Source: an uncultured Prevotellaceae bacterium
Lineage (GTDB): Bacteria; Bacteroidota; Bacteroidia; Bacteroidales; Muribaculaceae
NCBI GenBank assembly: GCA_946406035.1
Contig: CAMJJG010000005.1
Coordinates: forward strand, 16,900 to 80,899
Direction of reading: 5' to 3'
DNA: 64,000 nt
Position numbers and translations under genes: made by a program. Below the pieces are notes generated by a model that ran no database searches, was not told the origin of the DNA, and worked only from the letters and a program-made list of their open reading frames with translations. Of the stretch, positions 1-64,000 are shown one piece after another. The first letter of the stretch is position 1. The number at the start of each line of letters is the position of its first letter.

Positions 1-1848
1 GAACAGGAACATCAGCGGCATGAGGTACATCATCCACTTCATGCCAGGCATCGAGCTGGACGACGGTTGCGACTTGGTGGTGATCCAAGTGTACACGATG
101 TTGGTGGCCGTCATCAGCAGGCAGAACAGGCTCAGGTGGTTACCCAGCAGGCTCGACAGGATGGGGATGTTACCACCCCACTCCAGTATCTTGTCGGGAG
201 CGCTCAGGTCGTTGGCCCACAAGAAGGACTGGCCTCGCAGCTCGATACACGACGGGAAAAAGGTGAACATCGCGATCAGGATAGGCATCTGCAACAGCAT
301 GGGCAAACAGCCACCCATGGGGTTGGCTCCGGCCTGACGGTAGAGCTCCATGGTCTTCTGCTGCTTTTTAATGGCATCCTCCTGGTTGGGATACTGCTCA
401 TTGATCTTGGCAATATCAGGAGCCAGGATGCGCATCTTGGCCTGTGAGATATAGGTCTTGAACGTGAGCGGCGAGAGGATGAGCTTGATCAGGATCGTGA
501 GCACCAGGATGATGAGCCCATAGTTGCTCATGAACTTGCCCAGCCAGTGGAACACGGGAATAATCACGCCCGTGTTAATCCAGCGGAAGAATTTCCATCC
601 CAGCGGAATGAGGTGAGTGAGCTTGAGGTCCTCCTTGGGCGAGTACTTGTCATAGCTCGAGAGCATGTAGTAACGGTTTGGACCCAGGTAGAAGTAGAAC
701 GACGCCGGCACCTCCTTGTCGCTCGAGTAGGGCACCATCGTGTGGATTGTGGCGTCCTTGAGGTACTTCTCATAGTCGCGGGTGTCGTTGGTGACCACGC
801 TCTGGATCTGGGCCGACGAGAAGACGCTGTCGGCAATGAGAACGCTCGAGAAGAACTGATTCTTGGCGCTCACCCACTTGAGCTGCTCCTTGATTTCCTT
901 CTCCTCGCTGCTGCTCTCGCTCGTGTACTTCACGTCGCCGCCCTTGCCGGCATACTTATAGTATACACCGCTGTTGCGCTCCTCGAACTGCTTGCCGAAC
1001 TCGTGGCGCGAGATCTTCTGGTGCCAGTCCAGGTCCACAAGATTGATATTGAGCGGAATGATCTGTGACATGTGCTTCTGGACCATTTCCATGCGCACCA
1101 TGTAGCTGCCGGGCACCAGCGTGTACTTCAAGCCCCACTGGGCGCCGCCCTCGAGTTGCAGGTTCATGAGCACAGTGCTGTCGTTGAGCTTCTTGGGCTC
1201 GAAGTAGAAGTTCTTGGTCTCGAAGCGCTGGGTGTTGTTGCTCAGGGTGAAACTGTAGTCGTTGTCCCCCTTGTCAAACAGCAACAGCTGCGGCGAGTTA
1301 TAGGTCTTGTACCCCTTGAGCGTGGCCCGGGCGATGATGCCACCCTTGGTGCTGAGTTCTACCTTCAGGGAGTCGTTCTCGAGGGTAACCATCTGCTCGG
1401 TACCCGTCAACGAAGCGGCAAACGAGCCGTTCTTGGCATACATGTCGAGCGCCTTTTGAACGGCTTGCACCGCCAGATTGTGGGCAGCGGGATTAGTGCT
1501 CGTGGTCGCGGTGACCTCGTCCCATTGCAGGGTCGTGTCGCCCACGGTCACGGTGCCCGTGACGTTGCCATCCTTCAACGACAACATGACGCCCTCGTTG
1601 TTGATGACGGCATTGTCGGCAGGCATGCTCTCGAACACGCTGTACAGGTGTTTCATCTCGGTCGAGCTCAGTGTGTCCACGTTGCCCGCCACGATGTCGC
1701 GACGCTCTTGACTCTCTTGCACGGCGGCGATCGAGTCGAGTTGTCGCTGACGCTCGGCCATTTCGGCCTCGGTGGGTCTCTGAAGCCACATGAACCCGAA
1801 TATCACGAGTCCCATCAGCAACATTCCAATCAATGTATTCTTGTCCAT
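1..1848 (-). CDS. yidC: Membrane protein insertase YidC (3' end runs off the window)
   Basis: Read manually on the minus strand from ATG at 1848: MDKNTLIGMLLMGLVIFGFMW..., then YLGPN, LIPLGW, YGLIILVLTILIKLI, AGANPMGGCLPMLLQMPI and PDLSAPD, typical of Bacteroidetes YidC. Absent from the ORF track because there is no stop in the window. Confidence 0.95.
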   Translation of the reverse strand, partial: MDKNTLIGMLLMGLVIFGFMWLQRPTEAEMAERQRQLDSIAAVQESQERRDIVAGNVDTLSSTEMKHLYSVFESMPADNAVINNEGVMLSLKDGNVTGTVTVGDTTLQWDEVTATTSTNPAAHNLAVQAVQKALDMYAKNGSFAASLTGTEQMVTLENDSLKVELSTKGGIIARATLKGYKTYNSPQLLLFDKGDNDYSFTLSNNTQRFETKNFYFEPKKLNDSTVLMNLQLEGGAQWGLKYTLVPGSYMVRMEMVQKHMSQIIPLNINLVDLDWHQKISRHEFGKQFEERNSGVYYKYAGKGGDVKYTSESSSEEKEIKEQLKWVSAKNQFFSSVLIADSVFSSAQIQSVVTNDTRDYEKYLKDATIHTMVPYSSDKEVPASFYFYLGPNRYYMLSSYDKYSPKEDLKLTHLIPLGWKFFRWINTGVIIPVFHWLGKFMSNYGLIILVLTILIKLILSPLTFKTYISQAKMRILAPDIAKINEQYPNQEDAIKKQQKTMELYRQAGANPMGGCLPMLLQMPILIAMFTFFPSCIELRGQSFLWANDLSAPDKILEWGGNIPILSSLLGNHLSLFCLLMTATNIVYTWITTKSQPSSSSMPGMKWMMYLMPLMFLF

Positions 1849-1962
1849 ATTTCTTATATAGTTGTAATTTCTAGGCTGTTAGTGTTGAGTGGTTAAGTAT
1901 TTTGCGCTTGTGCCGGAGCCAGTTCCGGGCGATAGTATTGATTACTCAAAACGCCGTCATCA

Positions 1963-3624
<1,662 letters not shown>

Positions 3625-3678
3625 TTAACGTCGATAAACCCAAGCCAACCGCATCAAAAAAAAAGAGGAAATGATATT

Positions 3679-3890
3679 GCAGGCCAGAGGCCCGCACAAG
3701 GCCAGCGGCCTTGACTCGTGTTTTCCACATTGTGACACGCCAAGGGCGGCAAGCGACTCCAAGCAGGTCGAAGGCCTGCACAAGGCCAGCGGCCTTGAAT
3801 ATCCATAGCCCTAGGGCGCACTGGCCGAAGGTCAGTGTGGCCTAGGGGGCGCGGCGAACACACAGAGCGGGCCTCGTAGAGGGCCAATAG
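3679..3890. repeat. REP/REPIN-like multi-hairpin interspersed element (one and a half diverged copies of the 54.5-55.4 kb array unit)
   Basis: Contains CACAAGGCCAGCGGCCTTGA twice and GGGCGCACTGGCCGAAGGTCAGTGTGGCCT, both identical to the array core. Confidence 0.85.
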
Positions 3891-3967
3891 CGACAGCATC
3901 AGGTCTTTTTCTCATCAGCCCCGCTGGGTTTTGGGCCAGCCGCTATGTCATTGACACGATTTTTGTG

Positions 3968-3975
3968 TACCTTTG
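3968..3975 (+). promoter_or_regulatory. Bacteroidetes -7 promoter element, 4 nt before the ATG (probable leaderless transcript)
   Basis: TACCTTTG-CGGC-ATG matches the TAnnTTTG consensus. Confidence 0.65.
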
Positions 3976-3979
3976 CGGC

Positions 3980-5710
3980 ATGAAGCACTTGTTGTGGAGC
4001 ATAGTGGCGACGATGGCGGTGCTCGTGGCGGCAGTCACGGGCTGCGGGCGCGCGCCGCGCTATGACGCGCGGCTGGTGGCCATCGACAGCCTCATGCACG
4101 ACGCCCCCGACAGCGCCCTGGCCCTTGTCCAGGCCATCGGCACCCTGCCCGCCCCGGCCGACCGCGCCTACCGCGACCTGCTGCTCACCCAGGCCCGCTA
4201 CCGCTGCTATGTCACCGCCACCAGCGACAGCGACATCAACCGGGCCCTAGCCTACTACCGCGCCCACAGCGGCGAGCGCGAGAAGCTCACCCGGGCATTC
4301 ATCTACAAGGGCGCCGTCATGGACGAGCTGGGACACCCCGACAGCGCCATGCTCTACTACAAGCACGCCGAAGCCACCGCCGCCCCCGACGACTACTTCA
4401 ACCTGGGATACGCCAAAATGAGAATCGGTGCCCTTTACCAGAATCAGTTCTCACAAGATAGTTCAGCTTTAAATGTGCTTCGCGAAGCAAAGCATTATTT
4501 TGAGATTCTTCGCGACACAAATTATATTATTGTAACACTCGGTAAACTAGGAGCAATCAACGGTATCATAAGACCTGATTCCACCAAACTCTTTTTTAGA
4601 GAGGCTATCAACTTGGCTCAACAATACAATCCCTCACTTCAGTACACATACAAATCAAAACTTGCGGGACTATACATTCATGAAGAGAACTATAAACAGG
4701 CCAAACAACTCGCTATGGATGTCATGATCAATGGAGCCGAGTACTGTGGGGAGAATCAATTCTACTTTTATGCATGTGAGGCATACCTTAAATTAGGATT
4801 CCCAGACTCGGCAAAGCATATCTTGGGTATTCTCCCAAAACTTGAAAACCCTGTAGATAGCATGAATTATTATAACACTATGGCTGAACTTGCCCTTTGG
4901 GACGGCAATAACAACGAATATGGGAAATACACCGAGCTGTCTAAAAAAATAACAACAAGAATCCTGTTATCAAAGAAAGAAAGTGTACTTACACAAGCTA
5001 ATAGAGAATTTGATAATCTGCAACATGAAAAAAGATCGCATAAACTTAAAAATAGTTTTGGTCTATTTATACTGATAACAACATTAGTTATCTTACTATT
5101 TTTAGGTGTATTATGCAGGTTAAAATATAAACTCCATCGCTTTGAAATTGAAAAGTCCAACATCTTGCGGGAAATGGAAACGACCATGATGGAATTGGCT
5201 GACCTCAAAGAAAAGCAGGAACTCAACACCCATCAGGAAGAACCAGCCTTAAACCAAATATCCGAGCTTGTGGGGTACCGAATATCTGCCATCAACGAGT
5301 TGTACGACGCGATTAGGATAAAGACAAATGAGGCTAGCGATAAGAGGAAATCTGTCATGCCGCTTTCTGGCTTGCTGAAAGAACTTAACGAGAAAAAACA
5401 ACTGCTCGAAATAAACCTGAGCGAATCATTCTGGGACAAAATGAAGATGTCGGTTGACGGTGAATATAATGGCATAGTTACTTTTGTCCAGAGCCAATAT
5501 CCCGAGTTGACCGACAATGACATCAAGCTCTTCTGCCTGCTGTGCGCTAACATTTCTCCACAGATCATCAGGCTTTGCATGAATTACACCAGTGACAAAA
5601 CTTCCAGCACCTATCGCAATCGCATCATACAAAAAAAGATGGGACTGGACATGACGTTTGACCAATTCATCAGCCGCTACATGAAAGGCGATTTCAACGA
5701 CAAGAATTGA
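3980..5710 (+). CDS. Membrane-spanning one-component regulator (lipobox, TPR-like sensor, TM helix, C-terminal LuxR-like HTH)
   Basis: Lipobox AVTGC; helical TPR-like repeats (DSALAL, DSAMLYYKHA); TM FGLFILITTLVILLFLGVL; C-terminal YPELTDNDIKLFCLLCANIS...TYRNRIIQKKMG. Confidence 0.75.
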   Translation: MKHLLWSIVATMAVLVAAVTGCGRAPRYDARLVAIDSLMHDAPDSALALVQAIGTLPAPADRAYRDLLLTQARYRCYVTATSDSDINRALAYYRAHSGEREKLTRAFIYKGAVMDELGHPDSAMLYYKHAEATAAPDDYFNLGYAKMRIGALYQNQFSQDSSALNVLREAKHYFEILRDTNYIIVTLGKLGAINGIIRPDSTKLFFREAINLAQQYNPSLQYTYKSKLAGLYIHEENYKQAKQLAMDVMINGAEYCGENQFYFYACEAYLKLGFPDSAKHILGILPKLENPVDSMNYYNTMAELALWDGNNNEYGKYTELSKKITTRILLSKKESVLTQANREFDNLQHEKRSHKLKNSFGLFILITTLVILLFLGVLCRLKYKLHRFEIEKSNILREMETTMMELADLKEKQELNTHQEEPALNQISELVGYRISAINELYDAIRIKTNEASDKRKSVMPLSGLLKELNEKKQLLEINLSESFWDKMKMSVDGEYNGIVTFVQSQYPELTDNDIKLFCLLCANISPQIIRLCMNYTSDKTSSTYRNRIIQKKMGLDMTFDQFISRYMKGDFNDKN

Positions 5711-5830
5711 CATAAAATTTAGCCCCGAACGGCCCTGTCGACCATATAGTTTACTCAAATACCTGTAAACCAGTTGTTTATATCAGCAAAAATCGACCTG
5801 GTTTTTGATGCTTATTCCAAGTAAATGCAG

Positions 5831-5838
5831 TAAATTTG
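5831..5838 (+). promoter_or_regulatory. -7 promoter element for the two secreted paralogues
   Basis: TAAATTTG about 80 nt upstream of the 5917 ATG. Confidence 0.5.
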
Positions 5839-5916
5839 CAAATGCTTTAGACTAGAAAATTGATTTTTACACTTTATTGAATCCATAATTATTAACTTAT
5901 TAAAATGTTTTTGCTC

Positions 5917-6816
5917 ATGAAAAAGACTTTACTAATTTCAATTCTGGCCCTGCTGGGCATGACCCAAGCAGTGGCGCAGGATGCCTATCCTCTCCTGCCG
6001 ATGGTGCAGGAAGGGAAGAAGTGGGTGAACGAGAAAGTGGTCATCAATCACGGTGACACTGTGTATAATTACTATACCTACGAGATAACTGGCAAGGTCC
6101 AGAACATCTTATATCCACTCACAGAGAGCACGATGATATGTCAGTACTACGAAGGTGCATCCAGGGAAATGACAAACGATAGCATCATATGTTACCTAGA
6201 AGAAAATGATTTCTCTGATGTAGACTGTTTTTTTAATCTTGCGCTTGATAGAGTTGAGAATGAAGGTCGTAATTTGATTAAACGCATCGAATACGTGAGT
6301 TCAGAGCATAGAGAGGCGTTGTATTTTCTGAATCGCTGGCATCATTACTATCTACCCGATGGATTACCTGGGCTCTACATCGAGTATCAACTTGAGCCTT
6401 TTCTTACCGAAGAGAATTTCTACCAAGTTGAATCCATTGATATTGAGGGATATGATTGCCACCGTTATGCCCATGTTGATCAAGAGGGCAACATCATTTG
6501 CTATTTGGTCGAGGGCATCGGCTTTGACAGCCGTGACATGGGCGACCTGCTGACGCCATTCACCCGCAAGCCAGACCCCGATGCCGACTACCAGGAGTAC
6601 TGGGGATTGAGCCACGTCATCAAGGATGGCAAGATCATCTACAAGGGCATGAGATACAACGAGGATCACCTGAGCGCCGTGGGCGAGGTGGCTGCCGACA
6701 GCCAACGCGCTGGCGACGCCAACTACTACAACCTCATGGGCCAGCCCGTAGGCAAGGATGTGCCCACCACCCCGGGCATCTACATCCACCAGGGCAAAAA
6801 AATCATCGTCAGATAA
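5917..6816 (+). CDS. Secreted hypothetical protein with T9SS-like C-terminal sorting domain, paralogue 1
   Basis: Signal peptide MKKTLLISILALLGMTQAVA; C-terminus YYNLMGQPV...PGIYIHQGKKIIVR. Confidence 0.8.
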   Translation: MKKTLLISILALLGMTQAVAQDAYPLLPMVQEGKKWVNEKVVINHGDTVYNYYTYEITGKVQNILYPLTESTMICQYYEGASREMTNDSIICYLEENDFSDVDCFFNLALDRVENEGRNLIKRIEYVSSEHREALYFLNRWHHYYLPDGLPGLYIEYQLEPFLTEENFYQVESIDIEGYDCHRYAHVDQEGNIICYLVEGIGFDSRDMGDLLTPFTRKPDPDADYQEYWGLSHVIKDGKIIYKGMRYNEDHLSAVGEVAADSQRAGDANYYNLMGQPVGKDVPTTPGIYIHQGKKIIVR

Positions 6817-7740
6817 ATAACACTTTAAGACTATTCAAACATGAAAAAGACATTTTTTTTACTATTATTTGGTTTTCTAGGCATTTTGCAGGGTATGTCT
6901 TATCCGACACATTGCGTTCGTCTGGTAGAGGAAGGGATGAAATGGGTGAACGAGAAAGTCATCATCAATCATGGCGATACAACATATAGTTACTACACCT
7001 ATGAGATTACAGGCGAAGATGTGCCCGAAAAATATAGCCTTTTTAACCCCTCTGGCACGAAAGCTTGCCACTACTATACGGGGTCACAGATAGATCCAGA
7101 AAACGACAGCATTGTCAGTTATCTGATTCAGTGGGATTGGAACGTTGGTTACTCTCTCAATAGAGTTCAGGCAAAAACCGAAAGAGAGGGCCGCAATCTA
7201 TTGGAAGTGGTATGGTATATGACTGAACCCAACTTTTTCGGGACGACATATTACGACCTATATTATTGTCTCCCACCTGCAGATGTTAATATTGGTCAAT
7301 ACTTATTTCATCAAATCGATTCTGTATTGAATGAGGATAATTTCATTGAAGTTGATCCCGTTGAGATTGAGGGCGAAACCTGCCAGCGCTTAGCACACGT
7401 GAACGAGGAGGGCGAAGTCCTGTTCTACGTCGTTGAGGGGATCGGCTTTGACAGCCGAGACATGGGAGACTTGCTGTCGCCGTTTTTGCGTCAGCCCGAC
7501 CCCGATGCCGACTACCAGGAGTATTGGGGATTGAGCCACGTCATCAAGGATGGCAAGATCATCTACAAGGGCATGAGATACAACGAGGATCACCTGAGCG
7601 CCGTGGGCGAGGTGGCTGCCGACAGCCAACGCGCTGGCGACGCCAACTACTACAACCTCATGGGCCAGCCCGTAGGTAAGGATGTGCCCACCACATCAGG
7701 CATCTACATCCACCAGGGCAAGAAAATCATCGTCAGATAA
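6574..7740 (+). repeat. 243-bp direct repeat (6574-6816 and 7498-7740) forming the 3' ends of both paralogues
   Basis: Manual alignment gives 6 mismatches in 243 bp. Confidence 0.9.
6841..7740 (+). CDS. Secreted hypothetical protein with T9SS-like C-terminal sorting domain, paralogue 2
   Basis: Shares EGxKWVNEKVxINHGDT and EGIGFDSRDMGDLL...KIIVR with the upstream gene; central part divergent. Confidence 0.8.
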   Translation: MKKTFFLLLFGFLGILQGMSYPTHCVRLVEEGMKWVNEKVIINHGDTTYSYYTYEITGEDVPEKYSLFNPSGTKACHYYTGSQIDPENDSIVSYLIQWDWNVGYSLNRVQAKTEREGRNLLEVVWYMTEPNFFGTTYYDLYYCLPPADVNIGQYLFHQIDSVLNEDNFIEVDPVEIEGETCQRLAHVNEEGEVLFYVVEGIGFDSRDMGDLLSPFLRQPDPDADYQEYWGLSHVIKDGKIIYKGMRYNEDHLSAVGEVAADSQRAGDANYYNLMGQPVGKDVPTTSGIYIHQGKKIIVR

Positions 7741-7770
7741 CCCTAACCGCCCTAACCCGAAGGGAAAACG

Positions 7771-7803
7771 ACTGCCCGCAGGCCTTAAAAGCCCGCGGGC
7801 AGT
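7771..7803. terminator. Hairpin between convergent genes, probable bidirectional terminator
   Basis: ACTGCCCGCAGGC-loop-GCCCGCGGGCAGT. Confidence 0.7.
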
Positions 7804-7854
7804 AATTATTGGGTAGTCAGCAATGCCTCGCTGATGATGATTCCCCCCCTAGCG

Positions 7855-9219
7855 TCAATACACAACCTCTATCAGGCGGGGGTCATCGTTGCTGATCGAG
7901 GTGTAGCCATCGGCAATGGTGAGGACGCCCTCGACATCAAGGGCCTTGCCGTTGACGGCACAACTGTAGAACGAGCCGCCCTGGATGGTGCAGTCGGTGT
8001 CACACTTCACACCCTTGGGGGCGACAGACGTCTGCTTGCCCGTGCACACCACGTTTAACTCGCCGCCGCCGAACACCAGGGGCTGCGCCACGTTGATGCC
8101 CTTGGCATCATCGCCAGTGCTCTTGATGTTGAGCGTGCCGCCCGTCATGGTCATGTTATAGTCGCTCTTGACACCCGCAGCGCCCGTCGACACGGCATTG
8201 CCCATCTCGTCGGTCTCGAGCCGCGTCGTGCCCGTGTTAATAATCGTGGTGCGGCCTCCCGTGATATAGACCAGGCTATCGCAGTTGATGCCCTTGGCGC
8301 CATCGGCAGCAATCTCCATGTTGATGACGCCGCCCTTGATGTGCACATAGTCCTTACCCTTGATGCCGTGACCGCTCGTGCTGTTCAGGTAGAGCCGGCA
8401 GCCCGGGCGCACCAGAACATAGTCGTCGCTGGTGATGCAGTTCTTGCCCACGCTATACACGTTGAGCGTACCCTTGCCGCTGACCAGTATCTGCCCCTCG
8501 CTGAAGAGGGCCGCCTTCTGGTCCTCGGCATCGACCATCGAGTAGGTCGCGCCGTCGCGCAGGGTGTTCTCCGTGCCCTCGTTGACCACCAGATAGAGCG
8601 ACTTGCCGCACTGGTTGTTGATGGCAGCGCCATTGGGATTGGTGATGTCCACGCCATTGAGCTGCAGCTGGAACTTGCGCTCGCTATAGAACTTGATCGA
8701 TCCGTTGGCAGTGGTACCGGTCACGATATAGCGCACGCGCTTGGCCACGCTGGTGATCGTCACGTGGGCGCCGTCCACACTGGCGACGACCGTGGTGGGA
8801 TTGCCCGTCACGGTAGCCGTCTCGCCATTAAAGGCGATGTTAACCGTTGTCACCCACACGGTGTTTTCCACATAGTCGCCATAGTCCACCGCATCCTCGT
8901 CGTCGGGAATCGACTCGGCAGGCTCGGTCAAGGCGCTATAGTCCAGATTGATCTCACGCGGCGTCAACTCATCCTCGTCGCCACCGCCCAGGATGATGTC
9001 TATCACAATATTGATGTCACTGATGTTGACCTCGCCATCCTGGTTCACATCGGCCGCCGTGTTCGCGCCGCCGCTCAGGATCGCGTCGATCACGGCATTA
9101 ACGTCGGTAATGTTCACCTCGCCATCCAGGTTCACGTCCCCGGTCTTGGCTCCGGCGCCCAGTCCGACCATCATGGCCAATAAAACAAAACAAAATTTTC
9201 TCATAGTAGCTGTTTTCAT
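7855..9219 (-). CDS. Secreted dockerin-like domain + Cthe_2159/DUF4353-like beta-helix carbohydrate-binding domain protein
   Basis: Signal peptide; duplicated GDVNLDGEVNITDV / ADVNQDGEVNISDI Ca-binding loops; LNGVDITNPNGAAIN, KAALFSEGQI and GG-rich beta-helix repeats. Confidence 0.8.
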   Translation of the reverse strand: MKTATMRKFCFVLLAMMVGLGAGAKTGDVNLDGEVNITDVNAVIDAILSGGANTAADVNQDGEVNISDINIVIDIILGGGDEDELTPREINLDYSALTEPAESIPDDEDAVDYGDYVENTVWVTTVNIAFNGETATVTGNPTTVVASVDGAHVTITSVAKRVRYIVTGTTANGSIKFYSERKFQLQLNGVDITNPNGAAINNQCGKSLYLVVNEGTENTLRDGATYSMVDAEDQKAALFSEGQILVSGKGTLNVYSVGKNCITSDDYVLVRPGCRLYLNSTSGHGIKGKDYVHIKGGVINMEIAADGAKGINCDSLVYITGGRTTIINTGTTRLETDEMGNAVSTGAAGVKSDYNMTMTGGTLNIKSTGDDAKGINVAQPLVFGGGELNVVCTGKQTSVAPKGVKCDTDCTIQGGSFYSCAVNGKALDVEGVLTIADGYTSISNDDPRLIEVVY

Positions 9220-9240
9220 ATCGATTAAACATTATAATTC

Positions 9241-10461
9241 TCAATAAGCGATCGTCAGCGCCTTGGCTCCCGAGTCATAGGTCGTATAGCCAGGCGCAAC
9301 CGTCAGCGTCCCCGACACGTCCAGCGGGTCACTGCGGCGGCTGTAACTGTAGAAATACCCGCCGCCGATGCTCATGCTGCCGTCCACCTTCACGCCCTTG
9401 GGCTTCTTGACCTCTCTCGTGCCCGCGGCCACGGCCTGCAAGCTGCCGCCATCGAAGGCCACGTCCTGCTTGGCGTTGAGGCCCTTGCCGCCGTCGCCAG
9501 TGGCCTTGAGCTTGAGCGTGCCGCTGTTGACAACCAGCAGCGAGTCACAATACAGCGCGGCACAGGCGGCAGTGTCGGCCACGCCGTCAACCGTCTCGAT
9601 CCTGGTGTCGCCGCTGGCGATGGCCACCAGCCGGCCGCCGTTGACCTCCATCAGGCCACCACTGCGCATTCCCTTGGCGCCAGCACCCGTAGTCATGATG
9701 TTGATGGCGCCGCCGTCAACGATGATGCCGTCGTTGGCACGCAGGCCGTCGAGCGCGCTACTGCTAACGTTAATCTTCACTCCAGGACGAATGCGGATAT
9801 AGTCATCGCTGCGGATGCCTCCGCGACCCACGGCATTCACGTCGAGCCGGCCATGGCCGCTGAAGACGATCTGCCCCTCGCTGAAGAGGGCCGCCTTCTG
9901 GTCCTCGTCATCGACCAGGGTGTAATCGGTGCCATCCTGCAAGTGGTTGGTCGTACCCTGGGCCAGCACGACATACATCGTCTTGCCTCCCTGGTTGTTG
10001 ATGGCAGCACCCGTGGGATTGGTCATGTCAACGTTGTTGAGCATCAACTGCACGCGCTTGTCGCCATAGAGCTTCAACGAGCCATTGGCCGTCGAGCCGC
10101 TCACGACAATCTTTATCGGCCCCGACATGTTCAGCACCGTGGCATGGGCGCCACTAGTCTGCACGATAACCCCTGGCACCGCACCTGTCACCTCAACATC
10201 GTCGCCAGCGTATTTGAGCTCGATGACCTCGTTCCACGACGAGTTCTCAACATAGTCGTTATAGGCCTCATCATTCTCGTCGGTCACGGGCACGTCGGGC
10301 GCTTCGGCAAGGTCGCTGTAATCCAGTTCTATACTGGCTGGCTCGATCTGGTACTGGGCGATGATGTCGTCCATGTCGGTATCGTCATCCACACACGACA
10401 CCAGGCCCATGGCCATTGCCGTAAAAAGGACACTATATAATAAAAATAAAACCTTCTTCAT
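9241..10461 (-). CDS. Lipoprotein with Cthe_2159/DUF4353-like beta-helix domain
   Basis: Lipobox GLVSC followed by acidic VDDDTDMDD; paralogous to 7855-9219 (KAALFSEGQI, SDDYIRIRPG). Confidence 0.8.
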   Translation of the reverse strand: MKKVLFLLYSVLFTAMAMGLVSCVDDDTDMDDIIAQYQIEPASIELDYSDLAEAPDVPVTDENDEAYNDYVENSSWNEVIELKYAGDDVEVTGAVPGVIVQTSGAHATVLNMSGPIKIVVSGSTANGSLKLYGDKRVQLMLNNVDMTNPTGAAINNQGGKTMYVVLAQGTTNHLQDGTDYTLVDDEDQKAALFSEGQIVFSGHGRLDVNAVGRGGIRSDDYIRIRPGVKINVSSSALDGLRANDGIIVDGGAINIMTTGAGAKGMRSGGLMEVNGGRLVAIASGDTRIETVDGVADTAACAALYCDSLLVVNSGTLKLKATGDGGKGLNAKQDVAFDGGSLQAVAAGTREVKKPKGVKVDGSMSIGGGYFYSYSRRSDPLDVSGTLTVAPGYTTYDSGAKALTIAY

Positions 10462-10488
10462 AGTAGTATAAAGCATGCGGTATTATCG

Positions 10489-11229
10489 TTAAAACTTATA
10501 GGTATAGCCCATGCCCAGCATGTGGATGTTGGGCTCATCGCTGCTGCTGCCCGACAGCTGGTAGCGGTAATAGAGCGTGAACTCGTGCTTCTTCTTGATG
10601 CTGTGATCCACTCCGACGATGAATCGCGTCTTCTCCAGCTCGCGCGTACTGTGAAACTCCACGCTGGCATACGGGTCAAACTTGCACTTGGGGATATCCC
10701 ACGCCACCTGCAGACGACTGCGTAGCACGTTCTTGCCCTTGCCACGCACCTCATGGTCCTCCCACTCGGCGTTATCAAAGTCAAAATTGTCGATCACCCT
10801 CGAGCGGCGGTAGGTGTATTGCCAGCGCTCGCGCAGGCTCACTTCGACCCGCTGTATCTTGCGACTCGCCGTGAGCGACACGTTGAAGCGGTGCCGCACG
10901 CCCCAATAGCTGGGACGCCAGTTATTGTAGCTCACGCCGTCGTCCTGATAGGTGATTTCCTCGCGATTGTTGTCGATGAGCAGGTTATAGCCCGCACTGG
11001 CCTTGAGCCAGGGCAGCACTTTGTAGCTCACCGACGGGCCAAAGGACACGCGATCGGCTGTGCGGAAATTGTTACGAGAGCGGAATTCGACTTCAAAACC
11101 GGCACTCAGGGCTTTAGTGAACTTGTGAGAGGCCTCGGCACTAACCACAAGCCCGGCATCGTCGGCGTGCAACGATGTCGGGATGAGTGCGGCACTGATC
11201 AGTAGCAGCAATGCTGCCAGTTGGTTCAT
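10489..11229 (-). CDS. Outer-membrane beta-barrel protein, DUF2490-like
   Basis: Signal peptide; alternating amphipathic strands; SLRERWQYT, LRSRLQ, PYASVE motifs; C-terminal YTYKF. ATGA overlap with the upstream gene. Confidence 0.75.
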   Translation of the reverse strand: MNQLAALLLLISAALIPTSLHADDAGLVVSAEASHKFTKALSAGFEVEFRSRNNFRTADRVSFGPSVSYKVLPWLKASAGYNLLIDNNREEITYQDDGVSYNNWRPSYWGVRHRFNVSLTASRKIQRVEVSLRERWQYTYRRSRVIDNFDFDNAEWEDHEVRGKGKNVLRSRLQVAWDIPKCKFDPYASVEFHSTRELEKTRFIVGVDHSIKKKHEFTLYYRYQLSGSSSDEPNIHMLGMGYTYKF

Positions 11230-11957
11230 TTTACTTCTTGCCATTCGTATTTTGGTACTTTTAGTTCGTTATTCACGTGGCTCATTCCGCCACCATCGTT
11301 CTCATATTCGATCTTGAGGATGGCTGTGTCCTTGAGAAAGTCGATTGATCCGACACTCACTTTCGTGATATTCAACCCCGTGCGCTTGTGCAGATCCTCG
11401 ATCAGTTCTTCACGGCGCTCGGGAGTGATCAGTTCGATGCGGTCATACAGTATCAGCTTGCTCGAGATGTCGCCACGCAGCACAAATGTCTCAAACAACC
11501 AGATCAGGCATGCTATCGACAGGTTGGGGACCAGCAACTCGACCACGCTCAGCGAGTCGGCCAGAGCGTTGATCACCGACAGGCTGATCACGCCAAACAT
11601 GTAGGACATCTCGCGCACGGGGATCGTCTCGGTGCGATACCTCAGCACCCCGAAGATGGCAAACAGTCCCAGCGCAAAACCGATTTTCACCTTCACGCTG
11701 CCCAGCAGGTAAATAAGGAAGAAAATGCTCACGCTCAGCAACACGAGCGTGAAGAAATAGTCGCGGCGATGTGTCTTGCGGTAATAGAGGAAGTAGACAA
11801 TGAAGCACAGCATCACCATGAAGAAGCCAAACCTAATGAGCATCTCCATCACGCTGGAGGCATCTAGCCAGTGGAAATCGGGTCCGCTGGCGATAGCTCC
11901 TTGAACGACATCGACAGTCCCCTCTTCTAAGCCTGTTAAATCCTGTAAAAGTAACAT
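11226..11957 (-). CDS. Inner-membrane protein, DUF4956-like
   Basis: GFALGLFAIFGVLRYRTETIPVREMSY, four to five TM helices and a soluble C-terminal domain (DLHKRTGLNI). Confidence 0.85.
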   Translation of the reverse strand: MLLLQDLTGLEEGTVDVVQGAIASGPDFHWLDASSVMEMLIRFGFFMVMLCFIVYFLYYRKTHRRDYFFTLVLLSVSIFFLIYLLGSVKVKIGFALGLFAIFGVLRYRTETIPVREMSYMFGVISLSVINALADSLSVVELLVPNLSIACLIWLFETFVLRGDISSKLILYDRIELITPERREELIEDLHKRTGLNITKVSVGSIDFLKDTAILKIEYENDGGGMSHVNNELKVPKYEWQEVK

Positions 11958-11980
11958 AATATCATCTCTGTTTTTGGTAG

Positions 11981-12805
11981 TTAATAATCGTGACGTGTAT
12001 TTTTTGATTCTTGTTGATTAATGCGTCCCATCAAGCGCTCGATCATGTGCAGGCGTTCCTTGAAGTTGTTGCGCTTCAACCCCGGGTTGGTCAATGCCGA
12101 CCCCATGCAGTACTTGGAAAAACCGCTGGGCTTGATGCGCAACTCCCGCAACAGCCCCAGGATGGGCGACGGTTGCAGGCCGTCACGCTTGAGCTCAATG
12201 ATGACCAGCCCCGTCAAGTCGGCTTCCTTGCCCGTCACCAGGTTGTGGAAACGCAATCCCGTGTCGATGGTCAGGCGCTCGGTCTTGGCCTTGTTGACCA
12301 GCGTGATGCGGTTGAAGTGGTTCTCCAGATGCTCGCTCAACACCGTCGGGTCATAACGCAGGTGGCGGCGCAGGAAATCGTCATAGCTGCGGTACTGGGC
12401 ATCCTGGCGCTGGAACCTGATGCCGTGATCGGGGTTCAATGGGTCAAACCCCAGCATGTCCACACGTTTCTTCTTGGTGCGCCCATGATTGTTCTTGGTC
12501 TTCACCTCCAGGTAATTCAGGCCCGAGTCCACATAGGACCGGATGCGCAACTTCTGGCGCCCGGCATGGCCATTTTGGTGAACGATATACATGTTGTTGT
12601 CTGGCGTGTCAAAGTAGGCCGTGTAGTAACTCGCAATGCGTTTTCCCTCAATTTCCTGGGCACGGTAATCGTCGCGCGCTAGCATCAACAACAGCTTGAG
12701 CCGGTCAACCGTCGTGACAAACTTGGTATCAGTCCGGTTCATCAGTTTAATTCCACTCATTTCATCAAGTGTTATTGGGCTATATGTGTTGATGATGCTT
12801 TCCAT
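11981..12805 (-). CDS. VTC-domain (polyphosphate polymerase / CYTH-TTM tunnel fold) protein
   Basis: LMNRTDTKF, YFDT, RQKLRIRSY, LEVKTK, ERLTIDT, IIELK and FSKYC motifs. Confidence 0.88.
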   Translation of the reverse strand: MESIINTYSPITLDEMSGIKLMNRTDTKFVTTVDRLKLLLMLARDDYRAQEIEGKRIASYYTAYFDTPDNNMYIVHQNGHAGRQKLRIRSYVDSGLNYLEVKTKNNHGRTKKKRVDMLGFDPLNPDHGIRFQRQDAQYRSYDDFLRRHLRYDPTVLSEHLENHFNRITLVNKAKTERLTIDTGLRFHNLVTGKEADLTGLVIIELKRDGLQPSPILGLLRELRIKPSGFSKYCMGSALTNPGLKRNNFKERLHMIERLMGRINQQESKNTRHDY

Positions 12806-12949
12806 TGCGGTGCAAATATATCACTTTATTAACGAAAAACAATCTCATAGATTGTGATTTTTAAGCAAAAATCAGTCAATTATTAGAATAAATCAATCAA
12901 CCTCATAAAAATCAATCAAGAACGGTGTATAAATCGCCAATGCGGTCAT

Positions 12950-12979
12950 TTGTAACAGGTTTGTAATGTAATCATTACA
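12950..12979 (+). promoter_or_regulatory. Pho-box-like 11-bp-period direct repeat between divergent promoters
   Basis: TTGTAACAGGT-TTGTAAT with TGTAA at 12951, 12962 and 12967; -7 elements at 13000-13007 (+) and 12813-12820 (-). Confidence 0.55.
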
Positions 12980-13016
12980 CCCATGTGGAATATTTTTCCT
13001 ACATTTGCGACTGATT

Positions 13017-13703
13017 ATGAGAAGACAACAGATATTAGTAGTCGATGACGAGCGGGACCTGTGTGAGATTCTGCAATTCAATCTCACCAATGTGGGTTAT
13101 GTTGTGGATATCGCCAACTCTGGCGAGGAAGCGTTGAGAAAAGACATCTCGCGATATGACCTGCTGCTGCTCGATGTGATGATGCCAGGCATGTCAGGAT
13201 TTGGCGTGGCACGACATCTCAAGAACGACAAGGCGACAGCCTCTATCCCCATTATTTTCCTCACTGCTCTGGGCAGCGAGGCCGATGTGTTGCAAGGCTT
13301 TGAACTCGGGGCCGACGATTACATCTCCAAGCCCTTCTCAATCAAGGAGGTCAAGGCAAGGGTAAAGGCGGTGCTGGGACGCACCTCGACCGACGTCGAG
13401 CCCCAGCCCACCGTGCTGCAATACGAGGGGCTCAGACTTGACCTCATCAAGATGACCGTCAGCGTCGACAAGCAGCCCGTGTCGCTCACCAGAACCGAGT
13501 TTGACCTCTTGCGACTGCTGCTCGAGAACCGAGGGCAGGTTTTCTCGCGCCAGGAGGTCCTCGAGAGGGTGTGGCCCAGCGACGTCATCGTGACCAACCG
13601 CACCGTCGACGTCAACATCACCCGCATGCGCAAGAAAATCGGGCGATACTCTTCCTGCATCATTACCCGACATCGATTTGGATATCAATTCATCGGGGTA
13701 TGA
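13017..13703 (+). CDS. phoB: OmpR/PhoB-family response regulator (Bacteroides PhoB-like)
   Basis: ILVVDDERDLCEILQFNL, LLDVMMP, GADDYISKPF and winged helix RTVDVNITRMRKKIG. Confidence 0.8.
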   Translation: MRRQQILVVDDERDLCEILQFNLTNVGYVVDIANSGEEALRKDISRYDLLLLDVMMPGMSGFGVARHLKNDKATASIPIIFLTALGSEADVLQGFELGADDYISKPFSIKEVKARVKAVLGRTSTDVEPQPTVLQYEGLRLDLIKMTVSVDKQPVSLTRTEFDLLRLLLENRGQVFSRQEVLERVWPSDVIVTNRTVDVNITRMRKKIGRYSSCIITRHRFGYQFIGV

Positions 13704-14620
13704 AAAAGTTGACCGAGGGCAACAAGATGTTCTTGAGCGTAATGGTGGTGTTTATCCTTTACGCCTTGATTTTTATCGCCTTCGAGGATTACGACCGCAC
13801 GGTGCTTGAGCCACTTGACCAGACGAGCGACCTGCACCAGCTACTGTTCTCGCTCGTCGTCCTAGTGGGACTGGGATTCCTCTTGCACCGCTACGCCAGG
13901 CGCATGGATGAGCGCATCAGCCAGGAACAAGCCGACAAGCAGAACATCATGCGGCGGCAGCTCACCCAGAACATCTCCCACGAGCTCAAAACACCCATCG
14001 CGAGCATCCTGGGATATACCGAGACCATACTCGAGCATCCCGACATGAACGACGAGACTCGCACTCAGTTTCTGAAGCGCACATTGTCGCAGGCTCAACG
14101 ACTCACGTCATTACTGCAGGACATCTCAACGCTCAACCGCATGGACTATGCCACCGACATGATCAAGATGCAGTCCATCAATGTGGCCGATATCGTCAGC
14201 GAGGTGATACAGGAAACCGCACTCGCCGCCAGCAAAAAACACATCAACGTGATCAACTACCTGCCACAAAAGATTATAATCAACGGCAACCAATCGCTCA
14301 TCTACAGCATCTTCCGCAACCTCATCGATAACGCCATCAACTATGCGGGCAACGACACGACAATCAAAATTGACGTCCAGGAGAAATTCGACAAATGGTT
14401 GTTCACATTTGCCGACAACGGCGTCGGCATCGCTCAAGAGCACCTGACGCGCATCTTTGAGCGCTTCTACCGCATCGACAAGGGACGCAGCCGCTCGCTG
14501 GGAGGAACAGGACTGGGACTTGCCATTGTCAAGAACGCCGTCCTGCTGCACGGCGGCACAATCAAGGCCCTCCCCGCCCAGGGGGGGGGAATGTGCTTTG
14601 AGTTCTCGCTCAAGAAATAA
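13700..14620 (+). CDS. phoR: Sensor histidine kinase (PhoR-like)
   Basis: Two TM helices; RQLTQNISHELKTP H-box; NLIDNAINY, DNGVGI, FERFYRIDKGRSR, GGTGLGL. ATGA overlap with the regulator. Confidence 0.8.
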   Translation: MKKLTEGNKMFLSVMVVFILYALIFIAFEDYDRTVLEPLDQTSDLHQLLFSLVVLVGLGFLLHRYARRMDERISQEQADKQNIMRRQLTQNISHELKTPIASILGYTETILEHPDMNDETRTQFLKRTLSQAQRLTSLLQDISTLNRMDYATDMIKMQSINVADIVSEVIQETALAASKKHINVINYLPQKIIINGNQSLIYSIFRNLIDNAINYAGNDTTIKIDVQEKFDKWLFTFADNGVGIAQEHLTRIFERFYRIDKGRSRSLGGTGLGLAIVKNAVLLHGGTIKALPAQGGGMCFEFSLKK

Positions 14621-14719
14621 GAATTGACGCTATTCACTGCGGGCAATAACTCATGGCAATGATATAGCAGTTCAACCAATCCCCATCAGCCTAGCACGGG
14701 GGAGCGCGACATCAATGCC

Positions 14720-15394
14720 TTATCTGGCTGGAGCCATCTCGAAACCCAAACGCACTCCATCATACTGCTTGCTCAGGTCTCCCACAGTCTTCAACGTGCT
14801 GTTACCGCTAAGGGCAGCAACGGCCTGCAACACCTTCAACAGGTTCTTGCTCTCAAACGTCAAGGCCAAACCGCCTGCCGTGCGGGTCACATAGGCATTG
14901 GAGCTGAAAAGCATCGTCTTGAGCTTGATCGTGCCCGTCGAGGGATCATAGGTATAAGTTCCACTCAAGGGTATGCCCTTTACCTTGGCAGCAAACTGAT
15001 GATCTTGGGTGAACTGGAACTGCGTGTTCTGGGCGCTGATGCCCAGGGAATTGTAAACCGACTGCATTTTCTCTTTACAATTCTCGGCAGCAACCGCACC
15101 GCCGGCCTTGGCCAGCAGGTTCTCGCTCGTGAAGGCACAACCAGGCTCTGTATAGTACCATGACCCATAGAGCTCGCTCTCGCTCACCTTGACACTGCCT
15201 ATCACCAGCCCGAGCAAGCCGTCAACAGTGTTCTGTGAGCCCAGCACACCCAGCACCGAGCCCAACACGTTACCCAGCGTGCTATTGCCCGACTCGCCAC
15301 TCGTTCCTGACCCCAGGCCATTGAGTAAACCGGTCGTGCAACTTGAGCACACAAGCAGCATTGCAACAAACAATGTAGAATAAACCTTTTTCAT
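14720..15394 (-). CDS. Lipoprotein, DUF4923-like
   Basis: Lipobox CSSC, Gly/Leu-rich N-terminus, GSWYYTEPGCAFTSENLLAKAGG, and GVRLGFEM C-terminus. Confidence 0.7.
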   Translation of the reverse strand: MKKVYSTLFVAMLLVCSSCTTGLLNGLGSGTSGESGNSTLGNVLGSVLGVLGSQNTVDGLLGLVIGSVKVSESELYGSWYYTEPGCAFTSENLLAKAGGAVAAENCKEKMQSVYNSLGISAQNTQFQFTQDHQFAAKVKGIPLSGTYTYDPSTGTIKLKTMLFSSNAYVTRTAGGLALTFESKNLLKVLQAVAALSGNSTLKTVGDLSKQYDGVRLGFEMAPAR

Positions 15395-15492
15395 TTTTCT
15401 AACAATTTAAAGTTATTTTTTTCACTGATAACCGCATATATACAATATATGATTGTGATTTCGCAACGACAATAGGCAATAATTACGCCTAA

Positions 15493-16341
15493 TCAAACCA
15501 GCAAGTCACCACTGGCAATGATGAAGCTCTCGCCGCCAACCCAGATGCTGCCGCCGCCGCGCACGCTCGTCGTGATCACCGACGGGCGCGACATGGCCTC
15601 GCCCTGCAGGTATCGGCACTGCTGTCCCTCTTTAACGTGGCCATGGCGGCACAGGTAGTGGGTCAAAGCGGCATTGGCCGTGCCGGTGGCCGATTCCTCG
15701 GGGACACCATATCGAGGCGCGAAATTGCGCACGTGGGCCGTATAGCCATCGTCACTCATGGCAAACGCGTGAACGCCCACAACGTCCAGTTCCTTGCTAT
15801 AGGCCGCCAGGGCATCCATATCGGGTCGCAGGGCATCGAGTGCCGCCCTATCGGTGACGGGCATGATGATGTCAGGCAAGCCTGTCGATACCACCTCACA
15901 TGCCATCGACGGCGCTTGCGGCTCCGCCTGGCTCCCCTGCATGATCGGGTATAGCCGAGCCACATCCACAACGACATCAAGCACACGTGGTGGCGCCATC
16001 TGCATCATCACTTGCTCGCCCGCCTCGATCAGCAGATCGCCGGCAAGCGTGTGGTTCATGCAACGGCTACCGGCAGCGATTATGCCCTCTTTCCACAGCA
16101 CACCAAATGTCGCGATTGTCGCATGACCGCACAGGTCCACCTCACCTGCAGGCGTGAAATAGCGCACGGTAAACTCCTTCTCGCCGTTCTGTTGAACAAA
16201 GGCCGTCTCGCTATACCTGTACTCGGCTGCAACCTGTTGCATCAGTTTCTCACTGGGGAAGTCGCCATCAAGCAATACCACTCCAGCGGGATTCCCGCCA
16301 AACGCCACACTGGTGAACGCATCTACAACATAATATTTCAT
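15493..16341 (-). CDS. PhzF-family isomerase
   Basis: VDAFT...GGNPAGV, SETAF, EVDLCGHATIA and EESATGTA. Confidence 0.92.
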   Translation of the reverse strand: MKYYVVDAFTSVAFGGNPAGVVLLDGDFPSEKLMQQVAAEYRYSETAFVQQNGEKEFTVRYFTPAGEVDLCGHATIATFGVLWKEGIIAAGSRCMNHTLAGDLLIEAGEQVMMQMAPPRVLDVVVDVARLYPIMQGSQAEPQAPSMACEVVSTGLPDIIMPVTDRAALDALRPDMDALAAYSKELDVVGVHAFAMSDDGYTAHVRNFAPRYGVPEESATGTANAALTHYLCRHGHVKEGQQCRYLQGEAMSRPSVITTSVRGGGSIWVGGESFIIASGDLLV

Positions 16342-16815
16342 CGTTACCAATTATTTTATTATAGATCACGCTACAAAGGTAACTCATTTTCCCCGACTTG
16401 CCAAACCACACGAGTGGCAATCAGGTCTCTGGTATACGCTATCTTACGCGGCTGGCAGACCAGCACTTGACTACTGTTGCCAAGCTAATCATGTCCATAA
16501 CAATCGCATTGCCTCCCGAGCAACAAAATCAAGCAAAACACTGTATAACAGACATATACAGCAACAGCCAGAAGAGAGATCATCATGCTTTCAACACCTC
16601 AGTCACCATCTCTTTTCTCTCATTGGACAATCATTCACGCTCTTCTCCCCGCACAACAGGCGGCAAGGTCTCGCCAATAAAAAAAACAAAGAAATAATCA
16701 CCAAAATGCGATAATTTAAAAAAAAGTTGTACTTTTGGCTGAATGAATTGAATCTTTATTGAGGTTCTATCGTCATGAGACCGAACCATTTGTCGATTAA
16801 CAAAACTTGGATTTT

Positions 16816-18435
16816 ATGAGGCACTATCTAACAAATCTGGAAAAAACCATCCGCGAACAATGGACACAAAAAGCCCTGTGTGACTATAATGGCGACTCGT
16901 TCACCTATGCCCAACTGGCTACCGATATCGAGAGGTTCGGCATCTTCCTTGACACTGCCGGAATTGGCAAGGGAGAAAAAATCGCCATCTGCGCGCGCAA
17001 CTCGGCCAGGTGGGCGATGACCTTTTGGGGCATCAATGTGAATGGCCGCATTGCGGTTCCTTTGCTTGCCGACTTCCACCCCAATAACATCATCACGCTC
17101 ACCAACCATTCCGATAGTGTGGTCCTATTTGTTGACAATGACATCTGGGCAAAACTCATTCCCGACGACATGCCCACCCTCAAAGCGGCCATTAACGTCA
17201 AGGACGGGAAATTGCTATGGCATCGCGACCAGCAAGTGGCTATGGCGTGGGAACAACGCAAGCAGGCCTTTGAACAACGCTATCCCGATGGCATATGGCC
17301 CGAGCAAGTGACCTTTGCCACCGACAACTTTGACGACGTGGCCATCATCAATTACACTTCCGGAACAACGGGTAACCCTAAGGGGGTAATGCTCACCTAT
17401 GGCGCCATCTCCGACACCGACGAGTTTGCCAACTCGCACTTCCCGAACCATCCTGGAGAGACCGTCGTGTCGATGCTGCCTCTGGCCCACATGTACGGCC
17501 TGGCCATCGAGTTCATCCACCCTAACGTCGATGGGGTCACTGTCTATTTCCTGGGCAAAACGCCGTCACCGACCACCCTGCTCAAGGCCATGCGCGACAT
17601 CAAGCCCTATATGGTGGTAACCGTGCCGCTGGTCATGGAGAAAATCTATGCCAACGCCATCAAGCCGGCTCTCGAGAAGGCCAAGGCGCTGCTCGCTATT
17701 CCCGGCATCAACAACCTGATATACAAGAAAGTCCGCAAGAGCGTGATCCAAGCCTTTGGCGGCGCTGTAAGGTGCTTCATCATGGGTGGTGCCGCTCTCA
17801 ACCCCGAGGCCGAGCGGTGCTTCAAGAAGATTCACCTGCCATATACCGTGGGATATGGAATGACCGAGGCTTGCCCGCTGCTGGGCTATGAATGGTGGAC
17901 CAAGTTTGTGCCGGGATCATGCGGCAAACCTGTCCACGAAATCCGCATCGACTCCACCGACCCGGTTCATGTGCCTGGCGAAATCCAGGCCAGGGGGGCC
18001 AACCTCACCATCGGCTACTACAAGAACCCCGAAGCCACCGCCGCTGCTTTCACCCAGGACGGATGGTTCCGCACTGGTGACCTGGGCGTGATGGACAAGG
18101 ATGGCAACATGTTCATCCGCGGGCGCATCAAGTCGATGATCCTCAACTCGTCGGGCCAGAACATCTACCCCGAGGAGGTCGAGGCGGTGCTCGCTAACTG
18201 CAAGCACGTCACCGAGTGCCTGGTCGTGGATCGTGACGGCAAGATAGTGGCTCTCGTCTACAGCGAGCTGCCCGATGACATCGACGACGAGACCAGAGCA
18301 GCCATCCCCGGGCAGATACGCGACGAGGCCAACAAGTCACTCCCGGCCTACAGCAAGATAACAAGCGTCGAACTCATGGCCGAGCCCTTCGAGAAGACAC
18401 CCAAAATGAGCATCAAGCGCTTCCTCTACCACTAA
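16816..18435 (+). CDS. Long-chain fatty acid-CoA ligase (AMP-binding family)
   Basis: YTSGTTGNPKG, GYGMTE, WFRTGDLG and GQNIYPEEVE. Confidence 0.92.
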   Translation: MRHYLTNLEKTIREQWTQKALCDYNGDSFTYAQLATDIERFGIFLDTAGIGKGEKIAICARNSARWAMTFWGINVNGRIAVPLLADFHPNNIITLTNHSDSVVLFVDNDIWAKLIPDDMPTLKAAINVKDGKLLWHRDQQVAMAWEQRKQAFEQRYPDGIWPEQVTFATDNFDDVAIINYTSGTTGNPKGVMLTYGAISDTDEFANSHFPNHPGETVVSMLPLAHMYGLAIEFIHPNVDGVTVYFLGKTPSPTTLLKAMRDIKPYMVVTVPLVMEKIYANAIKPALEKAKALLAIPGINNLIYKKVRKSVIQAFGGAVRCFIMGGAALNPEAERCFKKIHLPYTVGYGMTEACPLLGYEWWTKFVPGSCGKPVHEIRIDSTDPVHVPGEIQARGANLTIGYYKNPEATAAAFTQDGWFRTGDLGVMDKDGNMFIRGRIKSMILNSSGQNIYPEEVEAVLANCKHVTECLVVDRDGKIVALVYSELPDDIDDETRAAIPGQIRDEANKSLPAYSKITSVELMAEPFEKTPKMSIKRFLYH

Positions 18436-18589
18436 TTCCAGTCCAGCAAGCAGAATGCCCACTCTCTGACAATCAATTTGCCGGAATTCATTGGCTAATG
18501 CTTTGCACGAGACTCGATTTGTCGAACTGACACCGATTTCTATCGTGCCCAGGGCATTCATCTGTCCCGTTGCTCTGACTCAGAAGACA

Positions 18590-20326
18590 TCAGCTGCCTG
18601 CCTTGTCGTTCATCTTCTCACGGGCGCTCAGGTTGTCGGTGAAATTCTTGGTCAGGCGCTCGCTCTGCTTCTCCAGCGTCGACGAGAAGTAGACGATGAA
18701 CAGGATGGCCACGAACGCAAACATGCCCAGCCAGCTGGTCCAGGGAACGGCATAATCGACGATGAAGCTGACAAAGACGGCCGTGATCAAGAAGCGCAGC
18801 ACGCCATAGGCCGTCAGCCTGACGCGCCAGTGGGCACCGCTGTCCCACAACTTATTAACCTCGGGGCTGTCGCCATCGGAACGCATCATCATCCACAAGA
18901 AGGGTGAGCACAACAGGGCGGTAATGACGGCGGTGACTGGGTGAACCCATCGCTCAGGCACCATGTCGGCAATGAGCGGCTCACCGTAATAGAGCATAAC
19001 GGCCATGATGGCCACACACAGCACACAGCTAATGAGCATGACGAAAACAAATCGCTTGAAACAACTGTTATATAGCTGCTGCAGTTCGTCTGAGACCTTC
19101 TCGTCCTTCTCATTGGTGTTACGCTCCAGCCTGGCAATCCACTTGGCGGGCAGCACGCGCGCCACCACTTTATAGGCCGGCTCGGCCAGGCGTATCATGT
19201 AGGGTGTAGTGAACGTGGTAAATACCGACACGGCCACCACGATGGGATACAGGAAATCGCTGGTGACATGCAACGAGGTGCCCAGGGTAGCGAGGATAAA
19301 GGCAAACTCACCAATCTGGGTCAGCGAGAACGAGCACTGCATCGACGTCTTCAACGACTGGCCCGAGAGCAGGAAACCGCAGGTGCTCAAGATCGTCTGG
19401 CCCAGGATGACGGCGGCGATGATGCTGATAATCGGCACGATATACTCGATGATGAGCTGCATGTCAACCATCATGCCCACCGACACAAAGAAGATCGCTC
19501 CGAACAGGTTCTTGACGGGCGAAACCAGATGCTCGATAGTCTCGGCCTCCACCGTCTCGGCCAGGATGCTGCCCATCACAAAGGCGCCAAAGGCGGCCGA
19601 GAAGCCTGCTGCCGATGCCGCCACCACCATGCCGAAGCACAGGGCGAGGGCGACGATGAGCAGTGTCTCACTGTTCAACAGCGGCTTGAGCTTGCGCAGT
19701 GCCATAGGGATGAAATAGAGGCCCACCGTGAACCACAGCACGAGGTAAAGGCCCAGCTGCAAGATGGAACCCAGCATCTGCGACCCCTCAAACTCCTTGC
19801 TCACCGCAAGGGTCGAGAGCATCACCATGAGCACAATGGCCAGTATGTCCTCGATAATGAGTACGCTCAGCACGAGTCCGGCAAAGCGTTTCTGGCGAAG
19901 CCCCATATCGTCAAATGCCTTGAAAATGATCGTGGTGGACGACATCGCCAGCATGCCGCCCAGGAAGATGCAGTCCATATCGCTCCAACCGAACAGGGAA
20001 CCGGTAAACGAGCCGACATACATCATGGCTAGAATGATCGAGACGGCGGCAATGATGGGGGCCGCACCCATCTTGAGTATCTTCTTGAACGAGAATTCCA
20101 GGCCCAGGGCGAACAGCAGGAAGATTACACCGATTTCGCTCCACACGTGGATGCCGTGCATGTCGGTTACACTGGGCATATAGGGCATGTTGGGCGAGGC
20201 CAGGAAGCCCGCCACGATATAACCCAAAACAATTGGCTGCTTAAGGCTCTTAAAAAGCAGCGTCATGACACCTGCACTGATGAGAATCAGCGCGAGGTCG
20301 GCAATTAACGGTTCAAGTTGTGACAT
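18590..20326 (-). CDS. CPA2-family cation:proton antiporter
   Basis: KQPIVLGYIVAG, LFALGLEFS, SSTTII, LIIEDI, FFVSVG and QIGEFAFI. Confidence 0.92.
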   Translation of the reverse strand: MSQLEPLIADLALILISAGVMTLLFKSLKQPIVLGYIVAGFLASPNMPYMPSVTDMHGIHVWSEIGVIFLLFALGLEFSFKKILKMGAAPIIAAVSIILAMMYVGSFTGSLFGWSDMDCIFLGGMLAMSSTTIIFKAFDDMGLRQKRFAGLVLSVLIIEDILAIVLMVMLSTLAVSKEFEGSQMLGSILQLGLYLVLWFTVGLYFIPMALRKLKPLLNSETLLIVALALCFGMVVAASAAGFSAAFGAFVMGSILAETVEAETIEHLVSPVKNLFGAIFFVSVGMMVDMQLIIEYIVPIISIIAAVILGQTILSTCGFLLSGQSLKTSMQCSFSLTQIGEFAFILATLGTSLHVTSDFLYPIVVAVSVFTTFTTPYMIRLAEPAYKVVARVLPAKWIARLERNTNEKDEKVSDELQQLYNSCFKRFVFVMLISCVLCVAIMAVMLYYGEPLIADMVPERWVHPVTAVITALLCSPFLWMMMRSDGDSPEVNKLWDSGAHWRVRLTAYGVLRFLITAVFVSFIVDYAVPWTSWLGMFAFVAILFIVYFSSTLEKQSERLTKNFTDNLSAREKMNDKAGS

Positions 20327-20531
20327 CTATACTGTGTGCTAAAATATATACTGATTTACGAATTATTTTGCAAAATTACAACCATTTTTTAGGTTGTACA
20401 ATATTTTTAACACGCATGTTAGCCATTTTTTGTAGGAAAATTGTTTTCTTTGCACAATTTTTCAGATTATTTAGTTTTTTAAAGTGTATAGACACATTAA
20501 AAAAATGAATTTAGGTGCAATGAGCGTGTAG

Positions 20532-20636
20532 ATGAAGAATATGGCCTATTTTTCCTTCTTGACAACTATATTATTAGGTCTATTCCTCTCTGTTTTTTTT
20601 TACATGTTCATTGCCAGCCTTCTGGTTCTGAAGTAA
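20532..20636 (+). CDS. Candidate 34-aa hydrophobic small protein or leader peptide upstream of the RND operon
   Basis: Manual translation MKNMAYFSFLTTILLGLFLSVFFYMFIASLLVLK*; below the ORF-track size cut-off. Confidence 0.35.
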   Translation: MKNMAYFSFLTTILLGLFLSVFFYMFIASLLVLK

Positions 20637-20712
20637 GTGGATAACTACATACAGGAAGTCATTTCAAAATAAGATAAATTACTATCAAATAACAAAAATA
20701 TATACTATCATT

Positions 20713-21885
20713 ATGACAAGGAACACTATCTGGCAATGGACTTGCATTATCATGGCATTGTTTTTCATGAACTCCTGCGGCGTCGATATGCCCAAGGAAA
20801 AGCAGTCGTCCTATGAAACGATGACTGTAAAAAAATCCGACATCGAGGTGCCCGTCAAATTCAGCGCCAAGATGAAGGGTCAGGCCGATGTAACCATCAC
20901 ACCACAGGTGAGCGGCCAGTTGATGAAAATCTACGTGACCGAGGGACAACAGGTGCGCAAGGGGCAGACCCTCTTCACCATCGACTCTCGCAATGCACAG
21001 CACGAATTGGAATCGGCAAGAGCCAATCTCCAAGCCGCCAACGCCAATCTCCAAGCCGCCATCTCCCAGGCCAACAGCGCCAAGCTGGAGTATGAGAGTA
21101 ACAAGAACCTGTTCGATAAAAAGATTGTCAGCAATTACATGCTGGAGAGTTCTCTCAACACCTACAAGCAGGCCCAGGCAACCGTCAGCCAGGCCAGGGC
21201 CTCGGTCAGCCAGGCAAAGGCTGCTGTCAACTACGCTAGGGTGAACCTGGGCTTCTGCACGATCACGTCGCCAGTGTCAGGAGTCATTGGCGAGATTCCT
21301 GTCCATGCCGGTGACCAGGTGACGCCCATGACTGAACTGACCATCGTCAGCGGCAACAGGCAGATGGAGGCCGAGTTCTCGGTGCCTGAGTCAATTATCG
21401 AGGAGATGGCACAGGAAGGCGTGTCCCAAAGCGATAAGGCCAAGCTGATAGCCCAAATACCCGAAGTGACGTTCATCATGAAGAACGGTACCGAGTATCA
21501 GCACAAGGGACGCGTCTCGAGCTTGACAGGCATGGTAAATGCCACTACCGGTACCCTGGCTTGCAAGGCCACTTTCCCCAACCCCGAGGGACAGCTGTTC
21601 TCGGGCATACAGGGCACGCTGGTCTTGCCCTATAGCGTGCAGAACGTGATGGTGATTCCGCAAGCGGCCTTAGTGCGCCTGCAAGACAAGACGCTGGTAT
21701 ATAAGGTGAAGGCCGACAGCACCGCTACCGCCGTTGCCGTAGTGACGACCGATATCGGCAATGGCAAGGATGTCGTCGTGACCGAGGGCTTGAATGTGGG
21801 TGACCGCATCGTGACCATCGGCGCGGGCAACGTGCAGGAAGGCCAGCGCGTCCTTTTCCCCGCTGAACCCAAAAAAGAAAAATAA
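20713..21885 (+). CDS. RND efflux periplasmic adaptor subunit
   Basis: Lipobox MNSC, PQVSG...EGQQVRKGQTLFTID lipoyl half-motif, coiled coil, ITSPVSGVIG. Confidence 0.93.
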   Translation: MTRNTIWQWTCIIMALFFMNSCGVDMPKEKQSSYETMTVKKSDIEVPVKFSAKMKGQADVTITPQVSGQLMKIYVTEGQQVRKGQTLFTIDSRNAQHELESARANLQAANANLQAAISQANSAKLEYESNKNLFDKKIVSNYMLESSLNTYKQAQATVSQARASVSQAKAAVNYARVNLGFCTITSPVSGVIGEIPVHAGDQVTPMTELTIVSGNRQMEAEFSVPESIIEEMAQEGVSQSDKAKLIAQIPEVTFIMKNGTEYQHKGRVSSLTGMVNATTGTLACKATFPNPEGQLFSGIQGTLVLPYSVQNVMVIPQAALVRLQDKTLVYKVKADSTATAVAVVTTDIGNGKDVVVTEGLNVGDRIVTIGAGNVQEGQRVLFPAEPKKEK

Positions 21886-21891
21886 AGGACT

Positions 21892-24800
21892 ATGAAGAAC
21901 AACATCTTCATCAACCGTTATGTGATGGCATGTGCGATATCGATTGTCATCACGCTGGTGGGTGCCATCTGCATCGGCACACTGCCCATCGAGCAGTACC
22001 CCAACATTGCACCGCCAACCGTTCAAGTCTCCACATCCTATACCGGTGCCGACGCCAACACGATCATGAAGTCGGTGATTCAACCGCTCGAGGAAAACAT
22101 CAACGGCGTGCCAGGCATGACCTACATCACCAGTTCGGCTTCGGCATCGGGTGATGTATCGATTCAGGTCTATTTTGAGCAGGGTACCGACCCTGACCTG
22201 GCTGCTGTAAACGTGCAGAACCGCGTCAGCCGAGCCACAGCACTGCTGCCCGCCGAGGTGGCAAAGGTCGGTGTCCAGGTGATGAAACAGCAGAACAACA
22301 TCCTGCACATCGGAGCCCTGAAGAGCGTGGACGGCAAGTATGACGCCGACTTCATCGCCAATTACATCGATATCAACGTTCGACCCCGATTGATGCGCAT
22401 CACCGGTGTGGGCGACGTGATGTCGCTGGGTAACACCTACGCCCTGCGCATCTGGCTCAAGCCCGACGTCATGGCGCAGTATGGACTCGAGCCCAACGAC
22501 GTGTTCGCCGCCATCGGCGGTCAGAGCTTTGTTGCCGCGACGGGCTCGCTGGGTGAGCAGTCCGAGAATGCCTACCAGTACTCGATGGAGTACAAGGGCA
22601 CCTTGAAGACCGTCGAGGAGTTTAACGATATCGTGTTGCGAACAAGCGAAGGCGGCCACCTGCTGCACCTGAGCGATGTGGCTCAGGTCGAGATCGGTGC
22701 CGTGAGCTACAACTACTCGTCAAACATCGACGGCAAGCCAGGTACCATCTACATGGTATTCCAGGCCCCGGGGGCCAATGCTACCGAGGTCAACGCTCGC
22801 ATCAATAAACTCTACGAGGAACTGAAGCCCACCATGCCTGCCGGCCTGGAGTTCGAGATCCTGGAGACCAGCGACGACTTCCTCTTTGCCGCTATCCACA
22901 ACGTGATCGAGACGCTAGTCATCGCCATCATCCTGGTCATCCTCGTGGTGTACTTCTTCTTGCAGAACTTCAAGGCGACGATCATCCCCTCGCTGTCGAT
23001 CATCGTGTCGCTGCTGGGTACGTTTGCCATCGTGAAACTCGCGGGGTTCTCGCTCAATATCCTCACGCTATTTGCACTGGTGCTGGCTATCGGTACCGTG
23101 GTAGATGATGCCATTGTCGTCGTCGAGGCCGTCATGGCCAAGATGGAGAGCGGCATCACCGATGCACGGCGCGCCACCCGCGAGGCTATGAGCGAGGTGT
23201 CGGTTGCCGTCATCTCGTGTACGCTGGTGTTCATGGCAGTGTTTATCCCCGTGGCCTTCATGCCCGGCACATCGGGGTCGTTCTTCACCCAGTTTGGCGT
23301 GACGCTGGCATCGTCGGTGGGCCTGTCGTGTGTGTCGGCCTTGACGCTGTGTCCTGCCCTGTGCGCCATCATGATGCGCTACTCCAAGGACAACAAGGAG
23401 AAGAAGAACCTGAACTACTACGTCACCAAGGCCTATACCGCCAGCTATACCGCCATCCTCAACAAGTACAAGAAGAGCGTGGGCGGCTTCATCAAGCGCC
23501 CCAAACTGGCTTGGGCGCTGCTCGCCGTCGCTGCCGTGCTGCTCGTCTTCTTTATGCGCGGTCTGCCGTCGGGTCTTGTCCCCCAGGAGGACCAGGGCGT
23601 GTTCTTTGCCGAGGTGCGTGCCCCCGAGGGCAGCACCCTGCATGAGACACAGGAGATCGTCAAGAAGGTAGAGGAGAAGGTCAAGAAGATTCCCGAGTTG
23701 GAGAGTTATGCCGTGGTCAGCGGTTACGGAATGATGGCCAGCAGCTCGAGTAGCTGCTATGCCACGTTCATCGTCCGACTGAAGAACTGGGGCGACCGCT
23801 CGGGCATGAATCACTACATCGAGCTCGTCTTTGGGCGCTTTGCCATGGACTGCAGCGATATCAAGAATGCGACAGTCATCCCGTTCCAGATGCCTCAAGT
23901 GCCAGGCTACGGTTCCAACAGCGGTGTGAACCTGGTGCTGCAAGACGTGCAGGACCGCCCGATGTCAGAATTCAACGCCGACGCTACCAAGTTCCTGGCC
24001 AAGCTCAACGAGCGTCCTGAAGTCATGATGGCCATGTCGGCCTATTCCGAGCGCTTCCCTAAGTATCAAGTCGATATTAATGCTACACAGTGCGACCGCG
24101 CCGGCATCACACCGGCTTCGGTGCTCAATACGCTTGGCGCTTATTGCGGTGGTGCCTATGTGGGTAACTTCAACCAGTTTGGTAAGGTGTACCGCATCAT
24201 GGCCAACGCTGCGCCCGAATACCGCCTCGACCCCTCGGCGCTCAACAATATCTTCGTGCGCGTGCAGGGTGGCAGCATGGCACCGATTTCCCAGTTCGTC
24301 ACTTTGACCGAGGTCGTCGGGTCGGCATCGGTCGAGCACTTCAACCTGTTCCAGAGCATCACCTGTGGCGTGATGCCCGCCAGTGGAGCCTCCGAGGGCG
24401 ATGTACACAAGGCCATCGCCGAGGTCTTCAAGCAGGAGATGCCCAGCGGATACACCTATGAGTACGGTGGCATGTCTCGCGAGGTCGAAGAGACATCCGG
24501 CTCCAATGCCACTGCCTTGATCTATGTCATCTGTGTCATCCTCATCTTCCTCATCCTGGCATCCCTCTATAACTCGTGGTTCACCCCATGGGCGGTACTG
24601 CTCAGCGTGCCTTTCGGTCTGATGGGTTCATTTGGCGCCATCTGGCTGATTTCGAGGTTACACCTGCCGGGCATGGAGAACAACATCTACTTGCAGACGG
24701 GTGTCATCATGCTCATCGGTCTGCTGGCCAAGACGGCCATCCTGATTACCGAGTATGCCTCGGAGCGACGTGCTCAGGGTCTGAGCATCCGTGATGCGGC

Positions 24801-25062
24801 ATTTGCCGCCTGTGAGGAGCGTCTGCGCCCCGTCTTGATGACCGTCGTCTCGATGATTGCGGGTATGATTCCGCTCATCATAGCCGGTGGCGCCGGTGCC
24901 AACGGTAACCGCGTGCTCGCTCTGGGCGTTACCGCTGGTATGGCAGTGGGCACGCTCGCACTGCTCTATGTGGTACCTGTGTTCTTCATATTCTTCCAGC
25001 GGTTACATGAGAAGTATCAAGGCGGGAAAATTGAGGAGTTAGAAGTGAAAAATGAGGAATGA
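21892..25062 (+). CDS. RND efflux permease (HAE1/AcrB family)
   Basis: LPIEQYPNIAPP, AIGTVVDDAIVVVE, GLLAKTAILI and RLRPVLMT; 1056 aa. Confidence 0.96.
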   Translation: MKNNIFINRYVMACAISIVITLVGAICIGTLPIEQYPNIAPPTVQVSTSYTGADANTIMKSVIQPLEENINGVPGMTYITSSASASGDVSIQVYFEQGTDPDLAAVNVQNRVSRATALLPAEVAKVGVQVMKQQNNILHIGALKSVDGKYDADFIANYIDINVRPRLMRITGVGDVMSLGNTYALRIWLKPDVMAQYGLEPNDVFAAIGGQSFVAATGSLGEQSENAYQYSMEYKGTLKTVEEFNDIVLRTSEGGHLLHLSDVAQVEIGAVSYNYSSNIDGKPGTIYMVFQAPGANATEVNARINKLYEELKPTMPAGLEFEILETSDDFLFAAIHNVIETLVIAIILVILVVYFFLQNFKATIIPSLSIIVSLLGTFAIVKLAGFSLNILTLFALVLAIGTVVDDAIVVVEAVMAKMESGITDARRATREAMSEVSVAVISCTLVFMAVFIPVAFMPGTSGSFFTQFGVTLASSVGLSCVSALTLCPALCAIMMRYSKDNKEKKNLNYYVTKAYTASYTAILNKYKKSVGGFIKRPKLAWALLAVAAVLLVFFMRGLPSGLVPQEDQGVFFAEVRAPEGSTLHETQEIVKKVEEKVKKIPELESYAVVSGYGMMASSSSSCYATFIVRLKNWGDRSGMNHYIELVFGRFAMDCSDIKNATVIPFQMPQVPGYGSNSGVNLVLQDVQDRPMSEFNADATKFLAKLNERPEVMMAMSAYSERFPKYQVDINATQCDRAGITPASVLNTLGAYCGGAYVGNFNQFGKVYRIMANAAPEYRLDPSALNNIFVRVQGGSMAPISQFVTLTEVVGSASVEHFNLFQSITCGVMPASGASEGDVHKAIAEVFKQEMPSGYTYEYGGMSREVEETSGSNATALIYVICVILIFLILASLYNSWFTPWAVLLSVPFGLMGSFGAIWLISRLHLPGMENNIYLQTGVIMLIGLLAKTAILITEYASERRAQGLSIRDAAFAACEERLRPVLMTVVSMIAGMIPLIIAGGAGANGNRVLALGVTAGMAVGTLALLYVVPVFFIFFQRLHEKYQGGKIEELEVKNEE

Positions 25063-25090
25063 TTATATATAAGAATATGAGAATTGGAAT

Positions 25091-26479
25091 ATGAAGAAAT
25101 CATTCAATAATATCATCATCTTGTGTGTTGCGGCCTTATCACTCGCGGGCTGCAACACCCTCAAGAGTTTGCACAGTGAGTATAAGTCCCAAGCGACAGT
25201 GCCTGCCGACGTGTTCGGTGAGAATGTCACCTTGACGGGAGACAGCACCTCGATGGCTCAGTTGTCCTGGCGCGAATTTTTCACCGACCCGCTACTGCAA
25301 CGGCTCATCGACACGGCCCTGATACGCAACACCGACATCAACTCGGCGCGTATCGCAATTCAGCAGTCCGAAGCATCGCTCGCCGCTGCCAAGCAAGCCT
25401 TTTTCCCGTCGGTGTTTTTCTCACCCTCTGGCGCCATCTCGTCATACGGTGGCAGCGCGGCGGCCAAGACTTACAACCTGCCGCTGCAGGTCAACTGGGA
25501 TATTGACGCCTTCGGGTCAATCAAGAGCAACAAACGCAAGTCCGAGGTGTTCCTCCTGCAAGCCAAGACTGCCGAACAAGCTGTCAAGGCCAACATCATA
25601 TCGGCTGTAGCGCAACAATACTGCACTTTGCTGCTTCTCGACCAGCAACTGGAAATACTCATGGCTACCGACAGCCTGTGGAATATCTCGCTCGAGACCC
25701 AGAAGACACTCTGGGAGAACGGCAAGGCCTATTCCACGGCAGTCAACCAGATGGAAGCGTCCTACTTGAACGTGAAAACGTCGATTGTGGACACGGGACG
25801 CAATATCCGTCAAGTAGAGAACGCCATCTGCAGCCTGCTGGCCATCACTCCGCGGCACATCGAGCGCAACCACCTGGGATACTACGCTCTGCCACAACAG
25901 TTACAAACGGGAGTGCCGGCCATGCTGCTGCAATACCGTCCCGACGTCAAGCTGGCCGACTATGCCATGGCTGCGGCCTACTACGACACCCAAGCCGCAC
26001 GGGCTGCATTCTATCCTTCCATCAGTCTGCAGGGATTAGCCGGATGGACCAACGACGCTGGCGGCACAATCGTCAACCCTGGCAAGATCCTGCTCAATGC
26101 CATGGCATCGCTCACCCAGCCCATCTATGCTCAAGGCAAATTGAGGGCTAACCTCAAAATCAACCAGCTGGCTCAAGAGGACTTGATGAACAAGTATGTG
26201 CAGACGGTCATCGATGCCGGTAACCAGGTCAATGAAGCACTCGCCGACTGCCAAGCCGCCATGGAGAAGCATGACTACTACCATCGGCAGGTAGAGGTCT
26301 TGAAAGATGCCTATCGCGGCACTCATGAACTCATGGACAACGGCAAGGCCATCTACCTGGAGGTCCTCACAGCACAGGAAACCCTCCTGAATGCCCAGCT
26401 CAACGAAGCCATCAACATGTACAACGGCGCACAAGGCATCATTGCGCTCTACATCGCACTGGGCGGCGCCACTCGCTAA
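25091..26479 (+). CDS. RND efflux outer-membrane factor (TolC/OprM family lipoprotein)
   Basis: Lipobox LAGC, WREFFTDPLLQRLI, RPDV, YLEVLTAQ and LYIALGG. Confidence 0.94.
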   Translation: MKKSFNNIIILCVAALSLAGCNTLKSLHSEYKSQATVPADVFGENVTLTGDSTSMAQLSWREFFTDPLLQRLIDTALIRNTDINSARIAIQQSEASLAAAKQAFFPSVFFSPSGAISSYGGSAAAKTYNLPLQVNWDIDAFGSIKSNKRKSEVFLLQAKTAEQAVKANIISAVAQQYCTLLLLDQQLEILMATDSLWNISLETQKTLWENGKAYSTAVNQMEASYLNVKTSIVDTGRNIRQVENAICSLLAITPRHIERNHLGYYALPQQLQTGVPAMLLQYRPDVKLADYAMAAAYYDTQAARAAFYPSISLQGLAGWTNDAGGTIVNPGKILLNAMASLTQPIYAQGKLRANLKINQLAQEDLMNKYVQTVIDAGNQVNEALADCQAAMEKHDYYHRQVEVLKDAYRGTHELMDNGKAIYLEVLTAQETLLNAQLNEAINMYNGAQGIIALYIALGGATR

Positions 26480-26523
26480 TAATTCAACCACATATTTTAA
26501 ACCCACAAACTAACTGATAAATA

Positions 26524-27744
26524 ATGAAACGAAACCTCAACGTTATTGTTTGGGCTCTCCTGGCTGCGGCATTGATCAGCAGCTGCGACGATCCAGAAGT
26601 CGCCTTCAACGAGGAGACACTCAACATCCCATTCCTCTTTTCCGAGGGTTATCAAGACTCGATCAAGTACCCCTACGACCTTGCCACGCCACTAACCGAC
26701 TGGCTATCTATGGTCAAGGATGACACCAAGGTGTGCAAACTGAGCATTCCAGGCACCCACGACTCCATGACCGGAATGGGGTTCTACCAGCCCTGGCTAA
26801 AGAGCATCTCCAACATGACCGCAATCAGCCAGCTCTGCACCTTTGACGAGCAGATGAACAGCGGCATCCGTTTCTTTGACTTCCGCCCCGTGGTGTCTAT
26901 CGACACCCTCGCCACCAGCCCTGCCGATCGCCAGATACTGAGGCTCGCTCACGGCTTTACCGAGGTCGATGTCAAGTTTGAGGAGTCGCTCGACTGGATG
27001 AAGGAATTTCTCGCCAAGCATCCTTCAGAGTTCTTCATCGTCAAGATACAGGCCGACAACGGCATGGAAAGCCAGCACAACTGGACATTGCTCCTTCACC
27101 GGCTTCTCGCCAAGCCCAAGTATGACGGCTTCTTCGTCAACAATTGGCGACCCGACATCACCGTGGGCGAGATGCGCGGAAAGGTCCTGATCCTCAGCCG
27201 ATACAACCTCGTTCCGCTCAATAGCACATTCCACTACCCCATCGCCTACTGCGACTGGCCCGACGAGGACCCCGATGTCAACGAGGAAATCGACCCGGTG
27301 GCTCAACGCTCTTGCGCCATCTATAATATGGAAGACACCACTATCAAGGCCAGGCTCTACAAGCAGGACTACTACAAGACGACCTCCGAGAAGCGCATGG
27401 AGACCAAGAAGCAAACTGTCATCAACATGATGCACAGTGCGCGCGAGGCAACGGCAAGCGACCAGAACATCTGGATCGTGAACCACTGCTCGGCCTACAC
27501 CGAGGTCTCGCCCCGCGGCTATATCACCAACGCCACCAACCTGCACCCGCTCGTCATTGACGACCTGCTCAACAACGAGGGCACCGTCGGCATCATGCCC
27601 ATGGACATGGCTTGCCACGACTACGTCCACGCCATCGTCAACGGCGGCACCCCCTACACGAGCGACTACCTCTACGGCTTCCGCCCCCTCACGCAGTCTC
27701 TCACCAACCTCCTCATCAAATCGAATCAAAAATTCTTCAAATAG
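26524..27744 (+). CDS. Lipoprotein with phosphatidylinositol-specific phospholipase C (PI-PLC X) domain
   Basis: Lipobox ISSC; LSIPGTHDS, QMNSGIRFFDFR, LAHG, FLAKHPSEF and TVGEMRGK. Confidence 0.85.
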   Translation: MKRNLNVIVWALLAAALISSCDDPEVAFNEETLNIPFLFSEGYQDSIKYPYDLATPLTDWLSMVKDDTKVCKLSIPGTHDSMTGMGFYQPWLKSISNMTAISQLCTFDEQMNSGIRFFDFRPVVSIDTLATSPADRQILRLAHGFTEVDVKFEESLDWMKEFLAKHPSEFFIVKIQADNGMESQHNWTLLLHRLLAKPKYDGFFVNNWRPDITVGEMRGKVLILSRYNLVPLNSTFHYPIAYCDWPDEDPDVNEEIDPVAQRSCAIYNMEDTTIKARLYKQDYYKTTSEKRMETKKQTVINMMHSAREATASDQNIWIVNHCSAYTEVSPRGYITNATNLHPLVIDDLLNNEGTVGIMPMDMACHDYVHAIVNGGTPYTSDYLYGFRPLTQSLTNLLIKSNQKFFK

Positions 27745-27753
27745 GACTACGCT

Positions 27754-28602
27754 ATGAAAATCAAGATATTCACCCTCGCCATTTTCACCGCCTTACTAAG
27801 CGCGGTCAACGTCTCGGCGCAAAGCCAAACAGATAATAACAGCAAACTGCACTCCCCCGACGGATTGTTCAACCACCTGTCAATCGGTATCCACACGGGA
27901 CTTTCAGGATCTGGAATCGACGTCACCATGCCCGTGCACAGGCTCGTCACCGTGCGTGCCGGCTACTCGGGTCTCCACATCGGTGAAATCAAGTTCAAGG
28001 CCATCAACACAGCCGAGGACTATGCAGGTTATTCACTGGTCGAGGACGATGCCGTGCGCAGGGCTCAGATGTCCGACAAGGTAGAGCTCGCTGCCAAGCC
28101 CAACTTCTGGAACATGTTCATGCTGGCCGAGGTGCATCCCTTCACCAACGACAGTTTCCACTTCACCGCAGGTTTTTACGTTGGAAGTAAGAACTTTATC
28201 CACTTCCGCAACACCAACGACGGAGCCCTCGATTTCCTTTACGATGCCAATAACAAGGTGATGGACTACAACCGTGCCTTCAACACCCACTTCAGCCCTA
28301 TCGGTCTCAAGTTCGGCGACTACGTCTTCACCGCCGACGAGCGTGGTAACATCGATGTGAGAATGAAGACCAACGTCTTTAAGCCCTATCTGGGTGTCGG
28401 CGTCGGCAAGCACATCGCACAGCAGCACCGCCTCAGCTTCGCCCTCGACCTGGGACTCATCTTCTGGGGCTCACCCAAGTTCATTCTCAACAACGGCAAG
28501 GAAATCAAGTCGTCTGGCAAAGAGGCTGGCATCACCCAAGTCTTCTCCTGGCTCGATGCATGGCCCAGCCTCCAGGTCAAAGTCGCCTACAAAATCTTCT
28601 AA
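27754..28602 (+). CDS. Outer-membrane beta-barrel hypothetical protein
   Basis: Signal peptide, KPYLGVGVG, and terminal VKVAYKIF strand. Confidence 0.7.
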   Translation: MKIKIFTLAIFTALLSAVNVSAQSQTDNNSKLHSPDGLFNHLSIGIHTGLSGSGIDVTMPVHRLVTVRAGYSGLHIGEIKFKAINTAEDYAGYSLVEDDAVRRAQMSDKVELAAKPNFWNMFMLAEVHPFTNDSFHFTAGFYVGSKNFIHFRNTNDGALDFLYDANNKVMDYNRAFNTHFSPIGLKFGDYVFTADERGNIDVRMKTNVFKPYLGVGVGKHIAQQHRLSFALDLGLIFWGSPKFILNNGKEIKSSGKEAGITQVFSWLDAWPSLQVKVAYKIF

Positions 28603-28633
28603 TCCCCCACCGCTACACAGGGGGCGGGAAAAC

Positions 28634-28667
28634 AGGCAGGAAAAAGGAACGACCCTTTTTCCTGCCT
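28634..28667. terminator. 14-bp perfect hairpin between convergent genes
   Basis: AGGCAGGAAAAAGG-loop-CCTTTTTCCTGCCT. Confidence 0.7.
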
Positions 28668-28822
28668 AAACTTTATAATCACTTATTATTGTCCAGCAGA
28701 GTCCAGAAAACGTCGCAACAGACAGATTGACAACGCGTTGAACATTGCACCTCAATACTTAGCTATACATAGATAAATGACCTATAGGCCGAAAATTCAG
28801 ACTATTCAGTTGTATGAAAAGC

Positions 28823-28851
28823 CCTTCGAGGTCGGCGATGGTGCGGGCGAC
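28823..28851 (-). repeat. 29-bp exact duplicate of the comM 3' region (other copy 30180-30208); att-like site
   Basis: CCTTCGAGGTCGGCGATGGTGCGGGCGAC occurs at both positions and encodes VARTIADLE on the minus strand. Confidence 0.9.
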
Positions 28852-28852
28852 C

Positions 28853-29992
28853 TTACACTATGCCTCCTTGCCACAGGTCTTGCAAGAACTCGGTGGCTGG
28901 GATGATGTCAACACCGCTCATCTTACGGCGGTACTTGTCAAGCGACACGATGATCAAGCGGGCATCAGGGAAGTCTTCGCTGAACGCCTTCAGACCATGC
29001 GTGTGACGGGACTTGGCTTCGTCTGTGGCTTTGATTTCGATAGCAACTCGACCTTCGCCGATGATGGCATCCACCTCATATCCTCCAGATGTGCGCCAAT
29101 AGGTGAGGCGCTCATCCATGTGGTTATATCCCAAATAGGCTATAATTTCTTGAATAATGAAATGCTCAAATGCGTGCCCGAAGTCATCGCTGCCTGGACG
29201 CAGTGAGCCACGGTGAGTGAGATAATTGGCGAGACCCACATCAAACAAGTAGAACTTGGGGGCTGCAATTGCCCGCCGCTTGCGTGATGACGTGAAACCG
29301 GGAACAAGGTAACCCAACAAGGTGTCTTCAAGAATGGTAAAATATTCTTTCACCGTTCGGTAATCAATGCCACAGTCTTGGGCTATGTTCTTATAGACCA
29401 ACATTTCGCCATCACACTGAGCCGCCACCTCCAGGAACCGCGAGAATGACTGGAGGTTGCGCGTCAATGCCTCCTGACGTATCTCCTCGTTGAGATAGAT
29501 GCCGACGTAGCCACGCAGGCGCTCCTTCGGGTTTTCGACCATGTAATGGCGCGGAATCATGCCATTGTTCACAGCGCGAATGAGATCAAAATCGGGAATC
29601 TCGGCACTGACAAGAGGAAACATCTGCTCACGAGTGGCCCGCCCACCCAATAGGTTCGTGCCCAATCTCTTCAATTTCCGGGCGCTTGAACCGCTCAAGA
29701 TGAATCGAATGTTTTTTCTCTGTATCAGCGAGTGTACCTCGTCGAGCAATTGCGGCAGTTTCTGGATTTCGTCGATGATAACAGTATCGTTCTCTCCGAA
29801 GCCCTCCAATTCCTCAGACAAGATCTCCGGGCGACGCAATAACCGCTCAAATTCCGATGGCCGAAGCAAGTCATAAGTGCGACAAGCGGGGTACTGTGCA
29901 TTCAGCCAGGTTGTCTTTCCCACCTGACGTGCGCCCCACAAGAACACGCTGTCGTTATACTCGTTATCAAGGTTAATAATCCTGTTATACAT
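28853..29992 (-). CDS. AAA_14 + DUF4143-type ATP-binding protein with C-terminal PD-(D/E)xK-like motif
   Basis: GARQVGKT, IIDEIQK, LSGSS, KFYLFDVG, YWRT...EVDAI...IEIK. Confidence 0.88.
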   Translation of the reverse strand: MYNRIINLDNEYNDSVFLWGARQVGKTTWLNAQYPACRTYDLLRPSEFERLLRRPEILSEELEGFGENDTVIIDEIQKLPQLLDEVHSLIQRKNIRFILSGSSARKLKRLGTNLLGGRATREQMFPLVSAEIPDFDLIRAVNNGMIPRHYMVENPKERLRGYVGIYLNEEIRQEALTRNLQSFSRFLEVAAQCDGEMLVYKNIAQDCGIDYRTVKEYFTILEDTLLGYLVPGFTSSRKRRAIAAPKFYLFDVGLANYLTHRGSLRPGSDDFGHAFEHFIIQEIIAYLGYNHMDERLTYWRTSGGYEVDAIIGEGRVAIEIKATDEAKSRHTHGLKAFSEDFPDARLIIVSLDKYRRKMSGVDIIPATEFLQDLWQGGIV

Positions 29993-30091
29993 ACACCTTA
30001 TTGTAGTTTTATCTTAATATTCCGACATTATTATGTCGCAAAATTACACAATAATTGCTGAATGACAAAAACTATTTCATGCTTTTTTCAG

Positions 30092-31639
30092 TTAAAAGTT
30101 AGTGCCCATGTAGCTCGGCCGGTCGAGGTTGCGGTAGGCGATGGCTTCCATGATGTGGTGGTCGAGGACGTCGGCGGTGCCTTCGAGGTCGGCGATGGTG
30201 CGGGCGACTTTGAGGATGCGGTCGTAGGCCCTCGCGCTCATGTTCATGCGTTCCATGGCGTCTTTCAACTTTTCGAGGCCGGCTGCGTTGGGCTCGGCGT
30301 ATTTGTGCAGCAGGGACGGGGTCATCTGGGCGTTGCAGTGGATGCCGGGTTCGTCCTTGAAGCGGCGCTCCTGCAGCATCCTGGCGGCGATGACGCGCTG
30401 GCGGATGGCAGCGCTGGGTTCGCCTGGGGCCTTGCTTGACATCTGCTCGAAATCAACAGGTTGGACCTCGATTTGCAGGTCGATGCGGTCGAGTAGCGGC
30501 CCCGAAATCTTACTCATGTAGTGCGTGCGCTGGTACTCGTTGCAGACGCACTTCTTCTTGGGGTGCCCATAGTACCCGCACGGGCACGGATTCATCGACG
30601 CCACCAGCATGAACGACGCGGGGTATTCGGTACTATATTTAGCCCTCGAAATCGAGATAATCCTGTCCTCCAACGGCTGCCGCATCACCTCCAGGACACT
30701 GCGATTGAACTCCGGCAGCTCATCCAGGAATAAAATGCCGTTGTGGGCTAGTGAAATCTCGCCGGGCATGGGGTAACTGCCGCCGCCAACCAGGGCAACA
30801 GGCGAAATCGTGTGGTGCGGGCTGCGAAATGGGCGCATCGTCATCAACGTCGTGCCACGAGGCAATTTCCCAGCCACGCTGTGAATCTTGGTGGTCTCGA
30901 GGGCTTCACCAAGGGTTAATGGCGGCATAATGGAGGGCAAGCGCTTGGCCATCATCGATTTGCCCGAGCCCGGGCTGCCCACCAGCAGGATGTTGTGCCC
31001 ACCGGCACAGGCTACCTCAAAGGCGCGCTTGACGTTCTCCTGCCCCTTGACGTCGGCAAAGTCATAGGGGAACACTCCCTGAGCCTTGGCAAACTCGGCC
31101 CGGGTATCAACCACGGTTGGTTCCAGCTCAATATCCCCATTGAGGAAATCAACGACTTGAGACAAATTGTCAACCGCCAGAACATCCAGGTTATTGACCA
31201 CAGCCGCTTCGAGCGCATTGTCTCGAGGCACGATGAAACCGTCGAGCTGCAGCTGGCGTGCCAGGATCGCCATGGGCAAGGCGCCCTTGATGGGACGCAG
31301 GCTACCGTCAAGCGACAATTCGCCCATGAGCATATAGCGGTCCAGACGCTCGGTTCTAATCACCTCGTCACCGGCAAGGATTCCCACTGCAAGGGGCAAA
31401 TCATAGGCCGATCCTTCTTTCTTGATATCGGCAGGGGACATATTAATCATCACCTTCTTGCCCGGGAAATGATAACCCGCCTGCTGAATCGCACAGCGCA
31501 CGCGCTCGGCACTCTCCTTGACTGCGGTGTCGGGCAAACCGATTACCATGAATCCAGAGCCCCAATCGACCGTTACCTCAATCTCAACCTTGATGGCATC
31601 GATACCCTGAACTGCTGCTCCTATCGTTCTTGTTAACAT
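30092..31639 (-). CDS. comM: YifB/ComM Mg-chelatase-like AAA+ ATPase
   Basis: GLPDTAVKES, YDLPLA, GSPGSGKS, PGEISLAHNGILFLDE, MNPCPCG and SARAYDRILKVARTIADL. Confidence 0.95.
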   Translation of the reverse strand: MLTRTIGAAVQGIDAIKVEIEVTVDWGSGFMVIGLPDTAVKESAERVRCAIQQAGYHFPGKKVMINMSPADIKKEGSAYDLPLAVGILAGDEVIRTERLDRYMLMGELSLDGSLRPIKGALPMAILARQLQLDGFIVPRDNALEAAVVNNLDVLAVDNLSQVVDFLNGDIELEPTVVDTRAEFAKAQGVFPYDFADVKGQENVKRAFEVACAGGHNILLVGSPGSGKSMMAKRLPSIMPPLTLGEALETTKIHSVAGKLPRGTTLMTMRPFRSPHHTISPVALVGGGSYPMPGEISLAHNGILFLDELPEFNRSVLEVMRQPLEDRIISISRAKYSTEYPASFMLVASMNPCPCGYYGHPKKKCVCNEYQRTHYMSKISGPLLDRIDLQIEVQPVDFEQMSSKAPGEPSAAIRQRVIAARMLQERRFKDEPGIHCNAQMTPSLLHKYAEPNAAGLEKLKDAMERMNMSARAYDRILKVARTIADLEGTADVLDHHIMEAIAYRNLDRPSYMGTNF

Positions 31640-31807
31640 GTCTCTATCCTTAAAATTTCAAGATTTCACTGCCTACAAAATTACACAGATTTTCGTGAAT
31701 GCTGAACTGGCGCTAGCAAAAAGTGAAAAATAGCGGGATTTTTGCGCTTATTGGCTATTTAATGGGATTTTCTACATAAATTTGCGACAGAAAAAAGATT
31801 TTTGACG

Positions 31808-33040
31808 ATGAACATTCAACTCACAGCTCCGACTAGGGCAAGGGCAACCATCGGCATGCCCTCCTCCAAGAGCATCACTAACCGAGCTTTGCTCATTGCC
31901 GCCCTGTCTGGCGACCAGTGCCAGGTGCTGCATCCCGCCCTGTGCGACGACAGCACCGCCATGGTCGAGGCGCTATCGGCCGGTAGCGGCGACATCAATG
32001 TGGGAGCTGCTGGGACAGCCATGCGATTCTTGACCGCTTATTTTGCCACCCGCCAGGGAGTCACCGTCACTCTCGATGGCAATGAGCGGATGCGCCAGCG
32101 CCCCATCGGCCCGCTCGTCGATGCCTTGCGAGCGCTGGGCGGGCGACTTGAGTATGCCGGCAATGAGGGCTTTCCTCCGTTGCGCATCACGGGCACCAGG
32201 ATGCATGGTGGTGACATCACCATGCCTGCTGGCGTGAGTTCACAATTCGCTTCGGCCATAATGATGATATTGCCCGTCCTGGGCGGCGGCGGCATTCTGC
32301 TCACGGGAGACATCGTGTCCCTACCCTATATCCACATGACGGCAGCGGTCATGCGTGACATGGGCGCCGATGTTGACATTACCGGCAGCCTTGTCACCGT
32401 CGGCAATGGCTACCAGGGCTCGGCCTATCTTGTCGAAGGCGACTGGAGCGCCGCGGCACCATGGTATGCCATTGCGGCCCTACTGCCACAATCAAGCCTC
32501 ACTCTCCAGGGACTCGTTGCCGACAGCATCCAGGGCGATGCCCACCTGATGCAGCTGGGCCGTCAGCTGGGGCTTGACACACGGTTTGACGCTTCGGGCG
32601 CTACGATCGACAGCAGCCATTTCATCGGTTGCTGTTGCTCGGCATTTGCCGACATGGCATCCACCCCCGACCTTGTCCCCTCGTGGGCCGTACTGTTGTG
32701 CCTGCTCGAGCGGTCATTCCGCATGACAGGCGTGGGCACACTCCGTCACAAGGAGAGCGACCGCATCGAGGCCCTGAGCAAGGAGCTGTTAAAACTGGGC
32801 TACGTCCTCAAGGTTGAGGGCCATGACACCATTTCGTGGTATGGCGAGAAAATCCCGGTCACAGCCCATCCTGTTATCGACACCCATGACGATCACCGCA
32901 TCGCTATGGCCTTTGCGCCTGCGGCAGTGAGGTTCCCTGGCTTGGTCATTAACGACGCCAACGTCGTGTCCAAGTCTTACCCCAGTTTTTGGCGTCATCT
33001 GCAAGAGGCCGGCTTCATGGTCGATAAATTGGCACAATAA
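31808..33040 (+). CDS. aroA: 3-phosphoshikimate 1-carboxyvinyltransferase (EPSP synthase)
   Basis: SKSITNRAL, AGTAMRF, SSQF, KESDRI, DHRIAM and KSYPSFW. Confidence 0.96.
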   Translation: MNIQLTAPTRARATIGMPSSKSITNRALLIAALSGDQCQVLHPALCDDSTAMVEALSAGSGDINVGAAGTAMRFLTAYFATRQGVTVTLDGNERMRQRPIGPLVDALRALGGRLEYAGNEGFPPLRITGTRMHGGDITMPAGVSSQFASAIMMILPVLGGGGILLTGDIVSLPYIHMTAAVMRDMGADVDITGSLVTVGNGYQGSAYLVEGDWSAAAPWYAIAALLPQSSLTLQGLVADSIQGDAHLMQLGRQLGLDTRFDASGATIDSSHFIGCCCSAFADMASTPDLVPSWAVLLCLLERSFRMTGVGTLRHKESDRIEALSKELLKLGYVLKVEGHDTISWYGEKIPVTAHPVIDTHDDHRIAMAFAPAAVRFPGLVINDANVVSKSYPSFWRHLQEAGFMVDKLAQ

Positions 33041-33061
33041 ATGCATAAACATCCCACAACA

Positions 33062-34528
33062 ATGACAACGAGACACCTGATTTTGATGATATTAACCACA
33101 TTGCTCTCAATAGAAGCCACTTCACGGTCGGCTCTTGACCGCATCGTCGTCATCAGCGACACCCACCTGCTCAGCCCCGCATTGATCACTCAGGGCGCTG
33201 CGATCGACCGTGCCGACACCAGCGACACCAAGATGGTGGCCATGAGCGACGATATCATGACTGCCATCACCGACAGCATCATTGGTTATCGGCCGGCGCT
33301 GGTCCTTATCACCGGCGATCTCACCCTGAATGGAGAGCGATTGAGCCACGAGCGCATGGCTCAACACCTGGCCCGCATGGCCCAACATGGCATCCGCGCG
33401 CTAGTCATACCAGGCAATCACGACTGCAACAACCCCTACGCCCGCCGGTTTGACGCCGACAAGATGACGCCAACAGCCACCGTCACACGCGAGGAGTTCG
33501 CTCAGATCTACAGCAACTATGGTTACGGTAAGGACTCACAACGCGACCCGGCCTCGCTGAGTTACTGCTGCGAACCCATTAAGGGCATTGTCGTCATTGG
33601 CATCGACAGCAACATGGACGAGAAGAACACGCTCACCAGTCGCGGTGCCAGCTCCGACACCTACTATAACGGGGGGCGCATCAAGCCCGAAACGCTACAG
33701 TGGGTCATCACTCAGGCCAAGCGGGCACGCAGCAAGGGCAAGCGCGTCATCGCCATGATGCACCACCATCTGGTGCCCCACTTCGACCGCGAGGAGGTCT
33801 TGCTGGCCAACTACATCGTCCAGGGGCATGACAGCATCGCCCGCCAACTCATGCAGGCCGGCATTCACACCATCTTTACCGGACACCTGCATGTGACCGA
33901 TGCTGCCACATTATATAATGATGACCACTCAGGCTCCATTACCGAAGTCGCAACCGGATCGGCAATCTGTTATCCGTTTGCGATGCGCGTTGCTACGCTT
34001 GACCGCAAGCGACGCGCATTGAATATCGACACGCGCTGGATCACGGCGACGCACGATTGTCCCACCCTGCGCCAGCAGGGCCGCCAACGCATCATCAACG
34101 CCACTCCCGGCATGGCAACCATGCTTACCGATAAAGCGTGGAACAAACTGGGAAGCCGCATGGGCCAGCTCAAACGCATGCTTGAGGTGGGCGGAGGCAA
34201 GACGAGCCTGCCCGAGACTCCGCAACAGGCGTCACAACTGGTGCTGCGACACTTGAGCGAGGTGCTATCGAGGGCCATGCTGGCCGTGGTCGAGGGCAAC
34301 GAGCACGAGGGCGACAACGCCGTCATCATCGAGCAGGGCAAGCAGGGCATTCACAACATGATTGCCGAAGTTGCCCCCGACCAGGCAGATGCCCTGTGGG
34401 AATTCTTCCTCGCCGACGTGTATCCCAAGATCGATCCCCTCATGCGCAGTGTTCTGGAGGACCGTAACGCAGTGGGGACCCCGCACCAATCCCGCACCAA
34501 CGACCTGCACCTCACCCTCACGCTATAA
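33062..34528 (+). CDS. Calcineurin-like metallophosphoesterase with signal peptide
   Basis: SDTH, TGDLT, PGNHD, MHHH and TGHLH motifs; hydrophobic N-terminus. Alternative start at 33041. Confidence 0.88.
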   Translation: MTTRHLILMILTTLLSIEATSRSALDRIVVISDTHLLSPALITQGAAIDRADTSDTKMVAMSDDIMTAITDSIIGYRPALVLITGDLTLNGERLSHERMAQHLARMAQHGIRALVIPGNHDCNNPYARRFDADKMTPTATVTREEFAQIYSNYGYGKDSQRDPASLSYCCEPIKGIVVIGIDSNMDEKNTLTSRGASSDTYYNGGRIKPETLQWVITQAKRARSKGKRVIAMMHHHLVPHFDREEVLLANYIVQGHDSIARQLMQAGIHTIFTGHLHVTDAATLYNDDHSGSITEVATGSAICYPFAMRVATLDRKRRALNIDTRWITATHDCPTLRQQGRQRIINATPGMATMLTDKAWNKLGSRMGQLKRMLEVGGGKTSLPETPQQASQLVLRHLSEVLSRAMLAVVEGNEHEGDNAVIIEQGKQGIHNMIAEVAPDQADALWEFFLADVYPKIDPLMRSVLEDRNAVGTPHQSRTNDLHLTLTL

Positions 34529-34555
34529 TAACGATAACCAAAGAATACAAGCACT

Positions 34556-35974
34556 ATGAATAGAGCCCAACCAAAACCTTCAATCAAGATTGCCATCATC
34601 AGTGACCTGCATGTGATGGCACCAGGATTACTGGTCAAGGACGGTGACGCCATCGAGGACTACCTGGCGCGTGACCGCAAGATGCTGCGCGAGAGCCCCG
34701 AGATACTGGATACGCTCATCGGCGAGATCCTGATTCTCAAGCCCAACCTTGTGCTGGTCACGGGCGACTTGACCAAGGATGGCGAGCGAGTGAGCCACGA
34801 GATGGTGGCATCAAGGCTGCAACAACTCGTGGACGCAGGCATTCAAGTGCTGGTAGTACCCGGGAACCACGACATCAACAACCCCGACGCCAGGGTGTAT
34901 GATGGCGCCACCGTCACCGCGGCAGCCACCATCACCCGCAGCGAGTTTGCCCACATCTACCGCAACATGGGCTATGACAACCTCTCGAGACGCGACAGCG
35001 ACACCCTGAGCTACTGCCGCGATGTGAACGACCAACTCACAATTCTGGCCATCGACGCCTGCATGGACAGGCTCAACACCTTCGTCTCGCGAGGCGATGC
35101 CCGTGACCACACCAAGGCCAGCGGCAACCTAGAACCCAGCAGCCAGCAGTGGATAGTGGAACAGGCCAGCAAGGCTACCGCCAGCGGCCACCGCGTCATC
35201 GCCATGATGCACCACCACCTGGTGCCCCATTTCCACATGGAGGACACACTTGCAGCACCCTACATGGTTGACAACGCCCGTCAGCTGTGCCAGCGCCTGA
35301 TCGAAGCCGGCGTGCACGTTATCTTCACGGGCCATTTGCACATCAGTGACATCAGCCAGACGAGCACCCGCCACGGCGACATGGTCGAGGTAGCCACCGC
35401 CGCTGCAGTGGGCTATCCGTGCCAGTGGCGCATTGCCACATGCAACAACTCCATCGGCAAGTTGCAACTGCGAACTGTCACATTGCACAGCCTGCCATCC
35501 GACGAGGAATTTAGCGACCATGCCCGCGAGGCATTCCAGAACTGCATCCCCACCATGACCCGAGGCGTGCTCACGCGTTACTGGCCGGAAATCAGCCAAG
35601 CCATAGCCAATTACCGCGCCCAGCACCCGTGGGTGATGCGCTACGTCAACATCCCTGACTCGCCCGACGCCATCGCCAACCTGCTGCTCACCCATTTGCA
35701 GGAGCCCGTCACTCGCGCCTACATCGCCTTTGCCGAGGGCAACGAGGGCGGCAGCGACAACAGCCAGCTTATCGAACAGCTCATCGACGGTGTTGACAAT
35801 GTCGTCGACAAAACCGTCAGGGGCATCCTCAAGCCGCTGGTCAAGGCCGCACTGCACCTGCGCATCTACGGAACGTTTAAACTCGTGTTGCGCAGTATCC
35901 TCGAGGATTTGAACGACATCGGGACCAAGCACGAGAGTGTGATCAACGACCACACGGCCATCATCAACTACTAG
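34556..35974 (+). CDS. Calcineurin-like metallophosphoesterase, paralogue without signal peptide
   Basis: SDLH, TGDLT, PGNHD, MHHH and TGHLH. Confidence 0.88.
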   Translation: MNRAQPKPSIKIAIISDLHVMAPGLLVKDGDAIEDYLARDRKMLRESPEILDTLIGEILILKPNLVLVTGDLTKDGERVSHEMVASRLQQLVDAGIQVLVVPGNHDINNPDARVYDGATVTAAATITRSEFAHIYRNMGYDNLSRRDSDTLSYCRDVNDQLTILAIDACMDRLNTFVSRGDARDHTKASGNLEPSSQQWIVEQASKATASGHRVIAMMHHHLVPHFHMEDTLAAPYMVDNARQLCQRLIEAGVHVIFTGHLHISDISQTSTRHGDMVEVATAAAVGYPCQWRIATCNNSIGKLQLRTVTLHSLPSDEEFSDHAREAFQNCIPTMTRGVLTRYWPEISQAIANYRAQHPWVMRYVNIPDSPDAIANLLLTHLQEPVTRAYIAFAEGNEGGSDNSQLIEQLIDGVDNVVDKTVRGILKPLVKAALHLRIYGTFKLVLRSILEDLNDIGTKHESVINDHTAIINY

Positions 35975-35990
35975 GCAACCTAGCCCGACA

Positions 35991-36093
35991 AACATAAGAA
36001 AGGCGGCTATGATTTTTCACAAAACCACAACCGCATCATTGTTTTTAGAGTATGAGAAAATTTACCTTATATCAAGAAAAATATTAAAATCCC
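35991..36093 (-). ncRNA. Candidate ~100-nt small RNA
   Basis: Minus-strand TATATTTG -7 element at 36098-36105, no convincing ORF, ends in hairpin 36003-36034 followed by CTTCTTATGTTT. Confidence 0.5.
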
Positions 36094-36469
36094 GCCGCAA
36101 ATATAGGTATTTTCTCACAAATACAAACATTTTTACTAAAAAATACTACCAATCAACATAATTTATTAACGATTCGTGACACTTTGAATCATAAACACAA
36201 GTATCAAACATCAAGTACAAGCATCACAGCCACGCCTACGTGGCAATAAAAAAATAGACAGCCTAACACCACCTGCAATCCCTTTTTAACCATAAAAAAT
36301 GAGCGGTTATACTTTACATTTGGTTGCATTTAATCAGATTTTTCTACTGAAATAAATAGTTTTGATATCATTTTGTCTATTTTATTGCCATTTTGTTTGG
36401 TTTGATTCATTTTACTTTTTATTTTTGCAACTATGTTATAATTAGCAACTTATCAAAAAACGTGATATT

Positions 36470-36688
36470 ATGAGTGCCCCCAAAATCGAACTGACTTCCC
36501 GAGAGAGAGAAGTACTTGAACTGCTGTCAACAGGGTATAACAGCAAGGAAATAGGAGAGAAAATCTTCATCTCCTCCAACACAGTAGAATACCACCGCAA
36601 GCAGTTACTGCGCAAGACCAACTCGCGCAACGTGGCTGAGTTAATCGGAAAAGCCTTCCGAACTGGTTTATTAAAAATCAACGACTAA
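36470..36688 (+). CDS. Stand-alone LuxR/GerE-type HTH regulator
   Basis: LTSREREVLELL...SKEIGEKIFISSNTVEYHRKQLLRK. Confidence 0.9.
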   Translation: MSAPKIELTSREREVLELLSTGYNSKEIGEKIFISSNTVEYHRKQLLRKTNSRNVAELIGKAFRTGLLKIND

Positions 36689-36708
36689 CATCTTTACCCT
36701 AAACGAAC

Positions 36709-36750
36709 AAAAGGCTATGCCCCATTCCAACGAGGCACAGCCTTTTTTTT
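36709..36750 (+). terminator. Intrinsic terminator
   Basis: AAAAGGCTATGCC...GGCACAGCCTTTTTTTT. Confidence 0.75.
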
Positions 36751-36860
36751 GGGGAGAGTGGCTTTAACCATGCTGTCTCTAGAAAACAGGCGCGCCCACG
36801 TCCACAAGTCTGTTGTGGCAATGGGCGCGCTTTACGTCACTACCTACCGGACGCGCGATA

Positions 36861-37358
36861 TCACTTCTTCTCCTTGAGCAAGTCGCGGATATCGGCCAGC
36901 AGTTCCTCCTGGGTGGGGCCTGCGGGAGCCTCGGGCTCTTCCTTCTTGGGCATGAGTTTGTTCATGAACTTGATCATCAAGAAGATGCACAGTGCGATGA
37001 TCAGGAAGTCGATGATGTTCTGAATGAAGGCACCATACTTCAAGACTGCACCAGTGGCCTCGGCAGCCACGCCAGCGTTAGCGGTAGCCGTGTTCACGGC
37101 AGCCGCAGCAGCATCAACAGCACCCTCGGCACCAACTACCGAAGCGGCCTCACCCACCATCTCGCTCACGGGAGGCAGATGATACTCCAGGCCAGACAGG
37201 TCGATACCGCCCGTCAGCAGGCCGATTGCGGGCATCAACACATCGTCAACAAGCGATGTAACGATCTTACCGAACGCACCACCGATGATTACACCGACGG
37301 CCATGTCCATCACGTTGCCCTTCATGGCAAACTCCTTAAATTCTTTTACAAAACCCAT
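36861..37358 (-). CDS. mscL: Large-conductance mechanosensitive channel
   Basis: [42 protein letters not shown] and LLADIRDLL. Confidence 0.96.
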
Positions 37359-37592
37359 AATTCTTCAGTTTTTAAAAATTAATATGATGTTATAAATCCG
37401 TTGCCAATCAAGCTTTTAAGTATTAAACAATCTTAATAAACCTCCAAAAGCGGCTTTTTGTCACTCGATATCAACATTTTTTGCTAACTTTGCGGCGCAA
37501 TGACGGTCGTACGAGTGCTAACGCCATTGCAAAGATAATAAAAAAACAAACAGAAACTTATATATCTGCATTATTTATTTAAAATTCATTAA

Positions 37593-38639
<1,047 letters not shown>

Positions 38640-38670
38640 TTCCACTGACCATTCACAACAACAAACGGTT

Positions 38671-38721
38671 AATCCCCGCGGCGCCCCACCCCCTTTCGTG
38701 AGCGCCACGGGGATTCCTTTT
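38671..38721 (+). terminator. Intrinsic terminator after gap
   Basis: AATCCCCGCGGCGC...GCGCCACGGGGATT followed by CCTTTT. Confidence 0.65.
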
Positions 38722-38921
38722 CCTTAATCCATTAATCCGATTTCTAGGACGAGCAGTCCCACTCGGGCTGCCACAATGCCCCCCCGGGCCACACCACGCC
38801 AATCCAACCATTTGCGGTAATTTTCATAAAAAACGATAAAAAATTTGGAATATAACGATGGAGTGATGTAACTTTGTAAGCAACGAATCATTTTTATTAA
38901 CCGATTAAACAAGACACGACA

Positions 38922-39035
38922 ATGAAGAAATGGAAATGCAATGTGTGCGGTTACATCCATGAGGGTGACACACCGCCCGAAGAGTGCCCGCTGTGCGGCG
39001 TTGGACCCGAAGATTTTGAGGAAGTGACCGAGTAA
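38922..39035 (+). CDS. Short rubredoxin-like protein (37 aa)
   Basis: Manual translation [37 protein letters not shown], with two CxxC motifs; TAACTTTG promoter element upstream. Confidence 0.88.
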
Positions 39036-39123
39036 ACGACTCCCAATCCCCGTTTAATCAACTATCATCTGTTTAACTTTACAACAACAATTAATAACTA
39101 CAACAATCACACAATTTTAAATT

Positions 39124-39675
39124 ATGGCTAAAAAATGGATCTGCACCGTGTGCGGTTACGTGCACGAAGGTGACACACCCCCCGAGAAATGTCCGCAGTG
39201 TAAACAACCCGCCGAGAAGTTCAAAGAACTCAAGGAGAACGAGGAAGTAACCTATGCCGCCGAGCACACCCTGGGTGTTGCCAAGGGCGTTGACCCCGAG
39301 ATTCTCGCAGGACTCAAAGCACACTTCGAGGGCGAATGCTCTGAGGTGGGCATGTACCTGGCAATGTCACGCCAGGCCGACCGCGAGGGATATCCCGAGG
39401 TTGCTGAGGCCTTCAAGCGCTACGCCTTTGAGGAGGCTGAGCATGCCGCCAAGTTCGCCGAGTTGCTGGGTGAGGTCGTTTGGGACACCAAGACCAATCT
39501 CGAGAAGCGCATGGCTGCTGAGGCAGGTGCCTGTGAGGACAAGTTCCGCATTGCCAAGCTCGCCAAGGCCCAGAACCTCGACGCCATCCACGACACTGTT
39601 CACGAGATGGCACGCGACGAGGCTCGTCACGGCCAGGGCTTTACCGGCCTCTACAACCGCTATTTCAAGAAATAA
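39124..39675 (+). CDS. Reverse rubrerythrin / NADH peroxidase
   Basis: N-terminal CTVC...CPQC rubredoxin domain, then diiron helices EEAEHA and DEARHG. Confidence 0.93.
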
Positions 39676-39697
39676 GCGTTACACACTACACCAAACC

Positions 39698-39730
39698 AGA
39701 GCACTGGGCAGCACGGCCCAGTGCTTTTTT
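39698..39730 (+). terminator. Intrinsic terminator
   Basis: AGCACTGGGC-loop-GCCCAGTGCT-TTTT. Confidence 0.8.
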
Positions 39731-39819
39731 GTCATAAATATGGCATTCCGCGCATTTTTTAAACACAACGTGCGGTTATTAACTGTTTTTTTGCTACTTT
39801 TGTCACAAGTAAGAAAGAC

Positions 39820-40629
39820 ATGGCACGCATCTCAGTCATCATCGGCATCTACAATTGCGCTCCCACGCTAGTCGAAGCGCTTGACTCTCTTTACGCACAG
39901 ACTTACCAGGATTTCAAAGTCATCCTGTGTGAGGACGGCTCCAGCGATAACACCTACCAGGTCGCAGCCGACTACGCCGCGCGCCACGACAACATCATCC
40001 TCATCAGGAACGAGCACAACATGGGCCTCAACCACACGTTAAACCGTTGCCTCGAGCTCGCCGACACCGAGTATGTCGCCCGCATGGACGGTGATGACAT
40101 CTCTCTGCCCGACCGCTTTGAGAAGGAAGTGCGTTTCCTTGACGAGCATCCCGAGTACGCATTCGTGAGCTGCCCCATGATCTACTTCGACGAGCAGGGT
40201 GAGTTCAGGCGTGGACGACAGCACAACGACCCCACCGGGCTCGACTTCCTGCATGGACGCACCTTCAGCCACGCCCCGGTGATGATGCGCCTCACGGCCT
40301 ACCGTGCCGTCGGCGGCTACACCGTGTCCGACTACCTCTTGCGCCTCGAGGACCAGCACCTGTGGCTCAAGCTATACCAGCAGGGCTACAAGGGATATTG
40401 CCTGGAAGAGCCGCTTTACATGATGCGCGACGACCGCAACGCGACGCGACGCCGCAACTTCAAGGCCCGCCGCAACGAGATCTACATGCGGTGCCTCATC
40501 TGCCGCTCCTTCCACTTGCCCTGGTGGCACTACCCCGAGAGTGTCATCGTCCCGATGCTCAAGTGGGCCATGCCCACCTGGTTGTATGACCGATTCCACC
40601 GCAAGCCCAACAAAACCAAGAACAAATAA
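39820..40629 (+). CDS. Glycosyltransferase family 2
   Basis: ISVIIGIYN, EDGSSDNT, ARMDGDD and ED motif. Confidence 0.92.
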   Translation: MARISVIIGIYNCAPTLVEALDSLYAQTYQDFKVILCEDGSSDNTYQVAADYAARHDNIILIRNEHNMGLNHTLNRCLELADTEYVARMDGDDISLPDRFEKEVRFLDEHPEYAFVSCPMIYFDEQGEFRRGRQHNDPTGLDFLHGRTFSHAPVMMRLTAYRAVGGYTVSDYLLRLEDQHLWLKLYQQGYKGYCLEEPLYMMRDDRNATRRRNFKARRNEIYMRCLICRSFHLPWWHYPESVIVPMLKWAMPTWLYDRFHRKPNKTKNK

Positions 40630-40687
40630 TAATAACAACATCATAATCCTATAACTCCTCATTGACACCTTTCTCCGCCACTGAAAA

Positions 40688-41818
40688 ATGAAGATACTAT
40701 TTAACAATAATAACACATTTGGCCTAACCGTTTTCAGGATAGACATCATCAAGCACTTCCTGCAATGCGGCCACCAGGTCATACTCGTGTGCCCAGTCAG
40801 GCTAGTGGATGACCTGGAAAAGATCCCGCCACAGGCCAGGGTGTACCGCATCGACGCCAATCGAGCATCAACAGGCATCCTTGACAACCTGAGCTACTTC
40901 AAGCAACTCTACCAGATCTTCAAGAAGGAGAAGCCCGACTATGTTTTCAACTACACCATCAAGCCCAACATCTACGGCGCCATTGCCGCCAAGTTGCTAG
41001 GCATCCCCAACTCGTGCATGATGGCTGGGCTGGGCTATGCCTTCTCCCACAACGATGCCAGCTCTCTCATCGCCAGGGCACTCTATCGCGTGAGCATGAA
41101 GTGCACCCAGCACGTCATGCTGCTCAACGAGAGCAACTACCACACCATCATCGAGAAGCGCCTGTGCCCGCAGGAGAAAATCATTTGGCTCAAGGGCGGC
41201 GAGGGCGTCAACATCAACAATTATCCATTCTATGACAACCAGGCCGACGTGCCAACCTTCATGTTCATCGCCCGCATGATTGCCGAGAAAGGCTACCGCG
41301 TGTTTGTCAACGCCGCGCGAGAGATCAAGCAGCGATATGGCGACAAAGTGCGTTTTCAGGCAATAGGCACCTTTGCCGACGGCTCGCCCGACGCCTCCTC
41401 TAACATCACCCGCGAGGAGGTCGATCGTGACGTGGCAAACGGCTACATCGAGTACCTGGGCACCTTCAGCAACATGCTGGAGGTATACAGCCGCCCTGGC
41501 ACTGTCATCACCATCCCATCCTACTACAGCGAGGGCCTCAACAGGTCGCTCATGGAGGCCTGCTCCTGCGGCAAGCCCATCATCACGACCAACATCTATG
41601 GCTGCCGCGAAACCGTCATCGACGGCGTCAACGGCTATCTGGTAGAGCCACAGGACGTCAACTCGCTCGTCGACGCCATCACGCGCTATCTGGAACTCAA
41701 CGATGAGCAACGGCAGCAGATGTCCCTCGAGAGCCGCAAGCTGGCCGAAAGCCGCTTCGACATCAGCAAGGTCATCGCCGTCTACGACGACATCATTGCC
41801 CAAGCCAAGCCCTCCTGA
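40688..41818 (+). CDS. Glycosyltransferase family 4
   Basis: YTIKPNIYG and EGLNRSLMEACSCGKPIITT...GCRE...GVNGYLV. Confidence 0.92.
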   Translation: MKILFNNNNTFGLTVFRIDIIKHFLQCGHQVILVCPVRLVDDLEKIPPQARVYRIDANRASTGILDNLSYFKQLYQIFKKEKPDYVFNYTIKPNIYGAIAAKLLGIPNSCMMAGLGYAFSHNDASSLIARALYRVSMKCTQHVMLLNESNYHTIIEKRLCPQEKIIWLKGGEGVNINNYPFYDNQADVPTFMFIARMIAEKGYRVFVNAAREIKQRYGDKVRFQAIGTFADGSPDASSNITREEVDRDVANGYIEYLGTFSNMLEVYSRPGTVITIPSYYSEGLNRSLMEACSCGKPIITTNIYGCRETVIDGVNGYLVEPQDVNSLVDAITRYLELNDEQRQQMSLESRKLAESRFDISKVIAVYDDIIAQAKPS

Positions 41819-41843
41819 GTGCATATATCCCCATCCACAGGCA

Positions 41844-41885
41844 TAATTAAAACCGGCGCTGAATTCTATCAGTGCCGGTTTTAAT
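41844..41885. terminator. Bidirectional hairpin between the GT4 gene and tRNA-Arg
   Basis: AATTAAAACCGGCGCTGA...TCAGTGCCGGTTTTAATT. Confidence 0.7.
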
Positions 41886-41960
41886 TGGTACTCCCGCTGG
41901 GAATCGAACCCAAATCTAAGGTTTAGGAAACCTCCATTCTATCCATTGAACTACAGGAGC
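41886..41960 (-). tRNA. tRNA-Arg(CCT)
   Basis: Reverse complement GCTCCTGTAGTTCAATGGATAGAATGGAGGTTTCCTAAACCTTAGATTTGGGTTCGATTCCCAGCGGGAGTACCA; anticodon CCT, T-loop GTTCGA, encoded CCA. Confidence 0.96.
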
Positions 41961-42022
41961 ATCAAGGAGTCGGCTGGCTGGTCTTTTTGCGCCAGCCGAC
42001 TCGTTATTTTACTGGTCAGGAA

Positions 42023-45000
42023 TTACTTCCTGGCGGCTGCGAGAGCTGCCTCTTTCTTGTCGCTGCGACGGGCAATCCAGTAGGCCACGGGCGAAGCGAT
42101 GAACAGTGAGGAGCAAGTACCAATGATCACACCCAGGATCATCGCAAAGATGAAGCTACGGATCGACTCACCACCCAGGAACAGCATGATGAACAGCACG
42201 AGCAAGGTCGTGATAGAGGTCATCGTCGTTCGTGACAGGGTGCTGCACAAGGCCTTGTTAAAGGTGGTGTACAGATCCTGCTTGGGATAGAGCTTGCGAT
42301 ACTCACGCACACGGTCAAATACAACCACGGTATCGTTCACCTGGTAACCGATAACGGTCAGGATAGCTGCGATAAAGGTCTGGTCAATCTCCATTGAGAA
42401 GGGCAACAGGCCGTGCAGGTTGTAGAAGCCGATGACAACAAACGAGGTGAAGGCTACGGCAGCCAGTGCACCAATCGAGAAGGCGATGTTGCGGAAGCGG
42501 AACAGGATGTACAATGCCATAGCAAGCAGTGAGAACAATACTGCCCATATAGCCTGGTTAGTCATGTCACTTGCGATGCTCGGGCCAACGGTCTCGCTCG
42601 ATACAACGCCGACGCTCTCGTTAGACATGCTGAAGTCTTCCTTGCTCATCGAGCCCAGGTCGCTCTTCAAGCCATCATAGAGCTTGGACATGATCTCGTC
42701 GTCAACGCCCTCTTCGGTAACGTCAATCTTGTAGTTGGTCGAAATGCGGACCTTGGAGTCGTTATCGATGGTGATAACCGACGTGGTCGCACCGGGGAAC
42801 TGCTCCTCGAGCTGGGCATCAAGTGCCTGGGTCGATACGGGATGATCAAATTGAACAACAAAGTTGCGACCACCCGAGAAGTCGATACCGCGATTCAGAC
42901 CACGAAGGGCGAACAGCAGACCAATGACCACGATGAGAGCCAACACGATAACCGAGGTCTTCTTGGCAAAGCCCATGAAGTTGAACGATACGTTCTCCAT
43001 CAAGTGACGGGTTAACGATGTGTTGAAGGTCATCTTGTCGAAGGTGCCCTTGTTCACAAAGTGCTCCATGACGAGACGGGTAGCAAACACTGCGGTAAAG
43101 AACGAGCAGCAGATACCGATTACCAACGTAACGGCAAAACCGCGGATGGGGCCCGAACCGAGCAGAATCAGGATGATACCCGTGATGATGGTGGTCAAGT
43201 TGGAGTCAAAGATGGCCGAGAACGCATTCTTGTAACCATCGCTGACGGCGGCCTTCAGGCCCTTACCGGCGCGCAACTCCTCCTTGCAACGTTCAAAGAT
43301 AAGCACGTTAGCATCCACCGCCATACCGAGTGTCAGCACAATACCGGCGATACCAGGCAGGGTGAGCACGCTCTGGAACGAGGCGAGAATACCGATTGTG
43401 AAGAACAGGTTCATCAACAGACCCAGGTTGGCAATGTTACCAGCGTAAACGCCGTAGGTGCAAACCATGAAGATCATCAACAGTACCAAAGCTACGATAA
43501 ACGAGATCAAACCCTTGCGGATCGATTCCTTACCCAGCGACGGGCCAATCACGCTCTCGCTGGCTACATTCACGCGTGCTACCATCTTACCAGACTCGAG
43601 CACGTTAGCAAGGTCGTTTGCCTCCTCGACCGTGAAGCGACCGCTAATCTGCGAGCGGCCACCGTCGATCTGGCTGTTCACGTTGGGGAACGAGTAAACC
43701 TGGTCATCGAGCACGATGGCGATGGCCTTACCGATGTTTTGACCGGTAATGCGGCTCCACTGGCGGGCACCCTCGTCATTCATGTTCATTGATACCACCT
43801 GGCCCTGCAGGTTGTCATACTCGCTGGTAGCGCGGGTAACGACATCACCGGTAAGCACGGGCTGGTTGTTGACGGTGCGCAGGGCAACAAGCTGGAACAC
43901 CTCTTGACCATTCTGGGCCTTCTCGGGCTTAACGGTCCAAGCCAACTTCAAGTCGTTGGGCAGGATAGTCTTGGCAACGGGCGAGTGAATAATGCGGTTC
44001 ACGGCTGCGGTGTCCAGGACTGAAACATAACCCACAACGGGCGATCCGGCGCCTGCACTTGCCAGGGCCTCAAAGCCGATGAGCTGTGCCAGGGTCATTT
44101 CGGCCTCCTTATTGGCGGGAGCGGCCTTCTCGGCTGCCTTGGCTGCGCTGTCGGCTGCGGCCTTAGCGGCCTGCTCGGCGGGAGCAGCCTGCTCGGCAGG
44201 AGCGGCTTCTTCGGCGGGGGTGTCAGTGCTGACGGTCTTGCTGGCCTGTGCCTGGTCGCTGAGCTGACGCAGAGAGCCAATCACCTCCGAGAGGGTATAA
44301 GTCGTGTAGAACTCCAGGTTTGCGGCACCCTGCAACAGTTTGCGTACGCGCTCGGGTTCTTTCACACCCGGGAGCTCGAGCAGGATGCGGCCTGTGCTCT
44401 GCAGTTTCTGGATATTGGGTTGAACCACACCGAAGCGGTCAATACGGTTACGCAACACCTTGTAGGAGTTGTCCACCATAGCATTCACCTCTTCATTGAG
44501 GATGTTCTGGACTTCTCCGTCAGTGGCATTGGGTTTCTCCTTGACCTTGTCGATGCCGCGGAAGATCTGAGCCAGGCTTCCCTCGGGAGCCAATTTCTTG
44601 TACTCCTTGCAGAATGAGCCCACAAAGTCGTCCTGTGCGGTCTGGTTCTTAGACACATTGTCAATGGCCTGATTAAACTTCTTGTCTGGATTGTTGTTCG
44701 CGAGAGCACGCAAAATGTCGGGAACCGAGATTTGCAGTGTCACATTCATACCACCCTTCAAGTCAAGGCCGAGGCCCAACTCTTTCTCACGAACTTGCTG
44801 GAAGGTGTAGTAACCAAGGTACACCTTCTTGCTAGCGAGGGAATCCAAATACCCATTCAGCGCTGCCTTGTATTTATCGTTGCTGGTGTCGGCACTTGTG
44901 ATGCCTGCAGCAGCGAGCGCGGCCTTCTCTGCCTTGTTCTGATAGTGATTGCTCACAAAGGTGAACGACAGATAAAAAGCACAAATCAACAACAGTGCAA

Positions 45001-45034
45001 TGGTAAGGACTCTAATAAAACCTTTAGTCTGCAT
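42023..45034 (-). CDS. secDF: Protein translocase subunit SecDF (fused)
   Basis: LGLDLKGG, GMAVDANVLIFER, GIDFSGG and NDTVVVFDRVRE. Confidence 0.97.
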   Translation of the reverse strand: MQTKGFIRVLTIALLLICAFYLSFTFVSNHYQNKAEKAALAAAGITSADTSNDKYKAALNGYLDSLASKKVYLGYYTFQQVREKELGLGLDLKGGMNVTLQISVPDILRALANNNPDKKFNQAIDNVSKNQTAQDDFVGSFCKEYKKLAPEGSLAQIFRGIDKVKEKPNATDGEVQNILNEEVNAMVDNSYKVLRNRIDRFGVVQPNIQKLQSTGRILLELPGVKEPERVRKLLQGAANLEFYTTYTLSEVIGSLRQLSDQAQASKTVSTDTPAEEAAPAEQAAPAEQAAKAAADSAAKAAEKAAPANKEAEMTLAQLIGFEALASAGAGSPVVGYVSVLDTAAVNRIIHSPVAKTILPNDLKLAWTVKPEKAQNGQEVFQLVALRTVNNQPVLTGDVVTRATSEYDNLQGQVVSMNMNDEGARQWSRITGQNIGKAIAIVLDDQVYSFPNVNSQIDGGRSQISGRFTVEEANDLANVLESGKMVARVNVASESVIGPSLGKESIRKGLISFIVALVLLMIFMVCTYGVYAGNIANLGLLMNLFFTIGILASFQSVLTLPGIAGIVLTLGMAVDANVLIFERCKEELRAGKGLKAAVSDGYKNAFSAIFDSNLTTIITGIILILLGSGPIRGFAVTLVIGICCSFFTAVFATRLVMEHFVNKGTFDKMTFNTSLTRHLMENVSFNFMGFAKKTSVIVLALIVVIGLLFALRGLNRGIDFSGGRNFVVQFDHPVSTQALDAQLEEQFPGATTSVITIDNDSKVRISTNYKIDVTEEGVDDEIMSKLYDGLKSDLGSMSKEDFSMSNESVGVVSSETVGPSIASDMTNQAIWAVLFSLLAMALYILFRFRNIAFSIGALAAVAFTSFVVIGFYNLHGLLPFSMEIDQTFIAAILTVIGYQVNDTVVVFDRVREYRKLYPKQDLYTTFNKALCSTLSRTTMTSITTLLVLFIMLFLGGESIRSFIFAMILGVIIGTCSSLFIASPVAYWIARRSDKKEAALAAARK

Positions 45035-45240
45035 TTTGTTAATTATTTAATAAATTTTGTTAATTTTCGCTTTAAACGTCTTTTTCAGCCTGCAAATATA
45101 CATCATTTTCTTCAAGTGAGGCATAAAAAACTCAAGATTTTAATTTCCACCTTATTTATTTTAAATAGAAAAGGCCTATTTAAAGCAAAAATACCCCATT
45201 TTTCGGTAAGATTTCGCCTTGATGGTTTCATCTCGGGCAA

Positions 45241-46242
45241 TCAATGGTGAGCGAAACATGCTTGGGCCGCTTGGGTTGCAAGTGTAAGATTGGGACCTGA
45301 ATAGGTGACAAGTCCCGAGCTGTCGGCAACAGCATACCACGGCAACGACGTCGGCCCGATCAGTTGTATGCCTTGCTCCACGGGACCAGCTGGTGCCCAG
45401 TAATGCTGTCCAGGGCAACCGGCAATCGTCCCACTCCAGCGCACGGTATCGCTCTCGGTAAGGACGTCGATGAGATGAACGGCGCCATGTGTCGCGTCCA
45501 GCACTCCTTGCAGTTGCTGGCTCAAGGCCCTCGGATTGGACTGCGGCTGTGCCCACAGGGTGATGAGCGTAACACGGTCGGTTAGTTTCACTTCCTCAAA
45601 CGTGCCGCCCGGCTTGGCCAGGGTCAGGGTCATCAGTCGGGGCAGGACCTCTGCTTTTCGGGCTTGGGGATTGTCCAGCAACGCGCGCGTCAGCGATGCC
45701 GGGCGAGCCTTGGCCTCAATGCTCTTGAGCATACTATTCACTTTGGCCCTGTCGCTGTAGTCACTGTAATCGACCATCAACAGGACGGTCGAGAGCATGT
45801 CGGCAGGATGTTCCTTCACATATTTCTCTATCGCCGCATTCAAGCGACTGGGGTTGGGGTCGGTATAAAAGGAGGCGTGCTCGTCCTTGAAGAGTTGCCA
45901 ATCCTCGTTCAAGCGGTTTCCCTTGATCTTGACCTGCAACTCACGGGATGCGTTTCCCTCAATCTTCAAGTGGTCACCATTGACAGCCACCACCATGCCG
46001 ACATGGTAGCCCGACGCATCCAGCACCGACACGATGGCGGGCTGTGAAGCGCTACCCTCATAGGAAAAAGCGCCGTCCTTGTCCAGATTGACCGATTCAT
46101 CAACCAGGCCCGAGTCGCCCTGGAAGAGCACCCTCACCCTGGACGCGTCAACGTGGGTCAGCCTGCCCTCGATCTTGAAACTGTCATGAGTACACGAGGC
46201 CAGGGATGCCGCTATTACCAGTAGAAAAAGAAAATGCTTCAT
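45241..46242 (-). CDS. DUF4369-like lipoprotein with degenerate TlpA/thioredoxin-like C-terminal domain
   Basis: Lipobox LASC, FKIEGRL; C-terminal LITLWA...LPWYAVADSSG pattern without CxxC. Confidence 0.6.
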   Translation of the reverse strand: MKHFLFLLVIAASLASCTHDSFKIEGRLTHVDASRVRVLFQGDSGLVDESVNLDKDGAFSYEGSASQPAIVSVLDASGYHVGMVVAVNGDHLKIEGNASRELQVKIKGNRLNEDWQLFKDEHASFYTDPNPSRLNAAIEKYVKEHPADMLSTVLLMVDYSDYSDRAKVNSMLKSIEAKARPASLTRALLDNPQARKAEVLPRLMTLTLAKPGGTFEEVKLTDRVTLITLWAQPQSNPRALSQQLQGVLDATHGAVHLIDVLTESDTVRWSGTIAGCPGQHYWAPAGPVEQGIQLIGPTSLPWYAVADSSGLVTYSGPNLTLATQAAQACFAHH

Positions 46243-46248
46243 TTTTGA

Positions 46249-48093
46249 TCAGTTGATATCGGGCATTGCCGGATCTATCCAGTCATTGTTCTGCTTGATG
46301 AGGGAGACAAGACGGTCGATGGCGTCCTGCTCGGGAATGTTCATCTCGATGCACTGCTTGCCCTTGTATAGGCTGACGCGCCCGGCCGCCGCGCCGACAT
46401 AGCCATAATCGGCATCAGCCATCTCGCCTGGGCCGTTGACGATACAACCCATCACGCCAATCTTGAGGTGGGACAGGTGGGCGGTAGCCTGCTGTACACG
46501 GCGCACGGTGGACTGCAGGTCAAACATGGTCCTTCCACACCCGGGGCAAGAGATAAATTCCGTCTTGGTCATGCGCTGGCGCGCAGCCTGCAGGATGGCA
46601 AATGCATACCTGATGACCTCGACGCTATTGTGGATGTTGGGGGCCTCAAGCCAGATGCCGTCGGCCTGACGGTTGAGCAACACCGCACCCAGGTCGGCAC
46701 CAGCCTTGACCTGCAGCCACTCGCTGGAACTGTCGCCATAGGTATTGCGCACGATCACCGGGCAATCAATGCCGCTGGCTGTCAGACCATGGGTCAACGC
46801 CTGCTCACTGCCGGGTATGTTGATTCCCACGGGGGTGATGATCAGAACCGTGTCGGTGCGGCCACGCAGGAACTCCAGCCGCTCGACGGGCGTACTGGCA
46901 GGCACTTGCAGGAATCGCAGCGATGCCGTCTGGCACCGCTCCCACTCGCCCAGCGTGAGCAGGGGGTATGCGTTCCGCTCCCCACTCCACCGGTCCAGTG
47001 GCACCAGGAATTGATGCATGCCGTCTATCATGCCATCACCGCTATAGTACAAGTCGGGCTGCAACACGGCCCGGTCAACCTCGTCGGGACGGTAGCTGGC
47101 GATAACGACCGGCTGGCGGTCACCACCGATGCGGCCTGCCACCTCGACCGACGGGCGACGCTCGGGCGACAAGGGATCATAGCCGTCACAATATTCGCCC
47201 TCGATGGGCTGTTGCGAACCACGCGGGGCGATATAATCCACCAGTTTGCGGGCAACGGGCACCTCCAGTTCGGGTTCCTCGCTCAACGACACTCGGATGG
47301 TGTCGCCCAGGCCCTCGGCCATCAGCGCACCAATGCCCACGGCACTCTTGATGCGGCCATCCTCACCAAATCCGGCCTCGGTCACGCCCAGATGCAGCGG
47401 GAAATGCATGTCCTCGCTATCCATAGCGGCCACCAAGCGCCGCACGGCTTCCACCATGACGACGACGTTTGACGCCTTCATCGAGATAACCACATCGAGG
47501 AACCGTTCGGCCACAAACACCCGCAGGAACTCCATCACGCTCTCGACCATTCCGGCGGCCGTATTGCCATAACGGCTCATGATGCGGTCGCTCAACGAGC
47601 CATGGTTCACCCCCAGGCGCACGGCCGTGCCGTTCTCACGACAAGCAGCGATAAAGGGCAACAACGCCTCGCGTATCCGCGCCAACTCGGCATCATACTC
47701 GGCCTGGGTATATTCCATCTGCTTGAACGTGCGCGCGGGATCCACAAAATTCCCGGGATTGATGCGCACGCCCTCACACACACGAGCAGCCGCAAGTGCC
47801 GCCTGGCGGTTAAAATGGATGTCGGCTATCAGGGGGATGTTGCAGCCTTGATGGCGCAACACCTGGGATATCTCACCGATGTTTTGGGCCTGCTTCACGC
47901 CCTGGGCCGTGAGCCGCGCATAATCGGCTCCGGCATAGGCGATACGTTGGCACTGGGCCGCACTGGCCTCGATATCGTCGGTTGGCGTATTGGTCATCGA
48001 CTGGACACGAACAGGCCACTCACTGCCCATTGCGATGTTCCCTACATTGACACTCACTGTGTCACGACGTTGATAATTAAATGTCTTATTCAT
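46249..48093 (-). CDS. ispG: 4-hydroxy-3-methylbut-2-en-1-yl diphosphate synthase
   Basis: VRVQSMT, ADIHF, RINPGN, GVNHGSLS, SCPGCGRT and MGCIVNGPGE. Confidence 0.97.
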   Translation of the reverse strand: MNKTFNYQRRDTVSVNVGNIAMGSEWPVRVQSMTNTPTDDIEASAAQCQRIAYAGADYARLTAQGVKQAQNIGEISQVLRHQGCNIPLIADIHFNRQAALAAARVCEGVRINPGNFVDPARTFKQMEYTQAEYDAELARIREALLPFIAACRENGTAVRLGVNHGSLSDRIMSRYGNTAAGMVESVMEFLRVFVAERFLDVVISMKASNVVVMVEAVRRLVAAMDSEDMHFPLHLGVTEAGFGEDGRIKSAVGIGALMAEGLGDTIRVSLSEEPELEVPVARKLVDYIAPRGSQQPIEGEYCDGYDPLSPERRPSVEVAGRIGGDRQPVVIASYRPDEVDRAVLQPDLYYSGDGMIDGMHQFLVPLDRWSGERNAYPLLTLGEWERCQTASLRFLQVPASTPVERLEFLRGRTDTVLIITPVGINIPGSEQALTHGLTASGIDCPVIVRNTYGDSSSEWLQVKAGADLGAVLLNRQADGIWLEAPNIHNSVEVIRYAFAILQAARQRMTKTEFISCPGCGRTMFDLQSTVRRVQQATAHLSHLKIGVMGCIVNGPGEMADADYGYVGAAAGRVSLYKGKQCIEMNIPEQDAIDRLVSLIKQNNDWIDPAMPDIN

Positions 48094-48112
48094 GATGATT
48101 GTCTAAGTCTTC

Positions 48113-48757
48113 TTATCCCAGGAATCTCATCGTCAACGACACGCACACAAAGCCCACGACGACTCCCGCCAGCACTTGCCACAGGTCGTGCCGTTTAAGC
48201 GCCAGCCGCGCCGATCCCAACACGCCTGCCATGATCACCGCCACGCACAGCAGCCACAACAGGTCAAATGCGCTTAGGCCTTGAACGTGAATCTGGTAAA
48301 TGAGTCCAATCACGCCACCTATGCCGGTCATGTGGGCGCTGATTTTCCACTTGAGGTTGATGAGAGCCACAGCCAGCACCGACACAGCCGATCCCACCAG
48401 AAACATCGTGAACCAGCGAGGCGAGTGGCAATAATACAGGTAATAGGCGCCCACCAAATAGCACACTGCCGTGAACAGGTATGGGATGAGCCGCTGCTCG
48501 CGCACCTCGACGTGCAGGTCCTTGATGAGCTTGAAATGCCGCAGCACGCTCAGGAAGATGAGCGGCACGATACACGTGATGCCCATGCACACCAGCAGCA
48601 CCGACACGCGCGTGCCATATGTCAACAGGCACAGCACCGACACCCACAGGGCGAGGAACACGCCATAGGTGGGCATCAGCAGGGGGCTCAACGCCGTGGA
48701 TAGGAAATTGGCAAGCCCCGCAATGAATTTATTAACTGTATATTTTGAGATTGGCAT
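48113..48757 (-). CDS. PAP2-like membrane protein
   Basis: WKISAH and SARLALKRH...QVLAG motifs; multiple TM helices. Confidence 0.75.
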   Translation of the reverse strand: MPISKYTVNKFIAGLANFLSTALSPLLMPTYGVFLALWVSVLCLLTYGTRVSVLLVCMGITCIVPLIFLSVLRHFKLIKDLHVEVREQRLIPYLFTAVCYLVGAYYLYYCHSPRWFTMFLVGSAVSVLAVALINLKWKISAHMTGIGGVIGLIYQIHVQGLSAFDLLWLLCVAVIMAGVLGSARLALKRHDLWQVLAGVVVGFVCVSLTMRFLG

Positions 48758-48790
48758 ATAAGAATGTAATGTCTTATTTTAATCTTATCG

Positions 48791-50257
48791 TCAACGGGCC
48801 ATCTTGCGGCGTATCGTGCTGCTCGGAATCTTGAGCACCTCGCGGTACTTGGCCACAGTGCGGCGCTCGAGCTTGTAGCCCATCTCCTTGAGGCGGTCAC
48901 ACAACGCGTCATCGCTCAGCGGGTGCGCCTTATCCTCGGTGTCAACGAGTTTCTTCAAGTCATCATACACCTCGTGGCGTGATGCGCCGTTAATGTCCTC
49001 GCTGAAGAACGACTTCAGGCTCTTGACGCCCCACGGCATCTGCACATACTTGTTGCTCACCGCTCGCGAGACAACCGACACATCCTTGCCTATCATGTCG
49101 GCAATCTGCTGCTGGCCCAGGGGTTTCAGGTCCCGCTCATCACCGCTCAGGAAATAGTCCCGCTGGCACTTGACAATCGCACTCATGGTGTTGAACAAGG
49201 TCTCCTGACGCTGCTTGAGCACCTCGATAAACATGCTTGCCCGCTGATAGGCATCCATGATCTGTTTTTTCTCTTTGGTCTCCTTCACGCTCAATGCTCC
49301 CGTCTGCTTGTAACGGTCGTTCATCAACGCGTAGCTCTCGCTGATCTGCAGCGAGGGGATGTTGTTGCGCAGGGTCACGGTCAGGCGGTCGGCCTCCTCG
49401 TCAAGCTCAACGTCAAAGTCGGGCGTCACTTGCTGGCTGCCGTCGCTGCGGGAACCGAAGGCATTGCCCGGGTAAGGGTTCAGCCCTCGTCTCACCTGGT
49501 GCTTGAACACCGCCTCCAAGCGCTCCTTGTCAACGCCCATCTTGCGAGACATCGCCTCAAAGCGCATGGCACCCAGGTCATCAAAATACTTGCCCACCAT
49601 CAACAAGGCCATCTCCACTTCGTCATTGCGGGGCTTGCGCTCCAATTGCAGCATCATGCACTCGTGCAGGTCGCGGGCCGCGATTCCGGGCGGGTCTAGT
49701 GTCTGCACCATCTTGATCATCTCCTCGACCTGATGGGCATCGACCACATAGCCGTCGTTAAAGGTCACATCGTCGGCTATCTCGGCTGCACTCCGCAGCA
49801 GGTAACCGCTATCCTCGATATTACCGACAATGGCATGCGCAACCATCTGCTGGGTCTCGTCGAGTTCGAGCTCGCCCAACTGATCGGCAACAAACTCCTG
49901 CAAGGTCTTCTCGCTCACGGCCATCGGGGCAAAGTACTCGTCGTCACGGCTACGGTTGTTGGCAAAATAGCGGTACCACGCCACCGTGTCGTCATCTCCG
50001 CTCACCTCGGCAGCCACGTCGTCTTCCGAGCTATGGTTGTTCTCTTTACGGTCATAGCTCTGGCTGTCGCTGTTGTCATCAAGCGTGTCCTTGTCGTCAG
50101 ACGTCTTCTCCAGGGCCTGAATCTCACTGACCTTGTTGTCAATGAATTCGGCCATCTCGGCATCATTTTTCTCGAGCACCAGTCCCAGCAGCCGCTGCTG
50201 CTCTAGGGCCAGGCGCTGCGTTTGTTTCTGCTCCTGCGTGAGTACTTGCTTTGCCAT
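48791..50257 (-). CDS. rpoN: RNA polymerase sigma-54 factor
   Basis: Gln-rich region I, DPPGIAARDLHEC, PLSDDAL and RpoN box RRTVAKYRE. Confidence 0.95.
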   Translation of the reverse strand: MAKQVLTQEQKQTQRLALEQQRLLGLVLEKNDAEMAEFIDNKVSEIQALEKTSDDKDTLDDNSDSQSYDRKENNHSSEDDVAAEVSGDDDTVAWYRYFANNRSRDDEYFAPMAVSEKTLQEFVADQLGELELDETQQMVAHAIVGNIEDSGYLLRSAAEIADDVTFNDGYVVDAHQVEEMIKMVQTLDPPGIAARDLHECMMLQLERKPRNDEVEMALLMVGKYFDDLGAMRFEAMSRKMGVDKERLEAVFKHQVRRGLNPYPGNAFGSRSDGSQQVTPDFDVELDEEADRLTVTLRNNIPSLQISESYALMNDRYKQTGALSVKETKEKKQIMDAYQRASMFIEVLKQRQETLFNTMSAIVKCQRDYFLSGDERDLKPLGQQQIADMIGKDVSVVSRAVSNKYVQMPWGVKSLKSFFSEDINGASRHEVYDDLKKLVDTEDKAHPLSDDALCDRLKEMGYKLERRTVAKYREVLKIPSSTIRRKMAR

Positions 50258-50466
50258 TGTCGTTTTGAGGTTTTATCTTTAACCCACAAAGTTACAACAA
50301 ACTTTCGACACGTTGCTGTTTTTTGCCCAAACTTATGTGAGAATACACCTTCTTTGCCCCATTTTGACGGAGTTTTCGCCGGTTTTCAAGGACATGTAAT
50401 GCGCTTTGCCTACAAAATGCGAGGCAAAGCGCAATCACAATGCAATATGGGCGTATGTTTTCGGTA

Positions 50467-52803
50467 TTAGATTAGGGTGATGTCGTCAAGCAGGGTCGCG
50501 CTGTCATAGATGCTGTCGCCTATGTCGCCAGTCTCGATAGTCAGGGTCACCGTCTTGCCCTTGTATTGACTGATGTCGAAGGTTGATGTCTGCCAGCCGG
50601 TCATATAGACGCCGCCACGGTCAAACACGATGGTGGGTGACACCCTCACCAGGTTGTACTGGCTGGCGAATCCATCGATGGCTTCAGAGAAAAGGGTCGT
50701 CGTGGTTGTGCCGTCGCTGATGGTGATCTTCAGGTAATCCTGGAAAACACTGCCCACATACTCCATGAATTCCTCTGACAAGAAGTTCCACTTGATGGAG
50801 AGTTTGTTCTCGTTGGTTACCTTGAAGGACTGCGAGATGCGACCATATTTCTCGGTGTACCCCAATCCGGTCGAGACGATACCCATATAGGAGCCCTGGG
50901 TGGGTTTCTGGCTGCCCAACTGAGTGATCACGCGACCGTCGCCGCTACTGTTCCAGCCATGCAGGTTGCCATACTCAAAGTCGCCGTTGATCAGTCCCAG
51001 ATAGAAGCGCATATCCTTGCTGCCATTCATCAGGTAGGAGTTGAACCAGCTCTCCCCGTTGTCTTGCTCGATGAAATCCAGGTCGGCGATATAGGACTCT
51101 CCTGTGGTCTTGAGATTGTTGCCAACCAGCGAGGTAAAGAACTCGTCGGCCTTGTTGACACAAGTCGAGGTCAACACATTATTCTTGAAGCCCAGATAGG
51201 TCTTGGCGCCCTTGCCGATAAAGGCGTTGGCAAGCCTATCGGTCTTCAGGCTCTGGCATGAGCCGTTAAACACTACGCTATTGGGCATCGTTCCCTCGAG
51301 TTGGGTCCTGATGAATTTGGAGGTTATCACATAATAGGTTATGCCGTCTGTCATCGTCGCTACAGTGTAGATGTGGCCCGAGATTTCATAGATATCCTTG
51401 AGGGGCATCTCCTCATAGTCCAGAACTTTCTCCCTGGTGCAGAGCAGGTTGCCGCCCTCGCCGTGCGAGTCCAGGACAATGATGCCATACTTGCTCATCC
51501 CGCTCAACGAGGCCCTTGTGCACTCGCTGTTGGTGAGATAGTCCACATGCAGGCTCACGGGACTGCTCTTGAATATCTTGTCCAGACTGGGCTGCATGTC
51601 CAGGCCAAACTGGTTCTCAAACGGGGCCCAGATGAGCACATTCTTGTTTTGGATGATTTGATTTGACGAGGCCGAAGACGATGCATGGGCTGGTACGTGG
51701 TGGGGCGACGGCAGCGTGTTCAAGCCGCGGGTCTGCTGGGACAGGGGGAGCATGGGGGTGCTATTGCGACGGCTTGACACATCGTTGGCGCCCTTGATCT
51801 CGCTGCCACTCTCGCTCAGCATGACATAGGATTCCAGGCCCGACGCATGGTTGATCGTGATAAAACCTTTGTCGTTGGTCGCGCTCTTGACCACGGGCAT
51901 GGTGTGCAGCATGTCTAGGACAGCTTGCGTCTTCTGGGTGGCCGACGTGCCTGTCATCGTCGCCAGCTTCTGCTCGATCTGCTTGTGCACTTCAAGCATG
52001 TCCTTCACCTGCTGGGCGGCATTCTGCTGGTTGATTACCGTCAGGGTAAACACGGCCGAGAAGCCTTCTACCTCACCCTCGGCTTCATTGGTCTTGGCCG
52101 ACACGCGGAAGCGTTTCACGCCCTCACTCGGGTAGTTAAAGGTGTGCTTGGTCGAGAACACATTATCTCCCTTGATCTCGTCGCCGTTGTCTAGATTACC
52201 GTTGTCATACATCGGGCACACGTCGCCCACGCGGTTATTGTTGGCATCAAGTTCGATGATCTTGACACTCGAGGCGATCAAGTGGTCGTTGGGGGCGATG
52301 TTGACGGTAATCCACAACTCGGCCGGCGTGTTGGTATAGAGCACGTCATTGTCAACTGTCGGCACGCCCAGGAAAGTGAGATACTTGTTCCGGGTAATCG
52401 TGATGCTGGCGGCGCCTCGATTGTCACTCTCGTCGATGGCGCTCACCTGGATCCTGTTATCGCCCTGAGCCAGCTCCAGGTCCTGGATGGTCCAGTTGTC
52501 CAGGCCGGTAGCCTCTCCGCTGCGCCCATTGCTCGAGGTATAGGTGATGGACTTGAGTTTGCCGTTGTCACTGGCTGTACCCGATATCACAACTGTCTCA
52601 TCGGTCGTGACAAACATCTCCTCTGACGTCGGGGTCAGGATATAGATGCTGGGAGCTTCGGTATCATGCTCCATCAACACATCTTCCTCCTGGCTGCCGA
52701 AGAGGTCTTCGACACACGACTGCAAACACGGTACGACAAGTACCATCATCAGTGCTAACACAAGCGATTTCGCATCATTAATCAATTGTAATCTAGTCTT
52801 CAT
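50467..52803 (-). CDS. Multidomain surface lipoprotein: Ig-like, Ca-binding beta domain, clan-CD peptidase-like domain, C-terminal CBM-like domain
   Basis: Lipobox LQSC; ISGTASDN...LAQGDNRIQVSAID Ig-like; YDNGNLDNGDEIKGDNVFS; IIVLDSHG and VVFNGSC His/Cys pair; INGDFEYGNLHGW. Confidence 0.6.
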   Translation of the reverse strand: MKTRLQLINDAKSLVLALMMVLVVPCLQSCVEDLFGSQEEDVLMEHDTEAPSIYILTPTSEEMFVTTDETVVISGTASDNGKLKSITYTSSNGRSGEATGLDNWTIQDLELAQGDNRIQVSAIDESDNRGAASITITRNKYLTFLGVPTVDNDVLYTNTPAELWITVNIAPNDHLIASSVKIIELDANNNRVGDVCPMYDNGNLDNGDEIKGDNVFSTKHTFNYPSEGVKRFRVSAKTNEAEGEVEGFSAVFTLTVINQQNAAQQVKDMLEVHKQIEQKLATMTGTSATQKTQAVLDMLHTMPVVKSATNDKGFITINHASGLESYVMLSESGSEIKGANDVSSRRNSTPMLPLSQQTRGLNTLPSPHHVPAHASSSASSNQIIQNKNVLIWAPFENQFGLDMQPSLDKIFKSSPVSLHVDYLTNSECTRASLSGMSKYGIIVLDSHGEGGNLLCTREKVLDYEEMPLKDIYEISGHIYTVATMTDGITYYVITSKFIRTQLEGTMPNSVVFNGSCQSLKTDRLANAFIGKGAKTYLGFKNNVLTSTCVNKADEFFTSLVGNNLKTTGESYIADLDFIEQDNGESWFNSYLMNGSKDMRFYLGLINGDFEYGNLHGWNSSGDGRVITQLGSQKPTQGSYMGIVSTGLGYTEKYGRISQSFKVTNENKLSIKWNFLSEEFMEYVGSVFQDYLKITISDGTTTTTLFSEAIDGFASQYNLVRVSPTIVFDRGGVYMTGWQTSTFDISQYKGKTVTLTIETGDIGDSIYDSATLLDDITLI

Positions 52804-53036
52804 AATTTTGTTTGTTTTAGTGATGAATAATTGTTTTTGTTGATGCAAAATTATGACGGGTAAGATGGCCAGACCAAATGTTTTGAGCCATACTGTAGCA
52901 AACGTCGGGATTAATGTATGAAATGATTTCTGGGGCAGAAAAACACCTCTAAAAAAGGTGTCCCCCCACCCCCTCAGTCATGAGAAAAACCACACATCCT
53001 CTTGACAAAAGGCCAAAAATCCACTACCTTTGCACC

Positions 53037-53130
53037 ACGCCGCCCCAAGGAGGGGGTCCAGCTGATGCGAGCCACCGGCTCGTACACCACCCCAAAAAAA
53101 GGGAACGGTATAGCAGTTGGCCCTGAAAAG
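53037..53130 (+). ncRNA. Candidate structured RNA (three-way junction) directly after a promoter
   Basis: TACCTTTG at 53025-53032; outer stem 53054-53064/53114-53123; inner hairpin TGCGAGCC/GGCTCGTA; second hairpin with an A7 loop. Confidence 0.45.
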
Positions 53131-53300
53131 TTTTTTAATGCTCATTTCGCTAAGAAAAACGTATTTCACGAAAAATATTTAAAACTATTAGTGATAAATA
53201 TAACTAATTCGTGTAATTAGCATTAGCCCCGCAGGGTTCGAGCCAACATCTATATCATCGCCAAAATAGTATCAACCATTAAAACCAAGAGAAAAACACC

Positions 53301-54455
53301 ATGGAAATCAATTACTACCGCCACGTCAACGTCCAGGGCTACGACGAGTCCTGGCAAGCATGCCAGTTCAACGCTGACACCGACCTCACCCCACTGCGCA
53401 GCAACGACCTCGTCTCCATCAACGGCCTCCCATACCTGCGACAGCACCACGTCACTTTCCTCACCGGACGCGAGACCTGCCGCGCACACCACTTCGCCAA
53501 GCACCTCGCCATACAGGTCCTCTCGGCAGACCAGTCCAGCACCGCCTCCAGCAAGGTCCTCTGGATCGACACCCTCAACGGACCGCACGTCGGCGCTGCC
53601 ATCTTCAGCGAACTCTCACAGCACGTCCAGGACAAGCAAGACCTCCACTACCTCTGCCTCGACGTTCTGGGCGGGCTGCGCGACGACCACTGGTGGATCA
53701 TGCGCAACATCGAGCAGCTCATCGGCCAACTCAAGCCGCAACTCGTCGTCATCGACGACATCGACCACTTCTTTCCGCTCTGCGGCATTCGACTGGCTAC
53801 TGAGTTCAACCGGGTCGTCCGGGACTCGCTCAACCACTCCGACACCGCGTTCCTGTTCATCGGCTACAACCTCACCGGCAAGAAGGCTTGCACAGCTGGA
53901 CTGCTCGGCAAGATGCTGTTCACCAGCGCCAACGACATCTTCTCTCTGTCAACAGTGCGCGACGTCACATCTGTGCGACACCTCAACGGGTACGACATGC
54001 ACGTCAACCCCGACGACGCCCAGTTCCACTTCTCCATCGGCCCCGACAACCTCCCGCTCGAGACTCGCCTGCCCCGCAAGGCTCCAGCCTCCGGCATCGA
54101 CGACGACACCTTGACCGGCATCGTCGGCGACATCATCGGCAACGGCCACGACATCACGCCACAAGACCTCCTAGCACAGGTCAAGGCCCGTCACAACCAG
54201 CTCAAGCGCGACTGCCGCGACGCCGCCCTCCTCGACCAGATCAACCGCCTCAACCTCCTCGACCACACCTCTGGCGACACCACGATCAACCCCATTCCAT
54301 CACCATTGGATATCAGCAAATTAGCCCACAGTGTTAACAATTCATTAACACTTCCGCCCCACCTTCATCCTGTCCCTTCTGGTTCCCCCAGTGCCGCCAC
54401 CCAGCCCGATTCCCTGTGCCGCGACTCAGTCGCCGCCCCACTGTCCAGCAACTAG
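53301..54455 (+). CDS. Degenerate RecA-fold / AAA_25 (RepA-like) ATPase homologue
   Basis: Strand order VTFLTG..., VLWIDT, LVVIDDID, FLFIG matches the family, but the Walker A GK[ST] is replaced by GRETCRAH. Strong coding-type codon bias. Confidence 0.6.
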   Translation: MEINYYRHVNVQGYDESWQACQFNADTDLTPLRSNDLVSINGLPYLRQHHVTFLTGRETCRAHHFAKHLAIQVLSADQSSTASSKVLWIDTLNGPHVGAAIFSELSQHVQDKQDLHYLCLDVLGGLRDDHWWIMRNIEQLIGQLKPQLVVIDDIDHFFPLCGIRLATEFNRVVRDSLNHSDTAFLFIGYNLTGKKACTAGLLGKMLFTSANDIFSLSTVRDVTSVRHLNGYDMHVNPDDAQFHFSIGPDNLPLETRLPRKAPASGIDDDTLTGIVGDIIGNGHDITPQDLLAQVKARHNQLKRDCRDAALLDQINRLNLLDHTSGDTTINPIPSPLDISKLAHSVNNSLTLPPHLHPVPSGSPSAATQPDSLCRDSVAAPLSSN

Positions 54456-54467
54456 CATCCCACCCAC

Positions 54468-55407
54468 TTATGGTAGTTTTGTGTGAAAGGCCCTTCTTCG
54501 CCAGGCGCGCAGGTCGAATGACCTCCACAAGGCCGCATAAACACTTCGATATCAATGCCGTTAAGGTAGTTTTGTGTGAAAGGGCTTTACCTGGTCAAGC
54601 AAGCAGGTCGAATGACCTGCACAAGGCCAGCGGCCTTGACTATGACAAACCCCAGGGCGCACTGGCCGAAGGTCAGTGTGGCCTGGGGACGTGCCCAGAC
54701 GCCGATACGGGCCCTGAAAGGGGCCACTCACCGAAGCAAACCCGCACAAGGCCGCATAAACACTTCGATATCAATGCCGTTATGGAGGTCATGTGTGAAG
54801 GGCCCTACTTCGCCAGGCGAGCAGGTCCAATGACCTGCACAAGGCCAGCGGCCTTGACTATGACAAACCCCAGGGCGCACTGGCCGAAGGTCAGTGTGGC
54901 CTGGGGACGTGCCCAGACGCCGATACGGGCCCTGAAAGGGGCCACTCACCGAAGCAAACCTCCACAAGGCCGCATAAACACTTCGATATCAATGACGTTA
55001 TGGTAGTTTTATGTGAAAGGGCCTACCTGGTCAGGCGGGCAGGTCGAATGACCTGCACAAGGCCAGCGGCCTTGACTATAACAAACCCCAGGGCGCACTG
55101 GCCGAAGGTCAGTGTGGCCTGGGGACATGCTCAGACGCCGATACGGGCCCTGAAAGGGGCCACTCACCGAAGCAAACCTCCACAAGGCCGCATAAACACT
55201 TCGATATCAATGACGTTATGGTAGTTTTATGTGAAAGGGCCTACCTGGTCAGGCGGGCAGGTCGAATGACCTGCACAAGGCCAGCGGCCTTGACTATGAC
55301 AAACCCCAGGGCGCACTGGCCGAAGGTCAGTGTGGCCTGGGGACATGCTCAGACGTCACTATGGGCCCTGAAGGGGGCCACTCACCGAGGCAAACCTGCA
55401 CAAGGCC
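54468..55407. repeat. Tandem array of ~218-bp multi-hairpin REP-like units (one 93-bp internally deleted unit plus four hairpin-bearing units)
   Basis: Unit starts at 54468, 54561, 54780, 54998 and 55216 (periods 93, 219, 218, 218). Confidence 0.95.
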
Positions 55408-55501
55408 AAGTTGTTTTAGTTGTCGATTATTGTTGTTTTGGTTGTTTGAAACCAAGAGCGCGGATGCCTCTCTAAACTGCGAGCGCAGCGAGTAATAAAG
55501 T

Positions 55502-57049
55502 TTAGTCGCGGGACAGACGCTCGGCAGCTCGGGCACGCTTGAGCCACAGGGCAAACCACGTCATGGCGACAGCGGCAACCACCAGAGCTACCCACAACGC
55601 CAACTCCTGGTAGCCCAGTGCTTGGGGCGATGTCACAATAAAGGTGGTGCATACGACCGTCATCAGCACCGCGGGAATGAGGGTGATCACATAGGCCTTG
55701 TGCTCACGCGCCAGATACACCGTTATCATCCACAGCGTGAATACCGATAGCGCCTGGTTGAGCCAGCCGAAGTATTGCCACAGCACATTAAAGCCGTCAG
55801 GATTCTCCATCTGCCAGATGAGCAACAGCAGCGAGGCGACAAACAGCGGCACGCTGATCATCAAGCGGCGCACCATGCTCTTCTGCTCAACGTGCAGCCA
55901 CTCAGCAATGATGAGACGAGCACTGCGAAAGGCCGTATCGCCGCTCGTGATGGGAGCGGCAACCACACCGAGCACCGCAAGCGTACCACCCACGATGCCC
56001 AGCCAGCCGCTGCACACCAGATTCACCACTTGAGGAGCAGTAAAATACTGGACGAGCGTTTTGCCATCGGCGAGTTGCACTTGAGCCATGAACTCGTTCA
56101 CCACATCGGGGCTCACCACCTCTTTCCAGCCCTGATTGTAGAAGAAATAGGAAGAAACCGTAGCCCAGATGAGCGCTACGACGCCCTCGGTGATCATCGC
56201 GCCATAGAAAATGGGGCGAGCCAGTCGCTCGCTCTTCAGGCAGCGCGCCATCAGGGGGCTCTGTGTCGCGTGAAAACCGCTGATGGCTCCACAGGCGATG
56301 GTGATGAACAGGCAGGGGAATAACGGATTCTTTTTCACAAAACCGGCCACACCCAGCGCGTCTTTACCGTCAACGGTATGACCAAGGGTCCACTCGCTCA
56401 TGTCGCCCATGTTCCACAACTCGGGCAAGTGAGGCATCTTGACCAGTAGCCCCACCAGCAAACCGGCGGCCATTACCAGCAGCGCTATAGCAAACAGCGG
56501 GTAAACCCTGCCAATGATCTTGTCGATGGGCAACAAGGTGGCCACCACATAATATATAAATATAACGACAATCCACACAATGGGTTTGCCACACATGCTT
56601 GCGATGATGAGCGCAGGACTATATACAAACACGGCTCCAACCAACAATAGCAGCAACACCGTGAACACGAGCATCACGTTGCGCGTGCCGTTGCCCAGGT
56701 ATTTGCCGATGAGGGTCGGCAAGTTAGCTCCGTCATGCCTTAACGACAGCATGCCGCTCATGAAGTCATGCACCGCGCCGGCAAAGATGCAGCCCAGGAC
56801 AATCCACAGATAGGCTGCCGGACCAAACCACATGCCCATGATGGCTCCAAAGATGGGCCCCGTGCCGGCAATATTCAGGAACTGGATCATGAACACTTTC
56901 CATGTGGGCAACGCCACATAGTCCACACCATCGGCTAGACGGATGGCAGGCGTCTCTCGGTCATCGGGACGCATCACGCGTTCAACGATGGCACCATAAA
57001 CCAAATAGCCCACAACCAGGGCCAGAATACTAATTATAAATGTAATCAT
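55502..57049 (-). CDS. cstA: Carbon starvation protein A family transporter
   Basis: IQFLNIAGTGPIFG, GAVHD, ITIACGAISGFHATQSP and ITSGDTAFRSAR. Confidence 0.95.
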   Translation of the reverse strand: MITFIISILALVVGYLVYGAIVERVMRPDDRETPAIRLADGVDYVALPTWKVFMIQFLNIAGTGPIFGAIMGMWFGPAAYLWIVLGCIFAGAVHDFMSGMLSLRHDGANLPTLIGKYLGNGTRNVMLVFTVLLLLLVGAVFVYSPALIIASMCGKPIVWIVVIFIYYVVATLLPIDKIIGRVYPLFAIALLVMAAGLLVGLLVKMPHLPELWNMGDMSEWTLGHTVDGKDALGVAGFVKKNPLFPCLFITIACGAISGFHATQSPLMARCLKSERLARPIFYGAMITEGVVALIWATVSSYFFYNQGWKEVVSPDVVNEFMAQVQLADGKTLVQYFTAPQVVNLVCSGWLGIVGGTLAVLGVVAAPITSGDTAFRSARLIIAEWLHVEQKSMVRRLMISVPLFVASLLLLIWQMENPDGFNVLWQYFGWLNQALSVFTLWMITVYLAREHKAYVITLIPAVLMTVVCTTFIVTSPQALGYQELALWVALVVAAVAMTWFALWLKRARAAERLSRD

Positions 57050-57394
57050 CGCATTATACTGAATTTAGCGGATGCAAATGTACAACTATTTTCTTTTACA
57101 ATCATCAATGCCACCACTTAAATGTCACCCAGCTAGGATTCAACGGGCGGCGCCTGCGGGCGCTCAACTCACATAACACCTTACCGATTATGATGAATAT
57201 TACATATCAATTAGCTTTTTTATTGAATTTTCATTTAAAAAAATCAATAAATATGTTGTAAAGTTTACAAAATGACTGTATCTTTGCGTCACGATGAGGA
57301 TATTTGAGCCCTCCCGCTCCCTGAAATGTCGTGTGACTGCGGTCGGGCAATGTTCCATTCTTAACTATAACCCAAATTTAAGTATATATGTAAA

Positions 57395-57967
57395 ATGGAA
57401 TCAACAACATTAACAAAGAAACCAAGAAAAAAGAAAGTACTCGTGAAAAGAAAACGTGACCGTCTACAATTGATCACCGACTTGATCAAGACAAACTGCA
57501 TCGGTAGCCAGAGCGAACTGGCCGACATGCTGCGTGAGCACAACATCAATGTGACTCAGGCCACCTTGTCAAGAGACTTAAAGGCGCTTAAGATTTCTAA
57601 GGTCGCCACCGATCGCAACACATACATGTACATCATCCCCGACAGCAACCAGCTGCAAGACAGGCTCTTGAGCATGCGTCAAACTGACGCCCATGCTGCC
57701 AAGCAAGTGGGACTGGTGTCGATAACGTTCTCGGGCAACATCGCTGTCATCAAGACGCGCAATGGTTATGCTCCGGGACTGGCCTATGACATCGACATGA
57801 GCAGGCCTCCCGAGATTCTCGGCACTATTGCTGGTGCCGACACTGTGGTTGCCATCCTGGCACAGGGTGTGACACACGAGCAGGCCCAAGCCGCATTCGA
57901 GCAGTTCATGCCCAAGCAGGGCACCTTTGTGGGCAGCAAGCCACAATCACCTGTCGCCGATGATTAA
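57395..57967 (+). CDS. argR: Arginine repressor
   Basis: SQSEL...VTQATLSRDL and GTIAGADT. Confidence 0.93.
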   Translation: MESTTLTKKPRKKKVLVKRKRDRLQLITDLIKTNCIGSQSELADMLREHNINVTQATLSRDLKALKISKVATDRNTYMYIIPDSNQLQDRLLSMRQTDAHAAKQVGLVSITFSGNIAVIKTRNGYAPGLAYDIDMSRPPEILGTIAGADTVVAILAQGVTHEQAQAAFEQFMPKQGTFVGSKPQSPVADD

Positions 57968-58922
57968 AATAGGCATTAGCCAATGCGATAACCTGTGTGC
58001 CGCCGAACTGGTGCGGGTGCTCATCAACCACCCCGACGTTGAGTTGAAATGGGTACTCAGCAACCAGGGCGATGGCTCTCGGCTAGACGATATTGTACCT
58101 GGTATCGTCGGCGAGACTGCCTTAACCACAACGAGCCATGTCATGTCGACCGACGTTGACGTGGTATTCTTGTGCGGACCCAGAAAGGAGTTGCCTGCAC
58201 AGCTCGAGATCCTGAACCTGCCACAGCAGTGCCATGTGATTGACATGAGCGGATGCCATAACCTGCATTATGGCAAGGACAGCGTCTGGAGGTATGGCAT
58301 GAGCGAGATGCAACGGCGACTTCTCGTGCACGACACCCACATGGTGACGCTGCCCGGCAATGTTGCCATGGCCGCACTACTTGCTATGATGCCCATGGCT
58401 CGAAACCTGATGCTCAACAGCCCCTTGAGGCTTACTGTCGGCATGGGCAGTGCTGCGTTCCCGTCGGATGGCGGCAAGACCATCGACGGCATGACAGCCG
58501 ACCAGTGGGCTCAAGACCAGCAGCAGGAAATTGTCTATGCGCTCGAGCAGTGCCAAGCGAGCTTCAACCAGCCAGTGCAGCTGGCCATCAACCCGCTTGA
58601 CGACGAGCCCCGCACAATCAAGGTGGAAGCACAATTCCATTGTGGCGCGGACGAGAACATGATAAGGGAGCTCTATGAGCAATACTATAGCGACCACAAC
58701 TTTGTCTTCATGGTTGACAGGCCCATTACCAGTGCCGAGGTAGAGAACACCAACAAGTGCCTGATCTCGCTCGCAAAGGACGAGCACAGCGGACTGTGCA
58801 CCGTGCGCGCCATTATGGATGTCCTGCTCAAGGGGGGCGCCGGCAATGCCGTGCACATCATGAACCTGATGTTCGGCCTACATGAGAAAGTGGGCCTCGC
58901 ACTCAAGGCCACAGGTTGTTAA
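57960..58922 (+). CDS. ArgC (N-acetyl-gamma-glutamyl-phosphate reductase) homologue lacking catalytic motifs
   Basis: ELVRVLINHPDV, DVVFLC, IDMS, NTNKC and LLKGGAGNAVHIMNLMFG are ArgC-like; the NADP glycine loop and PGC cysteine are absent. Confidence 0.75.
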   Translation: MIKIGISQCDNLCAAELVRVLINHPDVELKWVLSNQGDGSRLDDIVPGIVGETALTTTSHVMSTDVDVVFLCGPRKELPAQLEILNLPQQCHVIDMSGCHNLHYGKDSVWRYGMSEMQRRLLVHDTHMVTLPGNVAMAALLAMMPMARNLMLNSPLRLTVGMGSAAFPSDGGKTIDGMTADQWAQDQQQEIVYALEQCQASFNQPVQLAINPLDDEPRTIKVEAQFHCGADENMIRELYEQYYSDHNFVFMVDRPITSAEVENTNKCLISLAKDEHSGLCTVRAIMDVLLKGGAGNAVHIMNLMFGLHEKVGLALKATGC

Positions 58923-58972
58923 TAATAGATATCAGTATTTTAAAAAACCATATATATAAATCATCAATTATT

Positions 58973-59344
58973 ATGTCAGTCAATAAAGTCATTTTGCTGG
59001 GCCGTGTGGGCCGAGACCCGGATGTGCGCTACGTCGCACAAAATCAGCCCGTCGCATCGTTCACCCTTGCTACAACCGACCGTGCCTATACCAACGCTAA
59101 CGGCGTGCAGGTTCCCGAGCGCACCGAGTGGCATAACATCGTGATGTGGGGCAAGAATGCCGAGGTTGCCGAACGATACATCCGCAAGGGAACCCAGATT
59201 TACCTTGAGGGAAGACTGCGCACACGTGCCTGGGAAGATCGCAACCAAGTGAAGCGTTACACCACCGAAATCTATGTGGACACGTTTGAACTGCTCGCCC
59301 GCCCGCGCGAGAACGAACAGGCAACGCAGTCCCAGCAGCCTTGA
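58973..59344 (+). CDS. ssb: Single-stranded DNA-binding protein
   Basis: MSVNKVILLGRVGRDP, TEWHNIV and EGRLRTR. Confidence 0.95.
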   Translation: MSVNKVILLGRVGRDPDVRYVAQNQPVASFTLATTDRAYTNANGVQVPERTEWHNIVMWGKNAEVAERYIRKGTQIYLEGRLRTRAWEDRNQVKRYTTEIYVDTFELLARPRENEQATQSQQP

Positions 59345-59380
59345 CCTGACAGTCAAAACTGATAAGCGCATAACACATCA

Positions 59381-59415
59381 ACGGGATTCCAAGCCGAAAT
59401 GCTCTGGAATCCCGT
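59381..59415. terminator. Hairpin between convergent ssb and manC
   Basis: ACGGGATTCCA...TGGAATCCCGT. Confidence 0.65.
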
Positions 59416-59445
59416 CAATGTGTTACGGCAAAATGCAATATCGAT

Positions 59446-60525
59446 TTACAGGTACTTGTCGCCAAACTTGGCTTTCACGTCGTTAACATATTGCTTGATC
59501 TTCTGTTCCTCGTCGAGCGGCACGATGAGCAACGCGTCGTCCACGTCGGCAACGATATAGCCCTCGAGTCCCGAGGCCACGACGAGCTTGTCGCCCTTGA
59601 TGGCGACAATGTTGTTGCGGCTGTTGAACATCAACGCCTTGCAGTTTTGCGTCACGTTACCGTCGCGGTTCTTGGGAGAGTGGTCATACAGCGACCGCCA
59701 TGTGCCCAGGTCGTTCCAGCCAAAGTCAACAGTCTCGACATAGACATTGGGAGCCTTTTCCATCACGGCAAAATCGATGCTGATGCTGGGGCAGGCCTCA
59801 AAATTATTGTCGATATACTCCTGCTCCTGGGCCGTGCCAAAGTACTCCCTGCCCTTATCGAAGACGGCATTCACCTCGGGTGCGAAATGGTCCAGCGCCT
59901 GGATGATGCTGCTGGCACTCCAGAAGAACATGCCCGAGTTCCAGAAAAACTCTCCCGACTGCAGGAACACCCGCGCCAGGTCCTCGCTGGGCTTCTCGGT
60001 AAAGGTCTTAACCGTCGAGAAGTCGCCCTCAACCTGCTCGCCCACCTGGATGTAGCCATAGCCCGTCTCGGGACGGCTAGGCTTGATGCCCAGCGTCACC
60101 AGAGCGTCATGGGTCCCGATAAAGTCAAACGCCTTGACCACGCTCTGCTTGAATTTCTCCTCGTTGATGATCAAGTGATCGCTGGGAGCAACCATGATCT
60201 TGGCGTCGGGGTGGATGGCCCTGATATGATGTGCGGCCCACGCGATGCACGGCGCTGTGTTGCGCCGGGCAGGTTCCAGCAGGATCTGCGACGGCTTCAG
60301 CTCGGGCAACTGTTCCTTGATCAACGGCTCATAGCTCTCATTGGTGATGAGCAGGATATTGTCAACGGGCACAATTCCGTTCAAGCGGTCAAAGGCCATC
60401 TGCAACAGGCTGCGGCCGGTGCCGAAGAAGTCGATGAATTGTTTAGGCTTGGCGGCTTTGCTGAACGGCCAAAAGCGGCTGCCCACGCCTCCGCACATAA
60501 TAACGCAATATCGGTTGTTATCCAT
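59446..60525 (-). CDS. manC: Mannose-1-phosphate guanylyltransferase
   Basis: IMCGGVGSRFWPFS...PKQF, EPARRNTAP, ETGYGYI, WNSGMF, SIDFAVMEK and WNDLG. Confidence 0.94.
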   Translation of the reverse strand: MDNNRYCVIMCGGVGSRFWPFSKAAKPKQFIDFFGTGRSLLQMAFDRLNGIVPVDNILLITNESYEPLIKEQLPELKPSQILLEPARRNTAPCIAWAAHHIRAIHPDAKIMVAPSDHLIINEEKFKQSVVKAFDFIGTHDALVTLGIKPSRPETGYGYIQVGEQVEGDFSTVKTFTEKPSEDLARVFLQSGEFFWNSGMFFWSASSIIQALDHFAPEVNAVFDKGREYFGTAQEQEYIDNNFEACPSISIDFAVMEKAPNVYVETVDFGWNDLGTWRSLYDHSPKNRDGNVTQNCKALMFNSRNNIVAIKGDKLVVASGLEGYIVADVDDALLIVPLDEEQKIKQYVNDVKAKFGDKYL

Positions 60526-60696
60526 GATTTAGTTAGTTAGATAGCAAATTTTTAATTGACTTAACAAAGGTACAATAAAAAAACATATTTCACCCATTGA
60601 CGATGGGTTATTACATCACACAACGGTACTTATTGTGTGAAACAGTAGTGTATTATCGGTAATAAAAAAGAAATCTTGAGCTTCCAGTAATGCACG

Positions 60697-61164
60697 TTAT
60701 TGCTCATCATAGTATATGGGCAACGTGCGGCTGATGCTTTGTTCCAGCGAGATGAGCGTCTCGGTTGCGGCAACGCCCTCGATGTGTTGTATACGATCGT
60801 TCACCAGCGACATCAGGTGCTCGTTGTCACGGGCATAAACCTTGATCATCATGGTGTAGTGGCCTGTCGTGAAGTGGCACTCCACCACTTCCCTGATCTT
60901 GAGCAACTCGGGAACCACTGTGCGGTACATCGAGCCACGCTCCAGCGTCAGGCCGATGAACGTGCAGGTCGAGTAACCGAGCGACTTGGGATTTACATTG
61001 TAGCCCGACCCGGTGATGACGCCATCGTCGATGAGGCGCTGGATGCGCTGATGAACGGCGGCACGCGACACGCCACACACCTGGGCAACATCCTTGCTAG
61101 GAATACGGGCATTATTCATCACTATTTCAAGAATTTTCTTATCTAACGTATCAATCTTTTCCAT
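60697..61164 (-). CDS. asnC: Lrp/AsnC-family transcriptional regulator
   Basis: IDTLDKKIL...NARIP...VSRAAVHQRIQRL, VVECHFTTG and TETLISL. Confidence 0.9.
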   Translation of the reverse strand: MEKIDTLDKKILEIVMNNARIPSKDVAQVCGVSRAAVHQRIQRLIDDGVITGSGYNVNPKSLGYSTCTFIGLTLERGSMYRTVVPELLKIREVVECHFTTGHYTMMIKVYARDNEHLMSLVNDRIQHIEGVAATETLISLEQSISRTLPIYYDEQ

Positions 61165-61578
61165 GAAGCTTGATTTTTATATCATATTGCAAATTTACCT
61201 CTTTTTTTTAATCCCGCTATAGATTTCGGTAAAATATTTTTTGATTTTTGCATTTTTTTAAAGAACAGGCTAGAACTGTGGCTTTTTGCCAGATTATAGA
61301 GATCTTCACCTCAATCCACGCCACTACGCATCTAACAAGCTGGTTTCAAGCCCTTTGGAGTGTGTTTTATAAGATAATGATCACTCCTGATCAACAAGTG
61401 ACATGGAAATTTAATTTTTTTGAAAAAACACATACTCATTATGGCGATCATTATAACAGACATTTTGCTCAACAAAACCGTTACAACACGCCATCCAGAT
61501 GACCAGCAAAAAAATAAAAAACACTCCATCTTGCCCGACTATGCAAAAAAAGCACTACCTTTGCAACCGCAATCGTCA

Positions 61579-61660
61579 GCGCCTGTGGCGAAATTGGTAG
61601 ACGCGCCAGACTTAGGATCTGGTAACTCCGGTTGTGTAGGTTCGAGTCCTATCAGGCGCA
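61579..61660 (+). tRNA. tRNA-Leu(TAG)
   Basis: GCGCCTG/CAGGCGC acceptor stem, CCAGA-CTTAGGA-TCTGG anticodon arm, long variable arm, GGTTCGAGTCC T arm. Confidence 0.97.
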
Positions 61661-61666
61661 CTATAT

Positions 61667-61706
61667 AAAATGTCAGATGGCTATTTGGTCACCTGGCATT
61701 TTTTTC
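61667..61706 (+). terminator. Intrinsic terminator after tRNA-Leu
   Basis: AAAATGTCAGATGGC...GTCACCTGGCATTTTTTT. Confidence 0.65.
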
Positions 61707-61719
61707 GTATTCTCCTTGA

Positions 61720-62180
61720 TGTGGTTGCGGGTAACTGGGCCTGTAGACAGCGTGTGCGTCGAGGTTGCCCCGTCGTTCAGGCTGCGTGCCATGAGCGACA
61801 GGATTATGTTGCTGTGGTCATCGACAGCCCGCTGCTGTATTGTCATACAGGAAGCGGAACTGTTGGATGGTCTCCTTCCAGACACGGATGATGTTGTACT
61901 CGGTCTCGCCGATGGCGGTGGCCAGCAGGTAGGTGATGTCCTGGAGGATCTTGCCGACGGTATAACAATGGTTTGCTGTTCGCACACCGCTGCTCGCACA
62001 GCGACTCTTGCTGCAAACTTTGTCGAACCGACGGTTTCTGGCGAGATGGATGCTTTGGATAATCTGCTCTCGCTCAGCAATATTCAAACAAGTTTGATGC
62101 TGCTCTCGTTTAATCGCAGATTTCTCGGTCTCGACACGGAATGCGGAGATCAGTGCTGTGAGTTGTGAAATGTCGATCAT
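61720..62180 (-). pseudogene. Disrupted, truncated phage-like gene with two short hairpin insertions and a frameshift
   Basis: Removing 62057-62123 and 61962-62035 restores MIDISQLTALISAFRVETEKASISPETVGKILQDITYLLATA...; a further frameshift lies near 61840. The left boundary is approximate. Confidence 0.6.
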
Positions 62181-62339
62181 AATCAAAATAGTTTTACGAT
62201 TTGTTCGCAAAACTACTTTGATTGGGCGGTGCGACAAAAGACACCGTTTCGGGCAAAAATCTCTCTCTCTTTTTAGTCACATTCAATAAAAAATGTTTAC
62301 TTTTGTAAAATCTAAAAAATAGTTAAAAGGTGTAATTGT

Positions 62340-64000
62340 ATGAACAAGGTATTAGAGAACCTTAATAATAAACAAATAGAAGCCGTAGAAGCCACAGAAG
62401 GTAGAGTTCGAGTAGTTGCGGGAGCTGGATCTGGGAAAACACGCGTCCTCGCACACCGTTATGCATATTTGGTCAACGATTTAGGAATAGACCCAGGTAA
62501 TATTCTTTGTATGACGTTCACCAATAAAGCCGCAAGAGAAATGAAGGTTCGTATATCAAAATTGGTTCATCGGGCTCATGTGAATGATCTTGTATGTACA
62601 ATTCATGGATTCTGCGTCAAGTTTCTAAGGCGAGACATTCATCGAATTGGATATCCTAGCAATTTTATCATTACTGACGAAGAAGATAATAAACTATTAG
62701 CGAAACAAGTAATATCTGAATTTCAACTTGATACAAAGAATATTACAGTTAAAAAGTTTCTATCTGAGGTTCAATTATATAAAGCACTTAATCCATACAT
62801 AGAAACTATCATTCTTCCTGAATCTGATCTACCTCAAGAAGAATTTCAAAATGATTATGTCAAAAGATATATTCAACTTCAGCAGAAGAATTTTATGCTG
62901 GACTTTAATGATTTGATCTATTTCACCATATATATTATGGACAGGCACGAAGAACCTCTTAATTACTGGCAACAAAAATTGAATTATATAATGGTTGATG
63001 AAGCTCAAGATTGTAGCGCATCAGACTGGGATATAATAAATCATTTAAAAGGTGGGTATGATAATCTTTTTATTGTAGGTGACCCTGACCAATGCATTTA
63101 TGAATGGAGAGGTGCCAAGCCTGATGGATTTCTTTCTTTTCCTGCTGAAACGGATATAATTCTCAATCAGAACTATCGATCGACGCCAAACATTCTTGAT
63201 GTTGCCAACTCTATCATATCACATAATGTGAACAGGATACCAAAAGATCTTTTTACAAAAACTGAACCAAGCAAGATTGCCATTCATTATCACGGTCCCT
63301 CTGATGACGAAGAGGGTAATTGGATCGCAACACAAATAGAAAAACTTTCAGAAAATGGTATGGCATATTGTGATTTTGCTATACTCTACCGAGCATCTCA
63401 TCTTTCTCGAAAGATTGAACAAGCACTACTTCGTAAACATATTAAATATGCAGTATGGGGTGGTATTCGCTTCTTTGAACGCCGAGAGATTAAAGATATC
63501 TTGGCATACTTCAGATTAATCGCTTATAAAGATGACTTATCTTTCAAAAGAATTATAAATACTCCATCGAGAAGGTTTGGTAATGTCTCAATGACCAGAT
63601 TGCAAGAAATTGCAACATACAAAAACGCTTCTCTTTACGATTCTTTATATAAAAATATTAATTCTGGAGTATTTAATAAGCCATCAATTGTCGATTTTAT
63701 TCGCCTGATTGAGGGGCTGACCGAAAAGAGCAAATATATTCCGGTGTCTGAATTATTTGATCTTATTCTTACACAAAGTGGTCTTGAAGAAATGTATCGA
63801 ACTGAAGCAGATAATGAACGTTTAGAGAATATTGCTGAATTAAAACAATCTATTCTGGAATATGAAACTGCCAATGCAGAAGATGATATAAATTTAGAAA
63901 CTTATCTTCAAGATATCGCATTATATACGAATGCAGATTATAAAAATGATGGAGAAACTGTAAAACTTATGACTATACACCAGTCTAAAGGACTTGAGTT
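62340..64000 (+). CDS. UvrD/PcrA-family SF1A helicase (runs off the window), AT-rich
   Basis: Manual translation from ATG 62340: MNKVLENLNNKQIEAV...VVAGAGSGKT, MTFTNKAA, MVDEAQD, VGDPDQCIY, LNQNYRS, AILYR, LMTIHQSKGLE. Confidence 0.93.
   Translation, partial: MNKVLENLNNKQIEAVEATEGRVRVVAGAGSGKTRVLAHRYAYLVNDLGIDPGNILCMTFTNKAAREMKVRISKLVHRAHVNDLVCTIHGFCVKFLRRDIHRIGYPSNFIITDEEDNKLLAKQVISEFQLDTKNITVKKFLSEVQLYKALNPYIETIILPESDLPQEEFQNDYVKRYIQLQQKNFMLDFNDLIYFTIYIMDRHEEPLNYWQQKLNYIMVDEAQDCSASDWDIINHLKGGYDNLFIVGDPDQCIYEWRGAKPDGFLSFPAETDIILNQNYRSTPNILDVANSIISHNVNRIPKDLFTKTEPSKIAIHYHGPSDDEEGNWIATQIEKLSENGMAYCDFAILYRASHLSRKIEQALLRKHIKYAVWGGIRFFERREIKDILAYFRLIAYKDDLSFKRIINTPSRRFGNVSMTRLQEIATYKNASLYDSLYKNINSGVFNKPSIVDFIRLIEGLTEKSKYIPVSELFDLILTQSGLEEMYRTEADNERLENIAELKQSILEYETANAEDDINLETYLQDIALYTNADYKNDGETVKLMTIHQSKGLE

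Follow-up and report, generated by a model that had tools for sequence, protein, structure and literature searches.

Among the closest described counterparts of the operon analyzed here is the eukaryotic VTC complex (yeast Vtc4/Vtc3/Vtc1; PDB 3g3q, 7ytj, 8i6v). Excerpts of PMC9911596 describe that substitution of R264/R266/E426 inactivates yeast VTC and that the Vtc4 TTM domain in isolation is a slow enzyme, which requires membrane coupling. With the complex, the operon shares the homologous TTM domain, its active-site residues and the pairing of the enzyme with a small membrane protein. It differs in an enzyme that lacks SPX and is not fused to membrane helices, in a five-helix, seemingly MgtC-like and ACT-bearing partner, and in an additional predicted outer-membrane barrel and surface proteins.

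In bacteria, the VTC and DUF4956 core was previously noted in print at Gram-positive pel loci (10.1101/768473), where cotH, a polyphosphate polymerase gene and DUF4956 are accessory genes (10.1101/768473; PMC12345266). The operon has the core and the link to secreted CotH in common with these loci, and differs in the absence of pel genes, distant CotH genes and the addition of DUF2490 and two Cthe_2159 genes. In Streptococcus intermedius, three core homologues (SIR_1592-1594) were deleted; loss of the DUF4956-like gene or of cotH each lowered aggregation by >50% in one medium and shifted Pel levels in opposite directions, and aggregation persisted after deletion of the VTC gene, which was not singled out as reduced (PMC12345266). 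The original prediction knew of no functional characterization, a statement that these deletions of the core homologues qualify, although an assay of the enzyme was not found in PMC12345266. The same 2025 paper states that the three-gene arrangement is found only at pel loci, contrary to our finding of cotH-VTC-DUF4956 arrangements also outside pel loci. A 2026 preprint describes PPK-independent extracellular polyphosphate in Bacillus cereus, where a VTC4 homologue is stated to be absent.

Organization of the operon

The window, a gut-type Bacteroidales stretch of 64,000 nucleotides, carries the five operon genes on the minus strand. A check of all seven ORFs including phoBR, together with Pfam matches, reproduced the predicted coordinates, the tight packing and the divergent phoBR pair, with intergenic gaps of 23, -4, 27 and 21 nt when translation is taken to start at the second ATGs, 11229 and 10461. 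The localizations given below (cytoplasm, membranes, lipoprotein, secreted) are sequence-based predictions.

11981-12805, minus strand: VTC enzyme, predicted Vtc4-type TTM polyphosphate polymerase, 274 aa, without signal peptide (PF09359, E = 1e-26)
11226-11957, minus strand: DUF4956 predicted inner-membrane protein (PF16316, 1e-51)
10489-11229, minus strand: DUF2490 predicted outer-membrane beta-barrel, last residue Phe (PF10677, 2e-28)
9241-10461, minus strand: Cthe_2159 beta-helix predicted lipoprotein with acidic N-terminus (PF14262, 4e-41)
7855-9219, minus strand: predicted secreted dockerin-like and Cthe_2159 beta-helix protein (PF00404, 1e-9; PF14262, 7e-43)
7771-7803, minus strand: terminator-like hairpin with 15-bp stem at the operon end (pattern match only)

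An LVS-C lipobox-like sequence was spotted by eye in the 9241-10461 protein, and the dockerin protein is a paralogue of this lipoprotein (44% identity over 358 aa).

A Vtc4-type enzyme and its DUF4956 partner

The only PDB sequences matched at E ≤ 1 by an enzyme profile of 73 homologues were ten Vtc2/3/4 sequences, with Vtc4 as the best (3g3q, E = 4.9e-22) and no hydrolase-type TTM among them. Residues R24, K28, R87, R89, K102, R166, E204, K206 and K231 align with Vtc4 R196, K200, R264, R266, K281, R361, E426, K428 and K458, and each is conserved in 72-73 of the 73 homologues. Counterparts of catalytic R264, R266 and E426 are thus present (R87, R89 and E204), as are those of K200, K281, R361, K428 and K458, which we take to be tunnel residues (K28, K102, R166, K206 and K231); two Vtc4 positions are changed in the window enzyme, Y359 to Phe and R253 to His. 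Hydrolase TTMs carry the motif ExExK, whose first position is presumably occupied by R24 (Arg in 72/73 homologues). The profile matches and conserved residues uphold the VTC assignment as Vtc4-type, not generic TTM. According to Pfam, the 274 aa hold the VTC domain alone, without SPX sensor and without the three fused membrane helices; the tight VTC-DUF4956 pairing fits the slow, membrane-coupling-dependent activity of the isolated Vtc4 TTM.

The DUF4956 protein has five predicted membrane helices followed by a C-terminal ACT-like domain (AlphaFold model, mean pLDDT 86.7), for which all Foldseek matches to ACT domains were weak (every E > 0.1). MgtC (PF02308) was matched by 22 of 87 DUF4956 members at E ≤ 0.05 and was not found in the window protein itself. 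R106 and R108 are invariant (87/87) and form, at a membrane-helix end, the single R-x-R that makes up all invariant basic residues of the family. Searches of DUF4956 with Pfam, a PDB profile, Foldseek and VIA gave no match to Vtc1, though a shared fold may escape such searches. DUF4956 looks MgtC-like with an ACT-like domain, the resemblance to MgtC/SapB consisting of weak profile similarity in the membrane part (best E just 6e-6) and of the C-terminal ACT-like domain, from which the invariant RYR motif and the dedicated pairing with VTC set it apart. Of the proposed split counterpart of VTC, the Vtc4-type enzyme holds, whereas the homology of DUF4956 was overstated.

Barrel and beta-helix proteins

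The DUF2490 family has been described as an outer-membrane barrel (10.64898/2026.07.29.741452), and 43 of its sequences share 13 conserved basic positions, several of them as alternating R-x-R pairs. The Cthe_2159 lipoprotein matches the polysaccharide-lyase-like beta-helix Cthe_2159 (PDB 4peu, E = 1.2e-10), whose family PF14262 includes both operon proteins, and has a conserved Lys/Arg ladder and Asp residues (50 sequences). Cthe_2159 is known to bind cellulose and polygalacturonate (cited in 10.1101/401869); in contrast to these carbohydrates, the genomic context here may point to a phosphate polymer.

Conservation of the gene neighborhood

Of 31 same-genus loci, 30 had DUF4956 within 4.5 kb of VTC, 29 had DUF2490 and 25 had Cthe_2159 at that distance, the single locus without DUF4956 nearby being cut by a contig end. 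This recurrence shows that the grouping is beyond chance, with the reservation that the counts come from kin and overstate independence. VTC lay ≤4 kb from DUF4956 at 43 of 55 other Bacteroidota loci and 80 of 80 Streptomyces loci, and in seven of seven plasmid-collection records examined, one of which had a VTC fragment only. The expectation of a widespread association was borne out in Bacteroidota, Streptomyces, actinobacterial and plasmid loci. The pairing of VTC with DUF4956 crosses phyla, and the envelope proteins that accompany it are interchangeable, namely the DUF2490 barrel (15/55 other Bacteroidota loci, two of them doubtful), an HlyD-like adaptor protein (22/55), a porin (phosphate-selective at locus L091), CotH and Cthe_2159; in Streptomyces the pair occurs without conserved partners. 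The locus itself is typical of this widespread gene set, which had been glimpsed before.

Among 200 genomes of the phylum, DUF4956 was present in all 33 VTC-positive genomes, and 31 of the 64 DUF4956-positive genomes had no VTC match. These genomes indicate that DUF4956 can act without the VTC enzyme, as do G193 and G257, two genomes in which DUF4956 and CotH were found and matches to both VTC and PPK1 were absent.

Regulation

The operon is divergent from the following features.

13017-13703, plus strand: PhoB response regulator (Bacteroidetes PhoB model NF053854, 320 bits, cut-off 270)
13700-14620, plus strand: short PhoR-like histidine kinase, 306 aa (HisKA and HATPase_c)
12950-12967, plus strand: tandem repeat resembling a Pho box (TTGTAAC N4 TTGTAAT), with the phoB -7 element (13000-13007) 32 bp further on

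The kinase is closest to Bacteroidetes PhoR (NF053855), with a score of 343 bits that is below the cut-off of 500 and a match to model residues 353-583 alone. The Pho-box-like motif also precedes 10 of 11 phosphate-transporter genes, the repeat is the top genome-wide match in G000, a genome that is only 75% complete, and phoB orthologues adjoin Na/Pi, PHO4 or PhoU genes at 18 of 25 loci. As in the Bacteroides fragilis PhoBR regulon (PMC3547664), the regulator passes the PhoB model and its orthologues flank phosphate transporters; differences are the short kinase, an operon without its own Pho box and, in the genus, no detected PstC, PPK1 or PPK2 with one PPK1 exception. The original prediction of a PhoBR-linked operon was not supported. 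phoBR adjoins the operon in the window and in 5 of 31 relatives, all within one shallow 14-member clade; the repeat points toward phoB and belongs to its promoter; and a shared-spacer Pho box was present in 5/5 loci where phoB or nptA-phoB is transcribed divergently and in 0/26 operon promoters lacking such a unit. The pair is probably a genuine phosphate regulator but a bystander to the operon.

Two other elements precede the operon itself.

12813-12820, minus strand: TATATTTG, resembling the Bacteroidota -7 promoter element and placed directly ahead of the VTC start, found upstream of VTC in 25/31 same-genus sequences
12871-12900, minus strand: 9-12-9 direct repeat TTGATTGAT N12 TTGACTGAT, candidate LytTR-like operator, in 18/31 upstream regions

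For the -7 element, we assume the consensus TAnnTTTG. The repeat has a period of 21 in these 18 regions, compared with ≤3 at any other period of 17-25 and a mean of 0.04 in shuffles, its consensus being built from the very sequences counted, and it lies 28, 39 or 49-51 bp ahead of the -7 element in 18/18. LytTR sites consist of two repeats of 9-11 nt, separated by 11-13 nt and located upstream of the promoter (PMC4847170), a layout that the 9-12-9 repeat fits. A LytS/LytTR pair adjoins the operon at four genus loci, of which only L049 reached the repeat threshold, and a candidate LytTR regulator is located at G000:C7:5449-6192. A LytTR-type regulator acting through the 9-12-9 repeat, rather than the neighboring PhoB, probably controls expression of the operon.

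Distribution of PPK and CotH

PPK1 was found in 0/32 operon-bearing genus genomes and in 1/5 genus genomes without operon, PPK2 in 0/37 genus genomes. In the wider samples, PPK1 was also present in 30/33 VTC-positive genomes of the phylum and in 9/15 DUF4956-positive genomes at the order level. All 32 operon-bearing genus genomes had 3-18 CotH matches each, and the three genus genomes without CotH all lacked the operon. The host genome encodes 11 CotH kinases with signal peptides, elsewhere than in the operon. In the 200 phylum genomes, CotH occurred in 33/33 VTC-positive versus 47/167 VTC-negative and in 61/64 DUF4956-positive versus 19/136 DUF4956-negative genomes, including 28 of the 31 with DUF4956 but no VTC. 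The link is looser in Actinomycetota (6/10 VTC genomes versus 5/140 others), where each of the four VTC-positive genomes lacking CotH carries an adjacent Cthe_2159 gene, and in Streptomyces CotH was found at 0/80 loci and not in the one whole genome searched. Co-occurrence was counted among kin here as well, which overstates independence. This genome-level link to secreted CotH kinases had not been part of the original prediction.

Proposed function

We tentatively regard the operon, at slightly less than even confidence, as a bacterial VTC-like system for polyphosphate synthesis and export. The cytoplasmic Vtc4-type enzyme would likely polymerize polyphosphate from ATP, DUF4956 would pass the chain through the inner membrane and the basic DUF2490 barrel through the outer membrane. 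At the surface, the polymer is predicted to be bound by the two exported beta-helix proteins. It would most likely serve the 11 signal-peptide-bearing CotH kinases as a donor of phosphoryl groups or energy, or else coat the surface and bind cations there. This reading is based on gene content, catalytic residues, VTC-DUF4956 pairing, swappable envelope partners and CotH co-occurrence, from which we infer polymer synthesis, transport direction, a physical complex and polymer binding. It is also favored by the export-type partners (adaptor, DUF2490 and phosphate-selective porin), by the lack of PPK1 and PPK2 matches in the operon-bearing genus genomes and by the loss of aggregation in S. intermedius after deletion of the DUF4956-like gene or cotH. 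The MgtC-like look of DUF4956 with its single invariant R-x-R counts against a pore for export, and the frequent PPK1 in VTC-positive genomes, the genomes with DUF4956 but no VTC and the Streptomyces pair without partners or CotH count against the reading as a whole. So do the changed Y359 and R253 positions, the incompleteness of G000, and in S. intermedius the persistent aggregation of the VTC-gene deletion and the opposite Pel shifts. If true, the reading would give bacteria a VTC-like means to make and secrete polyphosphate. It would also hint at how CotH kinases secreted by non-sporulating bacteria are supplied with a phosphate donor, and give a role to the uncharacterized families DUF4956, DUF2490 and Cthe_2159. 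We are doubtful about the further-reaching version, in which bacteria would have a third, PPK-independent polyphosphate route whose chain grows directly into an export path, the polymer would be the phosphoryl donor of secreted CotH in the ATP-poor space outside the cytoplasm and supply some ten surface kinases of this gut lineage from one operon, and Cthe_2159 proteins would bind or cleave polyphosphate rather than bind carbohydrate.

It is unlikely that the operon instead scavenges phosphate, with surface beta-helix proteins capturing polyphosphate or another phosphorylated polyanion, the barrel and DUF4956 importing it and the TTM enzyme degrading it or remaking ATP. Such a role would suit neighbors in other genomes such as the phosphate-selective porin, genes for phosphate transporters and phytase-like proteins at L094 and L095, and phnCDE (L092), the head-to-head position of the operon and a Na/Pi cotransporter-phoBR unit in three close relatives, and PstC in 0/37 genus genomes. 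It is at odds with the lack of an own Pho box, the efflux-type adaptor genes, the match to the polymerase Vtc4 and the Arg at the presumed first ExExK position, and leaves CotH co-occurrence unexplained.

Somewhat less probable is a signaling module without polymer export, in which DUF4956 would be an MgtC-like membrane regulator with ligand-binding ACT-like domain, the TTM enzyme would make or remove a small phosphorylated signal, and the two would jointly tune envelope proteins such as CotH or a histidine kinase. Salmonella MgtC works by binding PhoR, according to an excerpt of PMC6658541, and two-component pairs often flank the module, such as LytS/LytTR in the genus and a divergent OmpR-type pair at four actinobacterial Cthe_2159 loci (regulator found in three, kinase in four). 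The MgtC matches and the 31 genomes with DUF4956 but no VTC are also consistent with signaling, which nevertheless fails to explain the dedicated basic outer-membrane barrel, adaptors translationally coupled to DUF4956 and the full Vtc4 tunnel kept by the enzyme.

We give still less weight to the idea that DUF4956, with its barrel or adaptor, supplies CotH by exporting ATP or a different small phosphoryl donor, and that VTC is a dispensable helper in regenerating or modifying this donor. DUF4956 does track CotH regardless of VTC, and in G193 a DUF4956-DUF2490 pair faces cotH; yet none of the genomes searched had VTC without DUF4956, its immediate neighbor, and Streptomyces retains the pair without CotH. 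Least probable is a membrane-anchored PPK1 substitute that stores polyphosphate in the cell or periplasm with barrel and beta-helix genes as unrelated passengers, which would account for the PPK-free operon-bearing genus genomes and the sole PPK1-positive genome without operon, but conflicts with PPK1 in most VTC-positive genomes of the phylum and with the conservation of DUF2490 and Cthe_2159 as neighbors, the latter in two phyla. Among the control genomes, VTC, DUF4956 and CotH were each matched in Bacteroides thetaiotaomicron, Corynebacterium glutamicum and Methanosarcina acetivorans.

Gene content and conserved core of the operon

The operon is real, conserved and uncharacterised; new from this locus are a link to PhoB that tested negative, a LytTR-like operator and a census of CotH and PPK genes. 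The strands and gaps of the seven ORFs agree with those first described, and profile searches assigned the operon genes to the families VTC (Vtc4-type TTM enzyme), DUF4956, DUF2490, Cthe_2159 and dockerin plus Cthe_2159. The features of the region are:

7855-12805, minus strand: operon of VTC, DUF4956, DUF2490, Cthe_2159 lipoprotein and dockerin plus Cthe_2159 genes
13017-13703, plus strand: PhoB response regulator, divergent from the operon
13700-14620, plus strand: short kinase
14720-15394, minus strand: DUF4923 lipoprotein gene
5905-6816 and 6841-7740, plus strand: two secreted paralogues that converge on the operon and whose C-terminal halves are nearly identical, no match in Pfam or NCBIfam
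3965-5710, plus strand: low-GC gene for a 581-aa predicted lipoprotein or membrane regulator, no Pfam match

The N-terminus of the last ORF is near-identical to that of an ORF on contig C7 (1002-1523) of G000, the genome of the window (completeness 75%). The sources of close homologues label them Muribaculaceae, which places the host in Bacteroidales. Sheep-gut metatranscriptome contigs, some near-identical, cover parts of the region and are uninformative on transcription, strand or level.

Among 31 same-genus loci, VTC is neighboured by DUF4956 in 30, DUF2490 in 29 and Cthe_2159 in 25. Outside the genus we compared 55 loci (40 fetched of 69 phylum DUF4956 places, plus 15 in further families of the order). 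VTC lies within 4 kb of DUF4956 in 43 of these, and the loci contain an adaptor-type gene (22), DUF2490 (15, two doubtful), CotH (7) or Cthe_2159 (4). A draw of 200 phylum genomes yielded DUF4956 in 64, VTC in 33, CotH in 80 and PPK1 in 170, with all 33 VTC-positive genomes falling within the 64 DUF4956-positive ones; the other 31 have no VTC, and two of these lack PPK1 as well. Among 7 of 17 further matches that were opened, the pair was found in Deinococcus, Alphaproteobacteria, actinobacteria and, with a VTC fragment, Pseudoalteromonas; it is also present in 80/80 Streptomyces loci. The expectation that the gene association is widespread was supported. Given the recurrence of the pair and its varying neighbours, the conserved core is therefore VTC plus DUF4956, with swappable envelope partners.

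Several variants were seen alongside. A conserved 133-142-aa gene without Pfam match lies just upstream of VTC in four other Bacteroidales loci (L031, L032, L054, L064). In five loci from genomes without VTC (L079, L082, L083, L086, L088), DUF4956 precedes an adaptor-type gene and a conserved gene of 410 aa lacking a Pfam match. In family f49, 24 of the 26 DUF4956-positive genomes have no VTC, but CotH is present in these and PPK1 in most of them. Four actinobacterial loci (L227-L230; genomes G302, G332, G387, G317) repeat the window's layout in a second phylum: VTC-DUF4956-Cthe_2159 is divergent from an OmpR-type two-component system, which is nearest to RppAB, below cut-off, and is not PhoB. 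VTC and Cthe_2159 are fragmented in G317.

The VTC enzyme and its putative role

The VTC enzyme is homologous to the polyphosphate (polyP) polymerase Vtc4, and polymerase activity is predicted. With a profile built from 73 Bacteroidota homologues, ten PDB sequences scored at E<=1, every one Vtc2, Vtc3 or Vtc4 (best Vtc4, 4.9e-22). Counted from the printed profile alignment, R24, K28, R87, R89, K102, K112, R166, E204, K206 and K231 of the window enzyme align to Vtc4 R196, K200, R264, R266, K281, K294, R361, E426, K428 and K458, each conserved in 72 or 73 of 73 alignment rows; two positions differ (Y359 to F, R253 to H). A PDB search with the single window sequence found nothing, and its single-sequence fold reached a pLDDT of 33. 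Looking for VTC proteins of greater length gave no match, weak evidence by the search tool's own description. Replacing R264/R266/E426 inactivates yeast VTC (PMC9911596).

From gene content, conserved residues and co-occurrence we infer each biochemical step of a tentative reading, to which we give somewhat less than an even chance. The VTC enzyme would make polyP coupled to its export, the beta-helix proteins would capture the exported polymer at the surface, and CotH kinases might use it. By inference the operon is VTC-like in its working; it is not part of the eukaryotic VTC complex. The literature covered, which includes few subscription journals, yielded no assay of a bacterial VTC protein and no account of the Bacteroidales operon.

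Membrane and envelope partners

Conserved positions of the DUF2490 barrel comprise 13 basic versus 4 acidic ones (43 sequences), and a Lys/Arg ladder and Asp residues are conserved in the beta-helix proteins (50 sequences). This pattern fits anion handling in general and does not point to a particular anion. As an alternative to export, import and breakdown of a polymer is unlikely.

The DUF4956 model (pLDDT 86.7) combines five long helices with an ACT-like domain, and R106 and R108 are invariant across 87 members. MgtC matches in 22 of these 87 (best 6e-6) speak for signalling through an MgtC-like DUF4956, a reading that we rate as quite unlikely. Vtc1 was absent from the listed matches of sequence, profile and model fold searches, the last matching only generic helical bundles and, weakly, ACT domains, and an Atlas search with a homologue gave no usable match. 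Given the MgtC matches and the lack of a Vtc1 match, DUF4956 is at best a stand-in, in function only, for the yeast channel. A complex prediction with two DUF4956 copies and VTC (score 0.20, mark 0.32) speaks neither for nor against binding.

Gene fusions were rejected as evidence of coupling. One VTC-DUF4956 and one DUF4956-CotH fusion, from a scan of 8 long proteins, form single-member clusters. DUF4956-DUF2490 read-through fusions (protein clusters P0248 with 36 members, P0291, P0332) retain a signal-peptide-like stretch in their interior and may therefore stem from a lost stop codon.

CotH and polyphosphate kinases

Each of the 32 operon-bearing genus genomes has 3-18 CotH matches; in the five without the operon, such matches are absent from three and number 2 and 5 in the remaining two. 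CotH was present in 33/33 VTC-positive versus 47/167 VTC-negative genomes of the phylum draw and in 6/10 versus 5/140 of an independent sample of 150 genomes from actinobacteria; since kin genomes are not independent, Fisher values for this co-occurrence are overstated. CotH lies about 3 kb or less from VTC in five of the six actinobacterial genomes with both, and in the four VTC genomes without CotH, Cthe_2159 directly follows DUF4956. These four and Streptomyces (no CotH in 80 VTC plus DUF4956 loci or in the one whole genome searched) led us to reject CotH as an obligatory partner, and the 31 phylum genomes with DUF4956 but without VTC also count against such a link. Surface CotH kinases could instead be supplied by exported ATP or another small donor, which we regard as improbable.

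All 11 G000 CotH proteins (genes e.g. at C35:17955-19580, C6:10806-12221, C22:12618-16249) start with a signal-peptide-like stretch, as judged by eye. Several carry dockerin-like repeats, a pattern matched by at least 38 G000 ORFs, and in relatives the up to 18 CotH matches are often in tandem.

Searches of the 32 genus genomes that carry the operon found neither PPK1 nor PPK2, leaving VTC as the sole recognisable candidate polyP synthase there. This would suit internal polyP storage in place of PPK1, the least probable alternative; phylum-wide, 30 of 33 VTC genomes also hold PPK1, and replacement as a general rule was rejected. Across the 37 genomes of genus g1, PPK1 was found in one and PstC and PPK2 in none.

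Related genes have been reported elsewhere. CotH, a polyphosphate polymerase and DUF4956 lie beside Gram-positive pel operons (10.1101/768473). When the three homologues in S. intermedius were deleted, every mutant continued to aggregate and to make Pel, and those of the DUF4956-like and cotH genes lost >50% of aggregation in one medium (PMC12345266). A table in PMC10434189 gives B. thetaiotaomicron DUF4956/DUF2490 genes with values of -7.6 and 0.175. Further works cited are PMC13484657, PMC3547664, PMC9911596, PMC10657179, PMC4227749, 10.1101/401869, 10.64898/2026.07.29.741452 and PMC6658541.

Regulation

The window PhoB passes the Bacteroidetes model and the short kinase falls short of the PhoR cut-off. 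In a scan of 30 chosen neighbours, 18 of 25 loci have Na/Pi, PHO4 or PhoU genes next to orthologues of the pair, and by these phosphate-transporter neighbours the PhoBR is genuine. In genus g1 it seems to accompany Na/Pi cotransporters and transporters of the PHO4 type in place of Pst.

The original prediction of a PhoBR-linked operon did not extend beyond a few loci: phoBR adjoins it in the window and 5/31 relatives only, a count in which several other loci stop at contig breaks upstream. Four of the five are divergent (three with a Na/Pi cotransporter between) and one, only 51% identical, is co-directional; all fall inside one shallow clade of 14. Outside the genus, 1/55 loci has a PhoB-like gene within 4 kb. 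DUF4923 is directly upstream of VTC in seven relatives without phoBR, which places the window phoBR between these two genes. The repeat TTGTAAY-N4-TTGTAAY precedes 10 of 11 phosphate transporters. In G000 it stands before phoB and again, on contig C33, ahead of a Na/Pi cotransporter paralogue; upstream of VTC it is present in the 5 divergent loci and 0/26 others. PhoB may cross-talk to the operon over the shared 200-bp spacer.

What is conserved at the promoter of the operon itself is a 9-12-9 direct repeat, a candidate LytTR-like operator whose layout agrees with LytTR sites (PMC4847170). It occurs in 18/31 upstream regions, the sequences from which its consensus was derived, 12 of them without adjacent phoBR, and at period 21 only (shuffles 0.04). 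The repeat sits 28, 39 or 49-51 bp before a Bacteroidota -7 element, distances that step by about one helical turn. The second-best G000 match of its matrix, at C13:18520 and close to an orphan LytTR gene, was rejected because no -7 element lies at the distance expected. Four loci have a LytS/LytTR pair after the operon; only one of the four reaches the repeat threshold, and the G000 orthologue of the pair lies on contig C7.
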